The notes under the pieces: generated by a model | Told to the model about the DNA's origin: nothing | Databases searched by the model: none | What the model saw: only the letters and a program-made list of their open reading frames with translations | Made by a program: the position numbers and the translations under genes | In this document: positions 1 to 64,000 of the stretch, piece by piece | How the letters are laid out: every line of letters begins with the position of its first letter | How positions within the stretch are numbered: position 1 is the stretch's first letter | From: an uncultured Candidatus Rokubacteria bacterium | GTDB lineage: Bacteria > Methylomirabilota > Methylomirabilia > Rokubacteriales > CSP1-6 | Reading direction: 5' to 3' | DNA: 64,000 nt | Assembly (NCBI GenBank): GCA_963771355.1 | Contig: CAVYTA010000007.1 | Location: 384,001-448,000, forward strand

Positions 1-172
1 GCGCATCGGCCTTCAGCGCGACGAGCCACCCGGGCCCCTCGCTCGGGCCGTGGCCGTGCACGTGCTGCGCGAGCGCGACGCTCCACCCGGCGCCGAAGCC
101 CGCCGCGGCGAGCACCGCGCCGGCCAGGACGCCGCCGAGCCCCCATCCTCTCGAGATCCGAAATCCGCGCAT
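1..172 (-). CDS. 5' part of an exported protein with His-rich mature N-terminus (runs off the window)
   Basis: Manual translation from ATG at 172: MRGFRISRGWGLGGVLAGAVLAAAGFGAGWSVALA-QHVHGHG...; signal-peptide-like stretch; GGAGGAG SD upstream. Confidence 0.7.
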   Translation of the reverse strand, partial: MRGFRISRGWGLGGVLAGAVLAAAGFGAGWSVALAQHVHGHGPSEGPGWLVALKADA

Positions 173-275
173 GGCTCCTCCCCGGAGTTCCTTCGTGGCG
201 CTGCGGTGCCCAGGCTGGGGACAGTCTCGCCCCTCCCGGACGATCAGGCAACCGGAAGGGACGGGCCGGCGGGGC

Positions 276-905
276 TCAGGCCAGCGCGGCAGGCAGGTCG
301 AGCAGCGAGGCGATCACCGCGGTGGCGCTCACACCGCGGCGGGCCAGCTCGTCGTGGTCGGGGCGATAGGCGATGAAGGGAACCCCGCCGGCCTGCGCGG
401 CGGCCCCGTCCACCCAGGAATCGCCGACCACCACCACGTGCTCCGCCTCGGGCCAGCGCGCGCGGATGACGCGGAGCCCGTCCGGATCGGGCTTGAGCGC
501 GCGCACGTCGTCGCGCGTCACCACGAGGTCGAGGTGCGGGGCCAGCCCGAAGCGGGTGAGGACATAGTCCGCCACCACGCGGTCATTGTTGGTCCACACC
601 GCGGTGGCGAAGCCGAGGTCCTTCATGGCGCGGACGGCTTCCATGGCGTGGGGGACCAGCTCGGCCAGCTCCATGGCGCGCCGCTCGTGGGCCACCGGGA
701 TCGCGAGCACCTCGGTCTCGATGTGGGGCGCCTCGCGCCGCACCACCGCCAGCAGCTCGGCACCCGACCATCGCAGCTCGCGCGTGGGCAGCGACACGCC
801 GCGCGCGCGGATCAGGTGCTCCATCTCGCGCCCCACTGCTCTGAGATCCAGCGGCGAGTTGACGAGGGTGTGGTCGAGGTCGAAGACGCAGACCGGCAGG
901 CTCAC
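276..905 (-). CDS. HAD-superfamily hydrolase (phosphoglycolate phosphatase-like)
   Basis: Motifs FDLDHTL, WTNN, KPDP, VGDSWVD. Confidence 0.9.
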   Translation of the reverse strand: MSLPVCVFDLDHTLVNSPLDLRAVGREMEHLIRARGVSLPTRELRWSGAELLAVVRREAPHIETEVLAIPVAHERRAMELAELVPHAMEAVRAMKDLGFATAVWTNNDRVVADYVLTRFGLAPHLDLVVTRDDVRALKPDPDGLRVIRARWPEAEHVVVVGDSWVDGAAAQAGGVPFIAYRPDHDELARRGVSATAVIASLLDLPAALA

Positions 906-989
906 CCGCCCAGGTTATCAGATGGTCCGCGGCGACCCTTCGGGAACCGCCCTTGAGCGGCGCGCGTTCCGTGTGGGACAATGCCCGCG

Positions 990-1523
990 ATGAACCGTGG
1001 TCGACTGCTTGCCCTGAGCTTTATCGGCGCGCTCCTCGGCGCCGGATTCTTCGCCGGCCCCGCGGCGGCGCACCTCCCCCGGTTCGCCCCGGTCGTGGAC
1101 GTCGTGCCCGAGCCCGCGGCGGCGCCCGATCGCACCCCCGCCCTGCTGGACCTGGCCTGGACGGCCGCGCCCACCCCGGCCGGCGTCCCCTGGTACCTGG
1201 TGGTCGCGCTGTCCGGCCTCGCCGCGGTCGGCGCCCGCCGGCCCCGCCGGAACCTTGCGCTGGCTCTGGTGCTCCTCCTCGCGATCTTCGCCTTCGAGAA
1301 TGGCCTCCATTCCGTCCATCACCTGAACGATCAGGATCGCGGCGAGAGCTGCGCGGTGGCTTCGGCCTCCCAGCACGTCGCCGGGACCGAGGTGGAGGGC
1401 GGGTTCACCGCCGACGCGCCCGCGCCGGCCGAGCCCATCAGGGTCGTCTCCGTCCGCGTCATCCGCTCCGCCCGCTCGCTCGGCCCGCACGAGGGTCGCG
1501 CTCCCCCCATCGCTCCCGCCTAG
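990..1523 (+). CDS. Membrane leader protein ending in a RAPP motif (DUF2946/CruR-like); alternative start 981
   Basis: Signal peptide, two hydrophobic segments, HSVHH...CAVASASQH, C-terminal GRAPPIAPA; lies directly upstream of tonB and a TBDT. Confidence 0.7.
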   Translation: MNRGRLLALSFIGALLGAGFFAGPAAAHLPRFAPVVDVVPEPAAAPDRTPALLDLAWTAAPTPAGVPWYLVVALSGLAAVGARRPRRNLALALVLLLAIFAFENGLHSVHHLNDQDRGESCAVASASQHVAGTEVEGGFTADAPAPAEPIRVVSVRVIRSARSLGPHEGRAPPIAPA

Positions 1524-1612
1524 CCGTTTCCGGATCCGCGCCGCTCGCGCTTCGGTAGTTCCGGCGGCGCCCTGTGTTTCCGTTCCGGCACCAGGAGGGA
1601 ATCGTCCGTTTC

Positions 1613-2371
1613 ATGGCCGCTCGTATTCCATTCACGCGACTGGGCCCGTTCGCGGCGTCGTGCGCGCTCCATGTGGTCCTCGTGGGGCTCGCCGCCGCGG
1701 TGGTACCCGGCTGGGTGACGCCGCTGCCGCCCGTGCTCGAGGCCCAGCTCATCGAGCCCGAGCCGGTGCCGGTCACGCCCGCGCCGCCGGCGGCGCGTCC
1801 GGCACGCCCGGCACAGCCCGCGCCGACCACGCCGCCACGGCTTGTCGAGGCTCCGAAGCCGCGGGTCGAGGAGCCGCCGGCCATGGAGCCGCCAAGCCTC
1901 CCGGCGCCCGCACCGTCGGTGGCGCCCCTGTCACCGCCGTCCGCCCCACGCGAGACCCTGCCATTCGCGGTGGCCGCCAGCGAGCCGGCGGCCGCGCCCG
2001 CCGAGCTTCCGGCGGCGGTGGGACGCCCCGCGACGCCCGCGGCCGCGCCCGTTCCGCCGCCCGTGGTGGCGAAGGCGACGCCCGACGAGGGCATCACGCG
2101 TATGGCGACGCCCACCGGCGGCTATCAGGTTCGGCCGTCCTATCCGTCCACGGCGCGCCGGCTCGGCGTCGAGGGCACCACCTTGCTGCGAGTGTATGTC
2201 GCCGCCGACGGGCGGGTCACTGACGTGCAGGTGGACCAGTCCGCGGGCCACCCCGACCTCGATCGCGCGGCCGCCGAGGCGGTGCGCCGCTGGAAATTCG
2301 AGCCCGGGCGTCGCGGCAGCGAACCCGTGGGCATGTGGGTGCGCCTGCCCGTCCAGTTCGTCCTCAAGTGA
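1613..2371 (+). CDS. tonB: Energy transducer TonB
   Basis: N-terminal TM with S-x3-H, Pro-rich linker, C-terminal YPSTARRLGVEG...AVRRWKFEPG; SD AGGAGG at 1593. Confidence 0.93.
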   Translation: MAARIPFTRLGPFAASCALHVVLVGLAAAVVPGWVTPLPPVLEAQLIEPEPVPVTPAPPAARPARPAQPAPTTPPRLVEAPKPRVEEPPAMEPPSLPAPAPSVAPLSPPSAPRETLPFAVAASEPAAAPAELPAAVGRPATPAAAPVPPPVVAKATPDEGITRMATPTGGYQVRPSYPSTARRLGVEGTTLLRVYVAADGRVTDVQVDQSAGHPDLDRAAAEAVRRWKFEPGRRGSEPVGMWVRLPVQFVLK

Positions 2372-2397
2372 GCCTCCCGAGTGAAAGAGACTCCCCG

Positions 2398-4521
2398 ATG
2401 ATCCTGGTCGCCCTCCTCGTGGCCCTCATCCTGGCGGCGCCGGCCGGGGCCCAGCCGGCACCGCCCACCACGCCGCCCACGCTGCCGCCGGTGCGCGTGG
2501 AGGACACGCGCGTGCCCGATGAGCGCACCGCCACCCCGGAGCAGGCTCGGGAGGAGATCGAGCGTACGCCGGGCGGGGTCGGCATCGTCACGCAGGAGCA
2601 GATCGAGGAGACCCGGGCGGCGAATCTCAAGGACGCGCTGGAGTGGGTGCCGGGCGTGATGGTCCGGCCGCGCTTCGGCGCCGCCGACGAGAGCCAGCTC
2701 TCCATCCGGGGCTCGGGCCTCCGGAACAACTTCCACCTCCGCGGCGTCAATGTCCTCATCGACGGCTTTCCCTATGGTAATGCCGACGGCTTCAGCGACT
2801 TCGAGTCACTCGAGCTCCTGACCACCAAGCGCATCGAGGTCTTCAAGGGCGCCAACGCGCTGCGCTTCGGCGGCAATACCCTGGGCGGCGCCATCAACCT
2901 GGTGACCAAGACCGGCGCCGACGCGGGCCTCGTCGAGTCGCGGCTGGAAGGCGGCTCCTTCGGGTTCTTCAAGGGCTACCTGGGCACCGGGCAGGTCTAC
3001 GGGCCGTTCGACCTCTACGTCGGCCTCAGCGACACCGAGCTGGAAGGCTATCGCGACCACTCGGAGCAGGTGCGGCGCCGCATCTACTCCACCTTCGGCT
3101 ACCGCTTCTCCGGCGGCACCACCGTGCGCTTCGACTTCGGGTTCGTGCGGAGCGAGGAGAACCTGCCCGGGGCGCTCACCCGTGAGGAGTTCGACGACGA
3201 CCCGAAGCGGGCCGATCCCGCCAACGTGGCCACGCGGGCGGCGCGCGACTACAACTACACGCGCGGCGCCTTCACGGTGCGGACCCCGCTCACGGAGGAT
3301 CAGACGCTGGAATGGGCCACCCAGCTCAACTACCAGGACATGGACCACCCGCTGTCCTTCGCGATCATCGACAACACCACCTATGCCTGGAGCACCGAGC
3401 TCCGCTGGATTCTCGCCGCGCCGCTCTTCAGCCACGGCAACCGGCTCACGGTGGGCCTCCAGTACGCGGGCACCCAGCAGATCGACGTGAACTTCGCCAA
3501 CGTCCTGGGCAACCGGGGCGCGAAGACCAAGAATCAGATCAACGAGGCCACCAATCTCGGCCTCTACGTCGAGGAGCAGCACGACCTCACGCCCGGCTTC
3601 ACCGTGGTGCTCGGCGGACGCGGCCAGTACGCGATCCGCGCCGTGCGCGACCGCTTCACGATGCGGGACGGGGCCGGCGACCGCGACGGCAACGACTCCG
3701 ACGCGGTGGACTTCTTCTCGGTGTCGCCCAAGGTGGGGTTCGTCTGGCGCCCGGCGAAGACCGTGCAGGTGTACGGCAACGCCAGTCACGCCTATGAGCC
3801 GCCGCTGCTCCTGGAGCTGACCGCGCCCGGCCAGGTTCAGGGCAATCTCAGCCAGCTTTCGGCCCAGAAGTCCTGGCAGTTCGAGCTGGGCACCCGCGGC
3901 ACCGCGGGTAAGCGGGTGGGCTGGGACATCTCCGTTTACGACATCGAGCTCTGGGACGAGATCCAGAACGTCAATGTCCAGCCCTTCCCCTTCGCGCCCT
4001 TCACCATCCCACGGTTCCGCAATATCGACCGCTCCCGCCACACCGGGGTGGAGGCGGGGGCCGATCTGCTGCTCGTCGAGGACATCGCCCGTCGCATCGG
4101 GCTGGGCGCTACCGGCGACTCGCTCACCGCGCGGGCGTCCTACACCTGGTCGCGCTTCGTCTTCGTCGACGACCCGAACTTCGGGAACAACGACCTGCCG
4201 GGCGCCCCGCGCCACTTCGTGATCGCGGAGCTGCGCTACCAGCACGCCTCCGGCTTCTGGTTCGCGCCGGGCGTGGAGGTGGTGCCCCACGGCTACTTCG
4301 TCAACAGCGAGAACAATGCCCGCACCGAGGCCTACACCCTCTTCAACGTCCGGATGGGCTACGACTACAAGCCCTGGAACCTCGGCGTCTTCCTCGAGGG
4401 CCGCAACCTGACCAACGCGTCCTATATCTCATCGGTCCAGGTCGATGCCTCGAACCGCCGCTTCTTCGAGCCGGGTGACGGCCGCGCGATCTATGGCGGC
4501 GTCCAGTGGAGGTGGAAGTGA
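2398..4521 (+). CDS. TonB-dependent receptor
   Basis: Signal peptide, plug motifs (DALEWVPGV, SIRGSG, RIEVFKGANALRFG), aromatic barrel C-terminus GVQWRWK. Confidence 0.95.
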   Translation: MILVALLVALILAAPAGAQPAPPTTPPTLPPVRVEDTRVPDERTATPEQAREEIERTPGGVGIVTQEQIEETRAANLKDALEWVPGVMVRPRFGAADESQLSIRGSGLRNNFHLRGVNVLIDGFPYGNADGFSDFESLELLTTKRIEVFKGANALRFGGNTLGGAINLVTKTGADAGLVESRLEGGSFGFFKGYLGTGQVYGPFDLYVGLSDTELEGYRDHSEQVRRRIYSTFGYRFSGGTTVRFDFGFVRSEENLPGALTREEFDDDPKRADPANVATRAARDYNYTRGAFTVRTPLTEDQTLEWATQLNYQDMDHPLSFAIIDNTTYAWSTELRWILAAPLFSHGNRLTVGLQYAGTQQIDVNFANVLGNRGAKTKNQINEATNLGLYVEEQHDLTPGFTVVLGGRGQYAIRAVRDRFTMRDGAGDRDGNDSDAVDFFSVSPKVGFVWRPAKTVQVYGNASHAYEPPLLLELTAPGQVQGNLSQLSAQKSWQFELGTRGTAGKRVGWDISVYDIELWDEIQNVNVQPFPFAPFTIPRFRNIDRSRHTGVEAGADLLLVEDIARRIGLGATGDSLTARASYTWSRFVFVDDPNFGNNDLPGAPRHFVIAELRYQHASGFWFAPGVEVVPHGYFVNSENNARTEAYTLFNVRMGYDYKPWNLGVFLEGRNLTNASYISSVQVDASNRRFFEPGDGRAIYGGVQWRWK

Positions 4522-5741
4522 TGGGGATCGCACGCGCGCTGCCCGCCGTCCTGCTGCTCCTGCCCGCCCTGGCGGACGCCGCCGAGATCCACTTCGGCCC
4601 CCGCAGCGAGCTGACGCATCCGGGCAAGGGGCACGAGGTGCACGCCTCGGCGCCCGCGCTGGCGGTGACGCGGGACGGGACGCCGCTCGTGACCTGGGCG
4701 ACCGAGGAGGGGCATGACAAGCACGTCTACGTCGCCCGGCCGGGTGAGGCGGCGGCGAAGCCGGTGCGGGTGAATCCAGCCGGGATGGGCGTGGAGTCGC
4801 TGCACCACTCCCCGCTGCTGGCGGTCGGCCCCGGCGGCGAGATCTATCTCTCCTGGTCCTCCGATCGGCCCAAGCCCGACGGCGTGCTCTTCGCCTCGGA
4901 CCTGCGCCTCTCCCGCTCGCTCGACGGCGGGCGAACGTGGGAGGGCCATCTCCGCGTCAACGAGGACCGCCCCATCTCGCACTCGTTCGAGGGTATGGCG
5001 GTGACCGCGGACGGCACCGTGGTCATGGCCTGGATCGACAGCCGCGAGGGCTCCGAGCAGCCCGCCACCTGGGTGGCACGGGTGCTGGATCGGGGCACCC
5101 GCCCGGAGCCCTCGGCCAAGCTCGACGGCGCCACCTGTGTCTGCTGTCGCGTGGACGTCCGCGGCGGTCCCGGGGACATGGTGGCGGTGCTGTGGCGCAA
5201 GGTCTTCTCCGGCGACATCCGTGACATGGTGCTCGGGCTCTCGCGAGACGGCGGCAAGTCCTTCGCGGCGCCCGCGCGCGTGGCCGACGACGGCTGGAAG
5301 ATCACCGCCTGCCCGCATCGCGGGGGCCAGGTGGCGCTCGACGGCCAGGGCAAGGTCTACGCGGCCTGGTACACCGAGGGCAAGCAGGGCGTGCCCACCA
5401 TGCTCCTCGCCACGTCGACGGACGGGCGCCGCTTCGGGGCCCCCATCCGGATCAATCCATCCACCGTGACCATCCCCGATCAGGTCCGGCTCGCCGTGAA
5501 CGCGGCCGGCCAGGCGGTGGTGGTGTGGGAGGATGCCACCGCCGTGCGCCGCCGCATCCTGCTCCGCGCCAGTTTCGACGGCGGTCGGACGCTGGGTCCG
5601 GTGCAGACGCTCTCGAAAGCGGTGAAGGCCTACTCGCCCGACGTGGTGGTGACGCCCGGGGGCGGCTTCGTCGTGGCCTGGCACGAGGAGCAATTCCCGT
5701 CGCTCAAGACCGTGGTCCAGCCCCTGCGGGTGTCCCCTTGA
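4521..5741 (+). CDS. Exported BNR/Asp-box (sialidase-like propeller) protein
   Basis: Asp-boxes SLDGGRTW, SRDGGKSF, SFDGGRTL; CVCC and CPHRG motifs; start overlaps the receptor stop. Confidence 0.85.
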   Translation: MGIARALPAVLLLLPALADAAEIHFGPRSELTHPGKGHEVHASAPALAVTRDGTPLVTWATEEGHDKHVYVARPGEAAAKPVRVNPAGMGVESLHHSPLLAVGPGGEIYLSWSSDRPKPDGVLFASDLRLSRSLDGGRTWEGHLRVNEDRPISHSFEGMAVTADGTVVMAWIDSREGSEQPATWVARVLDRGTRPEPSAKLDGATCVCCRVDVRGGPGDMVAVLWRKVFSGDIRDMVLGLSRDGGKSFAAPARVADDGWKITACPHRGGQVALDGQGKVYAAWYTEGKQGVPTMLLATSTDGRRFGAPIRINPSTVTIPDQVRLAVNAAGQAVVVWEDATAVRRRILLRASFDGGRTLGPVQTLSKAVKAYSPDVVVTPGGGFVVAWHEEQFPSLKTVVQPLRVSP

Positions 5742-5742
5742 T

Positions 5743-6750
5743 CTAGGTCGCCGTCTGCTCGAGCCGGATCAGGAGATCCCGCAGCAGCTCGAGGCCGCCG
5801 TGGTCGAGGGTGCGGTCCGACACGATGAGCTCGACGTCGGGCGGCAGGGTCTTGCGGATCCGGGCGGCCCCTTGCTCGGAGCAGAGGACGACGCGGGTCT
5901 GCTCGAGCATGCGGTCCAGGGACCAGGGATCGTCGGCGGACGCGAGCACGGGCGTGATGTCCGAGAGGCCGGCGGACTGGAGCGAGCGGAGGAGGTTCTG
6001 GCTGCCGGTGGCGGTCGTGCAGACCAGCCCCACCGTGGCCCCCGGGGGCAGCTCGGTGAGCCGTAGCAGGGTCGAGATATTGGCCTTGGACAGGAGCGCG
6101 ACCACGGGCGGGCCCTCGGCGGGGACGGCCGCCTTGACCTCGTGGATGTGAAAGAAGGTCGTGACCACCACGCGATAGCCGCTCAGGAAGCCGGGCTCCT
6201 GGGCCATGCGCGCGGGGAGCTCCTCGACCAGCACGCGGTCCACCGAAACGGGCAGGGCGGTCTCGAGCTCCTCGCGGTAGCGCGTGAGCTCCTCCCAGTT
6301 GCACTCCACGAGCAGGGCGCGGACCCGGGCGGGTCGGGGACGCATGCCGGCATACGGAGCGCGCGCGGCCACCGTCACGAGCAGCTCCTCGTGGGTGAAG
6401 CCGAGCCGCCGCGCGCGCTCGAGCGTCTCCTCCACGAGCACTTCCAGGCTTCGCGCCGCGCGTCCCTCGCGCGTGGGCGGGCGCTCCACCACGAAAGTGC
6501 CGCGCCCCTGCTGGCTCTCGAGATAGCCGTCCCTGAGGAGATCCGCCAGCGCGCGCGCGGCGGTGTTGCGGTTGATCCGCAGGAAGCCCGCGAGCTGCCG
6601 CACCGTGGGCAGCTGCACGCCCGGCTTGAGATGCCCGGCCTCGATCAGATGCCGGATCTGCGTCGTGAGCTGTACGTGCACCGGCACGCTGCTCTGCCGG
6701 TTCACCTGCAGCCCCGACGGCGGGACTATCGTCGATGACTCGCGGGCCAC
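5743..6750 (-). CDS. GntR-family regulator (YtrA-like wHTH) with long C-terminal extension
   Basis: LPTVRQLAGFLRINRNTAARAL...QGRGTFV. Confidence 0.88.
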   Translation of the reverse strand: MARESSTIVPPSGLQVNRQSSVPVHVQLTTQIRHLIEAGHLKPGVQLPTVRQLAGFLRINRNTAARALADLLRDGYLESQQGRGTFVVERPPTREGRAARSLEVLVEETLERARRLGFTHEELLVTVAARAPYAGMRPRPARVRALLVECNWEELTRYREELETALPVSVDRVLVEELPARMAQEPGFLSGYRVVVTTFFHIHEVKAAVPAEGPPVVALLSKANISTLLRLTELPPGATVGLVCTTATGSQNLLRSLQSAGLSDITPVLASADDPWSLDRMLEQTRVVLCSEQGAARIRKTLPPDVELIVSDRTLDHGGLELLRDLLIRLEQTAT

Positions 6751-6762
6751 TGGGCTCGGTGT

Positions 6763-6969
6763 CTAGGCCGTGATGCGCGTGGCCTGACTCGCCGGAGTCG
6801 GAGCGGGTCCCGCGAGCCACCGGCCGGTGCGAATCAGCGCGAGCCCGAGGGTGACGCGGAATCCAGGGCGCCCGGTGTCAACGGCCTGGAGCAGGAGATA
6901 GGTGGCGGCCCGAGCCCGCGCCTCCGCGAGCTTTTCGTGGGCCAGATATTCTTCGATATGCACGTTCAT
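6763..6969 (-). CDS. Small hypothetical protein, first gene of the GntR operon
   Basis: ATG with GGAGG SD, downstream of a clear promoter, 12 nt from the GntR start. Confidence 0.6.
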   Translation of the reverse strand: MNVHIEEYLAHEKLAEARARAATYLLLQAVDTGRPGFRVTLGLALIRTGRWLAGPAPTPASQATRITA

Positions 6970-6991
6970 GATGACGGAGCCTCCATTGGAT

Positions 6992-7034
6992 TAATGTCCT
7001 AGGCCACTATGACATTATTGACCCCTTGCGTCAA
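6992..7034 (-). promoter_or_regulatory. Sigma70 promoter overlapped by a palindromic operator
   Basis: Minus strand TTGACG-N17-CATAGT with extended TG; inverted repeat TAATGTCCTAG-GCCA-CTATGACATTA at 6992-7017. Confidence 0.75.
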
Positions 7035-7051
7035 GACACTTTTAAGCCCGT

Positions 7052-7080
7052 GGAACTTTTCGGGGAGGGTATGGTCTAAC
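7052..7080 (+). promoter_or_regulatory. ECF (sigmaE-type) promoter upstream of the sigma gene
   Basis: GGAACTTT-N13-GGTCTAAC, i.e. GAACTT-N16-TCTAA. Confidence 0.8.
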
Positions 7081-7081
7081 C

Positions 7082-7642
7082 GTGCGTGGTGAGAGTCCTT
7101 CTGAGCCCAGGGAGCTGCTGGACCGGCTACGGGCGGGCCAGACCCGAGCCTTCGAGGAGCTCGTGACAACCTATCAGCATCGAGTGTTCGGGGTCGCGGT
7201 GCGTATGCTCGGCAGCCCGGCCGAGGCCGAGGAAGTGGCCCAGGAAACCTTTCTCCGGGCGCATGGGGCGCTGGCCGAGTTTCGCGGGGACGCCAAGCTC
7301 TCGACCTGGCTCTATGCGATCACCTCGCGCCTCTGCCTCAATCGTCTCGCTTCCGGCGAGGGTCGGATGTCGCGCGCCCGCGCCCAGGGGCTGGACCGAC
7401 TTCCCGCCGCTGAGGGAGGCGAGCCGGGGGCCGATCTCGAGCGGAGCGAGCGCGAGGCAGCGCTTCACCGCGCCATCGCCGAGCTGCCCGAGGAGCGGCG
7501 CATCGTGGTGGTCCTGCGCGACCTCGAGGGTCTCGCCTACGACGAGATCGCCGCGGCCCTGTCGCTGGAGCTGGGCACGGTGCGCTCCAGGCTGCACCGG
7601 GCGCGGCTCGACCTCAAGGAGAAGCTGGAGCGCTTCCTGTGA
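7082..7642 (+). CDS. ECF sigma factor, RpoE-like (start uncertain)
   Basis: Region 2 (AEEVAQETFLRA, KLSTWLY) and region 4 (YDEIAAALSLELGTVRSRLHRAR). Confidence 0.93.
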   Translation: MRGESPSEPRELLDRLRAGQTRAFEELVTTYQHRVFGVAVRMLGSPAEAEEVAQETFLRAHGALAEFRGDAKLSTWLYAITSRLCLNRLASGEGRMSRARAQGLDRLPAAEGGEPGADLERSEREAALHRAIAELPEERRIVVVLRDLEGLAYDEIAAALSLELGTVRSRLHRARLDLKEKLERFL

Positions 7643-8800
7643 TGAGCTGCGCGGACAACCGACTGCTCCACTCCGCGCTCCTGGACGGCGAGCTCTCGGC
7701 GGCCGAGCGCGCCCAGGTGGAGGCGCATCTGGCCACGTGCGCCGACTGCACGGCGGAGCTGGCCGCGCTGGCGCGGACGCTCGGGATGCTCCACGCGCTG
7801 CCGGCGGCCCGCGCGCCGCTCGGCTTCGTGGACCGCGTGCTCGAGGCGGCGCGGCCCTTGCCCTGGCATCGTCGCCTGGGGCGACGGCTCTTTCAGCCGC
7901 TGCGCGTGAAGCTCCCGCTGGAGGCGGCCGCGGTGGTGCTGGTGGCGCTCGGGGCCGTGTACGTCTTCCAGAACACCCCGGAGCTCCAGCACGCGGCACG
8001 TCAGGAGCAGCCGGCGTCGGCGCCGGTGCCCGTCGCGCCGCCGGCCACGCCGGCCCCGGCGACTGGACCGGCGGTATCCGGGACACCCGCGCCGTCGGCC
8101 AGCGCCCCCGCGGAGCCTTCCCAGCCGGCCACGAAAGCGGACCAGGTCGAGGCAGGTCGAGAAGAAGGAGCGCGAGAGCGCCTTGTCCGAGGAGGCCCAG
8201 AAGAAGCAGGCGGCAACGCTGGAACGGCGCTCGGATTCTTCCGATGCCTCCCCCGGCGCCAATCTCATGAAGGACGCCGCGCCCGCGCCATCTCCGGTGG
8301 TCGCTCCGCCCCCGTCCGTCAGTCCGCCGCCGATCGCCGCCGCGCCGCCCGCCGCCGCGCCGCCCTCGGAGGGGGCAGCCGCCGTCGCGCCGCCGGCGGC
8401 GCCGGCGCCCGAGGCACGCGACAAGAGGGCGGCCCGGTCCCGCCCCCAGGCCCCCCGAGAAGTCGAAGGCGTCCGGCCCGAGGCAAAGTCGGGAGAGCTG
8501 TCGGCCCGCGCCCCCCAGATGCCGGCCCGTCTCTTCGTGGCGCCGGACGCCTCGGGCCGCTTGACGGTGGGCGACCGCGCCGCGGCGGAACGCGCGCTTG
8601 CCGAGCTCGGCGGGCGGCTGGGTGTCGCCCAGGCCTTTCGCCGGGAAGAGGCGGACGGGGCGCTGATCGAGTGGATGGTGCCGCGCGAGGTCTATCCCGA
8701 GTTCGTCCGCGGCCTCGCCGGCATCGGCCGCTGGACGGCCGATCGTGAGCCGGCCACCCTGCCTCCCCGCGTCCGCCTCCAGATCCGCGTCGGGAGCTGA
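7639..8800 (+). CDS. Zinc-binding anti-sigma factor (zf-HC2, TM, Pro-rich periplasmic part); +1 frameshift near 8152
   Basis: HLATCADC motif and TM helix; the coding sense continues in the 8183-8800 frame. Confidence 0.8.
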
Positions 8801-8803
8801 CCG

Positions 8804-8832
8804 GGAACTTTCGCCGGCCCGCCCGGTCTAAC
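8804..8832 (+). promoter_or_regulatory. Second ECF promoter, upstream of the DUF4139 gene
   Basis: GGAACTTT-N13-GGTCTAAC, same boxes and spacing as 7052-7080. Confidence 0.8.
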
Positions 8833-8877
8833 GGGGCAGACACACTCGAGCCCAGTCGAACCGGGAGGACGAAACCC

Positions 8878-10287
8878 ATGAAGCGCAAGCTGGCGGCTCT
8901 CGCCCTGATCTATCTCTTCGCCACCGCGCAGGTCGCGGCGGCGGCCTCGATCCCCATCACGCGCGAGACGCAGAAGGACGTGATGGTGACGATCTACAAC
9001 GGCAATCTCGGCCTCGTGAAGGACCTGCGCGAGATCCGGCTGCCCGCCGGCCTCCACGAGGTGCAGTTCATGGAGGTGGCGGCGCAGATCGATCCCACCA
9101 CCGTGCATCTGCGCTCCCTCACCGATCCCGCCGGTCTCCGCATCCTCGAGCAGAACTACGAGTACGACCTCATCTCGAGCCAGAAGCTCCTCGAGAAGTA
9201 CGTCGGCCGCAAGGTGCGGCTGTACGGCCACGACGGCACGTATCACGAGGCCACCCTGCTGTCGACCAATGGGCCGGTCTACGACATCAACGGCCAGATC
9301 CACCTCGGCCACAACGGCCGCGTGGTGCTGCCGGCCCTTCCCGACAACCTCGTGTCCCAGCCCACGCTGAAGTGGCTGCTGCGCAACCAGCTGGATCGGC
9401 CGCAGCGCGTGGAGGCCTCCTATCTCACCGGCGGCATCACCTGGCGGGCGGACTACGTGATGGTGATCAATGCCGGTGACAACAAGACCGACCTCACCGG
9501 CTGGGTCACGGTGGACAACAAGAGCGGGGCGACCTTCGGCAACGCCGCGCTCAAGCTGGTGGCGGGCGACGTCAACCGCGCCCGCGATGCCCGCCGCGAG
9601 GGCCGGATGATGGACATTGCGGCGAAGGCCGCGTCCCCGGCGTCGGCGACCCAGGAATTCGCGGCGGAGGGCCTCTTCGAATATCACCTCTACACCCTCG
9701 ACGGCCGGACCACCATCAAGGACAACCAGACCAAGCAGCTCACGCTGATGTCCTCCGCGGACGTGCCGGTGAAGAAGGAGCTCATCTATTACGGCGCGCA
9801 GGAGTACTACCGGAACGCCTACGGCATGCCGGTGTCGAACCAGAAGGTCGCCGCCTACCTCGAGATCCAGAACACCAAGGAGAACCGGCTCGGGCGGCCG
9901 CTGCCCAAGGGGAAGGTGCGCGTCTACAAGGCGGACAGCGCCGGCAGCCAGCAGTTCATCGGCGAGGACTGGATCGACCACACCGCCAAGGACGAGAAGG
10001 TGAAGATCAAGCTCGGCAATGCGTTCGACGTGGTGGCCGAGCGCATCCAGAAGGACTGGCGGAAGATCGGGGGGAACCTCTACGAGGTGGAGTGGGAGAT
10101 CTCCCTGCGCAACCACAAGACCGAGGCCCAGACCGTCACCGTGATCGAGCCCGTGCCCGGCGACTGGCAGGTGCTCTCCTCCACGCATGTCTGGGAGAAG
10201 GTCGAGGCCCACACCCTCAAGTACGAGATCGCGGTGCCGAAGGAAGGCGCGGCCAAGCTCACCTACCGCGTCCGGCTGAAGTTCTGA
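8878..10287 (+). CDS. Exported DUF4139-domain protein
   Basis: Signal peptide; VTIYNGNLGLVKD, YLTGGITWRADY, FEYHLYTL, PLPKGKVRVY. Confidence 0.85.
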   Translation: MKRKLAALALIYLFATAQVAAAASIPITRETQKDVMVTIYNGNLGLVKDLREIRLPAGLHEVQFMEVAAQIDPTTVHLRSLTDPAGLRILEQNYEYDLISSQKLLEKYVGRKVRLYGHDGTYHEATLLSTNGPVYDINGQIHLGHNGRVVLPALPDNLVSQPTLKWLLRNQLDRPQRVEASYLTGGITWRADYVMVINAGDNKTDLTGWVTVDNKSGATFGNAALKLVAGDVNRARDARREGRMMDIAAKAASPASATQEFAAEGLFEYHLYTLDGRTTIKDNQTKQLTLMSSADVPVKKELIYYGAQEYYRNAYGMPVSNQKVAAYLEIQNTKENRLGRPLPKGKVRVYKADSAGSQQFIGEDWIDHTAKDEKVKIKLGNAFDVVAERIQKDWRKIGGNLYEVEWEISLRNHKTEAQTVTVIEPVPGDWQVLSSTHVWEKVEAHTLKYEIAVPKEGAAKLTYRVRLKF

Positions 10288-10326
10288 GGATGAAGCCCCC
10301 GGGAGCCCGTGGTACCGTGAAAGAGC

Positions 10327-11754
10327 ATGACGCGATCGCGGTCAGGCCTTCTCGCTCGCCTCCTCGCGTGCGCGGCCTGGGGGACGCTCCTCGCCGGAGC
10401 GCCGGGGCCGGCTGCGGCTCTGGACGAAGCCGGCCGTCTATGGTTGGTCGGTGAGCGGGCCTTCGAGGACAAGCTCCACCCCGTCAGCCGCGTCGCCCTC
10501 GAGCGCCTCATCCAGCGCTACCCCGCCGACAGCAGGATTCCCGAAGCGACCTTGCTGCTCGGCAAGGTCCAGCTGGCCGAAGGCGCGTACGAGCCGGCGC
10601 TGGCCGCCTTCCGTCAGGCCCAGACGCGGACGCCGCCGCCTGGCAAGCCCGAGGAGGCCCGCTTCTGGGAGGCGGAGACGCTCTTCCGCATGGGCCGCTA
10701 TGACGCCGCCCGCGCCGTCTACGAAGCGCTCATCGCCACCAACGCCGCTTCGCCGTTCGCGCCGGACGCGCTGTACGGTCTCGCCTGGAGCCATCTGGAG
10801 CTCAAGCGCCGCGAGCCCGCCATCGCCGCGTTTCGCCAGCTGCTCGGCGCGTTTCCCGAGCACGTCACCGCGCCGTCGGCGACCTATCACCTCGCGCGGG
10901 CCCTCGTGGAGGGGAAGCGCCACGACGAGGCCATCGCGCTGCTGCGGCCCTTCCCCGAGCGCTACCGCGACTCCAAGCTGGTGCCGGACGCGCGCTACCT
11001 CCTCGGGGTGGCGAGCCTGGGCGCGGGGCATGCGAGCGACGGCCTCGCCGAGATGCGCGCCTTCGTCAGCGCCTATCCGGGCCATGAGCTCGCCAACCAG
11101 GCGCGGCGCACCATCGTGGACCGTCTGGTGAAGGAAGGCCGCAAGGACGACCTCGCGCAGGAGTACAAGACGCTGATGGCCCAGTCACCGCGCACCGCCG
11201 AGGGCGTGTACGACGCCGGCTTCATCGCCTCGCGCCTGGGCCGGCCGCGCGACGCCGAGTCCGCGTGGGCCATCCTCCGCAAGGACTTCCCCGACCATCC
11301 GCTCGCCGTGCGAGCCTCCCTCGATCTCGCCCAGAGCGCCTTCGGACGGGGGAATTTCAAGGACGCGGCCGCGCTGGCGCGGGGCGCCGTGAAGAGCGAC
11401 GACGAGGCGGTGCGCGCCCAGGCCCAGCTCCTCCTCGGGGAGAGCGAGCTGAAGCTGAAGCGGCCGGGCCCCGCGCACCAGGCCTTCCTGGCCGCCGCCG
11501 AGGCGGCCGGTACCCTGGATCCCGCCGTGCGCTTCCGCGCCCTGGCCGGCAGCGGGCTCGCGCTGGAAGAGCAAGGGAAGCTCGCGGACTCCGTCCGCTA
11601 CTACGACCAGGTCGCCGCCGATGCGCCCGACAAGGAGCTCCGCGCCTGGGCGAAGGCGCGGCGGACCGCGGTGGCGGCCCAGCTCAAACCCGTGGCCACC
11701 AAGCCCGCGCCCAAGCCGGCCAAGCCCGGCGAGCCCAAGAGCGGCAAGCCGTGA
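10327..11754 (+). CDS. Exported tetratricopeptide-repeat protein
   Basis: Signal peptide; repeated A-x-Y-x-L-G/A...YP TPR units. Confidence 0.85.
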   Translation: MTRSRSGLLARLLACAAWGTLLAGAPGPAAALDEAGRLWLVGERAFEDKLHPVSRVALERLIQRYPADSRIPEATLLLGKVQLAEGAYEPALAAFRQAQTRTPPPGKPEEARFWEAETLFRMGRYDAARAVYEALIATNAASPFAPDALYGLAWSHLELKRREPAIAAFRQLLGAFPEHVTAPSATYHLARALVEGKRHDEAIALLRPFPERYRDSKLVPDARYLLGVASLGAGHASDGLAEMRAFVSAYPGHELANQARRTIVDRLVKEGRKDDLAQEYKTLMAQSPRTAEGVYDAGFIASRLGRPRDAESAWAILRKDFPDHPLAVRASLDLAQSAFGRGNFKDAAALARGAVKSDDEAVRAQAQLLLGESELKLKRPGPAHQAFLAAAEAAGTLDPAVRFRALAGSGLALEEQGKLADSVRYYDQVAADAPDKELRAWAKARRTAVAAQLKPVATKPAPKPAKPGEPKSGKP

Positions 11755-14700
11755 GCCGCCCCCGCGCGGGCATCCTGGGACTCGTCGCCGCGCTCGTGCT
11801 AGCCGCGCGCCTCGCGGGAGCCCAGGCGCCGTCGGCCCCGGCCGCGCCCACGGCGCCACCGGCCGTGCCGCCCGCCGTGCAAGGGGACGCCGCCGCGACC
11901 GTCCCGCGCCCCTCGCTGCCGCCGCCCGACCTCGTCGGGACGTTGCGACTGGTGGCTCCGCCGCTCGACAAGCCGGCGGTCCCGCTGCCCACCATCGAGC
12001 TGCCGGCCTCGCCCCAGCCCTTCCCGATGCTGGCGCCGCCGGCGGTGGTGAGCGATCTCGGGCTGCGCCCGTCCGCGCCCATGGCGCCCCCGCGCGCGCT
12101 GGCGTGCAATCCGCTGGGTAGCGTGTTCGGCGTGGCCTCCGAGCAGCTCGAGTGCGGGCGCGCCAGGTACCAGCGCGCCGAGCTCGAGCCGGCGCTGGCG
12201 GAATTCCAGGCGGTGCTGCAGAAGGGGGGCGATCGCGACCTGGTCCGCGAGGCGCGCTACTGGACGGCGGAGAGCCTGCTCCGGCTCGGGCGCCGCGCCG
12301 ACGTGGCGAGCCACTTCGAGATCGTCGCCAAGGAAGATCCCGGGAGCGACATCGGCCTGTACTCGCGACACGCGCTGGCGTGGGTGCTCCTCGAACGCGG
12401 CGAGTCCGCGCGGGCGCTCGAGACCTTCCAGAGCTTTCTCCGCGGCCGCGTGGTCCCGGAGCTGGTGCCCATCGCGCGGCACGGGCGCGCGCTGTCCCTC
12501 CATGCGCTCCAGCGCTATCCGGAGGCGCAGGCCGAGTGGACGGCGCTGCTCAACGGGAGCCTCCCGCGGCCGCTCGCCGCCGAGGCCTCGTTCTGGCTGG
12601 GCGACACGCTGGGTCGTCTGGGCGATCCCGCGGGCGCGGCGCAGCGGCTGCAGGTCTTCACCGCCGCCGGCCCGCAGATCCTCATCGAGAGCGGTCTCAT
12701 GCGGCTCGGGTGGTGGCGCCGCGAGGCGGGTCAGCCGCTGGAGGCGGTGAAGACGTATCGTGGCCTGCTGGCCGCCTATCCCCGCACCGGCGAGGCGCCG
12801 TGGGTGCGGGCGGGCCTGGTGCGCGCTCTCCTCGACCTCGACGACTATGCGGCGGCGCGCGAGGAGGCGCAGCGGCTCCAGGCCTCGGACAAGACGGGCG
12901 CGCTGGCTCTTCCCACCCTCCTGCTCCTGTCGCGCTACGTGGTGGACAAGAATCGCCCCGAAGAGGCGCAGCGTCTGCACACCGAGCTGCTCGGCATGGA
13001 GCTCGGCGCCAGCACGCGCGCCTACGTGCTGGTGCTGAACGGTGAGTCGCTACGGCAGTCGGGTCAGGCGACCGAGGCGCGCGATCGCTTCGACGCTGTC
13101 CGCCAGGCCGGTGCGCCCGCCGTCTTCGGGGGCTATGCCGGCGTGCGTCTCGCCCAGATCGACCTCGAGGCGCGGGAGCTGGCCCAGGCCCGTGTCACCG
13201 CGGAGAACCTGCTCGCCGGGACGCTGCCGCCCGCGCAGCACGCGGCCGCGCTGCTCATCGCGGGGGAGGCCTCCTACGGCCTGCGGGAATACGACCGCGC
13301 GGCGTCCTTCTACACCCGCTACCTCGCCGAGCTGCCGCAGTCCCCGTCGAGCCCGCTGGTGCGGCTGGCGCTGGGCTGGGCGGAGCTGCGCCGCGGGCGG
13401 TTCGCCGCCGCGCGCCAGGAGTGGGAGCGCTTCATCCGCGAGGTTCCGGATGATCCACGCCTGCCCGCCGTGCTGCTCCTCTCCGCCGAGATGGCGGCGC
13501 AGGCAGGGGACGAGCCGGGGGCGCGGGTGCTGCTCGACCGCCTCCTCGCCCGCTATCCCGACAGCGAGCAGGCCCAGGCCGCCACCCTGAACCGTGCCGT
13601 GCTGGCCATGCGGGCGAGCCGGGAGGCGGATGCCCTCCGCGACCTCGACGCGCTCACCCAACGGGCGCCGACCTCGCCGTTCATCGGCCGGATCCGCCTC
13701 ACGCGGGGCGCCGCCCTGCTCCGGGGCGAACGCGTGCCCGACGCGGAGACGGAGTTCCGGAGCGCGCTGCTGGAGGGGGAGGAGGCGGCGCGGTTGGGAC
13801 TCGGCGTGGTGGCCTTCACGCGCGGGCAGTGGGGTGAGGCCACGCGAGAGTGGTTGGCCGTTCGCGATGCCAGGGCCGGTCCCACCGCCACCGCGGCCGA
13901 ATACGGACTGGCCGCGGTCGCCTTCAACCAGGGCCAGCTGGACGAGTTCCGGCGCCTCGCCGCGCCGCTCCTCGCGGGCCCGCCCGATCCCGCCACCACG
14001 CCGGGCCTGCTGCAGGGCATGGCCTATCTGGCCGCGGCGGACAAGAAGTGGACGGAGGCGCGAACGCTCACCCTGCGCATCGCCGACGAGTTCGGCAAGA
14101 GTGGGGCGGCGCCGGCCGCGCTGGCGACGCTCGGCTCCGCGGCGGCGCGGAGCGGGGAATGGCCGGTCGCCCGCGAGGCCTACCAGCTTCTCGCCACGCG
14201 CTATGCCGGGCAGAACATCGGCGCGGAGGCCCGGCTGGACCACGCGGAAGCGCTGCTGCGCACCGGTGCCGCGCCCGAAGCCCGTCAGCGGCTCGAGGCC
14301 TTCGTCAATCGAGAGACGGGCGATCCGCGGCTTCCGCGCGCGCTGCTCCTCCTCGCGCAGAGCTACGAGACCGGCGGCGAGAAGGACAAGGCAATGGACA
14401 TCTACGCGCGCCTGCGGCGGGACTATCCGACCGCCGCGGGTACGGAGCGCGCGGCCTTCAGCCAGGGCCGCCTGCTCCTCACGGAAGGGAAGTGGGAGGA
14501 GGCCCGCCCGCTGCTGCAGCGAGCGCTCGACGACGCCGACCCGACCATGGCCGCCGAGGCCGCGTTCCGGCTGGGCGAGGGCCATCGTGCCGCCGGCCAG
14601 CACGCCGACGCCGCGCAGGCGTACTTGACGGCCGCCTATCTGGCACCGGAGTCAAGCTGGGGCCAGCGCGCGCTGCTGGGCGCGGGGAAATCCTTCGCCG

Positions 14701-14819
14701 CGCTCAAGCAGAGTGACGCCGCGGTCATCGTGTACCGGAAGCTGGCCACCGCGAAGGGTGCGGAGCCCGAGCTGGCGGACGCGGCTCGCAAGGAGCTCAG
14801 GGCGCTCGGCACGAACTGA
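11751..14819 (+). CDS. Large exported tetratricopeptide-repeat protein
   Basis: GTG start overlaps the upstream stop; signal peptide, Pro-rich linker, many TPRs. Confidence 0.85.
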   Translation: MSRPRAGILGLVAALVLAARLAGAQAPSAPAAPTAPPAVPPAVQGDAAATVPRPSLPPPDLVGTLRLVAPPLDKPAVPLPTIELPASPQPFPMLAPPAVVSDLGLRPSAPMAPPRALACNPLGSVFGVASEQLECGRARYQRAELEPALAEFQAVLQKGGDRDLVREARYWTAESLLRLGRRADVASHFEIVAKEDPGSDIGLYSRHALAWVLLERGESARALETFQSFLRGRVVPELVPIARHGRALSLHALQRYPEAQAEWTALLNGSLPRPLAAEASFWLGDTLGRLGDPAGAAQRLQVFTAAGPQILIESGLMRLGWWRREAGQPLEAVKTYRGLLAAYPRTGEAPWVRAGLVRALLDLDDYAAAREEAQRLQASDKTGALALPTLLLLSRYVVDKNRPEEAQRLHTELLGMELGASTRAYVLVLNGESLRQSGQATEARDRFDAVRQAGAPAVFGGYAGVRLAQIDLEARELAQARVTAENLLAGTLPPAQHAAALLIAGEASYGLREYDRAASFYTRYLAELPQSPSSPLVRLALGWAELRRGRFAAARQEWERFIREVPDDPRLPAVLLLSAEMAAQAGDEPGARVLLDRLLARYPDSEQAQAATLNRAVLAMRASREADALRDLDALTQRAPTSPFIGRIRLTRGAALLRGERVPDAETEFRSALLEGEEAARLGLGVVAFTRGQWGEATREWLAVRDARAGPTATAAEYGLAAVAFNQGQLDEFRRLAAPLLAGPPDPATTPGLLQGMAYLAAADKKWTEARTLTLRIADEFGKSGAAPAALATLGSAAARSGEWPVAREAYQLLATRYAGQNIGAEARLDHAEALLRTGAAPEARQRLEAFVNRETGDPRLPRALLLLAQSYETGGEKDKAMDIYARLRRDYPTAAGTERAAFSQGRLLLTEGKWEEARPLLQRALDDADPTMAAEAAFRLGEGHRAAGQHADAAQAYLTAAYLAPESSWGQRALLGAGKSFAALKQSDAAVIVYRKLATAKGAEPELADAARKELRALGTN

Positions 14820-14849
14820 CCCGCCCCGCTCTGGTATCATCGGAGCCCG

Positions 14850-16667
14850 ATGCGAGGCTACGGCGGGCGAATCCTCTTCGTGGACGCGGGCACCGGCGCG
14901 ACGCGGGTCGAGCCGGTGCGGGAAGAGCAGGCGCGGGCGCTTCTCGGCGGCAACGGCTTCGCCGCCCGCCTCCTCGTCGATCACGCCCCGGCCGGGGTCG
15001 ATCCTTACGACGCGGCGAATCCCGTGGTCTTCGCGGTGGGTCCGGTCACCGACACCAGCGTGCCCGGCAACAGCCGGGCCTGCGTCGCCGCGAAATCGCC
15101 GCTCACCGGGCTCTTCTTCGACTCCACCTTCGGGGGCCGATTCCCCGCGACTCTGAAGCGCACAGGCTTCGACGCGGTGGTGATCACCGGCCGCGCGAAG
15201 GAGCCCGTCTATGTCCGCGTGACCGAGGACGGCGCGACGCTCCAGCCCGCGCGTGACCTGTGGGGCCGTACCACGCGCGACACCGTCCACGCCGTGCAGG
15301 ACGTCGAGGGCGCGACCTCGGACGTGATGGCCATCGGCCCCGCGGGGGAGAAGCGCGTCCGCTACGCGGCCCTGGCCACCTACTGGAAGAATCGCGAGGG
15401 CGTGGCGGGCCGCGGGGGCATCGGCGCGGTGCTGGGCGCCAAGAACGTGAAGGCGGTGTCGGTGGCGGGGGCGCGCAAGACCGAGCTGGCCGACGCGGCG
15501 GCGCTCAAGGCCCTCATCGAGGAGCGGCGCGAGCCGATGACCACGGGGACCAAGGCGTTGTCCCTCTACGGCACGTCGTTCCTCGTCAAGCCCATCAATA
15601 CGCTGGGGGCGCTCGGCGCCTACAACCTGCGCCAGGAGACGTTCGCCGACGCGCTTGCCATTTCCGGCGAGGAAATGCACGCGCGGTATCACGACCGGGA
15701 CACCACCTGCCTCAAGTGCCCGGTGGCCTGCGGCAAGCAGTACGAGATCCGCGACGGGGAGCTGGCCGGGCTCAAGGCCAAGATGCCCGAGTACGAGACC
15801 ATCTTCGCGTTCGGCTCCATGCTCGGCAACGCGCATGCGGGCTCGCTCACCCGCGCCAACGACCTCTGCGACCTCCTCGGGCTGGACACCATCACCATGG
15901 GCGTGACGCTGGCCTTTCTCGCCGAAGCGCTGGAGCGCGGCTGGGTGAGCGCGGAGGAGGTCGGCGTGCCGTTCGGCTGGGGCGACTGGCGCGGGATGCT
16001 ACGGCTGATCGAGCAGACGGCCGCGCGCGAGGGCTTCGGCGACCGGCTGGCCGAGGGCTCGTGGCGCCTGGCGGAGTCCCTCCATCCCGAGGCGACCCGG
16101 AGCGTCTACGCGGTCAAGCGGCTCGAGCTGCCCGCCCACTCCGCGCGCGCGCTCAAGGGCCTGTCCATCGGCTACGCCACCGCCACGCGCGGCGGCAGCC
16201 ATCACGACACGCGCCCGACACCGCAATACGCCCCCGGCTTCGACCGGCGCGGCACCGAGGGCAAACCCGAGTTCGCGGTGCGGAGCCAGCACTTCACCGC
16301 CGTGGGCGATTCGCTGGTCATCTGCCGCTTCACCTCGGAGCGGGGCTACGGCCTCTACGTGGAGGAGCCGTATGCGCGGATGGTGCGCGCCATCACCGGG
16401 TGGGACGTCACGGTGGAGGAGCTGGAGCGGGTGGGGGAGCGCGTGATCAATCTCGAGCGATCCTTCAACGTGCGGGAGGGCGTGCGCCGCGCCGCCGACG
16501 TGCTGCCGTGGCGCGTGATGCACGAGCCCATCCCCGAGGGGCCGTCGGCCGGCATGTACTGCCCGCCGGCGGAGCTGTCGGCCATGCTGGACCACTACTA
16601 TTCTCTGCGCGGCTGGGACGCCGACGGCGTGCCGACGCCCGAGCGCCTGATCTCGCTCGGGCTCTGA
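14850..16667 (+). CDS. Aldehyde:ferredoxin oxidoreductase family (W/Mo pterin)
   Basis: KSPLTG, AGRGGIGAVLGAKNVKA, CLKCPVAC, PEYET, GLDTI. Confidence 0.93.
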   Translation: MRGYGGRILFVDAGTGATRVEPVREEQARALLGGNGFAARLLVDHAPAGVDPYDAANPVVFAVGPVTDTSVPGNSRACVAAKSPLTGLFFDSTFGGRFPATLKRTGFDAVVITGRAKEPVYVRVTEDGATLQPARDLWGRTTRDTVHAVQDVEGATSDVMAIGPAGEKRVRYAALATYWKNREGVAGRGGIGAVLGAKNVKAVSVAGARKTELADAAALKALIEERREPMTTGTKALSLYGTSFLVKPINTLGALGAYNLRQETFADALAISGEEMHARYHDRDTTCLKCPVACGKQYEIRDGELAGLKAKMPEYETIFAFGSMLGNAHAGSLTRANDLCDLLGLDTITMGVTLAFLAEALERGWVSAEEVGVPFGWGDWRGMLRLIEQTAAREGFGDRLAEGSWRLAESLHPEATRSVYAVKRLELPAHSARALKGLSIGYATATRGGSHHDTRPTPQYAPGFDRRGTEGKPEFAVRSQHFTAVGDSLVICRFTSERGYGLYVEEPYARMVRAITGWDVTVEELERVGERVINLERSFNVREGVRRAADVLPWRVMHEPIPEGPSAGMYCPPAELSAMLDHYYSLRGWDADGVPTPERLISLGL

Positions 16668-16746
16668 GCCCTGCCCCTTCGGGCGCCCGACCCGAAGCGC
16701 CTCAACGCTCCTCCGCTAACTTATTGATTCGGCGGCACTCTTCCCG

Positions 16747-16761
16747 TGGCATGCCTCATGC
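16747..16761 (+). promoter_or_regulatory. Sigma54 -24/-12 promoter
   Basis: TGGCATGCCTCATGC (GG-N10-GC). Confidence 0.55.
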
Positions 16762-16789
16762 CTACCGTTGGGGCCGGGGAGGGCAAGTC

Positions 16790-16993
16790 ATGGACTTTCA
16801 GACGGTGCTGACTCACGGGCTCACGTATCTGGCCGCGCTGGCCCTGCCGCTGTGGCTCCTCGGCGAGCAAGTGCTGGCCTGGTGGACGCTCCGCAAGCCC
16901 AAGATCGAGAAGGCCGAGCCGAAGACGCATCTCGAGGTGGTCGAGGACGCGGCGAAAGGGGTACGGGCGAAAGCGGTACGAAGGGCAGCCTAG
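16790..16993 (+). CDS. Small single-TM protein (67 aa)
   Basis: MDFQTVLTHGLTYLAALALPLWLLGE...; GGAGG SD. Confidence 0.7.
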   Translation: MDFQTVLTHGLTYLAALALPLWLLGEQVLAWWTLRKPKIEKAEPKTHLEVVEDAAKGVRAKAVRRAA

Positions 16994-17060
16994 TTCGGTC
17001 CGCCGACCCGCGGCGGGGGCCACCCTTTCCCGGGCTTGATCTCGTGCCTATACTTCTTGC

Positions 17061-21360
<4,300 letters not shown>

Positions 21361-21377
21361 CCCTCGGCTCTGCCCTC

Positions 21378-21552
21378 ATGCCCCCACTGATCGAGTGCCA
21401 CGCCCACGTGCTGCCCGATACGGCGCTGGCGCGCTTCCCCGACGCGGGCTCGCCGCGCTACGTGACGGCGGAGCGCCGGGTGCTGAGCCGGATGCTGGAG
21501 GCGCAGGACGCCCAGGGCATCACCCACGCGCTGGTGTCGGATTCGTTCTTCG
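21378..21552 (+). pseudogene. 5' fragment of an amidohydrolase
   Basis: MPPLIECHAHVLP (HxH)...QDAQGITHALVS; the family-like sequence stops abruptly. Confidence 0.6.
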
Positions 21553-21684
21553 ACGCGCAGTATCTTCGATCGGTACGACATCGTGAGTGACGGCGATCTC
21601 CGCGAGGCGGCCCGAAAGCTCGACGGGCACAAGTCGGGCACAATCCACCCTGGTGTTGTAGAATCCCCCTCCGTAAACGCGTGA
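21553..21684 (+). pseudogene. C-terminal remnant of a tyrosine recombinase/integrase
   Basis: Manual translation TRSIFDRYDIVSDGDLREAARKLDGHKSGT...stop resembles the integrase catalytic-Tyr tail. Confidence 0.7.
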
Positions 21685-21696
21685 AGTTGCTGCGAC

Positions 21697-21772
21697 AGGC
21701 GGGTAGCTCAGTTGGGAGAGCGCGGCCCTTACAAGGCTGAGGTCGGGAGTTCAATCCTCCCCCCGCCTACCA
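21697..21772 (+). tRNA. tRNA-Val(TAC)
   Basis: Cloverleaf: AGGCGGG/CCCGCCT acceptor, CGGCC-CTTACAA-GGCTG anticodon arm, TTCAATC T-loop, encoded CCA. Confidence 0.97.
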
Positions 21773-22084
21773 AACAAGATAGGGGTTTAGTGAGCACTCC
21801 CAGCTCCGCTCCTGGGGTGGGTGCCGAAATAGTGCCACTTGAGAACGTCCTCCCATCGTCGGGACAGAGTTCGAACGCGAGGAATTCATGGGCTGATGGC
21901 GTCAGCGCTTCAGGGCGGCCACGCCGTAGGGAGACATGAACATGGAAACTTAACCCTTAGTTCCCTAGGCCTGTCTGCCACTTGACGGTACTGCTTTGCC
22001 CAGCTAGCATTACGACTCTCCTCGAGTATCGCTTTGACGTCGGCCCTGGGGAGCGCCGCCTATGCTCTCGGTCCCAACGCGAAC

Positions 22085-23278
22085 ATGAAGCGACGGCCGT
22101 TCTTCTGGGGGCTGATCCTGGGCACCCTCGGCACGCGGCTCGCCATCGGCCGCCGCCTCGAGCTGGCAGAGGTTTCCGACATGACGCCCTTCACCGTCGA
22201 CGCCCTCGTCGCCGCTGTGGCTCTCGGGGCAGCGGTCCTATTCGTGGTCGCATGGCTACTCGCGTTCCGAAGAACCCCGCGCCGCTCGACCGAGTCCCCG
22301 CCTAGTCCGGGTCCCTCCCTGGATCCTTCGCTGAAGGCCGACCTCGACGAGGCGCGTCGCCAGCTGGCGGCGCGCAGCGCGCAGCTGACCTTCACGAAGG
22401 AGCTCCTGCTGAAGCGCACTGAGGACATGGACCGCCTCGCGGCCGAGCAAACCGCCATGGCCTCCCGCCTCGACGAAGCCCAGGCCGCCGCGGACCGCTG
22501 GCGCGGTGAGTATGAGCAGGTCGCCACCGAGCTCCGGGCCGAGCGCGCCCGGTTCGCGGCCGAGCAGACGCGATTGTCCGGCGAGCTGATGCGCGGCACG
22601 CTGGACGCAAGCCAGCGCGCGCACGAAATGCTCGACTCGATGCGCGAGCTGCTGCGGCGCACCGAGGAGACCAACGCGCTCCGTGTCGAGTTGGTGGGAC
22701 TCCGCGCAGAGCTGGAGCGTGCCCGCTCGGCCGCGCCTGCCCTGCCCGCACCTCCAGAGCTGATCGACCTCTCGCGCGCCGAGGCGAAGGCGCTCGTGCT
22801 GGAGCCGGAGGCGGTAGACGTGGAAAGCGCCCTTCGCCAGGCGGCCCTGGACGCGACCGAGCGTCTGCAGCGCAAGCTCAGCGATTTCCTGGTCGCGGCC
22901 GAGCCGGGCCTTCCCCTCGTGCGCGCCGACCGGACCCGCCTCGCGCAGATTCTGGCCGCCCTTGTCCAATGCGGGGGCCCCGCCAAGACGGTGCTGTCAG
23001 CCCGCCGGGCCGGCGAGTTCGTCGCGCTCGGCGTCGCCCACCCCGACCTCACCGTCGCGGACGGCGCGCGCCTCTTCGATCCGCTCGCTGCCAACGGCGA
23101 GGACGGCGCCACAGGCGTCCGGCTCGCCCTCGCGCGAGCGCTGGCGACGCTGAGCGGCGGCGAGCTGACGGTGACGGCGGGCGAGGTGACCGGCACCGTC
23201 TTCACGCTAACGCTGCCCGCGGCCACGCGAGGCGATTGGCTGGCCCGGCCGCGAGTGCGTCCGCTTACCGACGCCTGA
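22085..23278 (+). CDS. Membrane-anchored coiled-coil protein with degenerate HATPase_c domain
   Basis: Two N-terminal hydrophobic segments, long heptad region, LVRADRTRLAQIL...LFDP...GATGVRLALARALATLSGGELTV...GTVFTLTLP. Confidence 0.75.
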   Translation: MKRRPFFWGLILGTLGTRLAIGRRLELAEVSDMTPFTVDALVAAVALGAAVLFVVAWLLAFRRTPRRSTESPPSPGPSLDPSLKADLDEARRQLAARSAQLTFTKELLLKRTEDMDRLAAEQTAMASRLDEAQAAADRWRGEYEQVATELRAERARFAAEQTRLSGELMRGTLDASQRAHEMLDSMRELLRRTEETNALRVELVGLRAELERARSAAPALPAPPELIDLSRAEAKALVLEPEAVDVESALRQAALDATERLQRKLSDFLVAAEPGLPLVRADRTRLAQILAALVQCGGPAKTVLSARRAGEFVALGVAHPDLTVADGARLFDPLAANGEDGATGVRLALARALATLSGGELTVTAGEVTGTVFTLTLPAATRGDWLARPRVRPLTDA

Positions 23279-23289
23279 CGGGGAGACGC

Positions 23290-24984
23290 GTGGATTGGGT
23301 CGCCCAGACGCTCCGACAGTATCCGGAGATCGCCATCCTCGCCGCGCTCGGGATCGGGTTGGGCGTGGGGCCGCTGAAGTTGGGGAAGTTCAGTCTCGGG
23401 AATGTGACCGCGGTGCTGCTGGCGGGAGTACTCATCGGGCAGCTCGACATCGCGATCTCGCCGAGCGTGAAATCGGTGTTCTTCCTGATGTTCCTCTTCG
23501 CGACGGGCTACGACGTGGGACCGCAGTTTGTTCGCGGACTGAAGCGCGACGGCCTGCCCCAGGTGCTCTTCGCCTGCGTCCTGTGCGTCGCCGTGCTCCT
23601 GTCCACCTACGTCGCCGCCAGCCTGGCCGGGTACCATGCGGGCCTCGCGGCCGGACTTCTCTCCGGTGCCGCCACCAGCTCGGGGGTGCTCGGGGTGGCG
23701 ACCGACACCATCAACGGGCTCGGTCTCCCGTCGGACCGCGCGAAAGCGTGGACCGACGCCATGCCCGTCGCCTACGCAGTCACCTACCTCTTCGGGACGG
23801 CCGGTTCGGCGTGGTTCCTGGCGTTCATCGGGCCCAGGCTCCTCGGCGTCGATCTCGTCCAGGAGTGCAAGGACTACGAGCGAGGGCTGGGCGGACCGAA
23901 GGCCCAGGCGGGTGGGCTCGGCACCGACGCCAAGGTGGCGTTCCGCGCGTGCACGATCGCGTCGGATTCGAAGTTCGTGGGCCAGCGCTTCGCGGACCTC
24001 GAGGAGAGCCTCGCGGAGCCCGGGATCCCCGCCTTCGTCGACGCCGTCCGGCGGGACGGCCATATCGTGACCCCCGATCCCGACGGGCCGATACAGGGCG
24101 GCGACGTGCTGGCGATCGTGGCCGCGCGCGAGGCGTTCCTCAGGAGGGAGGCAGACCTCGGCGCCGAGGTGGACGACCGCGAGCTGCTCGCCTCCCCGCT
24201 CGAGATCGTGGATATCGTCATCACGAACAAGACCGTGGCCGGGAAGACCCTTCAGCAGATCGATGCGACGCATGACCACCAGGGTCCCGGCGTGGTTCTC
24301 CGCAAGCTGATACGTCAGGGGCATGAGATGCCCTTCACGCTCGGGACCACGGTGGACCGCGGCGACGTGCTGCAGGTCATCGGCGCCGCGCGTGACGTCG
24401 AGCGGGCGATCGAGGTGCTGGGCTATGCCGATCGGTTCGGCGGGAGGACCGGCGCGGTATTCATGGGGCTGGGCATCCTGGCAGGCATCGTGGTCGGGGC
24501 GTTCAGCATTCTGATCAGCGGCGTGCCCCTTAGCCTCACGACCAGCGCCGCGGCCTTCGTCGCCGGTCTGCTGGGCGGCTATCTCCGAGCCGTCAATCGC
24601 ACCTTGGGCCGAATCCCCGAGTCCACCCTGTGGGCGTTCAACAACATGGGGCTCACGATCTTCATCGCGGTGGTGGGGATCAGCACGGGCCCCGGATTCC
24701 TCAACGGCCTGAAAGAGGCCGGCATGAGCCTGTTCTTGTGGGGCATGTTCGTGACGGTGATGCCCTTGATCGTGGCGATCCTCGCGGGGAAGTACGTGTT
24801 CAAGTTCCATCCCGGCGTACTGCTCGGCGCCTGCGCGGGCGCGCGCACCAACACCGCGGCGCTGGGGGCCGTCCAGGACGTGGCGCAGAGCAACGTCCCC
24901 GCGCTCGGCTACACGATCACCTACGCGGTCGGCAACATACTCCTGATCTTCTGGGGTGTGGTGATCGTGCTCATGCTGAGGTGA
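23290..24984 (+). CDS. Aspartate:alanine antiporter family (AspT/YidE) with TrkA-C domains
   Basis: FLFATGYDVGPQF, YAVTYLFGTAG, GACAGARTNTAAL, PALGYTITYAVGN. Confidence 0.9.
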   Translation: MDWVAQTLRQYPEIAILAALGIGLGVGPLKLGKFSLGNVTAVLLAGVLIGQLDIAISPSVKSVFFLMFLFATGYDVGPQFVRGLKRDGLPQVLFACVLCVAVLLSTYVAASLAGYHAGLAAGLLSGAATSSGVLGVATDTINGLGLPSDRAKAWTDAMPVAYAVTYLFGTAGSAWFLAFIGPRLLGVDLVQECKDYERGLGGPKAQAGGLGTDAKVAFRACTIASDSKFVGQRFADLEESLAEPGIPAFVDAVRRDGHIVTPDPDGPIQGGDVLAIVAAREAFLRREADLGAEVDDRELLASPLEIVDIVITNKTVAGKTLQQIDATHDHQGPGVVLRKLIRQGHEMPFTLGTTVDRGDVLQVIGAARDVERAIEVLGYADRFGGRTGAVFMGLGILAGIVVGAFSILISGVPLSLTTSAAAFVAGLLGGYLRAVNRTLGRIPESTLWAFNNMGLTIFIAVVGISTGPGFLNGLKEAGMSLFLWGMFVTVMPLIVAILAGKYVFKFHPGVLLGACAGARTNTAALGAVQDVAQSNVPALGYTITYAVGNILLIFWGVVIVLMLR

Positions 24985-25658
24985 GCGTGTGGAATCGGCG
25001 ATGTTCGCCGACGCCTTCGAGACCGGCGAAATCACGAAACCTTCGACTACCCGACCGACCTGAAGAAGTAGCGGGGTCACTTCTCCTCTCCCTCCGCAAT
25101 TCTGTTTTTGCTGAAGCTGCGAATTTTCTTGAATGACTCTGGCGCTCGCCGAAAAGCGTGAGTATGGTCATCAGTAGGAGTGACGCTGATGATCCGACGT
25201 GGACTCACGATGATCCGCTGGCTCGCAGTTGGCACCATGGCTGCCACCGCCTACTTCCTCGCCGGCTGAAACATTCGCGGTTCTCCTCGGCAGGCGATCA
25301 TCGCGCCTGCGCCTCGAGGAATGCCGCCAACATGACGGCCCGCCCCAACCCCCACGGGAGTGAGAAGTAAAGCGCGGCGGAAGGGTGGGGCGAGCACCCG
25401 CTACAGGCGGGGTGAGGCAGGGGCTAGTCCGAACAGGTTGGGGAAGGACGGTTCGAAGTACCCCGTAGCGGCGAGAGCGACATGGGGGCCTCAGACTGAG
25501 ATAGCCGGTGCCGAAATAGCGCCACTTCGCGATGTCGCTCACGCTCACAGGCAATCACACCGCCACATAGCCAACTGAGTGGTAAGGGGCGGTAGGCGCT
25601 CGCTGTTTGTCCCTTCCACTCACTCCATGCGACTCGATGTAAGATGCCCTTGGACGGT

Positions 25659-25703
25659 CTTACAAGGCTGAGGTCGGGAGTTCAATCCTCCCCCCGCCTA
25701 CCA
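25659..25703 (+). repeat. att copy of the tRNA-Val 3' half
   Basis: CTTACAAGGCTGAGGTCGGGAGTTCAATCCTCCCCCCGCCTACCA, identical to 21728-21772. Confidence 0.95.
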
Positions 25704-25829
25704 TCAATCACTCAGGGGTTTCCGGGCGATCTCGTAGTTCCACCTCGTGGAGCGGGACCCGGAAAACCCCTGGACCCGATAATTGGAGATGGAATTGTCG
25801 CTGCGGGCACGGGCGGATCAGGTGATCGA

Positions 25830-26441
25830 GTGACTGAGGAACGTCCGGGCGCAGATCAACCGCCTGCTAGCGATGCTCAATGGGCCGCCGAGATGTTCGC
25901 CGCGCTCGGCTACCACGCCCTCCCACCCATCTCGGCCGACAGGGCGCCCGCCTTCCAGGCGCTCCACCAGTGGCTCGACTCCTGGCGGGGGATCGGCGAT
26001 CTCGAGCGCGGGATGCACCGGCAGGGATTCGATCTTCACCTCGCCCGGGAAGCCGACGAGGGCTGGCGGGCAACCTTCTTCGGGAGCGGGAAAGTGCACT
26101 CCCTCCCCGCGCCCACCGGGACGGCCTGGGAGAGGACGCCCTGGCTCGCTGTCCAGCGGGCCGCGGCACGGACGCTCGACAAGATGGAGCGGGCCGACGA
26201 CAAGATGCAGCGCGGCGACGACACGATGGACCGCGACAGAGGGTCGATTGGGGAGCGCCCGACGGCGCCAGCCACGGCGTCACGAGATAGCACCCACACG
26301 GAGGACCGGCTCATGAGCGTCGGACGGGCGACCAAGATCGCGGCGGGCATCCTGTTCATCCTGGCCGTGGTCGGCGTCAATTCACCGGTGTCGCTGGTCC
26401 CGCTCGGCCTGGCGGTGTGGGTACTCGGCGAGGCCGCGTGA
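25830..26441 (+). CDS. Hypothetical protein; the C-terminal 42 aa may be a separate small membrane protein starting at 26313
   Basis: Trp-rich globular segment (WLDSWRGIG...GWRATF), then a hydrophobic tail with its own GGAGG-ATG. Confidence 0.55.
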   Translation: MTEERPGADQPPASDAQWAAEMFAALGYHALPPISADRAPAFQALHQWLDSWRGIGDLERGMHRQGFDLHLAREADEGWRATFFGSGKVHSLPAPTGTAWERTPWLAVQRAAARTLDKMERADDKMQRGDDTMDRDRGSIGERPTAPATASRDSTHTEDRLMSVGRATKIAAGILFILAVVGVNSPVSLVPLGLAVWVLGEAA

Positions 26442-26458
26442 TCGAGGTTTCGGTAGCG

Positions 26459-26815
26459 TTAGGCATTCCTATGCGCGGCCATGCGGGCGAGTTGACGAAT
26501 GAGCCCGATGGCGAGTTCTGGATTTGCGCGGACCATGCTCTCGAGACGCTGAGCCGGGATCACGAGGAGGGTTACCTGCTCCACGGCGATCGCGGTGACC
26601 GAGTGGGGCGCATCGCGGAACAAGGCCACCTCACCCAGCAAGTCGCCCTTGACGAGAGTGTTGAGGACCCGCTCCTCTCCGTCAACCCGGCGCCGCGCTT
26701 CGACCGTACCCTCATGGACCAAGTAGGCTTCGCTCTGCGACTCATCGCCTTCCCGGAAGATCACAGCCCCGGGCTCGAATGTCCTAGTCGGCAAGTCTTC
26801 GATCGGCTCAGGCAC
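26459..26815 (-). CDS. Stand-alone cyclic nucleotide-binding domain protein
   Basis: IFREGD, YLVHEGTVE, GDLLGEVAL. Confidence 0.85.
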   Translation of the reverse strand: MPEPIEDLPTRTFEPGAVIFREGDESQSEAYLVHEGTVEARRRVDGEERVLNTLVKGDLLGEVALFRDAPHSVTAIAVEQVTLLVIPAQRLESMVRANPELAIGLIRQLARMAAHRNA

Positions 26816-26956
26816 GGGCCACCTCCGCGATATCGCTCGCGAAGACTAGGGTTGCCGGAGCCGGGATGTCAAGAGCTATGATCCCCGGAAGGGCTTTGTC
26901 TACGGTCCGTTGAGCCAGCGCTCGGAACTGAACGCACAAAACGAAGGAGGCCCCGC

Positions 26957-28399
26957 ATGCATGGCTTCGTCGCCGGATTGCTCGTGGCGCTCGTGCTCGT
27001 CGCTCCCTCTGCTGCCGGCGCCCAGGACACCCGGACCGCGCTCGAGACTGCCGCCCGGGCGTCGGGGGCGGCCGGGCTCAAGTCCATCCAGATCACCGGC
27101 ACCGGCACGAGCTACGCCGCGGGCCAGGCGCCCGCCCCCGGCCTGCCCTGGCCGAAGTTCAATGTGAAGAGCCTCACCCGCGACGTCGACTACGACACCG
27201 CCTCGCTGCGGGATGACTACGTCCGCACCCAGGCCGAGAATCCGCCGCGGGGCGGCGGGGTGCAGCCGGTGCGGGGCGAGGCGCGGCAGATCCTGGTGGT
27301 GAGCGGAGATCTCGCCTGGAACGTGGTGGCGGACGCCCCCGTCCCCGCGCCCATCGGGCTGGCCGAGCGCCAGTTCCAGCTCTGGTCCACCCCGCATGGC
27401 GTGATCAAGGGCGCCATGGCGAACAATGCCACCGTGCAGGGGCGGACCATCGCTTTCGGGGTGCCCGGGCGCTTCAGCCTGCGCGCCACCCTCAATGACC
27501 AGAATCTCGTGGAGCGGGTAGAGGGGCTGCTGCCGAATCCCGTGGTGGGCGACCTTCCCGTCGAGATCGCCTACTCGGAGTACAAGGACTTCGGCGGCGT
27601 GAAGTACCCGACGCGCATCCGGCAGTCCGCTGCCGGCTTCCCGACGCTCGACATCACCGTCACCGACGTGCGGCCGAACGCGGCGGTGGACATCCGGGTA
27701 CCGGAGCCGGCGCGGCAAGCCACCGGATTCTACGCAAAGATCGCCAGCCAGAAGGTGGCCGACGGCGTCTGGTACGTGACGGGCGGGAGCCATCACAGCG
27801 TGGTCATCGAGATGCGGGACCACGTGATCGTCGCGGAAGGGCCGCAAAATGACGAGCGCGCGCTGGCGGTGATCGGGGAGACGCGCCGGCTGGTGGCGGG
27901 CAAGCCGATCCGGTACGTCATCGCCAGCCACAACCACTTCGACCACACGGGCGGCCTGCGCGCGTTCGCCGCCGAGGGCATTACCGTCATCACCCACGAG
28001 GTGCACCGGGCCTTCTTCGAGCGGGCGCTGGCCGCGCCGGCCACCATCGCTCCCGATCACCTGGCGAAGTCGGGCAAGAAGGGAATGGTGGAAGGCGTGC
28101 GGGACCGCAGGGTGCTCACCGACGGGACGCGGACGGTGGAGCTGCGCCACATCGTCGGCAATGGCCATGACGACGGGCTGCTCATGGTCTACCTGCCCGC
28201 CGAGAAGCTCGTGATCGAGGCCGACGTGTTCACGCCGCTGGCGCCGAACGCGCCCCCGCCGACGCCGGTGAGCCCGTTCAGCGTCAATTTCGCGGACAAT
28301 CTCACGCAGCAGGGGCTGGTGGTCGACCAGATCCTTCCGCTCCACGGCCGCGTGGTCCCGCTGGCCGAGCTCTACCGGACGATCGGCCGGACCCCCTAG
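26957..28399 (+). CDS. Exported MBL-fold metallo-hydrolase
   Basis: Signal peptide; SHNHFDHTGG, GH, EAD and PLHG motifs. Confidence 0.88.
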   Translation: MHGFVAGLLVALVLVAPSAAGAQDTRTALETAARASGAAGLKSIQITGTGTSYAAGQAPAPGLPWPKFNVKSLTRDVDYDTASLRDDYVRTQAENPPRGGGVQPVRGEARQILVVSGDLAWNVVADAPVPAPIGLAERQFQLWSTPHGVIKGAMANNATVQGRTIAFGVPGRFSLRATLNDQNLVERVEGLLPNPVVGDLPVEIAYSEYKDFGGVKYPTRIRQSAAGFPTLDITVTDVRPNAAVDIRVPEPARQATGFYAKIASQKVADGVWYVTGGSHHSVVIEMRDHVIVAEGPQNDERALAVIGETRRLVAGKPIRYVIASHNHFDHTGGLRAFAAEGITVITHEVHRAFFERALAAPATIAPDHLAKSGKKGMVEGVRDRRVLTDGTRTVELRHIVGNGHDDGLLMVYLPAEKLVIEADVFTPLAPNAPPPTPVSPFSVNFADNLTQQGLVVDQILPLHGRVVPLAELYRTIGRTP

Positions 28400-29676
28400 C
28401 CGGCGGCCGCGCGGAGACGCCGGGCCAGCGAGGCACGCAGCCGGCCCGGCGTCACGCGCCCAAGCGTGATCCGCTCCGCGCCCACGAAGGTGCCCAGCGA
28501 CACGAGCGCCTGGGCGAGGCCGTCGAGCGCGGCGTCCGGATCGAGGACCTCGCCGGCGAGAGGCGACGCCTCTCCCTTCGCCAGCCAGGGCTCGAAGTGT
28601 ACGTGCAGCACCTCCAGCTGTTTCTCGGCGCGATGCGTTTTCGCGTCCAGGCGACCGATGAGATGGCCGTCGTGGAGGATGGGCAGGGTGTAGTAGCCGT
28701 GCACGCGCTTTGGCCCCGGCGTGTAGACCTCGATCCGGTACTCGAAATCGAAGAGCCGCACCACACGGTCGCGGTGCCAGAGCAACGAATCGAAGGGCGA
28801 CAGCAGGGTCGTGCCCGTGGAGAGCGCCGGGCGCCCGCTCGCCCGGCGCAGCGCGGGCAGGTCACGCGCGAGCGCCCACCACGACGCGCGCGAGCCTTCC
28901 ACCTCGACGGGCACCACCTCGCCCCGCTCGCGCATGGCCGCGAAGACCGTCCGTCGGCCCATGGCGGCGGCGCGGGGGAAGGTGAGGTAACCGCCGAGAT
29001 CCTTCTCGGTGACCGCGCCCATCGCGTGGAGAGAGCGCTCGAGATGCCAGCGCCGGAACTCCTCGGCGGTCACCGGGCGGGCGGCGAGCGCCTCGTCCAG
29101 GACCCGCTCGGTGAGGTCGAAGCGCTTCTGGAAGTGCCGGCGCGAGTGGATGGCGAGATCGCCCGTCATCCAGAGGTGATGGAGCGCGTGGTGCACGGGG
29201 CGCCAGGCCCACCATCCGCCGCCCGCGCCCCGGCGGCGCCGGCGCTCGAGGTCGGCGGCCACCATGGGCCCGCCCTCGCGGATGGCGGCGCGCACCTCGC
29301 GCAGCACGCCCGCATTGCGCTGGAGCCCGGACCACCCGGTGTGGCGGATCTCATAGTCGAGCATGGCCCGCCGCCACCAGGGGAGCGAGGACGCGGGCAC
29401 GAGGCAGGCCGCGTGCGCCCAGTACTCGAAGAACAGGCGGCGGCGATAGACGAGCCCGTCGAGGCGCGCGCGGTCGTAGGGCCCGAAGCGGCTCCACACC
29501 GTGAGGTAGTGGGCCCGGTCGAGGACGTTGATGGAGTCGAGCTGAAGGCCACCCGCGTCCTCCACGAAGCGGCCCAGCCGGCGGGGGGTGAGCGCCTGCG
29601 TGCGTGGGCTCGCGAGATGCTGCCGCTCGAGAAAGAGCCCGCGCACCGCGCGCACGGGGAAGACGGGGCGAGTCAC
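28396..29676 (-). CDS. YcaQ/AlkZ-family (HTH_42) crosslink-repair DNA glycosylase
   Basis: LQLDSINV (QxD), FEYWAHAAC, LLSPFDSL, RVHGYYTLPIL. Confidence 0.88.
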   Translation of the reverse strand: MTRPVFPVRAVRGLFLERQHLASPRTQALTPRRLGRFVEDAGGLQLDSINVLDRAHYLTVWSRFGPYDRARLDGLVYRRRLFFEYWAHAACLVPASSLPWWRRAMLDYEIRHTGWSGLQRNAGVLREVRAAIREGGPMVAADLERRRRRGAGGGWWAWRPVHHALHHLWMTGDLAIHSRRHFQKRFDLTERVLDEALAARPVTAEEFRRWHLERSLHAMGAVTEKDLGGYLTFPRAAAMGRRTVFAAMRERGEVVPVEVEGSRASWWALARDLPALRRASGRPALSTGTTLLSPFDSLLWHRDRVVRLFDFEYRIEVYTPGPKRVHGYYTLPILHDGHLIGRLDAKTHRAEKQLEVLHVHFEPWLAKGEASPLAGEVLDPDAALDGLAQALVSLGTFVGAERITLGRVTPGRLRASLARRLRAAAG

Positions 29677-29745
29677 CGGCGAATGCTCCCACGCGGGGCC
29701 GGGCGCGTCAATGTGCCGGGGTTCCGTGTAGAATCGACCCGAGCC

Positions 29746-30366
29746 GTGACCACCCTCAGCAGCGCGCCCCCCCTCACGCAGGACGAGCCCGGACTGGGAC
29801 GGCTCCACGTCTGGCCGCTCGATCCGTCGGCGGCCTTGCTGGAGCGGCTCCTGCGGGATCTCTTCGAGAACCACTGGCGGGTCATCACCTTCGGCCCGCT
29901 CATCCAGGGATCGGCGTGGGAGATCCAGGCGGCGGCCCCGCCCCGCCGCGTCAGCCTGCTCGACGGCTATCTCACGGTGGACCTCGGGCAGTGGCACTTT
30001 CACCTCTGCATCGGCGAGCACCGGGGCAGCGCGTCGAACCCTACGCCGCCCGCGCTCGCGCGCCACCGCCGCACCAAGCGCGCGGAGCTCTACCGCCGCG
30101 TCAATGCCGACGGCGCGCCCGACTCCTGGGGGCTCCGCCTGCTCAACGGCCACGACGAGCAGCAGCTCACCGTGCTCCTGCCGAACCCCTTCCTGGGCGA
30201 CCACCACGAGTACCTGGCCGCGCCCGACTGGTCCCGCCTCGCCCTCTGGGATCACCTGCGAAACACGTACCTCGGGCTCCCGCCGGACGCGTTCGACCGG
30301 ACGGGCACGCGCTTCATCCACTCTGACCATGCTGGGCTGGTCTTGACCCTGCTGGGCTGGGCATGA
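29746..30366 (+). CDS. Hypothetical protein
   Basis: Protein-like composition (WHFHLCIGEH, LLPNPFL); stop overlaps the next gene. Confidence 0.7.
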   Translation: MTTLSSAPPLTQDEPGLGRLHVWPLDPSAALLERLLRDLFENHWRVITFGPLIQGSAWEIQAAAPPRRVSLLDGYLTVDLGQWHFHLCIGEHRGSASNPTPPALARHRRTKRAELYRRVNADGAPDSWGLRLLNGHDEQQLTVLLPNPFLGDHHEYLAAPDWSRLALWDHLRNTYLGLPPDAFDRTGTRFIHSDHAGLVLTLLGWA

Positions 30367-30812
30367 TCGCCGCCCTCGTCTCCGCGCTGCACGTGCTGGC
30401 CCTGGCGCTCGGGCTGCCGTCGGCGTATTTCCGCGGGCGCGCCCTCCGCGGGCGACTGGACGCGGACGGGCTGCGGCAGCTCTTCCTCGCCGACAACATC
30501 TGGGGGCTCGCCGCGGCGCTCTGGCTGGTGACGGGGCTGCTGCGGGCATTCGGCGGGCTCGAGAAGGGAACGGCGTTCTACCTCGCCTCGACGCTGTTCT
30601 GGACCAAGATGGGCCTCTTCGCTCTCATCTTGCTCCTCGAGATCTGGCCCATGACGACCTTCCTGCGCTGGCGCATCGCGCGGCGGCGGGGCGCGGCGCC
30701 CGACACCTCATCCGCGCGCGGCCTCTACCTCATCAACCACGTGGAGATGGCCCTCGTGGTGCTCATGGTGTTCGTCGCCGCCTTCATGGCGCGCGGCTTC
30801 GGCGTCCGGTAG
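30363..30812 (+). CDS. DUF2214-like membrane protein
   Basis: Four TM helices; DNIWG, LEKG-x2-FY, FMARGFG. Confidence 0.8.
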   Translation: MIAALVSALHVLALALGLPSAYFRGRALRGRLDADGLRQLFLADNIWGLAAALWLVTGLLRAFGGLEKGTAFYLASTLFWTKMGLFALILLLEIWPMTTFLRWRIARRRGAAPDTSSARGLYLINHVEMALVVLMVFVAAFMARGFGVR

Positions 30813-30838
30813 CCCGCCCCGCTCCGCGTCGCGGCCCG

Positions 30839-31147
30839 CTACTCGTCCTTGAGGCAGTGGGAGCCGTGCGCGATGGCGGCCCCTGCGCGCAGGGCCGCCG
30901 CCACCAGGATGGTCTCCCCGATCTCGGCGTCGGCGGCGCCCGCCTTGCGGGCCTTGCCCACGTGGACCTCGATGCAGTAGGGGCACTGGGTGGTCAGCGC
31001 CACCGCCACCGCCATCAGCTCCTTGTACTTGACGGGCACCGCGCCGTCGGCGAGGGCGGCCTTGTCGAAGGCCTGAAAGGCCGGCCACGCGGTCGGAGCA
31101 AGGGTCGCCATCTTCCGAAGGTTTTTCAGCAGCGCCATGTCGTACAT
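30839..31147 (-). CDS. Carboxymuconolactone decarboxylase/AhpD-family protein
   Basis: KYKELMAVAVALTTQCPYCIEVH. Confidence 0.9.
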   Translation of the reverse strand: MYDMALLKNLRKMATLAPTAWPAFQAFDKAALADGAVPVKYKELMAVAVALTTQCPYCIEVHVGKARKAGAADAEIGETILVAAALRAGAAIAHGSHCLKDE

Positions 31148-31197
31148 GAGGGTCTCCTTGTGTCGGCTGACGCTGCCGGGGTGGCCGGTCCTCCCGG

Positions 31198-31548
31198 CTA
31201 GAGGGTCTCGCCGCGCAGGCGCGCGAGCGCCTCGTTCATCGAACGCGTGAGCGAGGCGGCGATGTCCTCGCGCTCCTTGACGTGGCGCTCGGCCTCCCCA
31301 CGGTACGAGCCGACCTCGTGGCGGAGCTTGTCGCAATCGGCCTCGCTGGACTGGAGCTGGTTCCGCAGCCGCTCCACCTCATACTGCAGGCCGCGGAGCT
31401 GCTCGAGCTCCTGATCGTTGGTCTCGACGACACGCTGGAGCCGGTGATAGTCATTGAGGATGCCGAGGAGCGCGCTGAACTGTCCCTGACCCTCCTCCAG
31501 CCACCGAACCACTCGCTCGTGTGCCACCGGCGTCGCCGCACTGCTCAT
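31198..31548 (-). CDS. Coiled-coil hypothetical protein
   Basis: Heptad-rich; AGGAGGAG SD. Confidence 0.7.
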   Translation of the reverse strand: MSSAATPVAHERVVRWLEEGQGQFSALLGILNDYHRLQRVVETNDQELEQLRGLQYEVERLRNQLQSSEADCDKLRHEVGSYRGEAERHVKEREDIAASLTRSMNEALARLRGETL

Positions 31549-31976
31549 CCGCGCTCCTCCTGTTGAGAATGACGTTTGTTGAGAGCTGCCGTCGATCGAG
31601 ATTGCCGTCTTGAAATCGCGTTTCGATCGAATGGCTGGCTCACACTATCCCGAGGTCCCGAGGCGGTCAAGAGACGAGTTGACATTCCCGATCTGCGCGC
31701 AATGTCGGGAGAAGGGCGCCATGACGAGACTGGTTGCCCGGCCGCGCGTGCACGACCCCAGCCGGAGTGTGCTGGATGCATGCAAGCGCGGCCCCAGGCA
31801 CACCCTGCCAGTGTTTCGCCTCGGCGGGCTGGGTGGCGGGCGTCGTCCGCGAGTGGGTCTGGGACACGCCGCCGTCCCGATAGGCAAGGTCGGCGCGCTT
31901 GTACCCGTCGGGGCGAATGGAGTAGCATCTCGACTGCAGCCCATACTGCGCCCGTCGTCATCCAAAGGGGGACTCG

Positions 31977-33347
31977 ATGGATAGCCGCCTTCGCTCACTC
32001 GCCGAGCAGCTCGACGCCAACGTCATCGCCCGCCGCGAGTTCCTCCGCAAGGCGGCCATCATCACCGGCGGGACCGCCGCCGGGCTCGGCGCGCTCGAAC
32101 AAGATGGCGCATGCCCAGGCCGAAGCCCAAGCTCCGCGTCTGGCTCTTCAAGAGCTTCGTCACCGGCGCCAACGACATGCTCGCCAAGCAGATCGAGGCC
32201 TGGGCCAAGGAGCAAGAACGTCGAGGTGGAGACGGACTGGGCCACCTTCGGCGACCGCGAGCAGAAGTTCGTCGCCGCCATCGAGGCGGGCAACCCGCCC
32301 GACATCGCGGAGATGAACTATCTACGGGCCCATGCGCTACAAGCCGGCCCTCCGCGACATGACGCAAGCTCGCCGAGGACATCGCGGCACCAGCAAGGGC
32401 GGGCTCCTGCCCTTCGCCGAGCGGCTGATGAAGGCGGACGGGAAGTTCCTCGCGGTGGCGCGTTACAGCCATGACCGGCGTCTTCTTCATCCGCAAGGAC
32501 ATCATGGAGGCCAAGGGGCTCAAGCCGCCCAAGGTCTACGATCCCGACGTGGTGGAGTTCGCCAAGAAGACCCAGGACCCGAGCAAGGACCTGTGGGGCT
32601 TCGGCCAGACGCTGAACCGCTCGGATGACGGCGACGGCTTCATGTCACAATATCCTCTGGAACTACGGTGGGGGCGTCTGGGACAAGGACGGCAAGCCCG
32701 CGCTCGGGACCTCCTTCCTCAAGCAGAACATGACCGCGCTCCAGTTCTCGATCGACACCATCCAGAAGCACAAGATCCAGCCGCCCGGGGTGATGGGCTG
32801 GACCGACGTGTCGAACAACGAGGCTTACATGGCAGGCAAGCTGGTGACCACCAACAACGGCGCCAGCCTCTACTACGCCATGGTGACCAAGAAGCACGAG
32901 CTGGCGCCCAAGACCCAGCTCGTCCTGACGCCCGGCGGTCCGGCCGGCAGCTTCGTGGGCTCGAGTTGCTACAACTGGGCCGTGTTCCAGAAGACCAAGC
33001 ACGCCGAGCTCGCCGAGGACATGATCCGCTACGTCGAGGACGAGAAGCGCTTCGTCGAGTACATGAACGCCTCCGTGGGTCAGGCGGGCCCGGTGTACAA
33101 GGGCCGCGCGGACCATCCCTACTGGAAGTCCGACCCGAATTTCGACGCTATCCTGCAGAACATCCTGCGCTACGTGAACATCGGCTATCCCGGGCCCATG
33201 ACGCCGGCGGCGGCCGAGGTGCAGGCGCAGAAGATCCTCACCGACATGGCCGGGCGCGTGGTGGTGGGTGGGCTCTCTCCCGAGGCGGCCATCAAGGAAG
33301 CGCACGCGCGGGTGGAAGAGATCCACAAGATTCGCGGCAAGGCCTAG
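31977..33347 (+). CDS. Carbohydrate ABC solute-binding protein with Tat signal; several frameshifts
   Basis: RREFL Tat motif, AAIEAGNPPDIAEM; split across at least four frames. Confidence 0.8.
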
Positions 33348-33360
33348 AGGAGAAGCTTCG

Positions 33361-34306
33361 GTGGCGATTTCCACCGCGCGGCTTCCCGCTGCGCTCCAGC
33401 CAGGAGCCCGGCGGCGCGACGGGCTCCGGCGCCTGCTGGGGCCCGACTACCGCATGGGGTTTCTCTTCGTAGCGCCCATCGTGGTGCTCACCCTGGCGCT
33501 GGTAACGTATCCGTTCTGCTACGCCATCTACCTGAGCCTCACGCGGAAGTACGTCGGCATGCCGCCGGTCTTCGTGGGGCTCGAGAACTACATCAAGCTG
33601 ACCCACGATGGGTTCTTCCAGCGGGCCGTCATCAACAGCTTCATCTTCACCTTCGGCTCCGTAGGCGTGAAGGTCGATGCTCGGCATGGTGATGGCGCTG
33701 GTGCTGACCTCGAAGATCCGCTTCCGCTCCTTCTGGACGGGCGTGCTCCTCATCCCGTGGGTGGCCCCCACCGTGGTCTCCGCGCTGAACTTCCTCTGGA
33801 TCTTCGATTTCAGCCTGGGCGTGCTCAACTACCTCCTGGTGCGGGTCACCGGCCTGCTCGATCAGGGCGTGGGCTGGCTGTCCGAGCCCAGGACTGCGAT
33901 GGCGTCGGTCATCTCGGTGAACATCTGGCGGGGCTTTCCGTTCTTCGGAATCTCCTTCCTCGCCGGCATGAAGGCGATCCCGGGGGAGCTGTACGAGGCT
34001 TCGGCGGTGGATGGGGCCAATGTGCTCCAGCGCTTCCGCTACGTGACGCTGCCCGGCCTCAAGAACATCATGATCATCGTGGTGTTGCTGTCCACCATCT
34101 GGACCTTCAACGACTTCGCCATCGTCTATATCCTCACCAAGGGTGGACCGGGCGGCGCGACCCAGGTGCTGCCGGTTCTCACCTACGAGATCGCCTTCGG
34201 CGCGCAGCGGCTCGGCGAAGCCATCGCGGTGGCGCTCTACATGCTGCCGGCCATCGCCATCGTGATCGTGGTACTGGCGAAGTACATGCGGCGAGGCCGC
34301 AAGTAG
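33361..34306 (+). CDS. Carbohydrate ABC permease (MalF-like); frameshift near 33675
   Basis: FVGLENY, EAA loop ELYEASAVDGA. Confidence 0.85.
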
Positions 34307-35146
34307 ATGGGGCGGCAGGGCCTCGAGCGGCTCCAGTCGGGCATCTCCTACGCGTTCCTCATCGTGCTCGCGGTCCTGGTGCTCTTCCCCTTCTACTGGA
34401 TGACGGTGACCTCGTTGAAGTCCGAGAACCAGATGCGCAGCCTGGTCTCGATGTTCTGGCCCAGCCCCTTCGCGACCGAGAACTACGAGCATCTGCTCCG
34501 CAAGACCGACTTCATCACCTGGTACCGCAACAGCATCTGGGTATCGGTGTCGAGCACGCTCCTCGCCATCGGCATCGGCACCGTGGGCGCCTACGCCCTG
34601 GCCCGGCTCAAGTTTCTGGGCCGCGGGTTCATGGCCAGCGCCACCCTCATCACCTATCTGGTGCCGCCCTCCATCCTCTTCATCCCGCTCTACGCCCAGA
34701 TCCGGAACCTCGGCCTCGCCGACAGCCTCTCGGGGCTCATCGTGGCCTATCCGTCCTTCACCGTGCCCTTCGTGACCTGGCTCCTCATGGGCTATTTCGA
34801 GTCCATCCCCGAGGAGCTGGAAGAGGCGGCGATGATCGACGGCGCCACCAGGTTCGGCGCCTTCTGGAGAGTGGTCCTGCCGCTGTCCGCGCCCGGGGTG
34901 CTGGCGGCGGCGCTCTACGCCTTCACCCAGGCGTGGAACGAGTTCCTCTACGCGCTCGTGTTCATCACCGACGTGAAGCTGCGCACGCTCCCGGTGGGCC
35001 TGTCCTCCTTCATCACCGGGGACGTCTACGGCTGGGGTTACCTGATGGCGGGGGCGGTGCTCACCACGGTGCCGGTGATCGCCGCCTACATCTACCTCCA
35101 GAAGTACATGGTGGAAGGGCTCACCGCGGGCGGCGTCAAGGGCTAG
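34307..35146 (+). CDS. Carbohydrate ABC permease (MalG-like)
   Basis: ELEEAAMIDGA, AWNEFLYAL, GLTAGGVKG. Confidence 0.93.
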   Translation: MGRQGLERLQSGISYAFLIVLAVLVLFPFYWMTVTSLKSENQMRSLVSMFWPSPFATENYEHLLRKTDFITWYRNSIWVSVSSTLLAIGIGTVGAYALARLKFLGRGFMASATLITYLVPPSILFIPLYAQIRNLGLADSLSGLIVAYPSFTVPFVTWLLMGYFESIPEELEEAAMIDGATRFGAFWRVVLPLSAPGVLAAALYAFTQAWNEFLYALVFITDVKLRTLPVGLSSFITGDVYGWGYLMAGAVLTTVPVIAAYIYLQKYMVEGLTAGGVKG

Positions 35147-35162
35147 CCGGAGCGCGTCGCGG

Positions 35163-35528
35163 TCAGTCGCACTTCTTCAGGTTCAGCGCCCAGAACTTCA
35201 CCGGGCTCTTGCTCTCGTTCATGGCGATGTGCCCCGACCCCGACTCGAGGTAGATCACCGAACCGGCCTTGTAGACCTGCTTGCCGTGCCGGGTGACGAA
35301 GGTCAGCTCGCCCTCCACCACGATGCCGATCTCGGGCTCGGGGTTGACGTGGATCCCCGAGGACGCCCCTGGCGGATAGACGAGGTAGCCGATCTTCACC
35401 GTGTCGTTGTCGAGCGCGACGCGCTCCTGGGTATCCGGCGCGGTCGGGTGCGCGCTCCACGCGCCGTCGGCGAGGAGCACGGCGGCGGCGAGCAGGACCA
35501 TCGCGAGGCGGCGCGCGGTCAGCCTCAT
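35163..35528 (-). CDS. Exported cupin-domain protein
   Basis: Signal peptide; H-x4-E...VVEGEL...H. Confidence 0.8.
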
Positions 35529-36961
35529 GCCGGATTCTCCGCAAGCGGTGGCCGGCGGGCGGCCCAGGGGCGGGCGGCCTCGAGCTGGGCGGCGAGCCGG
35601 AACAGCGTGGCCTCGTCACCGAAGCGGGCGACCCAGTGGGTGCCGATGGGCAGGCCCTCGGCGTTCCAGGCAAGGGGCGTGGACATAGCGGGTTGTCCCG
35701 TCACATTGAGCAGCGGGGTGAACGGCACGAAGGCGGCCGACCGTCGCAAACCGCGGACGGGGTCGTCGGGGGTGGGATCGAAGCTGCCCAGCGGCAGGGG
35801 CGGCTCGGCCAGGGTCGGGGTGAGCCAGACGTCCCAGTCGCCGAAGAAACTGGCGACCTCCCGGGAGACCCGCTGGAGATCCTGGACCGCGGTGAGATAG
35901 GCCGCCGCGGAGCGCCGCTCGCCCATCTCGTGGAGCACCCAGGTGAGGGGCTCGAAGCGCGCGGGGTCGGGCGTCTGTCCGGTGCGCCGCGCCCAGTCCG
36001 CCACCGTCCAGGCGCAGCCCGCCGACCACAGCGTGAAGAAAGCCTCGGTGAGCATCTGGCCGTCGAGGATGGGTGCCGCCTCCGCCACGTGATGGCCGAG
36101 CGCGGCCGCGAGACGGGCGGCCTCGTCGACCGCGGCCACGCAGTCGGGGTGCACGACCGCGCCGTTGGGCGCCGAGCGGGTCACGGCGATGCGGAGACGG
36201 CCGGGATCGCGCCCGACCTCCTCGAGCCAGGGCCGCGCGGGCGGCGGCGCCACATAGGGATCACCCGGCGCCGGTCCGGCGGTGGCGTCGAGCAAGGCGG
36301 CACTGTCCCGCACCGAACGGGTCACGGCATGCTCGGCCACGAGGCCGCTGAACAGGTCGCCATAGTGCGGGCCCAGCGGGTTCCGGCCCCGGGTGGGCTT
36401 GAGCCCGAAGATGCCGCAGCAGGCCGCCGGAATGCGGATGGATCCGCCTCCATCATTGGCGTGGGCCATCGGGACCATGCCGGCGGCCACCGCGGCCGCG
36501 GAGCCGCCGCTCGAGCCGCCGGTGATCCGCGTGACGTCCCAGGGATTCCGGCAGGGACCGAAGAGCCGGGGCTCGGTGGTGGGCAGGATGCCGAACTCCG
36601 GCGTATTGGTCTTGCCGATCACGATCAGTCCCGCGCGGCGATACCGCGCCACAAGCTCGGTGTCGTGCTTGGAGACATAGTGGCCGTCGAGAAAGGCGGA
36701 GCCTTCGGTGAGCCGGGTGCCCGCGTACTCGGCGAGGAGGTCCTTGAGGAGGAACGGCACCCCCGCGAAGGGCCCGTGCCCCGGCGGTACCGCGGCGGCC
36801 CGGCGCGCTTCGTCGAACAGGGGCGTGACCACCGCGTTCAACCGGGGGTTGAGACGCTCGACGCGGCGGATCGCCGCCTCCACCAGCTCGAGCGGCGTGA
36901 CCTCGCCCCGCCGGACGAGCGCGGCCTGGCCCAGCGCGTCGAGGTGCGCGAAGGGATCCAC
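35525..36961 (-). CDS. Amidase signature enzyme
   Basis: [38 protein letters not shown]17-TAGAGT promoter just upstream of the GTG at 36961. Confidence 0.93.
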
Positions 36962-37048
36962 GGTGAGGGGGACTCTATGGAGTCTGACGTGGACTGTCAA
37001 GCACACCAGGCCCGAGACGGGGTAACATAGTGGCGGTCGGGAGGGCAC

Positions 37049-38401
37049 ATGTCGCATCGGGTACTCATTGCGGACGATCTGGAGGCCTCGCGCAAGGGTC
37101 TGGCCGCGCTCGTCGCGACCTGGGGATACGAGGTCGAGGAAGCCGGCGACGGGCAGGAAGCGCTTGCGAAGGCCGCGGACTCGAATCCGGCCGTCGTCAT
37201 CACCGACCTGGTGATGCCGAAGCTGGACGGTCTCGGTCTGCTCAAGGCCGTGCAGGCCGAGCTGCCGTTCACCATGGTCATCATCATCACCGGGCACGGC
37301 ACCATCGAGACCGCGGTGGGGGCGACCAAGGACGGCGCCTACGACTACCTCACCAAGCCGGTGGACGTGGCGCGGCTCCGCCTCCTCGTGGAAAAGGCCA
37401 TCGAGAAGGGCGAGGCGCTGCGCGAGGTCAATGTCCTGCGCCGGCGCGTCAAGGCGGTGTGGGGGCACGGCCGCCTGGTGGGAACCAGCAAGGCCATGCA
37501 GGCGGTGTTCCGCCAGATCGATCTCGCCGCGCCGACCTCCGCCCCGGTCCTCATCGTGGGTGCGAGCGGTACCGGCAAGGAGCTGGCCGCGCAGACACTG
37601 CACGAGCTGTCGCCGCGGAGCCAGGGGCCCTTCGTGGCCGTCAACTGCGCCGCCATTCCCGAGACCTTGCTGGAGAGCGAGATCTTCGGGCACGAGCGGG
37701 GTGCCTTCACCGGCGCGCTGGAGCGCCGCATCGGCTGCTTCGAGCTCGCGCATCAGGGCACGCTCTTCCTCGATGAGATCGCGGAGATGAGCCCCCCGCT
37801 CCAGGCCAAGTTTCTCCGCATCCTCCAGGACGGTTCGCTCAAGCGTATCGGCGGCCGCTCGGAGATCAAGGTGGACGTGCGCGTGCTCGCCGCCACCAAC
37901 AAGGAGCCCGCGCACGGCCTCAAGGACGGCAGCTTTCGCGAGGATCTGTACTATCGGCTCAATGTCTTCACGCTCAGCCTGCCGCTGCTGCGCGCCCGGC
38001 GCGACGACATCCCGCTCCTCATCCAGGCGTTCGTCGAGGAGTTCGATGCCAAGTACGAGCGGAAGGTCCGCGGGGTGGACGAGGCCGCGCTGCGCCATCT
38101 GGTCGCGCACGACTGGCCCGGCAACGTGCGCCAGCTCCGCAACACCCTGGAACGCGCGGTCATTTCCTGCGCGGGCGAGCTCATCACCCCGGCGGACCTC
38201 CCCAGCGAGGCCGGTCCCGGGAGCGGCGAGGAGCCCCGCGCGAGTGCGACCCTCCCGGTGGGCGTGAAGCTCAAGGACGTGGAGCGCGAGGTGATCTTGA
38301 AGACGCTGGCCTCGGTGGGCAATAACAAGACGCGGGCCGCCGACGTGCTCGGCATCAGTCTCAAGACCCTTCACAACAAGCTGAACCGCTACGGCGTTTA
38401 G
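37049..38401 (+). CDS. Sigma54-dependent response regulator (NtrC family)
   Basis: REC domain, [19 protein letters not shown], Fis-type HTH. Confidence 0.96.
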
Positions 38402-38402
38402 C

Positions 38403-39923
38403 ATGCGCTGGGGTCTCAAGTCGAAGGAAGCGCTGGCCATCACCTTGCTGACGCTGGTGGTGGTGGCCACCACCCTGGTGGTGCACCTGGCCCAGCTCAC
38501 GCGCGTGGCGGTGGAAGAGACGCAGCGCCAGGCCGAGCTCATCGCCAAGCAGATCGTGGCGCACAGCGCCCGCGTGCTCGCCCGCGGGCCGGCGGCGGAT
38601 CCGCACGACGCGCTCCGCATGGACTCCGAGCTGCGCAATCTCCTCGAGGCCAGCGTGGGGTACTCGCCCTCTCTGCTCTACGTGCTGGTGGCCGACCGCG
38701 AGGAGCGGGTGATCCTCCACAGCCAGAGCGATAAGGAGGGCGAGCGCCTCAAGCTGCAGCCGCCCCTCACCGATCTCCGCGCGGTGAACCCCGTGCGCCG
38801 CTTCGACGCCCTCCTGAGCCGCGGGCGGACCTACGAGACCTCGGTGCCCATCAGCCTGGACCGGCAGCCCTTCGGCAGCGTGCGGCTCGGCGTGTCCACC
38901 ACCCTGCTTCGCCGCGAGCTCACCGAGGCGGTGACCCAGAGCCTCATACTCGCGGTCCTGGCCCTGCCGGGCGCCTGGCTCCTCGCCCTCTACCTCGCCA
39001 ATCGCATCATGCGGCCGATCGGCCAGCTCGCCCGCGAGCTGGATCGCCTCCGCCGGGGCGAGCTGACCGCCGCCGCCGCCACGCCGGCGCTGGACCGGGA
39101 AGATGAGCTGGGCGATCTGGCCGCCCAGGTACAGCTCCTCAGCCAGCAGCTCCAGGCCGACCGGCTCGCCCTGCTCTCGCAAAGCGCCTCCGCGGGTGAG
39201 CTCGAGTCCATCAAGACCCTCCAGTCGCTGGTGAGCTACTCCGCCAAGCTCGCCGCGCTGGGGCGCCTCACCTCCGGCGTCGCCCATGAGGTGAAGAACC
39301 CGCTGAACGCGATGATGATTCACCTGGAGCTGGTCCGCGCCCGGCTCGAGGGCGGCGCGCCGGACGGGGGCAAGGTGCGCGAGAGCCTGGACGTGATCGG
39401 CAGCGAGATCCGTCGGCTCGATCGCGTCGTGCAGGGCTTTCTCCGCTTCGTGCGGCCCCAGGAGCTCTCGCTCAAGCCGGTGGACGTCAACCTGCTCAGC
39501 CAGGGCGTGGCCGCCCTCCTGGAGGCCGAGTGGCGCCCGGCGGGTATCCGCTTCGTACTCGCGCTCGACCCCGAGTGCCCGCGCGTCTCGGGGGACGAGG
39601 AGCTCTTGCGCCAGGCCCTCCTCAACGTGGTGGTCAATGCCTGCCAGGCCATGCCCGAAGGCGGGGCGGTGACCCTCGCCACCAGCCGTCCCGCGCCCGA
39701 GTGGGTGGCGATGTCGGTGACCGACGAGGGATCCGGGATCGCGCCGGAGAACCGCGATCGGATCTTCTCGCTCTACTACACCACCAAGCCCGACGGCAGC
39801 GGCATCGGGCTGTCCCTCGTGTACCGCATCGTCCACATGCACGACGGCGCCATCGACGTGGAGTCGCCCCTGGAAGGAAACCGGGGCACGCGAATGACGC
39901 TGAGGTTGCCGGTGCGGCGATGA
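38403..39923 (+). CDS. Sensor histidine kinase with HAMP domain
   Basis: Two TMs, HEVKNPL, N box, DEGSGI, GSGIGL. Confidence 0.95.
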
Positions 39924-40555
39924 GCCACTTCATGCGGCTCGGTTTCCTCGGGCTCGGGCTCGCCGCGGTGATGAGCTGCGCCCCCGTGCAGCCCCCAGTG
40001 GTCAGGGTCCCGCCTCCAATCCCGCCCCCCGCCCCCGCCGCGCCTCCCGTCAGCCGCCCGGCCGCGCCGGCGGCGCCGGCGCCGGTGGCGCCGAGATCTT
40101 CTCCCACGGTCCGGCAAGATCCCATGCCCGATCTGCCCACCGTCGCGCCCCCGCCCCCGCCGCCGCGGGCCGCCGCGCCGCCGGCCGCTTCACCGCCGCC
40201 GCCCTCGCCTGCGCCTCCCCCGGCCCCCGCGCCCCCTGTGTCGCCAACGCCGCCGCCGCCTCCGGCCTCGTCGCCGGTGCGGAAGGAGCCTCCGCCGGTG
40301 CTGTCTCCCCAGGTGTCGTCCGCGGAGGAGCTGCGGCTGACCCAGCAGGCCCGCACCCGGATCGAGGGAGCGGAACGGCTGATGTCCCAGCTCGACCCGC
40401 GCCGCCTCGATCGCGAGCAGCAGGACACCTTGGCCACGATCAAGGACTTCCTCACGAAGTCGAAGGAGGCCATGGTCACGCGAGACGTCCAGCGCGCCTA
40501 CAACCTCGCCGACAAGGCTTTTATCCTGGTCGAGGACCTGTCTCGCGGCCGCTGA
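39920..40555 (+). CDS. Proline-rich lipoprotein
   Basis: Lipobox-like AVMSC, Pro linker, helical C-domain; start overlaps the kinase stop. Confidence 0.75.
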   Translation: MSHFMRLGFLGLGLAAVMSCAPVQPPVVRVPPPIPPPAPAAPPVSRPAAPAAPAPVAPRSSPTVRQDPMPDLPTVAPPPPPPRAAAPPAASPPPPSPAPPPAPAPPVSPTPPPPPASSPVRKEPPPVLSPQVSSAEELRLTQQARTRIEGAERLMSQLDPRRLDREQQDTLATIKDFLTKSKEAMVTRDVQRAYNLADKAFILVEDLSRGR

Positions 40556-40582
40556 GAGCGTGCGGCTGGCGACGATTCGCCA

Positions 40583-40721
40583 TGTAAGGCTTACACGCGA
40601 CAGCGGTTCTTGCCCGGAAGCTGTCGAGAAAAGAAGAGGGCCGTCTGACCTCCTAAGTGTGTGACAAGTCGAGCCTTTCGTTAATAGCTCATCGTTCCCC
40701 CTCCCTTGGCACGAAGTCTGC
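40583..40721 (+). promoter_or_regulatory. Sigma54 promoter with upstream palindromic activator site
   Basis: TGGCACGAAGTCTGC at 40707-40721; TGTAAGGCTTACA at 40583-40595. Confidence 0.75.
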
Positions 40722-40792
40722 CACTGTTCCCACAGAGCCAGCGTATCCTCGATCTGAACGAGTGGGATCCATCCCAGCAAGGAGGAAGTGAA

Positions 40793-41521
40793 ATGAAACA
40801 CCTGACCGCTTCTCTGATCCTCTGCACCGGCGTCGCCCTCTTGGGCTCCGCGTGCGCCACCAAGGGCTATGTCCGCGAGCAAGTCGGCAGCGCCGAGACC
40901 AAGCTGTCCACCCGCGCGGAGGGGACGGAATCGGCGCTCAAGGACACCAACGACAAGACGGCCGCCAATGCCCAGGCCATCGATGCCAGCCGCAAGGACA
41001 TCCAGGGGCTGGATGGCAAGGTCCAGGGGCTGGATGGCAAGGTCGTCCAGGTTGGGACCCTCGCGGCCGACGCGAAGAAGCAGGCCGAGTCGGCGTCGGA
41101 GGCGGTCCGTGACACGGATTCCCGCCTGCAGGCGCTGAACACGCGGATGACCAACCGCAACAAGTTCGCCATGGTCGAGACGAAGTCGGTCTATTTCGAC
41201 TTCGACAAGGCCGCACTGCGGGACGAGGGAGTCAGTGACATCGAGGAAGTGGCGAAGGCGCTGAAGGCCGATCCCAATGCGGTGGTGGAGCTGCAGGGCT
41301 TCGCCGACGCGCGCGGCGCCGAGCGCTACAACTATCAGCTTACCCGCGAGCGGGTGGACGCGGTCGCGCGGTACCTGGTGCAGCGCCACGGCATCGAGCT
41401 GCGCCGCATCCACATGGTCGGTATGGGCAAGGTCGTCCTGGCCGCCGGTGAGCGGGGCGGCAACGAGGTGTACGCCAAGGCCCGCCGGGTGGACATCAAG
41501 CTTCTGTCTCCCCAGAGCTAA
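40793..41521 (+). CDS. OmpA-family lipoprotein with coiled-coil stalk
   Basis: Lipobox GSAC, VYFDFDKA, GFADARG...YNYQLTRER, RRVDI. Confidence 0.9.
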   Translation: MKHLTASLILCTGVALLGSACATKGYVREQVGSAETKLSTRAEGTESALKDTNDKTAANAQAIDASRKDIQGLDGKVQGLDGKVVQVGTLAADAKKQAESASEAVRDTDSRLQALNTRMTNRNKFAMVETKSVYFDFDKAALRDEGVSDIEEVAKALKADPNAVVELQGFADARGAERYNYQLTRERVDAVARYLVQRHGIELRRIHMVGMGKVVLAAGERGGNEVYAKARRVDIKLLSPQS

Positions 41522-41609
41522 GCGCTCGCGAGACGAGCACTCCCGGGGCTCCGCGCTCTCGCGCGGGGCTCCGGGGTTCGCGGGTGGGTTCGCGCGTTTC
41601 GTACCCACC

Positions 41610-41768
41610 ATGTAAGGCCTACATTGCGGGATGTATCCCTTACATCCGCCTGGTCATGTCTGCCTGCGCCCGCCGGCTCGCGCATCCGAGCGAACGAGAG
41701 CCAAATGCTTGACCTGCCACAGTTTCTCCCCCCTCTGCCATGGTTCGGAGAATTGGCATTCCCCCTGC
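41610..41768 (+). promoter_or_regulatory. Sigma54 promoter with two upstream palindromic sites
   Basis: TGGCATTCCCCCTGC at 41754-41768; ATGTAAGGCCTACAT at 41610-41624 and ATGTATCCCTTACAT at 41631-41645. Confidence 0.75.
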
Positions 41769-41780
41769 TCAGAGGACAGC

Positions 41781-42188
41781 ATGGCCTTCGAACACCCCAC
41801 TATCCTGGTGGTCGAGGACGAGCCGCATAGCCGCGAGGGCCTCCGGGACCTGCTGGCCGGTCGTGGCTATCTCGTGGAGACGGCCGCGGACGTTCCCCAA
41901 GCCATCAGCCAGGTGAACGCTCATCAGTTCGCGGGCGCCATCATCGATCTCCATCTACCGCCCGTTCACGAGGTCATGGTGACGGGCTGGGACATCGCCG
42001 ATATGTGCCGCGCCTGCACGCCGGATATCGCCGTGCTCTTCGTCAGCGCTCAAGGGGGCGCCGAGGTAGTAGACCGCGCGGAACGCCTCGGGCACGCCGC
42101 CTTCCTGGAGAAGCCGATCGATCCCGTCCGACTCGCGGCGGCGCTCGGCCAGCTCGGCCTCAAGGCCCAGGCGTGCGACACCCCCTGA
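41781..42188 (+). CDS. Single-domain response regulator
   Basis: ILVVEDE, IIDLHLP, FVSA, LEKP. Confidence 0.88.
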   Translation: MAFEHPTILVVEDEPHSREGLRDLLAGRGYLVETAADVPQAISQVNAHQFAGAIIDLHLPPVHEVMVTGWDIADMCRACTPDIAVLFVSAQGGAEVVDRAERLGHAAFLEKPIDPVRLAAALGQLGLKAQACDTP

Positions 42189-42277
42189 CCGCGTCAGGAC
42201 TCAGGCGGCCGCCCAGCAAGGTGCGCCCCGCCGGGGTCGGACGGGCAACGGTCGAGGACACCCGAGAGCCCTGGAAG

Positions 42278-42682
42278 ATGACCGCCCTCGGCATGGCGCT
42301 GATCGTCGCCGCCGCGGTGATCATGGGGTTTCTGATGGCGGGCTGGGGGCCGCGCGCCGAATTGGAGGCCATGCTTGCGCCGGTGATCGCTCCCGCGTCG
42401 CCGGCGCCGGCGCACGCGAAGGTCGTCGCGGAAGCGCCCGCTCCGGCCGACGTGGAGTCCTGCAACCAGTCCGCGAAGGCGCAGGCGGGCGACAAGACCA
42501 TCGAGGTGGTGAAGGACGGGGCGGCCGAGGCGGGATGGGGGCCTGGCCGAGGCGGGGACATCGGTGGTATGGTCGTCGCGGCGGCGGGCACACTTCACGG
42601 GATCAACGAGCGGAAGAAGAACGATGCTCGCTACGTCGAGGCCTATCGCGCCTGCATGAAGGGGCGCGGGTTCAGTAGCTAA
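42278..42682 (+). CDS. Membrane-anchored hypothetical protein with glycine-zipper-like segment
   Basis: N-terminal TM; Cys pair SCN...YRACMKGRG flanking a Gly-rich segment. Confidence 0.65.
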   Translation: MTALGMALIVAAAVIMGFLMAGWGPRAELEAMLAPVIAPASPAPAHAKVVAEAPAPADVESCNQSAKAQAGDKTIEVVKDGAAEAGWGPGRGGDIGGMVVAAAGTLHGINERKKNDARYVEAYRACMKGRGFSS

Positions 42683-42708
42683 CCCCTCAACGAGGAGGAG
42701 TCACGAAC

Positions 42709-42957
42709 ATGCGGATCCTGGTCCTCGCCCTTGCCGTCCTCGCCCTGGTTGCCGGCCCCGCCCTGGCCAGCCAGTGCCCCAGCCTGATCAAGCAGGTTAA
42801 TGACGCCGTCGGCACCAAGACCGACGCGGCCTCCACGAAGGCAAAGGCGCTCGCCGCCGAGGCCCAGACGCTGCACGCGGCCGGCAAGCACGCCGAGTCG
42901 GTGGCCAAGGCCGAAGAAGCGGCCAAGACGATCAATCTGACCCTCACGAAGAAGTAA
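42709..42957 (+). CDS. Small secreted helical protein
   Basis: GAGGAGGAG SD, signal peptide, QCPSLI...LHAAGKHAES. Confidence 0.8.
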   Translation: MRILVLALAVLALVAGPALASQCPSLIKQVNDAVGTKTDAASTKAKALAAEAQTLHAAGKHAESVAKAEEAAKTINLTLTKK

Positions 42958-42981
42958 GCGGCGGCATCGTTCCGGATCGAC

Positions 42982-43023
42982 CCGAGCGCGGGGCGCAGGA
43001 CCGGCCCCGCGCTCGGTCTTTCT
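42982..43023 (+). terminator. Intrinsic terminator between convergent genes
   Basis: 13-bp stem CCGAGCGCGGGGC/GCCCCGCGCTCGG followed by TCTTTCT. Confidence 0.65.
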
Positions 43024-43056
43024 GGAGTCCGGGTGCCTCGCCGGGAGACGGCCCCG

Positions 43057-43773
43057 CTACACGGCCAGAAGCCGATGCGTCAGCGCGGCGTCGGCGGCCA
43101 GTGCCGCCGCGCTGGCCGCGTGCACGATGCGGCCGTCGTCGATCACGTAGGCGCGCTGGGCCAGGGACAGTGCCATGGCGGAGTTCTGCTCCACCAGCAG
43201 GATGGCGATCCGCTCTTCTCGCATCTCCTCGATCACCGCCATGATGTCCTCCACGATGCGCGGGGCCAGGCCCTGCGAGGGCTCGTCGAGCAGCACCAGC
43301 CGCGGGTGCATGAGGAGGGCGCGCGCGATGGCCACCAGCTGGGCCTCGCCCCCCGAAAGATGCTCGCCGGTCCGGGCCTTGAGCCGGTCGAGGATGGGGA
43401 AGCGCTGGTACACGCGCGCCAGGGTCCACCGCTGAGTCACCATCGAGGCGGTGGCGCGATTGAGGGCCATGGCGAGGTTCCGCTCCACGGTGAGGGTGGG
43501 GAACACGCGCCGGTTGTCCGGCACCCAGGCGATGCCGCGGCGGGCGATCAGATGGGTGGGCCAGCGCGTGATGTCCTCCCCGTCGAGCGTGATGTGTCCG
43601 CTGCGCACCGGGGCCAATCCGAGAATGCTCTTGATGGTGGTCGTCTTGCCGCGCCCGTTCCGGCCCAGGAGGCACACGGTTTCCCCCGCCTCGATGGTCA
43701 AGGACACGCCGGCGAGGATCTGGGCGTCCCCGTAGAAGGTGCAGACCTCGTCGAGGGCGAGCAGCGGCGCCAT
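43057..43773 (-). CDS. livF: Branched-chain amino acid-type ABC ATPase (LivF-like)
   Basis: GRNGRGKTT, LSGGE, LLDEPSQGLAP. Confidence 0.9.
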   Translation of the reverse strand: MAPLLALDEVCTFYGDAQILAGVSLTIEAGETVCLLGRNGRGKTTTIKSILGLAPVRSGHITLDGEDITRWPTHLIARRGIAWVPDNRRVFPTLTVERNLAMALNRATASMVTQRWTLARVYQRFPILDRLKARTGEHLSGGEAQLVAIARALLMHPRLVLLDEPSQGLAPRIVEDIMAVIEEMREERIAILLVEQNSAMALSLAQRAYVIDDGRIVHAASAAALAADAALTHRLLAV

Positions 43774-44573
43774 CAGCGAGCCCGCAGGTGCCGGAGGGTG
43801 CCCAGATAGGCTTCGCGCACCTCCGCGTTGTCGCGGACGGCTGCGGGCGGGCCCTCGGCGATCACGGTGCCGCGGTGGAGCACGGCCACGTGATGGGAGA
43901 GCGACAGGACGAAGTCCATGTCGTGCTCGATCACGACGATGGTGAGGTGCTCGGAGAGGCGCTGCACGAGGGCGCGCAGGGTCTCCATGGGGCGGCTGCC
44001 CAGGCCGCTGGTGGGCTCGTCCAGCAGCAGCAGCTCCGGCTCGCCCGCCAGGGCCACCCCGATCTCGAGCAGGCGCCGCTGGCCATAGGAGAGGAACTTC
44101 GCCGCCACGTGCTCGCGGCCGGCCAGCCCGATGAGCCGCACCGCCGCCGCCGCCTTGTCCGCCGCCGCCGTCACCTCGCCCGCGGGCGTCCACAGGTCGA
44201 AGCCGCGCCGCCGCATGGCGGGCACTGCCATGCGGATGTTCTCCAGCACCGTGTAGTCGTTGAACAGGTTGAGGATCTGGAACGAGCGGCCGATGCCGAT
44301 GCGCGCTCGCCGGTCGGGCGTGAGCCCGGTGATGTCGCGGTCGGTGAAGTGGATGCTCCCCGCGTCGGGTCGGAGGACGCCGGTGAGGAGATTGAAACAG
44401 GTGGTCTTGCCCGCGCCATTGGGCCCGATGAGGGCGGAGAGCCGCCGGCGCTGGAAGCGGAGACTCACGTCGTCCAGGACCACGTGGCCACCGAAGGCCT
44501 TGCGGAGGCCGCGCGTCTCGAGGATGGGGGCGACGGCGGTGGAAGTGCCGGCGGGGGGGACGCTGGACGTCAC
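43773..44573 (-). CDS. livG: Branched-chain amino acid-type ABC ATPase (LivG-like)
   Basis: GPNGAGKTT, LSYGQRR, IEHDM, VREAYLG. Confidence 0.9.
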   Translation of the reverse strand: MTSSVPPAGTSTAVAPILETRGLRKAFGGHVVLDDVSLRFQRRRLSALIGPNGAGKTTCFNLLTGVLRPDAGSIHFTDRDITGLTPDRRARIGIGRSFQILNLFNDYTVLENIRMAVPAMRRRGFDLWTPAGEVTAAADKAAAAVRLIGLAGREHVAAKFLSYGQRRLLEIGVALAGEPELLLLDEPTSGLGSRPMETLRALVQRLSEHLTIVVIEHDMDFVLSLSHHVAVLHRGTVIAEGPPAAVRDNAEVREAYLGTLRHLRAR

Positions 44574-45589
44574 TCCGCGCTCCGTGCCGCTTCGGCGGCG
44601 CGCGTGTCGTGGAAGCCGCTCGGACGGCGCACGCGCTGGATGAGGCCCAGGATGCCTTCGGGCATGAAGAGGATGATGCCCATGAAGAGGAGACCGTAGA
44701 GGAGCATCCAGTGATCGGTGAGGGTGGAGAAGAGGTCGCGGAGGACGAGGAACACCGCCACGCCCAGCACGGGGCCGTAGAAGGAGGCGAAGCCCCCGCC
44801 GATCAGGCACATCAGCACCACGTTGCCCGACTGCTGCAGGCTCATGGGCTCGGCGAAGGCGCCGAAGCGCGCCAGCGTGTAGAGTCCCCCCGCCAGCCCG
44901 GCGAAGGCGGTCGACAGCGTGAACACCGCCCACTTGTAGCGCGGGGTGTCGTAGCCGAGCGCCCGCGCGCGCGACTCGCTCTGCTTGACGGCGCCGATCA
45001 CCTGGCCGAAGGGCGAGTGGACGATCCGCCAGAGGACGATCGTCGCCAGCACGAAGAAGACGTAGACGAAGTAGTAAAAGGGGAGATTGTCCCGCAGGGA
45101 GAGCGCGCCCCAGATCGGCAGGACCACCGGTCCCCGCTGGATGCCGGTGAGGCCATCCTCGCCGCCGGTCCAGGTGTCGAGGAAGAACACCATGAACCAG
45201 AACATGACCCCGAAGGCGATGGTGAGCAGCGAGAAGTAGATGCCGCGCCGCCGCGCGACGAAGAGCCCCACCAGCGCGCCGCAGAGGACCGTGCCCACGA
45301 TGCCGGCGACGAGCGGCGCCCACAGCCCCCCCACCAGCCACTTCTGCGTGGCCCCCAGGAAATAGCCCGCCATGCCGAAGAAGGCGCCGTGACCGAAGGC
45401 GGGGAGGCCCGTGTAGCCGAGGAGGAGGTTGTAGCCGAGCGCGAAGATCGCCCAGATCATCACCTCGGTGCCCAGATAGGTATAGCCGCCGATCCACGGC
45501 AGCAGCGCGGGCAGGACGGCGAAGAGCGCGAAGAGCCCCAGCATGGGCGGGGGCGCCCAGGATGCCAGGCGGGCGCGGGCGCCGGCCAT
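44570..45589 (-). CDS. livM: ABC permease (LivM-like)
   Basis: NLLLGYTG, TGGEDG, SPFG. Confidence 0.88.
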   Translation of the reverse strand: MAGARARLASWAPPPMLGLFALFAVLPALLPWIGGYTYLGTEVMIWAIFALGYNLLLGYTGLPAFGHGAFFGMAGYFLGATQKWLVGGLWAPLVAGIVGTVLCGALVGLFVARRRGIYFSLLTIAFGVMFWFMVFFLDTWTGGEDGLTGIQRGPVVLPIWGALSLRDNLPFYYFVYVFFVLATIVLWRIVHSPFGQVIGAVKQSESRARALGYDTPRYKWAVFTLSTAFAGLAGGLYTLARFGAFAEPMSLQQSGNVVLMCLIGGGFASFYGPVLGVAVFLVLRDLFSTLTDHWMLLYGLLFMGIILFMPEGILGLIQRVRRPSGFHDTRAAEAARSAE

Positions 45590-46806
45590 CAGCGCGTGTA
45601 CCGGCGGGCATACTGCGCGACGCAGGCCGCCTCGAGCGTGGCGGCGTCCTCGAGCCGCCCGCGGAAGCGCTCCACGCCCAGCGGCGCCAGATCCGGATCG
45701 CTGCGGCCGTCCACCACCAGGTCGGCGAGCGCGCGGCCCGCGGCCGGCGAGAGTCCGAGCCCGCCCACGCAGCACCCCGACGCCACGAAAAAGCCCTCGA
45801 GCCCGGCCACCGGCCCGAGCAGGGGCCGGCCGTCCGCGGTCATGGTGGGCAGCCCGCCCCGGTGAATGGCGATGCGCGCGGAGGCGAGCGCGGGGAAGTG
45901 CTCGGCGACCTCGTCCACCAGGGCGCGCAGCACGCCGAGATCGAGCGCGAGCTCGGCGATCTGGAAGGTGGGCGGCAGGGTGGCGGCGTCCACGACCCGG
46001 GGCGCATCCTCGTAACCCCCGAAGAGCAGGCCGCCCTGCTCGTGGCGGACGTAGACGCTGGCTTCGACGAGTCGCACGATGGGCTGCTGCGGCTCCACCC
46101 CCGCGATGGGCTCGGTGACGAAGAGCTGATGGCGCACCGGGACCAGCGGGATCCGCAGGCCCGCCTCCGCGGCCACGCGCGACGCCCAGGCGCCCGCCGC
46201 GTCCACCACCACCGGCGCACGAATGGCGCCACGCGGCGTCGTCACCCCCGCCACTCGCCCGCCTTCGCGCAGCAGGCTCTCCACGCGCGTGAAGGGCATC
46301 AGGCGCGCCCCCAGCTCGGCCGCGCGCGCGGCGAAGCCCACCGCCAGACGCGCGGGGTCGAGCCAGCCGTCGCCGGGCACGTGCAGGATGCTCCGGGCGG
46401 CACCGGCGCAGAAATGCGGCGCCAGGCGCTCGGCGTCGGTCGGGTCGATCAAGGTGGCCGCGATGCCGAGCCCCTGGGCGGTGGCCAGGCTCTCGCGTAC
46501 GCGCGCCTCCCCGGCGTCGGTATAGGCGGCGCGGAGGCTCCCCGACTGGTGAAAGCCGATCGAGCGGCCCATCTCCCGCTCGAAGGCGGCGAACGCGTCG
46601 CAGGCTTCCCGGCGAAGACGTGCCAGCACGGGCACGCGATCGGCCTGGCTGGTGAGGCCGGCCGCCCGCGGCGAGGTCTGCGAGCCCAGCGCGTGCTGAT
46701 CCACCAGGACGGGCTTCATCCCGCGCCGGGCCAGGTGATAGGCGGTGCTGGACCCGAAGGCGCCCGAGCCGATGACGATGGCGTCCGCGGAAGCGGTGTC
46801 CGGCAC
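45589..46806 (-). CDS. FAD-dependent amine oxidoreductase (DadA/SoxB/GcvT-N family)
   Basis: IGSGAFG, TSPRAAG, VVDAAGAWA, TADGRPLLG. Confidence 0.88.
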   Translation of the reverse strand: MPDTASADAIVIGSGAFGSSTAYHLARRGMKPVLVDQHALGSQTSPRAAGLTSQADRVPVLARLRREACDAFAAFEREMGRSIGFHQSGSLRAAYTDAGEARVRESLATAQGLGIAATLIDPTDAERLAPHFCAGAARSILHVPGDGWLDPARLAVGFAARAAELGARLMPFTRVESLLREGGRVAGVTTPRGAIRAPVVVDAAGAWASRVAAEAGLRIPLVPVRHQLFVTEPIAGVEPQQPIVRLVEASVYVRHEQGGLLFGGYEDAPRVVDAATLPPTFQIAELALDLGVLRALVDEVAEHFPALASARIAIHRGGLPTMTADGRPLLGPVAGLEGFFVASGCCVGGLGLSPAAGRALADLVVDGRSDPDLAPLGVERFRGRLEDAATLEAACVAQYARRYTR

Positions 46807-46808
46807 GC

Positions 46809-47684
46809 TCAGAGCTCCAGCATGCTCTTCTGCCCCGCCAGCCCGCGCGGGCGGAGAAGCAGGATGGCGGTCATGAGGAGGTACATGACCATGATGGAGC
46901 CGCGCGGGATGACGAGGTTCGAGAGCCCGCTGACGAGGCCGACCAGGAGGCCGCCCACCACCGCGCCCCAGAAGGAGCCGATGCCGCCGATCACCACCAC
47001 GATGAAGGCCGGCATCACCGCCTCCGCGCCGATGGTGGGCTTGAGGCTCCACATGGGCGCGGCCACCACGCCGGCCACCCCGGCCAGTGCGGTGCCGAGC
47101 GCGAAGACCAGATTGCGCATGCGGGTGAGGTTGATGCCCAGCGCGCGGACCATCTCGCCGTCGTGCGCGCCCGCCTTGATGATGGCGCCGTAGGGGGTCT
47201 TCTCGATGAACCACCACACCAGGGCCAGCAGCGTCACGGCCACCACCGCCACCAGCACGCGGTACTTGGAATAGTAGAGGAAGCCCAGGTGAAACGGTCC
47301 CGCCGCGAAGGCGGGGGCGGAGACGGTGTAGCCGCGCGGTCCCCAGACGATGCGAATGACCTCTTCCAGGGCGAGCGCAGCACCGAAGGTGAAGAGCAGG
47401 CCGAAGAGGGGATCCCGTCCATAGGTGCGGCGCACGCCGAGCTCGAGCACGAGCCCCACCAGCCCCACCAGCAGGGGCGCCAGGACGAGCGCGCCCAGCC
47501 AGCCCACCCACGGGCTCAACGCGAGGGCGAAGTAGCCGCCCAGCGCGAAGAGCACGCCGTGGCTGAAGTTGATGATCTCCATGGTGCCGAGGATGAGCAT
47601 GAAGCCCAGCGCGATCACCGCGTAGAGGAGTCCGAGGACGACTCCGTTCAGCAGGTGCGTCGCCACCTCGGCCAGATCGGGCAC
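46809..47684 (-). CDS. livH: ABC permease (LivH-like)
   Basis: LLNGVVLG, INFSHG, VVIGGIGS. Confidence 0.88.
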   Translation of the reverse strand: MPDLAEVATHLLNGVVLGLLYAVIALGFMLILGTMEIINFSHGVLFALGGYFALALSPWVGWLGALVLAPLLVGLVGLVLELGVRRTYGRDPLFGLLFTFGAALALEEVIRIVWGPRGYTVSAPAFAAGPFHLGFLYYSKYRVLVAVVAVTLLALVWWFIEKTPYGAIIKAGAHDGEMVRALGINLTRMRNLVFALGTALAGVAGVVAAPMWSLKPTIGAEAVMPAFIVVVIGGIGSFWGAVVGGLLVGLVSGLSNLVIPRGSIMVMYLLMTAILLLRPRGLAGQKSMLEL

Positions 47685-47748
47685 GTCAGGGCGCCGCCGC
47701 GGGCGCGAGGAGCGAGGAAGGCGGCTGAATGGATGAAGATCCAAAGAT

Positions 47749-47823
47749 GCCGGAGGGGGGCGGGGGCGCGCTCGCGGCGAATGCTGTACTGAGCAAGCGA
47801 GTGCGCCCCCGCCCCCCTCCGGC
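47749..47823. repeat. Long intergenic hairpin, copy 1 of a conserved-core element
   Basis: 27-bp stem around the 21-nt loop GGCGAATGCTGTACTGAGCAA. Confidence 0.85.
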
Positions 47824-47835
47824 CACCATATGGGT

Positions 47836-49131
47836 CTATCCTCCGTAGACGGGAGTATCCGCGATCGACTGCATCTTGCACTTGGACTGCGCCTGCGGCG
47901 GCGCCGCCTGCTCGGGCGCGATGTCCGCGATCATCTCGATCATGTCCCACTTCTCCTTCATCTGGTCCTCGCGCTTGGTGCGGGCGAGCGAGATCATCTG
48001 GCCCACCAGGTGGTCCCAGGGCCGGATGGTGGACGGGTGCTTGCGGAAGTTGTCGCGGATCACATGGCCCTCGAGCGCCTTGATCACCTCGTGGTTCCGA
48101 GTGGTGCCCGCCCGCTCGATGGCGCGCAGCATCTCGCGCATGGCGAGGTAGCCGTTGGAGGAGACGTTGTCGGGCACCGGGATGGGCGCCGACGCCCAGC
48201 GCTTGCGGAAGCGGTCCACGAACTCCTTGGAGCCGGGGCCGTCGACGGTGTAGTGCCAGGTGGTGCAGAAGTGGCCGAAGGCCTTCTTGGGGCCCAGCGC
48301 CACCAGGTCCGGGAAGTCCTGCTGCGGGAACACCCAGTGCGCGTCCTTGTCGGCGCCGAACTCGTAGGCCTGCTCGCGGAGGGCGGTCTGCTCGATTCCC
48401 GCCACGTTGGCCATGACCACCTGCGGCTTGGCATTCCGGATGCGCAGGAGCTGGGCGGAGAAATCGCGCGTGCCCTGGGGGATGAGGAGCTCGCCCAGCT
48501 CCTCCGCCCCCACCTTCTTCATGCTCTCGCGGGAGGCCGCGGTCGCGTTCTTGCCCCACACGTAGTCATGGGTGAGGAGGAACCACCGGGTGCCGAGGTT
48601 CTTGACCACCAGCGGTCCCAGCGCATTGGCGAACATCCAGTTGTTGGCGTCCCAGACGAAGTTGGTGCGCTGGCACTTCTCGTTGGTCACGGTGTCGGCG
48701 CTGGAGTTGCTGTTGAAGTAGATGATTCCGTAGCGCTGGGCGAGGTCACTCAGCGGCGCCGCCACGCCGCTGCTCAGCGCGCCGATCATGAAGTCGATAC
48801 GGTCCCGCTCGATGAGGCGCTGGGCCTTGCGCACCGCCACCGAGGCGTCGGTCTCGGTGTCCTCCCACCTGTACTCGATGGGCCGCCCCAGCACGCCGCC
48901 CCGGGCGTTCTGCTCCTCGATGGCGAGGATCATGCCGCGGCGGTCGGCCTGGCCGCTGTCCGCGAAGGTGCCGGTGGCGTCGCAGGTCAGCCCGATCAGG
49001 ATCGCTTTCTTGCCTTGCGCGCGCGCCCGGCGCCAGGGGCCGATGAAGCCCACGCCGGCGCCGAGGGCCGCCGCGCCCTTGAGGATGTTCCGCCGCGTGA
49101 TCCGGGTGCCGTCTCCGAGGTGTCGCTCCAT
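47836..49131 (-). CDS. ABC solute-binding protein (LivK-like, Tat signal)
   Basis: TRRNIL Tat motif, GGVLGRPIE, DYVWG. Confidence 0.9.
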   Translation of the reverse strand: MERHLGDGTRITRRNILKGAAALGAGVGFIGPWRRARAQGKKAILIGLTCDATGTFADSGQADRRGMILAIEEQNARGGVLGRPIEYRWEDTETDASVAVRKAQRLIERDRIDFMIGALSSGVAAPLSDLAQRYGIIYFNSNSSADTVTNEKCQRTNFVWDANNWMFANALGPLVVKNLGTRWFLLTHDYVWGKNATAASRESMKKVGAEELGELLIPQGTRDFSAQLLRIRNAKPQVVMANVAGIEQTALREQAYEFGADKDAHWVFPQQDFPDLVALGPKKAFGHFCTTWHYTVDGPGSKEFVDRFRKRWASAPIPVPDNVSSNGYLAMREMLRAIERAGTTRNHEVIKALEGHVIRDNFRKHPSTIRPWDHLVGQMISLARTKREDQMKEKWDMIEMIADIAPEQAAPPQAQSKCKMQSIADTPVYGG

Positions 49132-49156
49132 CGCGTGCCTCCTGGGTTGGGGTGGG

Positions 49157-49894
49157 TCAGGTGGTCTCGGCGAGGCGTCCCATCGCCTGCATCCGGTGGT
49201 GCTCGATGGCGCGCGCGGCGCGGTCGGCGTCGCCGTCCTCCAGCGCGCGCAGGATCTGTTCGTGCTCGGCCAGCGACTCGCGGGCGAACCCGCCCCGCCG
49301 GGCGTGCATGATGACGCGGTAGTACTCGCCGCGGTCCCAGACGTTCTGCAGCGTCTGGACCACCTGGCGGAGACCCGATGCCTCCCAGAGGAGGCGGTGG
49401 AACTGGCTGTCCGCCGCCACCGCGCGGGCGGCGTCCCCGGCGGCCCGCCCCGCCGCCATCTCCTTCTGGAGCGCGCGGAGCCGGGTCAGCAGGGCGGGCG
49501 AGATGCGCGTCCGCGCTTCGCGCACGCACAGGGCTTCCAGGGCCGCCATCATGAGGAAGCGCTCGCGGAACTCGTCGGCGGACAGCCCCGTGACCACCAC
49601 GTCCTTGTGGGGCGTGATGCGGACGAAGCCATCGCTCTCGAGCCGCCGCAGCGCCTGCATCACCGGAATGCGGCTCACCCCGGCGGCGACGGCGATGGCG
49701 TTGGCCACGATGCGCTCACCCGGGGCGAGGCGGCCCTCCATGATGGCCTTGCGGATGTCGCGATAGGCCAGCCCCTCGAGCGTCTCGTGCCGCGCAAGGG
49801 AGGGGAGGAGCGTGGGCGGCGCGGCGCTCGTCATCACCGTGCGGGCGGGGCGGGGCTTCGCGTGCGCGGCCTTGCGCGGCGCGCGGGTTTTCAC
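49157..49894 (-). CDS. GntR/FCD-family regulator
   Basis: GVSRIPVMQALRRLESDG, FHRLL, EHEQILRAL. Confidence 0.9.
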   Translation of the reverse strand: MKTRAPRKAAHAKPRPARTVMTSAAPPTLLPSLARHETLEGLAYRDIRKAIMEGRLAPGERIVANAIAVAAGVSRIPVMQALRRLESDGFVRITPHKDVVVTGLSADEFRERFLMMAALEALCVREARTRISPALLTRLRALQKEMAAGRAAGDAARAVAADSQFHRLLWEASGLRQVVQTLQNVWDRGEYYRVIMHARRGGFARESLAEHEQILRALEDGDADRAARAIEHHRMQAMGRLAETT

Positions 49895-51645
49895 GCGAGC
49901 CGGAAGCCCCGCGCGGTCTCGGCGTCCTGCACGGGTCGGCAGCCCCGGAGGAAGTCGAAATCGACGCCCTCATCGGCCTGAAGCACGTGGTCGAGGAAGA
50001 GGCGGAGATAGCCGCCGGTGACGCCGTCCGGCCGCGGCCGCCACGCCGCCTTGCGCTGCGCCAGGTCCGCCTCGGGTACGAGGAGCGACAGACGGCGGTG
50101 CGGGACGTCCAGCTCGATCTCGTCGCCGTCGCGCACCAGGGCCAGCGGGCCGCCCACCGCGGATTCCGGCGCCACGTGGAGGATGACGGTGCCGTAGGAG
50201 GTGCCGCTCATCCGCGCGTCCGAGATCCGCACCATGTCCTTGACGCCGGCCTTGAGCAGGCGCGCCGGGATGGGAGCGGCGCCTGCCTCCGGCATGCCGG
50301 GACCGCCCTTGGGCCCCGACTGCTTGAGCACGAGCACGCTCGTCTCGTCGATGACGAGGTTCGGATCGTCGATGCGTCGCTCGAGATCCAGCGCGTCCTC
50401 GAACACCACCGCGCGGCCGCGATGGGTGAGGAGATGCGCGGAGGCGGCGGACTGCTTGAGGACCGCGCCGCCCGGACAGAGATTGCCGGTGAGGATGACG
50501 GTGCCGCCCTCGGGCGCGAGCGGCATCCCGAGCGGCCGGATCACGTCGGGGTTGTGGCAGACCGCGTCACGGACATTGTCGCCCAGCGTGCGCCCGTTCA
50601 CGCCTCGCGCGCGATCGTGCAGCAGCGGGAGGAGCTCCTTGAGCACCGCCGGGAGCCCGCCCGCATAGTAGAAGTCCTCCATCAGGTACTTGCCGGACGG
50701 GCGCACGTTGACGAGGAGCGGCGTCGAGCGAGACAGGTCGTCGAAGCGCTGGAGCGGCAGGGAAACCCCCACGCGTCCGGCCAGCGCCACCAGGTGCACG
50801 ATGGCGTTGGTGGAGCCGCCGACGGCCATGTCGGTGCGGATGGCGTTATCGAAGGCGGCCGCGGTGAGGATCTCGGAGGGCTTGGGGCCGCGGGCCCGCG
50901 CCATCTCCACCGCGAGCCGGCCGCTCTCCTCGGCCAGGACCAGGCGCCGCGAGTCGGCGGCGGGGATGGCGGCGTTGCCGGGCAGCGCCATGCCGAGCGT
51001 CTCCGCCATCGCCGCCATGGTGGAGGCCGTCCCCATGACCATGCAGTGGCCCGCGGAGCGCGAGAGGCAGCCTTCCACCTCGGCCATGGTCTCGTCCGTG
51101 ATCTCGCCCGCGCGCCGCTGCGCCCAGATCTTCCGCGCGTCGGTGCCGGAGCCGAGCGTCTGGCCGCCCCACATGCCGCGCAGCATGGGCCCGCCCGTCA
51201 CCATGATGGCGGGCACGTCGGCGGAGGCGGCTCCCATGAGCATGGCCGGCGTGGTCTTGTCACAGCCGGCCAGCAGCACGACGGCGTCGAGCGGATAGGC
51301 GCGGATGCACTCCTCCACGTCCATGGCCATGAGGTTGCGGAAGAGCATGGTGGTGGGCTTCATCAGGATCTCGCCCAGCGAGATCACCGGGAACTCGAGC
51401 GGGAAGCCGCCCGCGCTCCAGACGCCGCGCTTCACCGCCTCCGCCACCTGGCGGAGGTGGGCGTTGCAGTTGTTCAGCTCCGACCACGAGTTGCAGATGC
51501 CCACCACCGGGCGGCCGTCGAAGACGGCGTCCGAGAAGCCCTCCGCCTTGAGATACGAGCGGTGCATGAAGCCGTCGAGGTTCTTCGGCGCGAACCAGTT
51601 GCGGCTGCGGAGGGGGGGCGTGGCGGCGGGCGGGGTCGGCGGCAT
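49891..51645 (-). CDS. IlvD/Edd-family dehydratase (sugar-acid dehydratase-like)
   Basis: CNAHL, GCDKTT, CMVMGTASTM, GGSTN, DARMSGT. Confidence 0.93.
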   Translation of the reverse strand: MPPTPPAATPPLRSRNWFAPKNLDGFMHRSYLKAEGFSDAVFDGRPVVGICNSWSELNNCNAHLRQVAEAVKRGVWSAGGFPLEFPVISLGEILMKPTTMLFRNLMAMDVEECIRAYPLDAVVLLAGCDKTTPAMLMGAASADVPAIMVTGGPMLRGMWGGQTLGSGTDARKIWAQRRAGEITDETMAEVEGCLSRSAGHCMVMGTASTMAAMAETLGMALPGNAAIPAADSRRLVLAEESGRLAVEMARARGPKPSEILTAAAFDNAIRTDMAVGGSTNAIVHLVALAGRVGVSLPLQRFDDLSRSTPLLVNVRPSGKYLMEDFYYAGGLPAVLKELLPLLHDRARGVNGRTLGDNVRDAVCHNPDVIRPLGMPLAPEGGTVILTGNLCPGGAVLKQSAASAHLLTHRGRAVVFEDALDLERRIDDPNLVIDETSVLVLKQSGPKGGPGMPEAGAAPIPARLLKAGVKDMVRISDARMSGTSYGTVILHVAPESAVGGPLALVRDGDEIELDVPHRRLSLLVPEADLAQRKAAWRPRPDGVTGGYLRLFLDHVLQADEGVDFDFLRGCRPVQDAETARGFRLA

Positions 51646-51653
51646 GACGGGGA

Positions 51654-51669
51654 TTGTATACAATATACG
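51654..51669. promoter_or_regulatory. Probable GntR operator overlapping the dehydratase promoter
   Basis: Palindrome TTGTATACAA plus an adjacent TATAC half-site; AT-rich patch 8 nt from the ATG. Confidence 0.7.
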
Positions 51670-51687
51670 ACCGGGGTCTTGTCAAGG

Positions 51688-51772
51688 GGCCAGAGCGCAG
51701 CCGGGGGCGCGGCGCTCGCTTGCTCAGTACAGCATTCGCCGCGAACGCCGCGCCCCCGGCTGCGCTCTGGCC
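51688..51772. repeat. Long intergenic hairpin, copy 2 (inverted) of the conserved-core element
   Basis: 32-bp stem with one mismatch around TTGCTCAGTACAGCATTCGCC, the reverse complement of the copy 1 loop. Confidence 0.85.
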
Positions 51773-51778
51773 GCCAGC

Positions 51779-53050
51779 CTACACGGTCTGCGCGATCGGG
51801 GAGCCCGCCGGTAGCTCCGCCTCGCGCCAGTCGGCGCCGCGCGGCAGTACGGCCTCGGCGGCGGCGAGCGTCGCGTACGTGGGCTCGATGCCGCGCGGGG
51901 TGCCACCCTCACTGACGACGCTCACCGCCTCCAGCAGCAGGCGGCGCGCCTGGATGATCGCGCGGTCCGCGGGGCCGAGGTGCTCGCGGCTGCGATCGAC
52001 GATCGAGCCCATGCCCTCCTGGATGGCGCGGTCCTGCACGTTGATGCCGTCGATGCCGGTGAAGCTCTCGGTCTTCTGGACCTGCCGGTCGAGCAGGTAA
52101 TTGTTCCGGCGATTGCGGATCGCGCGGAACGTCGTCTGATCGACGTCGAGCGGCCCGTTGCCGAGCCGCCGCTCGAGCCGGTCCTCTGCGGTGAGGGGCG
52201 CGGTGCCGCTGTACTCCCAGTTGTAGACCATGGTGTTCTCGTCGTCGATCGGAACCCACATGTGACCGGCCACCAGCGGCACGCCGCTCTCCGAGCGCGA
52301 GGGACGGATCTGGTGGAACGGCAAGATGAAGTGATAGGTCCGCACATGGAAGCTCGCCTCGTCGAGGGGCCGGACGCCCGCGTAGCGGTAGCCGTAGTCG
52401 GTGATGTCGACCTCGAGCGTCGGCGCCTTCCCGCGCACGAAGGGGTTGTCGGGCTTGAAGCCTGGCCGCGTGGTGTTGGTAGTGAGCAGCCGGTGCAGGA
52501 TGGGCGCGTGCGAGGTGTCGATGCCGCCCTCCAAGCCCTGCAGCCAGTTGCTCTCCTGGATCACCTTCGACACTTGGATGTGCGTCGCCGGGATACGCGT
52601 CCACGCGAAGGCCGGCGGCGCCGGCTTCCGCTCGGGCGGCCCCATGTAGACCCAGACCACGCTCCCCACCTCCACCGTGGGGTAGGAGGCGATGAAGACC
52701 TTGTCCTTGAACTGCCGCTCCTCGGGCTCGTTCATCATGTCCACGCAACGGCCGTCCACGTCGTATTTCCAGCCGTGGTAGACGCAGCGCAGTCCGCACT
52801 CTTCGTTGCGGCCGAAGAACAGCGAGGCCCGACGGTGCGGGCAGAACTCGTCGAGGAGTCCGACGCGGCCGCGCGTGTCGCGGAACGCGACGAGGTCCTC
52901 ACCCAGCAGCCGGACGCGGACGGGCGGACCATCTGGCTCCGGCAGCTCCCGCGCGAGCAGCGCGGGGATCCAGTACCGGCGCATCGTGGCGCCCATCGGC
53001 GTGCCCTGCCCGACCTCGGTCAGCCGCGCATTGTCCTCGCGTGACAGCAT
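51779..53050 (-). CDS. Rieske non-heme iron oxygenase, phthalate 4,5-dioxygenase-like alpha subunit
   Basis: CPHR...CVYHGW, EGGIDTSH-x4-H, QDRAIQEGMG. Confidence 0.92.
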   Translation of the reverse strand: MLSREDNARLTEVGQGTPMGATMRRYWIPALLARELPEPDGPPVRVRLLGEDLVAFRDTRGRVGLLDEFCPHRRASLFFGRNEECGLRCVYHGWKYDVDGRCVDMMNEPEERQFKDKVFIASYPTVEVGSVVWVYMGPPERKPAPPAFAWTRIPATHIQVSKVIQESNWLQGLEGGIDTSHAPILHRLLTTNTTRPGFKPDNPFVRGKAPTLEVDITDYGYRYAGVRPLDEASFHVRTYHFILPFHQIRPSRSESGVPLVAGHMWVPIDDENTMVYNWEYSGTAPLTAEDRLERRLGNGPLDVDQTTFRAIRNRRNNYLLDRQVQKTESFTGIDGINVQDRAIQEGMGSIVDRSREHLGPADRAIIQARRLLLEAVSVVSEGGTPRGIEPTYATLAAAEAVLPRGADWREAELPAGSPIAQTV

Positions 53051-53188
53051 GCTCGATCCTCCGTGACGGCGTCGCCGCCGGGCGGATGCGGTGAGCTCCC
53101 GACCGTTTGCGGGCAGTCTACCACCGAGCCGGATATCGGGCCCTTGCCTTCCAGGAAGGTGTTGTGTAACCTCGCGTAGTAGCGTCAC

Positions 53189-53266
53189 GGGCTCGTGGTG
53201 CAGCCTGGTTAGCACACTGGACTGTCAATCCAGAGGTCGCGGGTTCAATTCCCGTCGAGCCCGCCA
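53189..53266 (+). tRNA. tRNA-Asp(GTC)
   Basis: GGGCTCG/CGAGCCC acceptor, CTGGA-CTGTCAA-TCCAG anticodon arm, encoded CCA. Confidence 0.97.
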
Positions 53267-53285
53267 TTCAATCAAGTGGTTAGGA

Positions 53286-53314
53286 GGGGGCGACTCGGTC
53301 GCCCCCTTCACTTT
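53286..53314 (+). terminator. Terminator-like hairpin after tRNA-Asp
   Basis: AGGGGGCGAC-TCG-GTCGCCCCCT then TCACTTT. Confidence 0.65.
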
Positions 53315-53402
53315 GTCCGAAAACCGTCCGAATCATGTTCCGGGACCGGGATGAATCTGCAGGACGGTTCGGTGCTGTTCAGCGCGAATCAAACGCGGAA
53401 GC

Positions 53403-53822
53403 TTACGGCTTGTCTCCGATGATCGCCCTTGCGGCCAAAGCGGTGACTATCCCGTACGGCAGATTTACCAGCAGCAGATAAACCGTGAACATCGGCCCGC
53501 CCTGCCGAAGCCCGAAATACCCCGCACCGCTCATCGGCAGGAAAATCAGAAACAGCGCCAGCACCGGCGCGAGGAAGTAGAGAAGGCCGAAAAGGTACAG
53601 GTGCATCCAAGCGGCATTTATCAAGATCCCAAACGGGATTCCCCACAGCCCGCCCCAGAAGAGCGGCTTATATATATCCGGCGATTTGAGTGAGACCGGC
53701 GCCATGACGCCGAGTTTCTGGCTAAGCCCCAACGCGAACAGGACGTGGCTGAAGAGGACTACGGCCAGTGCGCCTATGACTCCCGCCGCGAAGCAGATTG
53801 CCACCCGCTGTAGGACGTTCAT
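53403..53822 (-). CDS. Four-TM membrane protein, lower GC
   Basis: Hydrophobic ORF, WGGLWG motif. Confidence 0.75.
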   Translation of the reverse strand: MNVLQRVAICFAAGVIGALAVVLFSHVLFALGLSQKLGVMAPVSLKSPDIYKPLFWGGLWGIPFGILINAAWMHLYLFGLLYFLAPVLALFLIFLPMSGAGYFGLRQGGPMFTVYLLLVNLPYGIVTALAARAIIGDKP

Positions 53823-54104
53823 GACGACAACCCCTTTCAATTGAGAAGATTTGAAGTGCGTCACGTCCATCGCTGTGAGTTGCGTAGCGAGCTACCTGGT
53901 GCCCGGTATGTTAGGCCCGGTTGATAGCGAGATCCAGGCACAGCAAAGACGCCTGGCTAACTCGCCGGATCGCTAGACTCACTCGGTCCGATCAGTCCCT
54001 GGGCCGGTGCTTTTCTCGTCCGTTCGGATTAGTATGAGGATATGTGTGGACCGGGCAGCTCACCTGGCGCAGTGCTGAGCGCCTCTTCCTCGGGAGGTCC
54101 CTTC

Positions 54105-54425
54105 ATGCGTGCACCCCGGCTTCTCTCGCTCCTGCTCTCCCTGGTGCTGCTTACCGGCTTCGTGACCGCGCCGGCCGTCGCCCAGCCCTTGGCACCGCCG
54201 CCGTCGGAAGCCGCGCACGTCGCCGCGGGATTCGCCAACGTGTTCTACGTGCCCGGTAAGGCCCTCACCTGCGCGGGCAGCGCGGTCCTCTGGGTGGTGA
54301 TCCTCGGTGTCTCCTTCGGCACCCTCTACGAGGACGCCACCCACATCGCTGCGGGCGGCTGCGGCGGCAAGTGGACAGTGCACGGCCGAGACCTCCAGCC
54401 CGCGCTCCAGGCCGCGGCCCCCTGA
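54105..54425 (+). CDS. Small exported/membrane hypothetical protein
   Basis: GGAGG SD, signal peptide, hydrophobic core with two Cys. Confidence 0.7.
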   Translation: MRAPRLLSLLLSLVLLTGFVTAPAVAQPLAPPPSEAAHVAAGFANVFYVPGKALTCAGSAVLWVVILGVSFGTLYEDATHIAAGGCGGKWTVHGRDLQPALQAAAP

Positions 54426-54462
54426 CCGGACACCTCGGCGCTCGCCGACCCGTTCTCCGCGC

Positions 54463-55899
54463 TCAGTATTCCGCCAGCAGGCGATCTACCATCGCCTTGG
54501 CGGAGGTCCAGTCGAAGGAGCGGAACATGCGGCGGTTCACCACGGGCTGCGCCGCGGAGTAGAACATCTCGTACTGGAGCTGGCGGCCGCCGTACTCGGT
54601 GCCGATGAGGTCCCAGATCAGCCGGAGCAGCTTGACGCGCTCGCGCGCGGGAGCCGCCGTCGACTGGTAGTAGCGCTCGGTGTTGGCGCGCGTCTCGGGC
54701 GCGAAGAAGCTCGCTTCGGACGACGGCAGGTGCTGGAAGGCGCCGCCGGCGAGCTCTCGGATGGTCCGATAGAGATCGACGATGACGCGGCGCTGCAGTC
54801 CCATCCCCGCATAGATGTACTGCGGGTGCGGCCTTGCGTAACCCTCGCTGATCAGGGGAAACCGCTCGGCCGCCTTCACGAGCCCGTCGAAGGCGGCGCA
54901 GAAGGTGGCGATCTCGCCGCCCAGCATGGCCTGGGTGGTGGGGTCGCCCTCGCCGCGGCCTACCTCCACGAGCTTCATCGCCAGACCGGCCATCAGCTCG
55001 AGCTTCACGCCGAAGCGCACCAGCGACTGGAAGTTGGCAGTGGTGTGAGCGGGCGACTCGTGGAACTGGGCGGTGACCAGCTCGACGTTCCGGTGGACGA
55101 ACACGTGCTCCCAGGGCACGAACACGTCGTCGAAGACGACGGTGGTGTCGACCTCGTCGAAGCGCGCGGAGAGCGGATAGTCGTACACGCTGGTCGCGAG
55201 GGTCGCATACGGGCGGCGGGGGAGGAGACGAAGGCCCTCGGCATTCACCGGCACCACCAGCGAGATCGCGTAGTCCTGATCGCCGGGTGCCAGCGGCGTG
55301 ATGTAGCTCACGTAAAGCCAGTTCGCCATGGTCACCGAGGTCGCGATGGAGTGGGCGCCCCGGATCACGATCCCGGCGTCCGTCTCCTTGACGACGCCCG
55401 TGTGCAGGAACGGCTCGGGATGCTGGTTTGCCGGCGTCGATCGGTCGATCTGAGGGGGCACGATGGCGTAGGCGACGTAGAGATCCTCGTCGCGCGCCTT
55501 CTCGTAGAAGCGCACGACGTTGTCGCCGAATTGCCGCCCGCCGCGGTCGAAGAGCTGGCGCCAGCCGGCGAACCCGGTCAGCACCGAGGCGACGTGATCG
55601 GGTGTGCGGCCCATGAGCCCGTAGGAGCCTTCCGCCCAGAACCGGTGAACCGCGCGCCGGCGCCCGAGATCCTCGGCCGAGCGAGGGATGAGCCACATCG
55701 CGCCGATGCGGCGGCCGCTGGCGGGATCGACACAGGTGGTCGTGTCGGGTGAGCCGCCGGCGGCATCGTATCGCTCGGCGATGCGCCGGATCGACTCCGA
55801 GAAGGCCGGGTGCGCCGCTACATCAGCGACCCGCTCCCCGTCGAGAAAGATCGCGCGGCCGTCCCGGAGGCTCGCCAGGTACTCGCTCGCCGAGCGCAT
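54463..55899 (-). CDS. 4-hydroxyphenylacetate 3-hydroxylase family flavin monooxygenase (HpaB-like)
   Basis: YLASLRDGR, MGRTPDH, YPLSARFDE, GRQLQYEMFY. Confidence 0.9.
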   Translation of the reverse strand: MRSASEYLASLRDGRAIFLDGERVADVAAHPAFSESIRRIAERYDAAGGSPDTTTCVDPASGRRIGAMWLIPRSAEDLGRRRAVHRFWAEGSYGLMGRTPDHVASVLTGFAGWRQLFDRGGRQFGDNVVRFYEKARDEDLYVAYAIVPPQIDRSTPANQHPEPFLHTGVVKETDAGIVIRGAHSIATSVTMANWLYVSYITPLAPGDQDYAISLVVPVNAEGLRLLPRRPYATLATSVYDYPLSARFDEVDTTVVFDDVFVPWEHVFVHRNVELVTAQFHESPAHTTANFQSLVRFGVKLELMAGLAMKLVEVGRGEGDPTTQAMLGGEIATFCAAFDGLVKAAERFPLISEGYARPHPQYIYAGMGLQRRVIVDLYRTIRELAGGAFQHLPSSEASFFAPETRANTERYYQSTAAPARERVKLLRLIWDLIGTEYGGRQLQYEMFYSAAQPVVNRRMFRSFDWTSAKAMVDRLLAEY

Positions 55900-56014
55900 G
55901 ACGAGACCCTCGCACACACCATGGGACGCGGGCAAGGGGACCGAGGGCGCCGAGTGTTGATCGGGGTGATACGGTAGGATTCCTACAAGCATTCCTACAC
56001 CAGGAGGGCAAAGC

Positions 56015-56911
56015 ATGGAGCGCAAGGCGGGGGGCGAGTTCAACCAGGAGCTGCTCAACCTCTTCGACCTGTACGTGCACGGGGACATCGACCGGCGCGG
56101 ATTCCTCGACCGGGCGGCGAAGTTCGCGGTCGGCGGGGTCACCGCGGCCATGCTGCTCGATTCGCTGAGTCCCCGGTTCGCGGAGGCGCAGCAGGTCGCG
56201 AAGGACGACAAGCGGCTCCGGATCGAGTGGATCGACTACGAGTCCCCGCAGGGGACGGGCAAGGTCCGGGCCTATCTGGCGAGGCCCGAGGCGGTCACCG
56301 GGAAGCTCCCGGGCGTCCTCGTCGTCCACGAGAATCGTGGCCTGAACCCGCACATCGAGGACATCACGCGCCGCCTCGCGCTGGAGAATTTCGTGACGCT
56401 GGCGCCGGATGCGCTGACCCCGCTGGGCGGGTATCCGGGCGACGAGGACAAGGCGCGGGAGGCGTTCGCCAAGCTCGACCAGACGAAGACGCGTGAGGAT
56501 TTCGTGGCGGCCGCGGGAGTCCTCAAGAGCCGGCCCGAATGCACGGGGAAGATCGGCACCGTGGGCTTCTGCTATGGCGGCGCCATCGCAAACATGCTGG
56601 CCACCCGGCTGCCCGATATCGGCGCCGCGGTACCGTTCTACGGGACGCAGCCCACCGCGGCCGAGGCCGCGCGGATCAAGGCGCCGCTGCTGATCCACTA
56701 CGCGGACAACGACGACCGGGTCAACTCAGGCTGGCCGGCATACGAGGCCGCGCTCAAGGCAAGCAATGTGCCGTACACGATGTACCGCTATCCGGGCACG
56801 CAGCACGGCTTCAACAACGACACCACGCCGCGCTACGATCGGGCCGCCGCCGCGCTCGCATGGCAGCGCACGGTCGACTTCCTGAACAAGAACCTGCGCG
56901 CGGCGGGGTAG
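56015..56911 (+). CDS. Dienelactone hydrolase family (YghX-like)
   Basis: HENRGLN, GFCYGG, HGFNNDTTPRY. Confidence 0.92.
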   Translation: MERKAGGEFNQELLNLFDLYVHGDIDRRGFLDRAAKFAVGGVTAAMLLDSLSPRFAEAQQVAKDDKRLRIEWIDYESPQGTGKVRAYLARPEAVTGKLPGVLVVHENRGLNPHIEDITRRLALENFVTLAPDALTPLGGYPGDEDKAREAFAKLDQTKTREDFVAAAGVLKSRPECTGKIGTVGFCYGGAIANMLATRLPDIGAAVPFYGTQPTAAEAARIKAPLLIHYADNDDRVNSGWPAYEAALKASNVPYTMYRYPGTQHGFNNDTTPRYDRAAAALAWQRTVDFLNKNLRAAG

Positions 56912-56918
56912 GGGTGCG

Positions 56919-58181
56919 CTACCGCCAGGCCTGCTCCAGCGGCCTCCCCGGGCGCCGGAGCAGGCCCACCGCGATGCCGATGTTCAGCAGGTTCCAGAGG
57001 ATGCCGTTCACGAAGGCGGTGTGGTAGGACCCGGTCAGGTCGAAGATCACGCCGGACATCCACCCGCCGAGAGCCATGCCGAACACGGTGGCCATGATCA
57101 CCGTGGCCACGCGGACGCCCGCCTCCTCCGGGGGAAAGAACTCCCGGATGATGACCGCGTAGGCGGGGACGATCCCGCCCTGGAAGAGGCCGAACAGCGC
57201 CGAGAGCGCGTAGAGCGCGGGGAGATTGTCGAAGGGCAGGAAGAGTACCAGCGCCAGCGCCTGCAGGCTCGAGCCCAGCAGGAGCGTGCGCCGTCCGCCG
57301 ATCTGGTCACAGACCCAGCCCGAGGCGAGGCGGCTCACGATGCCGAAGCCCAGCATGAAGGAGAGCATCTGCGCGCCCCGCGCCGCCCCATAGCCCAGGT
57401 CGGCGCAATAGGCCACGATGTGGACCTGCGGCATCGACATGGCGACGCAGCAGCTGAGGCCGGCGATGATCAGCACCGTCTGCAGCGCGGCGGGCGACAT
57501 GCCGAGGGGCCGCGAGACCCGGGCCCCGACGTGGGACGTCCCGGAGGACGTCTCGACCAGCGGGGACCGCCGGCGCAGAATCAGCGCGAGCGGCAACATC
57601 GTCGCTACGCAGAAGACGGCGATGCCGAGGAAGGTGTGGCGCCATCCGACGCTCTGGATGAAATGCTGGACCACCGGCGGCCACGCGGTGCCGGCGAGGT
57701 AGCTGCCGCTGGCGATGATGGCCACGGCCATGCCGCGACGGCGGGTGAACCAGAGCGAGGTATCGGCGATCACCGGCGCGAATGTGGCCGAGCTGCCGAA
57801 CCCCACGAACAGGCCCTGCGCGAGCACGAACTGCCAGAGGCTCGTCGCCTGACTGGCCAGGGCATACCCGAGCGCGAGGAAGACGGTTCCGCCGGCGACG
57901 GGGGTGAGGATGCCGAAGCGATCGGACAGGCGCCCCATGATGATGCCGCCCAGCCCGAAGCAGATCATGGTCACGGTGTAGGGCAGCGACGCAGCGGAGC
58001 GTGCCACCCCGAACTCCGCCTGGATCGCCGGAAGGGCCACGATCACCGACCACATGCCCACCCCGCCGATCCCCGACAGCAGCAGCGCGGCGGCGAGCCG
58101 GGTCCATGCGTACGGAGACTCCGGCACACCACGGGAAGCGGTCTCCGCGGAGCTGCCGGCGTCGCTGACGGGCTCGAACAT
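56919..58181 (-). CDS. MFS transporter
   Basis: About 12 TMs, GRLSDRFG, WFTRRRG. Confidence 0.9.
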   Translation of the reverse strand: MFEPVSDAGSSAETASRGVPESPYAWTRLAAALLLSGIGGVGMWSVIVALPAIQAEFGVARSAASLPYTVTMICFGLGGIIMGRLSDRFGILTPVAGGTVFLALGYALASQATSLWQFVLAQGLFVGFGSSATFAPVIADTSLWFTRRRGMAVAIIASGSYLAGTAWPPVVQHFIQSVGWRHTFLGIAVFCVATMLPLALILRRRSPLVETSSGTSHVGARVSRPLGMSPAALQTVLIIAGLSCCVAMSMPQVHIVAYCADLGYGAARGAQMLSFMLGFGIVSRLASGWVCDQIGGRRTLLLGSSLQALALVLFLPFDNLPALYALSALFGLFQGGIVPAYAVIIREFFPPEEAGVRVATVIMATVFGMALGGWMSGVIFDLTGSYHTAFVNGILWNLLNIGIAVGLLRRPGRPLEQAWR

Positions 58182-58300
58182 GATGACGGTGTTCAGTATC
58201 AGGGATGCGCGATGCTTTGTGATCAGCCAATTCCCCGTGGTTTTGGACGGCATTGGGAGCGGGCCGGCACGGTGGGGGTGGTAGAGTAGGCGCCCACACG

Positions 58301-59300
58301 ATGCGCACGATCGACATCCACGCGCACCTGGTGCCGCAATCGCTCTGGCGGGCCGCGGACGCCGGCAAGGAGTGGCACGGGTTCCGCCATGAGCCCGGCG
58401 AGGGCGTCGGGGTCTTCGTCGGCGGCGGCAAGCGGCACGGCTTCGTGTCGCCCAAGGTGCGCTTCACGGCGGAGGAGCGCCTCCAGGACATGGACGCGCA
58501 GGGCGTGGACGTCCAGGTCATCTCGATTCACACGCCATTCTTCGGCTATCACCTCGATGTCCGCCGAGGGGCAGGCGCTGGCCCGGGAAGTCAACGACGA
58601 GATCGCGGCCATGGTGCGCCAGTGGCCGCGACGCTTCGCGGGCCTCGCCACGCTCCCGATGCAGAACGTGAACGCCGCCATCGCCGAGCTGGAGCGCGCG
58701 GTCACGGTGCTCGGGCTCAAGGGCGCCGAGCTCGATACGGTGGTGAATGGCGAGAACTGGGACGAGCCCAGGTTCCTCGACTTCTTCAAGGCGGCGGAGG
58801 CGATGGGGGCCGTCCTCTTCTACCACCCGCAACCGTTCCACAACTTCATGGTGGAGCGCGCGGGGCGCTACGGGCTCAACAATAGCCTCGGCGTCATCGT
58901 GGAGGACGCGATCGTCGTCGCGGTCCTGATCTTCGGCGGCGTGCTGGAAGCCTGTCCGCGCCTCAAGGTGTGCGTCGCCCACGGCGGCGGGCCGGCGTGC
59001 TACGCGATGGGCCGGCTGGATCGCGGTTGGCAGACGCGCCCCGACGCGCAGCGGCGCATTCCCCAGCCGCCCAGCGCGTATCAGCGCCGGCTCTACTACG
59101 ACAGCGTGGTGGGGAGCGAGGCGGCCCTCCGCTTTCTGCTCGACCAGGTCGGCGCGGACCGCGTGGTCCTCGGCAGCGATTGGCCCTTCGTGCCCTGGCA
59201 TCCGTCGCCGGTCGCCTGGGTCCAGGGCCTCGCCACCCTCACGGCGGAGGAGAAGGAGCGGATCCTCTGGCGAAACGTGGAGGGGTTGCTGGGGCTATAG
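58301..59300 (+). CDS. Amidohydrolase family (ACMSD-like); frameshift near 58560
   Basis: IDIHAH, AHGGG, GSDWPF across two frames. Confidence 0.85.
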
Positions 59301-59336
59301 CCCCGCTCGGCCTCCTTCGAAGCGAGGCGCGCCGGC

Positions 59337-59802
59337 CTATTTGGCCAGCGCCTCGCGCATCCGGGCCAGCGCCGAGCCGTACACGTGCTCAGGGCGCAGC
59401 ACCATCGCGACCCGCTTGTCGGCCTCCGCGATGCGGTCGTATTCGTCCCAGTCCTTGCTCCGGCGCTTCGTGGTGGCGCTGAAGATGTGGCGGCGCGCCA
59501 GGCGAAGCGCGTCAGGATCGGCATTGCCCGGAGTGGGTGAGCTCCGCTTTGCCCTCGAAGACCAGGAACCCGGACCACCAGTCGGCGTGTGAGATCAACA
59601 CCGAGCAGCGAGGGTCTCGAAGCAGGTTCTTGAACTTCATCCGGTTCTCGGTGATGGAGATCCCCACGCCCCCGTCTCGCGGGTAGACGGTGACGATGCT
59701 GAGCTGGGGCATGCCGCTCCGTCGGAACGACGTCAGAACGCCCTGCGGGTTGTCGTGGATGAACTGCTCGATCTGCGGCGCCAGGGGAGCGTGCGTCGGC
59801 AT
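59337..59802 (-). CDS. PPOX-class (pyridoxamine oxidase-like) protein; frameshifted
   Basis: KFKNLLRDPRCSV; C-terminus DWDEYDRIAEADKRVAMVLRPE lies in another frame. Confidence 0.75.
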
Positions 59803-60166
59803 CGGGGCCTCCTCCGTGAGGTGGGGTCAGGTCTCGGCTCTTCCGGTGCGGCATTGTCGTTCGGCCTGGCCCGGCCGGTCAACGCCGACGAGATCGAACG
59901 GGCGCCGACCGGGCAGATGCGGCCGCGCAGTTTCCGATCCGAACAGAAGGGCCAACTTGCCCCAAACTTGCCCCGAACCATCGAGGACGGAGAGAGACTA
60001 CGGGCAGGAATGTCGGAGACGAGCGGCGACCGGCAAGTTCTGGATGTAGCGCTACTGTCATTTCCAGAGGTCGCGGGTTCAATTCCGGTCGAGGCCGCCA
60101 ATCAATGACAAACGTCTCGCTTGTCGTCGTTCGATCATGCCCGTGGTTCTTGGCACGAGCTGACGC

Positions 60167-61353
60167 TCATCCCCACCGGGGCTGCGCGTCGGGATCGATC
60201 CCGAGGGTCAGCTTGGCGACGATCTCGTGGGTCAGGGCGGAGTTGGCCGGATGGATGCGGCTGAGACGGGCGTCACGGAACAGGCGCTCGATGCCGGAGG
60301 CGGCGAAGATGCCGTAGCCCCCGGCGAGATCGAGCGCGGTGTCCACCACCTTCCACACCACCTCGGCCGTCCGGTGCTTCGTGGCCACGATCTTCAGCGG
60401 CCACGCGCCGCCGTGGTCCACCCCCTGGGTCCAGTCGTCGGCGAGGCGATCGATCTGGGGGCCGATCCCCTCCAGCTCGATCACCATGTCCGCGACGGCG
60501 TGCTGCACCTCAGGGTGGTGGATCAGCGACGCCGCTGGAGATTGCGATCGAGGTCTTCGTTTTGAGGTTGTCGACCGTCAGGTCGAGCACGTGGCGGGCG
60601 AGTCCATAGTAGACGTTCGCGAAGCCGGTCAGCGCCCAGGCGAAGATGGCCAGGATGAACAGGTCGGCGCCGGCGAACCCGGGGGGAACCACGCGCGCGA
60701 TGTACCGGTCGGCCACGAAGGCCCCCTGGAGCGCGGTGTCCTGGCTGGCGGTGGCGCGCATCCCGAGGACGTCCCAGGTCTCCTTGATCGAGTACCCCTC
60801 GGTCGCCCGCGGCATGAAGGCGTGCACGATCTTCGGCGCGGCCGGATCGCTCGAGTCCATCCCGTGCAGGCCGAGGTAGGTCCAGACCGGCGTGAGGCTG
60901 CCGAAGGACTTGTGTCCGGTGAACCGGTAGCCGCCGGCGACGCGCTCCGCCTTCGTCGTGGACAGAAACAGCGGCATATCGTTTCCACGCTCGGCGTGGC
61001 CCGCCGCGAACACCTCCCCGTCGATGGCGCCGCGTCAGCATCCACTCGAGCGAGCGGTCTCCTGCTCGCCAGAGGTCCGCGGCGACTCCGACCCAGTACA
61101 CGTGCATGTTCATCGCCAGCGCGGTGGCATGCGCGTAGTAACCGAGCCGGCGCTGCTCGCGCATGCATTCCGCGAAGGTGAAACCCCGCCCCCCCAGCTC
61201 GCGCGGCGCGGCGATGGCGAGATAGCCCGCCTGGCGGAGCTCGTCAAAGTCCTCTTGGAAGAAGCGGTTGTCCCGGTCGTAGCCGGGCGCGCGCTCCCGG
61301 AACCGCTGGAGCATCGCCTCGGACAGGAGCGGGGACGCGGTTGGTGCGGGCAT
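60167..61353 (-). CDS. Acyl-CoA dehydrogenase family; two or more frameshifts
   Basis: APRELGGRG, GHKSFGS, WDVLGMRATAS, ERLFRDAR across three frames. Confidence 0.85.
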
Positions 61354-61365
61354 GAGCGTCGCCTC

Positions 61366-64000
61366 CTATTCGGTCTCGTGCAGCCAGAAAGTCATGTTCA
61401 TCGCGCGGTAGAGGTCGCGTGCTGCCGCGACCGCTGACGCGGCAGAATCAGCGTCGCCCGTTCGCCGATGGAGGCGACCGAGGCCGTGGTGACAGTGCCC
61501 CTGGAGCGGTCGCATTCCGAGCTGCTCGGCGAGAGTGAGGGCCTTGCGGTAGCCCTCCTCGGCCCGGTCGAAGGCCGGCGCCTCGCGCTCGATCTCGATC
61601 GAGGCAAGGAGCCGGAGGGCATGCGCCTCGTGTCCACGCTCGTGGTGTTCCTGTGCGAGGTCGAGGGCCTTGGCCGCGAGCGGGAATGCGCTCTCGGGCC
61701 GCCCGGCCCTGACATGCGCCTCGGCGAGCCGCACCAGCCGGATCGACTGATTAGCCTTCAGTTTCATGGCCGCCGCCCGCTCGACCGACCCCTCGAGCAA
61801 CGGCAGCGCCTCAACTAGGCGGCCGGCGTGAGTGTATGCCGCTCCCAAAGCCGAGGCGACGAATGGCCACGCCCCCGTGCGGGGCTCACCCGCCTCGCGG
61901 GACACACCGCGCTCCAGGACGGCGACGGCGCGATCGAAGTCCCCTTTGGCCACGCAGACGTTGCCGAGGCCCGCGCACCCGAGGACGAAGCTAAAGCCCG
62001 GGTCCCCAATCTCGGCGATCTGGAGCGCCTCCTCACCGAGCGCCAGTCCCTCGTCGAATTCCCCCCGCTCGGCTAGGCACAGCGCCAGCCAGACCCGGGA
62101 GAGGACGGAGGGCAACGCGGCCATATTGTGGTAACGGTCCTGCAACAGGTCGCCGACGAGGAGCTCGACGTTCTTTCGCAGGTAGTCCACGGCTCGCGAA
62201 TACTGGCCGAGCGAGTGGTGGGCCTGACCGAGCCGGAAGTTGGCGATGACCCCGACAGCAAAGTTCCAACCGAACATGGCGGGGGACGCGGCTAGCTCCC
62301 GTTGGGCCGCCCTGACGGCATGCTCGTGGTCGCCCATCCACCAGGCCGCGCCTGGGTTGTCCCCGCCCGTGAAGAGGCTGACGTACCCGTCCAGGGTCGG
62401 CAGATCGCTGCCACGCAGGTAGGCCACGGCGCGGTCCCACACCTCTCCACGGAAGGCATGCAGGATGAGCCAGCTCGTCTGCTCCCCCGCACGCCCTGGA
62501 TACAAGGTCTCGAAAGCCCGAACGATCCGGGCGTGCAGAACGCGTCGACGCTCCTGGAGCAGACCGCCGTAGGCCACCTCCTGGGTCAGCGCGTGCTTGA
62601 ACGTGTACTCCAGCTCGGGGAAGAGGGCAGTTTCGTAGAGGAACTCGGAAGCCAGGAGCCGTGCGAGGCCATGCGCGAAGGGTCTCCTCCGAGGTGTCAC
62701 TGATGGCCTCCAGAATCGCGAACGGCACGTCCTTGCCGATCACGGCCGCCGTCTGGAGCAGCGTCTTATCCTCGGGAGAGAGGCGATCGATCCGTGCGGC
62801 GAGGATGGCCTGCACCGTGGCCGGCACCTGGATGGTGTCGAAGGGGCGCCCCAGTCGATAGCCGCCGCGTTCGCCGGCGAGCGCCCCAGTCTCCACGAGC
62901 GTTCGCACGCTCTCCTCGAGAAAGAACGGGATTCCCTCGGTGCGCTCGACCAGCAGGCGCTTGAGCGGCTCGAGGTCGTCGTCCTCGCCGAGCAGCGAGC
63001 GGAGCAACTCCTCCGCGCTCTCGGGCGGCAGGGGGTCGAGCCGGAGCTGGCTGTAGTAGGTCTTGCCTCCCCAGCCATGGCTGGTACTCGGGCCGGTAAT
63101 TGACCAGCAGGAGGATTCGCGCCGTCGGCAGGCTCTCGACCAGCGCGTCGAGCAGTCCCTGGGTCTCGGCATCCACCCAGTGGAGATCCTCGAACACCAG
63201 ACACAGCGGCTGGATCTGGCTCTCACGCAGCAGCATCCGCCGCACGCCGTCCACGGTCCGCCGGCGGCGTTGCGCCGGGATCGAGGGCATCCCATGCCGC
63301 GTCGTCGCTCGGCACCTCGAGGAGAGAGAGGAAGGCCGGCACCATCGCGCGAAACGACTCGTCGAGCGTCAGGAGCTTGCCCGTGACCTTCTCCCGTATG
63401 CTGCGCGCATCGTCACGCGCCTCGATCCGGAAGTAGCTCTTGCAGCAGATCGATGACGGGCAGATAGGCGCTGGCCTTGCCGTAAGAGAAGGAGCTCGAC
63501 TCGAGGACGAGCCAGTCCTGGGTCCGGTGTGAATGGATGAACTCCCAGAGCAAGCGCGACTTCCCCACCCCGGGCTCGCCCACCACGGCCACGATCTGCC
63601 CGTGACCCCCTGCCGCCTTGTCGAGAGCCTGGCGGAGATGGACGAGCTCCTGGCCGCGCCCCACGAAGCGGGTGAGCCCTCGCGCGGCCGCCGCCTGAAG
63701 GCGCGTGCGCGTCGCCGATGGCCCCGCCAGCTCGAAGACATCGACCGGGCGCCGCACAGCCCCTTGACCGGGATCGGGCCGATCGGGATCGACCTGGACG
63801 AACCCCTCGGCGAGCCGCAGCGTCTCGCCGGTCAGCCGCGATCGAGCCCGGGGTCGCGAGCTGCTCCATCCGCGCGGCGAGGTGCGTGGTCTGGCCCACC
63901 GCCGAGTAATCCATGCGCAGATCGCTCCCGATCGTCCGCACCACCACCTCGCCGGAGTTGAGGCCCACCCGGATCTGGACCTCGATGCCGTGGTCGCGCC
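61366..64000 (-). CDS. Class III adenylate/guanylate cyclase-AAA ATPase-TPR protein (partial, multiple frameshifts)
   Basis: GLNSGEVVV...THLAARMEQ, GEPGVGKSRL, FEDLHW, FKHALTQEVAY, C-terminal TPRs. Confidence 0.88.

Follow-up and report, generated by a model that had tools for sequence, protein, structure and literature searches.

What sort of element would hold the tip of a hairpin constant and let its stem diverge? The question is posed by a 64,000-nucleotide stretch of DNA (the window) from the genome of an uncultured Candidatus Rokubacteria bacterium (G000), in which two long hairpins share an identical 30-nt core in opposite orientations. Our analysis places both in a family-restricted palindromic repeat of 65 to 100 nt, which is probably a non-autonomous selfish DNA element whose tip is copied on single-stranded DNA and whose arms are kept paired by template switching. 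The repeat is dispersed, is present or absent at orthologous sites and resides in frame within genes; its arms are mirrored, its loops flip, its structure is strand specific and its tips track the genome that carries them.

The hairpins of the window

The core occurs exactly at 47772-47801 on the plus strand and at 51715-51744 on the minus strand, an arrangement first reported in the preliminary description and confirmed here, two matches having been found in 0 of 100 shuffled sequences. Copy 1 (47749-47823, plus strand, 89.5 bits) comprises a left arm (47749-47775), a 21-nt tip (47776-47796) and a right arm (47797-47823), and copy 2 (51688-51772, minus strand, 85.2 bits) has arms at 51688-51719 and 51741-51772 around a tip at 51720-51740. 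The stems of 27 and 32 bp around a 21-nt loop are likewise as first described, with one G·T mismatch each, and the folding z-scores of the window hairpins range from -7.7 to -10.6. The stems had been called unrelated; the copies are in fact 82% identical over 55 aligned nt, and the left arm is G rich in 145 of the 152 copies of the family. As had also been observed, the copies lie just past minus-strand stop codons (12 and 6 nt, respectively) and have no U-tract, intrinsic-terminator-like sites (a short GC stem-loop plus a U-run) numbering zero in 47550-52000. At the gathering threshold, Rfam matched two tRNAs in the window and nothing in the repeat; around copy 1 its matches were all subthreshold and mostly generic miRNA hairpins.

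Copy 1 occupies the junction between a gene for a branched-chain-type ABC solute-binding protein (SBP; 47836-49131, minus strand; PF13458 in the orthologue L175), whose stop codon is the one 12 nt away, and the downstream ABC permease gene (46809-47684, minus strand; PF02653, L064). Its tip is antisense to the mRNA, and the structured part of that tip, delimited by covariation in 64 copies, spans 47777-47794 on the plus strand. The same site is filled in G002, G003 and G006, where the arms are altered. The minus strand carries the tip of copy 2, in the same sense as the flanking genes; these are a Rieske oxygenase open reading frame (51779-53215, minus strand; PF00355 and PF19301 in the orthologue L176), which ends 6 nt from the copy, and a downstream IlvD/Edd-family dehydratase gene (49891-51645, minus strand; PF00920 in L176), followed by a gene at 49157-49894 (minus strand) that we take from its sequence to be GntR-like. 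The arm foot of copy 2 is of a type frequent in the genus (22 of 93 copies), and its site is empty in G001 and G004 and holds a tandem two-tip array in G005. The SBP, permease, dehydratase, GntR-like and Rieske reading frames are host genes and lie outside the element.

Distribution and host sites of the repeat

The two hairpins are not a special pair, since a genome-wide count gives eight copies in G000, and many relatives carry the family as well. The preliminary description had offered, as one possibility, a new dispersed repeat whose tip is conserved while its self-complementary stems vary; this proposal is supported, and the family has no match in Rfam. A covariance-model search found the repeat in 38 of the 92 genomes of one bacterial family but in none of the 57 drawn from ten other families of the phylum. 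Matches were present in 43 of 141 family genomes, at 1 to 33 apiece. Exact matches are confined to records titled Rokubacteria or Methylomirabilota, and none occurred in the viral contigs, plasmids or phages searched. The repeat was found in a single bacterial family, likely Rokubacteria.

The search for empty sites succeeded: of 55 copies from relatives used as queries against G000, 23 mapped to syntenic sites that are empty, one of these through an alignment artefact; the sites of 18 were filled, and 14 had no paired site. Recent insertion was not caught, all eight G000 copies having filled orthologues in other species. No empty allele among those compared was so close that junctions or a target duplication could be delimited, and close-allele searches gave only diverged intergenic DNA. 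Four likely artefacts, L012 and L057 (a 127-bp palindrome at a contig end) and L049 and L107 (an apparent chimeric join), were left out of the alignments used to build models, of the labelled set and of the mismatch counts per site; the stop-codon context count includes L049, and one site count includes L107. L126 and the second match in L438 were rejected as false motif matches.

Intergenic copies lie between tandem or convergent genes at 57 of 59 sites and between divergent genes at the other two. Five of the eight G000 copies are at SBP-to-permease junctions, which make up 51 of 4,921 junctions by our own gene calls and a phmmer search seeded with the neighbors. One SBP-permease junction is filled in four genera, and many empty ones already have GC hairpins. 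At 11 of the 12 sites shared by several genera, all copies point the same way, which disfavors random fresh insertion.

Open reading frames contain 54 of the 152 copies, at 21 sites, and for 51 of these both flanks match the same G000 protein. The in-frame copies, which occur in genera other than that of the window, reside in rsmE, polA (DNA polymerase I), mutS2, the linkers of PDH E2 and other genes, with the tip sense at 9 sites and antisense at 12; the encoded peptides vary with frame and orientation. Insert-bearing rsmE alleles form one clade of nine genomes (support 96/94) and have 47 to 58 amino acids over a stretch that takes 33 to 36 in alleles without the insert. The net insert is often shorter than the element, being 15 to 18 amino acids for 71 to 81 nt in rsmE and zero in the E2 linkers.

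Fold and turnover of tip and arms

Judged from its sequence, the tip is a strand-specific fold. It pairs G2-C19 and C3-G18, then the tandem G4·A17 and A5·G16, predicted to be sheared, then A6-T15, below an 8-nt apical loop. This fold is 97.4% paired in 64 copies, a value reached in 0 of 500 shuffles, and it covaries (C-G in 58 and T-A in 5; A-T in 39 and G-C in 20). G4, A5, T7, G16 and A17 are invariant; the invariant columns are in the tip, and the arms covary. The inner TGCT/AGCA mini-stem proposed earlier was rejected in favor of the tandem-G·A fold, with 0 compensatory changes and 81% pairing, equal to that of shuffles, in the 64 diverse copies.

In the arms, 4,254 of 4,527 stem pairs are Watson-Crick, 18 of 20 columns covary, the purine fraction is 0.63 and the G-bias of the left arm weakens away from the tip. 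A mirrored 9-bp indel separates the close relatives L111 and L194, and loop orientation can flip independently at the same site (L201 versus L210, L021 and L242; L043 versus L120; L116 versus L128). Template switching gives arm homogenization and spacer inversion, according to two sources (PMC8604942; PMC5941160), and it predicts just such mirrored arm changes and loop flips.

The tips behave differently from the arms. At the 12 multi-genus sites, tip identity across genera is 0.761; the same genus pairs give 0.762 at their other sites, and identity to the other copies of the same genome is 0.874 (own higher at 9 of 12 sites, p = 0.007), whereas the arms carry a weak site signal (0.675 versus 0.633; 9 of 12 sites, p = 0.066); these p-values overstate, because the catalogue of 152 copies is biased to the best-scoring, fetched copies and the copies are phylogenetically non-independent. 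Because tips resemble their own genome's copies and not the same site elsewhere, they appear to have been overwritten or re-inserted. Half-element deletion remnants (L307 and L311) also occur, and arm-like "empty" alleles therefore cannot give the direction of change.

If the repeat is a selfish element, a tip of about 20 to 35 nt, with its strand-specific cap and predicted tandem G·A pairs, is likely the part recognized and copied on single-stranded DNA. Tips would be copied into new sites and over old copies, either because the repair of hairpins leads to ectopic conversion or because an unlinked nuclease or strand-transferase re-inserts them. Divergence of the G-rich arms likely proceeds site by site, and replication template switching would keep them complementary and give rise to both arm symmetry and loop flips. 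The persistence of copies at SBP-to-permease junctions may be due to an effect that any strong hairpin would have in that position, namely stabilizing the upstream mRNA or attenuating read-through, for which the malE-malF REP is a precedent.

The hairpins may, as suggested earlier, be substrates of a HUH or tyrosine recombinase, but no such gene adjoins any copy. Our searches for a mobilizing gene covered Y1_Tnp, GIY-YIG, DUF559, IS110, RT and Y2. No RAYT, Ssn, IS110, IS91 or RT gene was linked to the repeat, and the expectation that copies might flank RAYT, TnpA or IS110 genes was not borne out. Y1_Tnp (PF01797) was found in 0 of 8 genus genomes and in 29 of 151 family genomes, its 30 loci holding no repeat copy and the flanks read there having unrelated TIRs. 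GIY-YIG loci (22 from 10 genomes) had no copy, DUF559 was found in 0 of 5 genomes, RT was not found in G000, G005 or G006, and the 30 Y2 and 17 IS110 loci gave no credible copy (weak matches at E = 0.05, within a Y2 reading frame, and E = 0.28). Scanning 114 plus 31 neighbor and host proteins yielded no transposase, recombinase, HUH or GIY-YIG protein; 13 of these proteins had no Pfam family, and one was a PD-(D/E)XK nuclease. Among the genes between same-family repeats in G000, nothing was linked to this hairpin family.

A bolder account of the same turnover, which we entertain tentatively, is a transposase-free selfish hairpin whose structured tip of about 20 nt "homes" between resident copies, rewriting protein loops of 20 to 30 residues. 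Old insertions, some predating genera and some in essential genes, would keep their place and orientation, the lineage's current master would repeatedly overwrite their tips, and template switching would let the two arms of a copy rewrite one another. The host's own machinery for hairpin repair would be at work, or else an unrecognized single-stranded-DNA enzyme that reads tandem-G·A caps, perhaps one common to the genome's other G·A-rich repeat families. If this were true, a DNA structure would be concertedly rewriting protein loops, and would be doing so still.

That the tip is instead an RNA motif, whether a protein-binding hairpin in cis on mRNA or a small independent RNA, with its tandem-G·A fold under RNA-level selection, seems unlikely. 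G·T mismatches exceed A·C mismatches (47 versus 7 of 80 sites), which together with the compensatory pairs around the G·A tandem resembles an RNA signature; copies are nearly always downstream of at least one gene, as the two divergent sites in 59 attest; and REPs function as terminators and stabilizers, according to one report (10.64898/2026.03.23.713779). However, among tandem sites the strand that folds runs antisense to both neighbors at 25 and sense at 9, within genes it is antisense at 12 of the 21 sites, and the same mismatch bias persists where the tip is antisense (32:6 in intergenic sites, 14:3 in genes). Aligned copies have no visible conserved flanking promoter or terminator, and Rfam offers only the subthreshold matches described above. 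The kink-turn consensus register pairs position 6 with 12; here position 6 covaries with 15, and the kink-turn reading was rejected. Five RNA-labelled runs and one guessed RNA run (5 to 23% of the words of the stretch) were excluded from the evidence. Since the fold has no preference for the mRNA strand, action at the DNA level, as suggested in the preliminary description, is favored.

A further reading is a site for a host DNA-binding protein, a cruciform or single-stranded hairpin selected by the host and drifting with lineage-specific preference, which we judge improbable. The persistence of copies across genera, as at the SBP-permease junction filled in four, and the lineage-specific tip subtypes agree with such a site, and the sheared-G·A single-stranded hairpins of Streptomyces telomeres are protein-binding features (PMC5449611). 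Yet relatives differ in copy number, from 0 to 33, and many genomes have none; half-element deletion remnants exist; and coordinated multi-base and length changes across dispersed tips require copying rather than independent mutation.

We give little credence to the idea that only the tip and inner stem, about 30 to 35 nt, are mobile and that the arms come from fold-back copying of the target or from a pre-existing host hairpin. The short net insertions in rsmE and the E2 linkers, the fading G-bias of the left arm, the GC hairpins at empty SBP-permease junctions and the match of distal arm ends to sister "empty" alleles (L257 and L263) point that way. Against this, random target copying would not be expected to give G-rich left arms in 145 of 152 copies, one arm foot is common to 22 of 93 copies at unrelated sites, and L257 and L263 may themselves be deletions.

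It is very improbable that recombination between the two window copies inverts the SBP-GntR-dehydratase segment they had been described as bracketing, and this reading was rejected. The copies are inverted, with 3.9 kb between them, in G000, in G002 and in contig loci L175/L176, but no inverted allele is present in the relatives' assemblies examined, which have one copy, both or neither (copy 1 alone in G003 and G006, neither in G001 and G004, tips in direct orientation in the G005 assembly), operon orientation is kept where the flanking genes are retained, no recombinase gene adjoins copy 1 or copy 2, and none of the other six copies in G000 is paired.

Known systems and significance

The selfish element that we favor resembles the REP/BIME/REPIN-RAYT systems, as portrayed in three sources (PMC3733652; PMC3116915; PMC8266576), in being a short dispersed palindrome found mostly between tandem or convergent genes. 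Like them it is lineage restricted, forms tandem arrays on occasion, has members inside genes and shows hairpin irregularities specific to one strand, such as TnpA-REP reads. In REPINs, by the same sources, the feet are conserved and the spacer is variable, whereas here the tip is conserved and the 14- to 55-bp arms vary. GTAG lies within 12 nt 5' of the stem at just 2 of 80 sites, the CGTC/GTCA tag of CGTC-REP/Ssn repeats is present at just 6 of 80, no RAYT is linked and copy number is low (1 to 33). Rickettsia palindromic elements (RPEs) and intragenic REPs likewise sit in frame within numerous conserved genes that are unrelated to one another, and no transposase is known for them, but RPE-1 is about 150 bp and encodes a conserved peptide (PMC10969869; PMC3733652); the present repeat has 65 to 100 nt, is read either way round and in several frames, at times takes the place of linker sequence and adds no length, and has arms that co-evolve inside coding DNA.

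Hairpin repeats read as single-stranded DNA by Ssn (GIY-YIG) nucleases, NTS/SRM, are a plausible model for an unlinked cutter; the SRMs are CGTC-type hairpins of about 28 to 30 nt that flank ssnA and whose loop is dispensable for cutting (PMC11893778), whereas here the loop is the conserved part and 22 GIY-YIG loci have no copy. In the target hairpin/cruciform of the phage BPP-1 DGR, stem structure matters while its sequence is free, and the loop acts by sequence at the DNA level; that hairpin is one site of 24 bp next to a variable repeat and an RT (PMC3240598), and no RT was found in G000, G005 or G006. Yeast mitochondrial GC clusters are also palindromic, GC rich and non-autonomous, and they propagate, merge and exchange through recombination (PMC4478555), but they are organellar, and no sequence relationship to them is claimed. 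As for MITE features, the termini are variable, with one type of foot in 22 of 93 copies, and no direct repeat adjoins the stem feet, which may not be the true ends, at 73 of 80 sites. A BoxC/PIT triplex repeat was rejected, the best mirror 12-mer match being 9.25 versus 9.28 in shuffled sequence (80 sites). No description of this element was found in the literature searched, and the repeat is apparently an undescribed, REP/RPE-like one.

How small palindromes spread without a linked transposase is an open question for RPEs, intragenic REPs and the CGTC REPs treated in PMC3733652. The present repeat separates its parts unusually cleanly: its tip follows the genome, its arms follow the site, and dozens of orthologous copies lie inside genes of different genera. 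It thereby offers a defined bait of about 21 nt with which to pull down the protein that acts on it, and a natural collection of cases in which to study template switching within coding DNA. In the Rokubacteria themselves, it accounts for some short-read assembly breaks at its sites and for the odd Gly/Pro-rich inserts of 15 to 25 residues in rsmE, polA, mutS2 and PDH E2.

A conserved tip on variable arms

The window carries two hairpins, copy 1 at 47749-47823 (+) and copy 2 at 51688-51772 (-), which share an identical 30-nt core, with no third exact occurrence in the window; the two cores point in opposite directions, and none of the shuffles yielded such a pair. The preliminary description had correctly given their stems as 27 and 32 bp around a 21-nt loop, placed them after stop codons and noted the absence of a U-tract. 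Each stem was found to contain one G·T, the distances from the stop codons are 12 and 6 nt, and neither copy showed a terminator signature. The earlier statement that the stems are unrelated did not hold, the arms of the two copies being 82% identical over 55 aligned nt. Whether folded as RNA or as DNA, both hairpins were far more stable than shuffles. Upstream of the dehydratase gene, the palindrome TGTATACA (51654-51663), which looks like a GntR-type operator, is kept in relatives G001-G006 with or without copy 2. The window also contains two tRNA genes (21697-21769 and 53189-53263).

That the core belongs to a dispersed family, as had been proposed, was borne out: pattern search, hairpin scan and covariance model gave eight copies in the window genome, and relatives were positive too. 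A 20-nt pattern matched in 7/7 congeners and 0/33 other relatives, and all 33 exact GTDB matches carried Candidatus Rokubacteria or Methylomirabilota in their record titles. One covariance model, built from 49 copies, was positive in 43/141 family genomes (16/48 genera), and a second, from 78 copies, in 38/92 family genomes versus 0/57 genomes of ten other families. The repeat was present in 38 metagenome stretches, and searches of viral, phage and plasmid sequences gave no matches. Compared with Rfam, as the preliminary description had suggested, it matched no family, and literature searches, with most subscription journals outside their coverage, found no account of it. This 65- to 100-nt family, here called the tip-hairpin repeat, is real and apparently not previously described.

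Its anatomy was examined in 152 labeled copies, which represented 40 genomes and 15 genera and occupied 80 sites with assignable neighbors; they were drawn from the fetched copies, a best-scoring subset, with metagenome loci excluded. Stem length had a median of 28 bp (range, 14 to 55), 4254 of 4527 stem pairs were Watson-Crick, the left arm was G rich in 145 copies, and compensatory change was seen in 18 of 20 stem columns of a gap-free alignment. In the tip, the conserved loop of about 21 nt, positions G4, A5, T7, G16, and A17 were invariant among 64 diverse copies, and the pairs on either side of its two GA dinucleotides covaried (C-G in 58 and T-A in 5; A-T in 39 and G-C in 20). These flanking positions were 97.4% paired, a value matched by 0/500 shuffles; they were also examined in 40 and 50 distinct cores, where the letters were constrained by the search expression. 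From this covariation, the tip is predicted not to be an open loop but to form tandem G·A pairs, presumably of sheared geometry, beneath a loop of 8 to 14 nt. For the TGCT/AGCA mini-stem earlier proposed within the loop, no covariation was seen.

The tip fold is possible on one strand only, in agreement with stem mismatches in which G·T exceeded A·C at 47 versus 7 of the 80 sites. This bias was 45:5 near the tip, where it is partly inherited, and 38:16 distally, and was also present where the tip is antisense to genes. Tip orientation showed no sense bias relative to transcription: the tip was antisense at 25 and sense at 9 tandem intergenic sites, and antisense at 12 and sense at 9 in-gene sites.

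Occupancy, gene invasion and turnover

Querying the window genome with 55 copies from relatives yielded 23 empty sites (one an artifact), 18 filled sites and 14 queries without a syntenic pair. The site of copy 2 was empty in G001 and G004 and held a tandem two-tip array in G005. At the locus in G001 and G004 (L112 and L113), dehydratase and GntR genes are followed directly by an FAD oxidoreductase gene, the solute-binding protein (SBP) and permease genes of the window operon being missing. In G006, at the orthologue of the copy 1 site (L067), a different purine/pyrimidine palindromic repeat adjoins the tip-hairpin repeat. Many copies in G005 lie at contig ends; a perfect palindrome of 127 bp that takes in the end of a gene (L012/L057, at the end of C54) and two SBP paralogue ends joined through the tip (L107, on C366) are probably assembly artifacts.

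None of 59 copies in the window genus lay inside an open reading frame, versus 54 copies at 21 sites outside it, 51 of which had both flanks homologous to one and the same protein of the window genome. Host proteins include RsmE, DNA polymerase I, MutS2, ComEC, two PDH E2 linkers, gamma-glutamyltransferases, a B12 radical SAM enzyme, MFS, MaoC, and AMP-ligases. Among 29 rsmE alleles extracted from the 30 best-scoring loci, the relevant segment was 47 to 58 aa in nine and 33 to 36 aa in the others; the nine formed one clade (support of 96/94, the bootstrap not being fully settled), and the insert directly precedes the conserved GPEGG motif, at a point where alignments with solved RsmE structures are interrupted. 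Net length gain was often less than the element length and was about zero in the E2 linkers, and the finding of half-element remnants indicates that deletion also happens.

Tips appeared to track the genome rather than the site. At the 12 sites common to more than one genus, orientation was uniform at 11, and cross-genus tip identity (0.761) equaled that of other sites of the same genus pairs (0.762); identity to the other copies of the same genome was 0.874, exceeding the cross-genus value at 9/12 sites (p=0.007). The arms at these sites carried a weak site signal (0.675 versus 0.633; p=0.066). This apparent homogenization of tips has two readings: either the tips of resident insertions are overwritten by the current type of the lineage, or new copies have inserted time after time into old copies or at identical positions, always in one orientation. 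Both the tandem tip arrays and a 58-aa rsmE allele that seems to carry an additional remnant of an arm are consistent with re-insertion.

Arms vary and yet remain complementary. At the copy 1 site, a comparison of two close relatives (flanks 88 to 94% identical) showed a compensatory pair and a 9-bp indel occurring in mirror image on the two arms; arms within rsmE remain complementary despite amino acid changes, and at three sites, orthologous or paralogous, the loop is inverted. Polymerase template switching is reported to cause arm homogenization and spacer inversion (PMC8604942; PMC5941160). Template switching alone does not account for the compensatory changes flanking the G·A tandem; these suggest that the fold of the tip is under selection.

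Movers and related repeats

No mover emerged when 114 proteins, representing clusters of 224 neighbor or host proteins, and 31/70 further proteins were scanned against Pfam: the scans showed only ordinary genes, one of them encoding a PD-(D/E)XK nuclease and 13 matching no family. Y1 transposases were absent from eight genus genomes and present in 29/151 family genomes, where their terminal repeats were unrelated to the tip-hairpin repeat wherever flanks were read. These loci (L327-L350) are mostly single-copy, RAYT-like genes of about 300 aa, several at one conserved locus, bounded by GGGGTCAG-type inverted repeats and resembling the TIR-flanked RAYTs described in PMC3733652. Model scans of Y1, Y2, GIY-YIG, IS110, and RT loci found no credible copy. 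Because all copies in the window genome have filled orthologues in other species, the repeat may be inactive in this lineage.

Three other repeats of the window genome were noted. Family B, a second long hairpin repeat with about 16 intergenic members, holds IS110-family elements in its inner loop (C6:2705447-2706379 and C8:62338-63270; in G006, L389 and L392), from which this IS110 clade appears to target it; in G116, a related IS110 lies in another structured repeat. The inner loop of family B (C5:125.4k and 919.6k; C6:1873k and 1935k) is closed by GCGA...GAGC, the tandem-GA-like arrangement also seen in the tip-hairpin repeat, and the two may share a recognition factor. Family C (C5:255189-255343 and 255467-255616; C7:557666-557824) follows the design of the tip-hairpin repeat at larger scale: its hairpins are long, their stems vary and their loops of 80 to 97 nt are conserved. 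Family D, a GA/GNA-rich repeat of about 30 to 60 nt, often tandem, occupies about 31 intergenic regions (e.g., C7:12213-12420 and C6:2264400-2264580); the copies read lie directly 3' of stop codons in sense orientation, and one (C6:1863.4k) is at a site holding the tip-hairpin repeat in G005 and G006.

The tip-hairpin repeat behaves like REP/REPIN and RPE elements, but the tags and gene linkage of such elements (PMC3733652, PMC8266576, PMC3116915, PMC10969869, and PMC11893778) were not found. A similar logic of stem structure plus loop sequence is already known from the DGR target hairpin (PMC3240598). The tip-hairpin repeat is a REP/RPE-like palindromic repeat, set apart by its inverted pattern of conservation, in-frame gene invasion and apparent tip homogenization.

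A likely secondary use at SBP-to-permease junctions

Five of the eight copies in the window genome, copy 1 included, lie at SBP-to-permease junctions, which make up 51 of its 4921 junctions by our gene calls; many other such junctions hold different GC hairpins. A stabilizer or attenuator role has been shown for an E. coli REP, according to 10.64898/2026.03.23.713779. A comparable role in mRNA stabilization or attenuation, which would not require the tip, is likely a secondary use of the junction copies.
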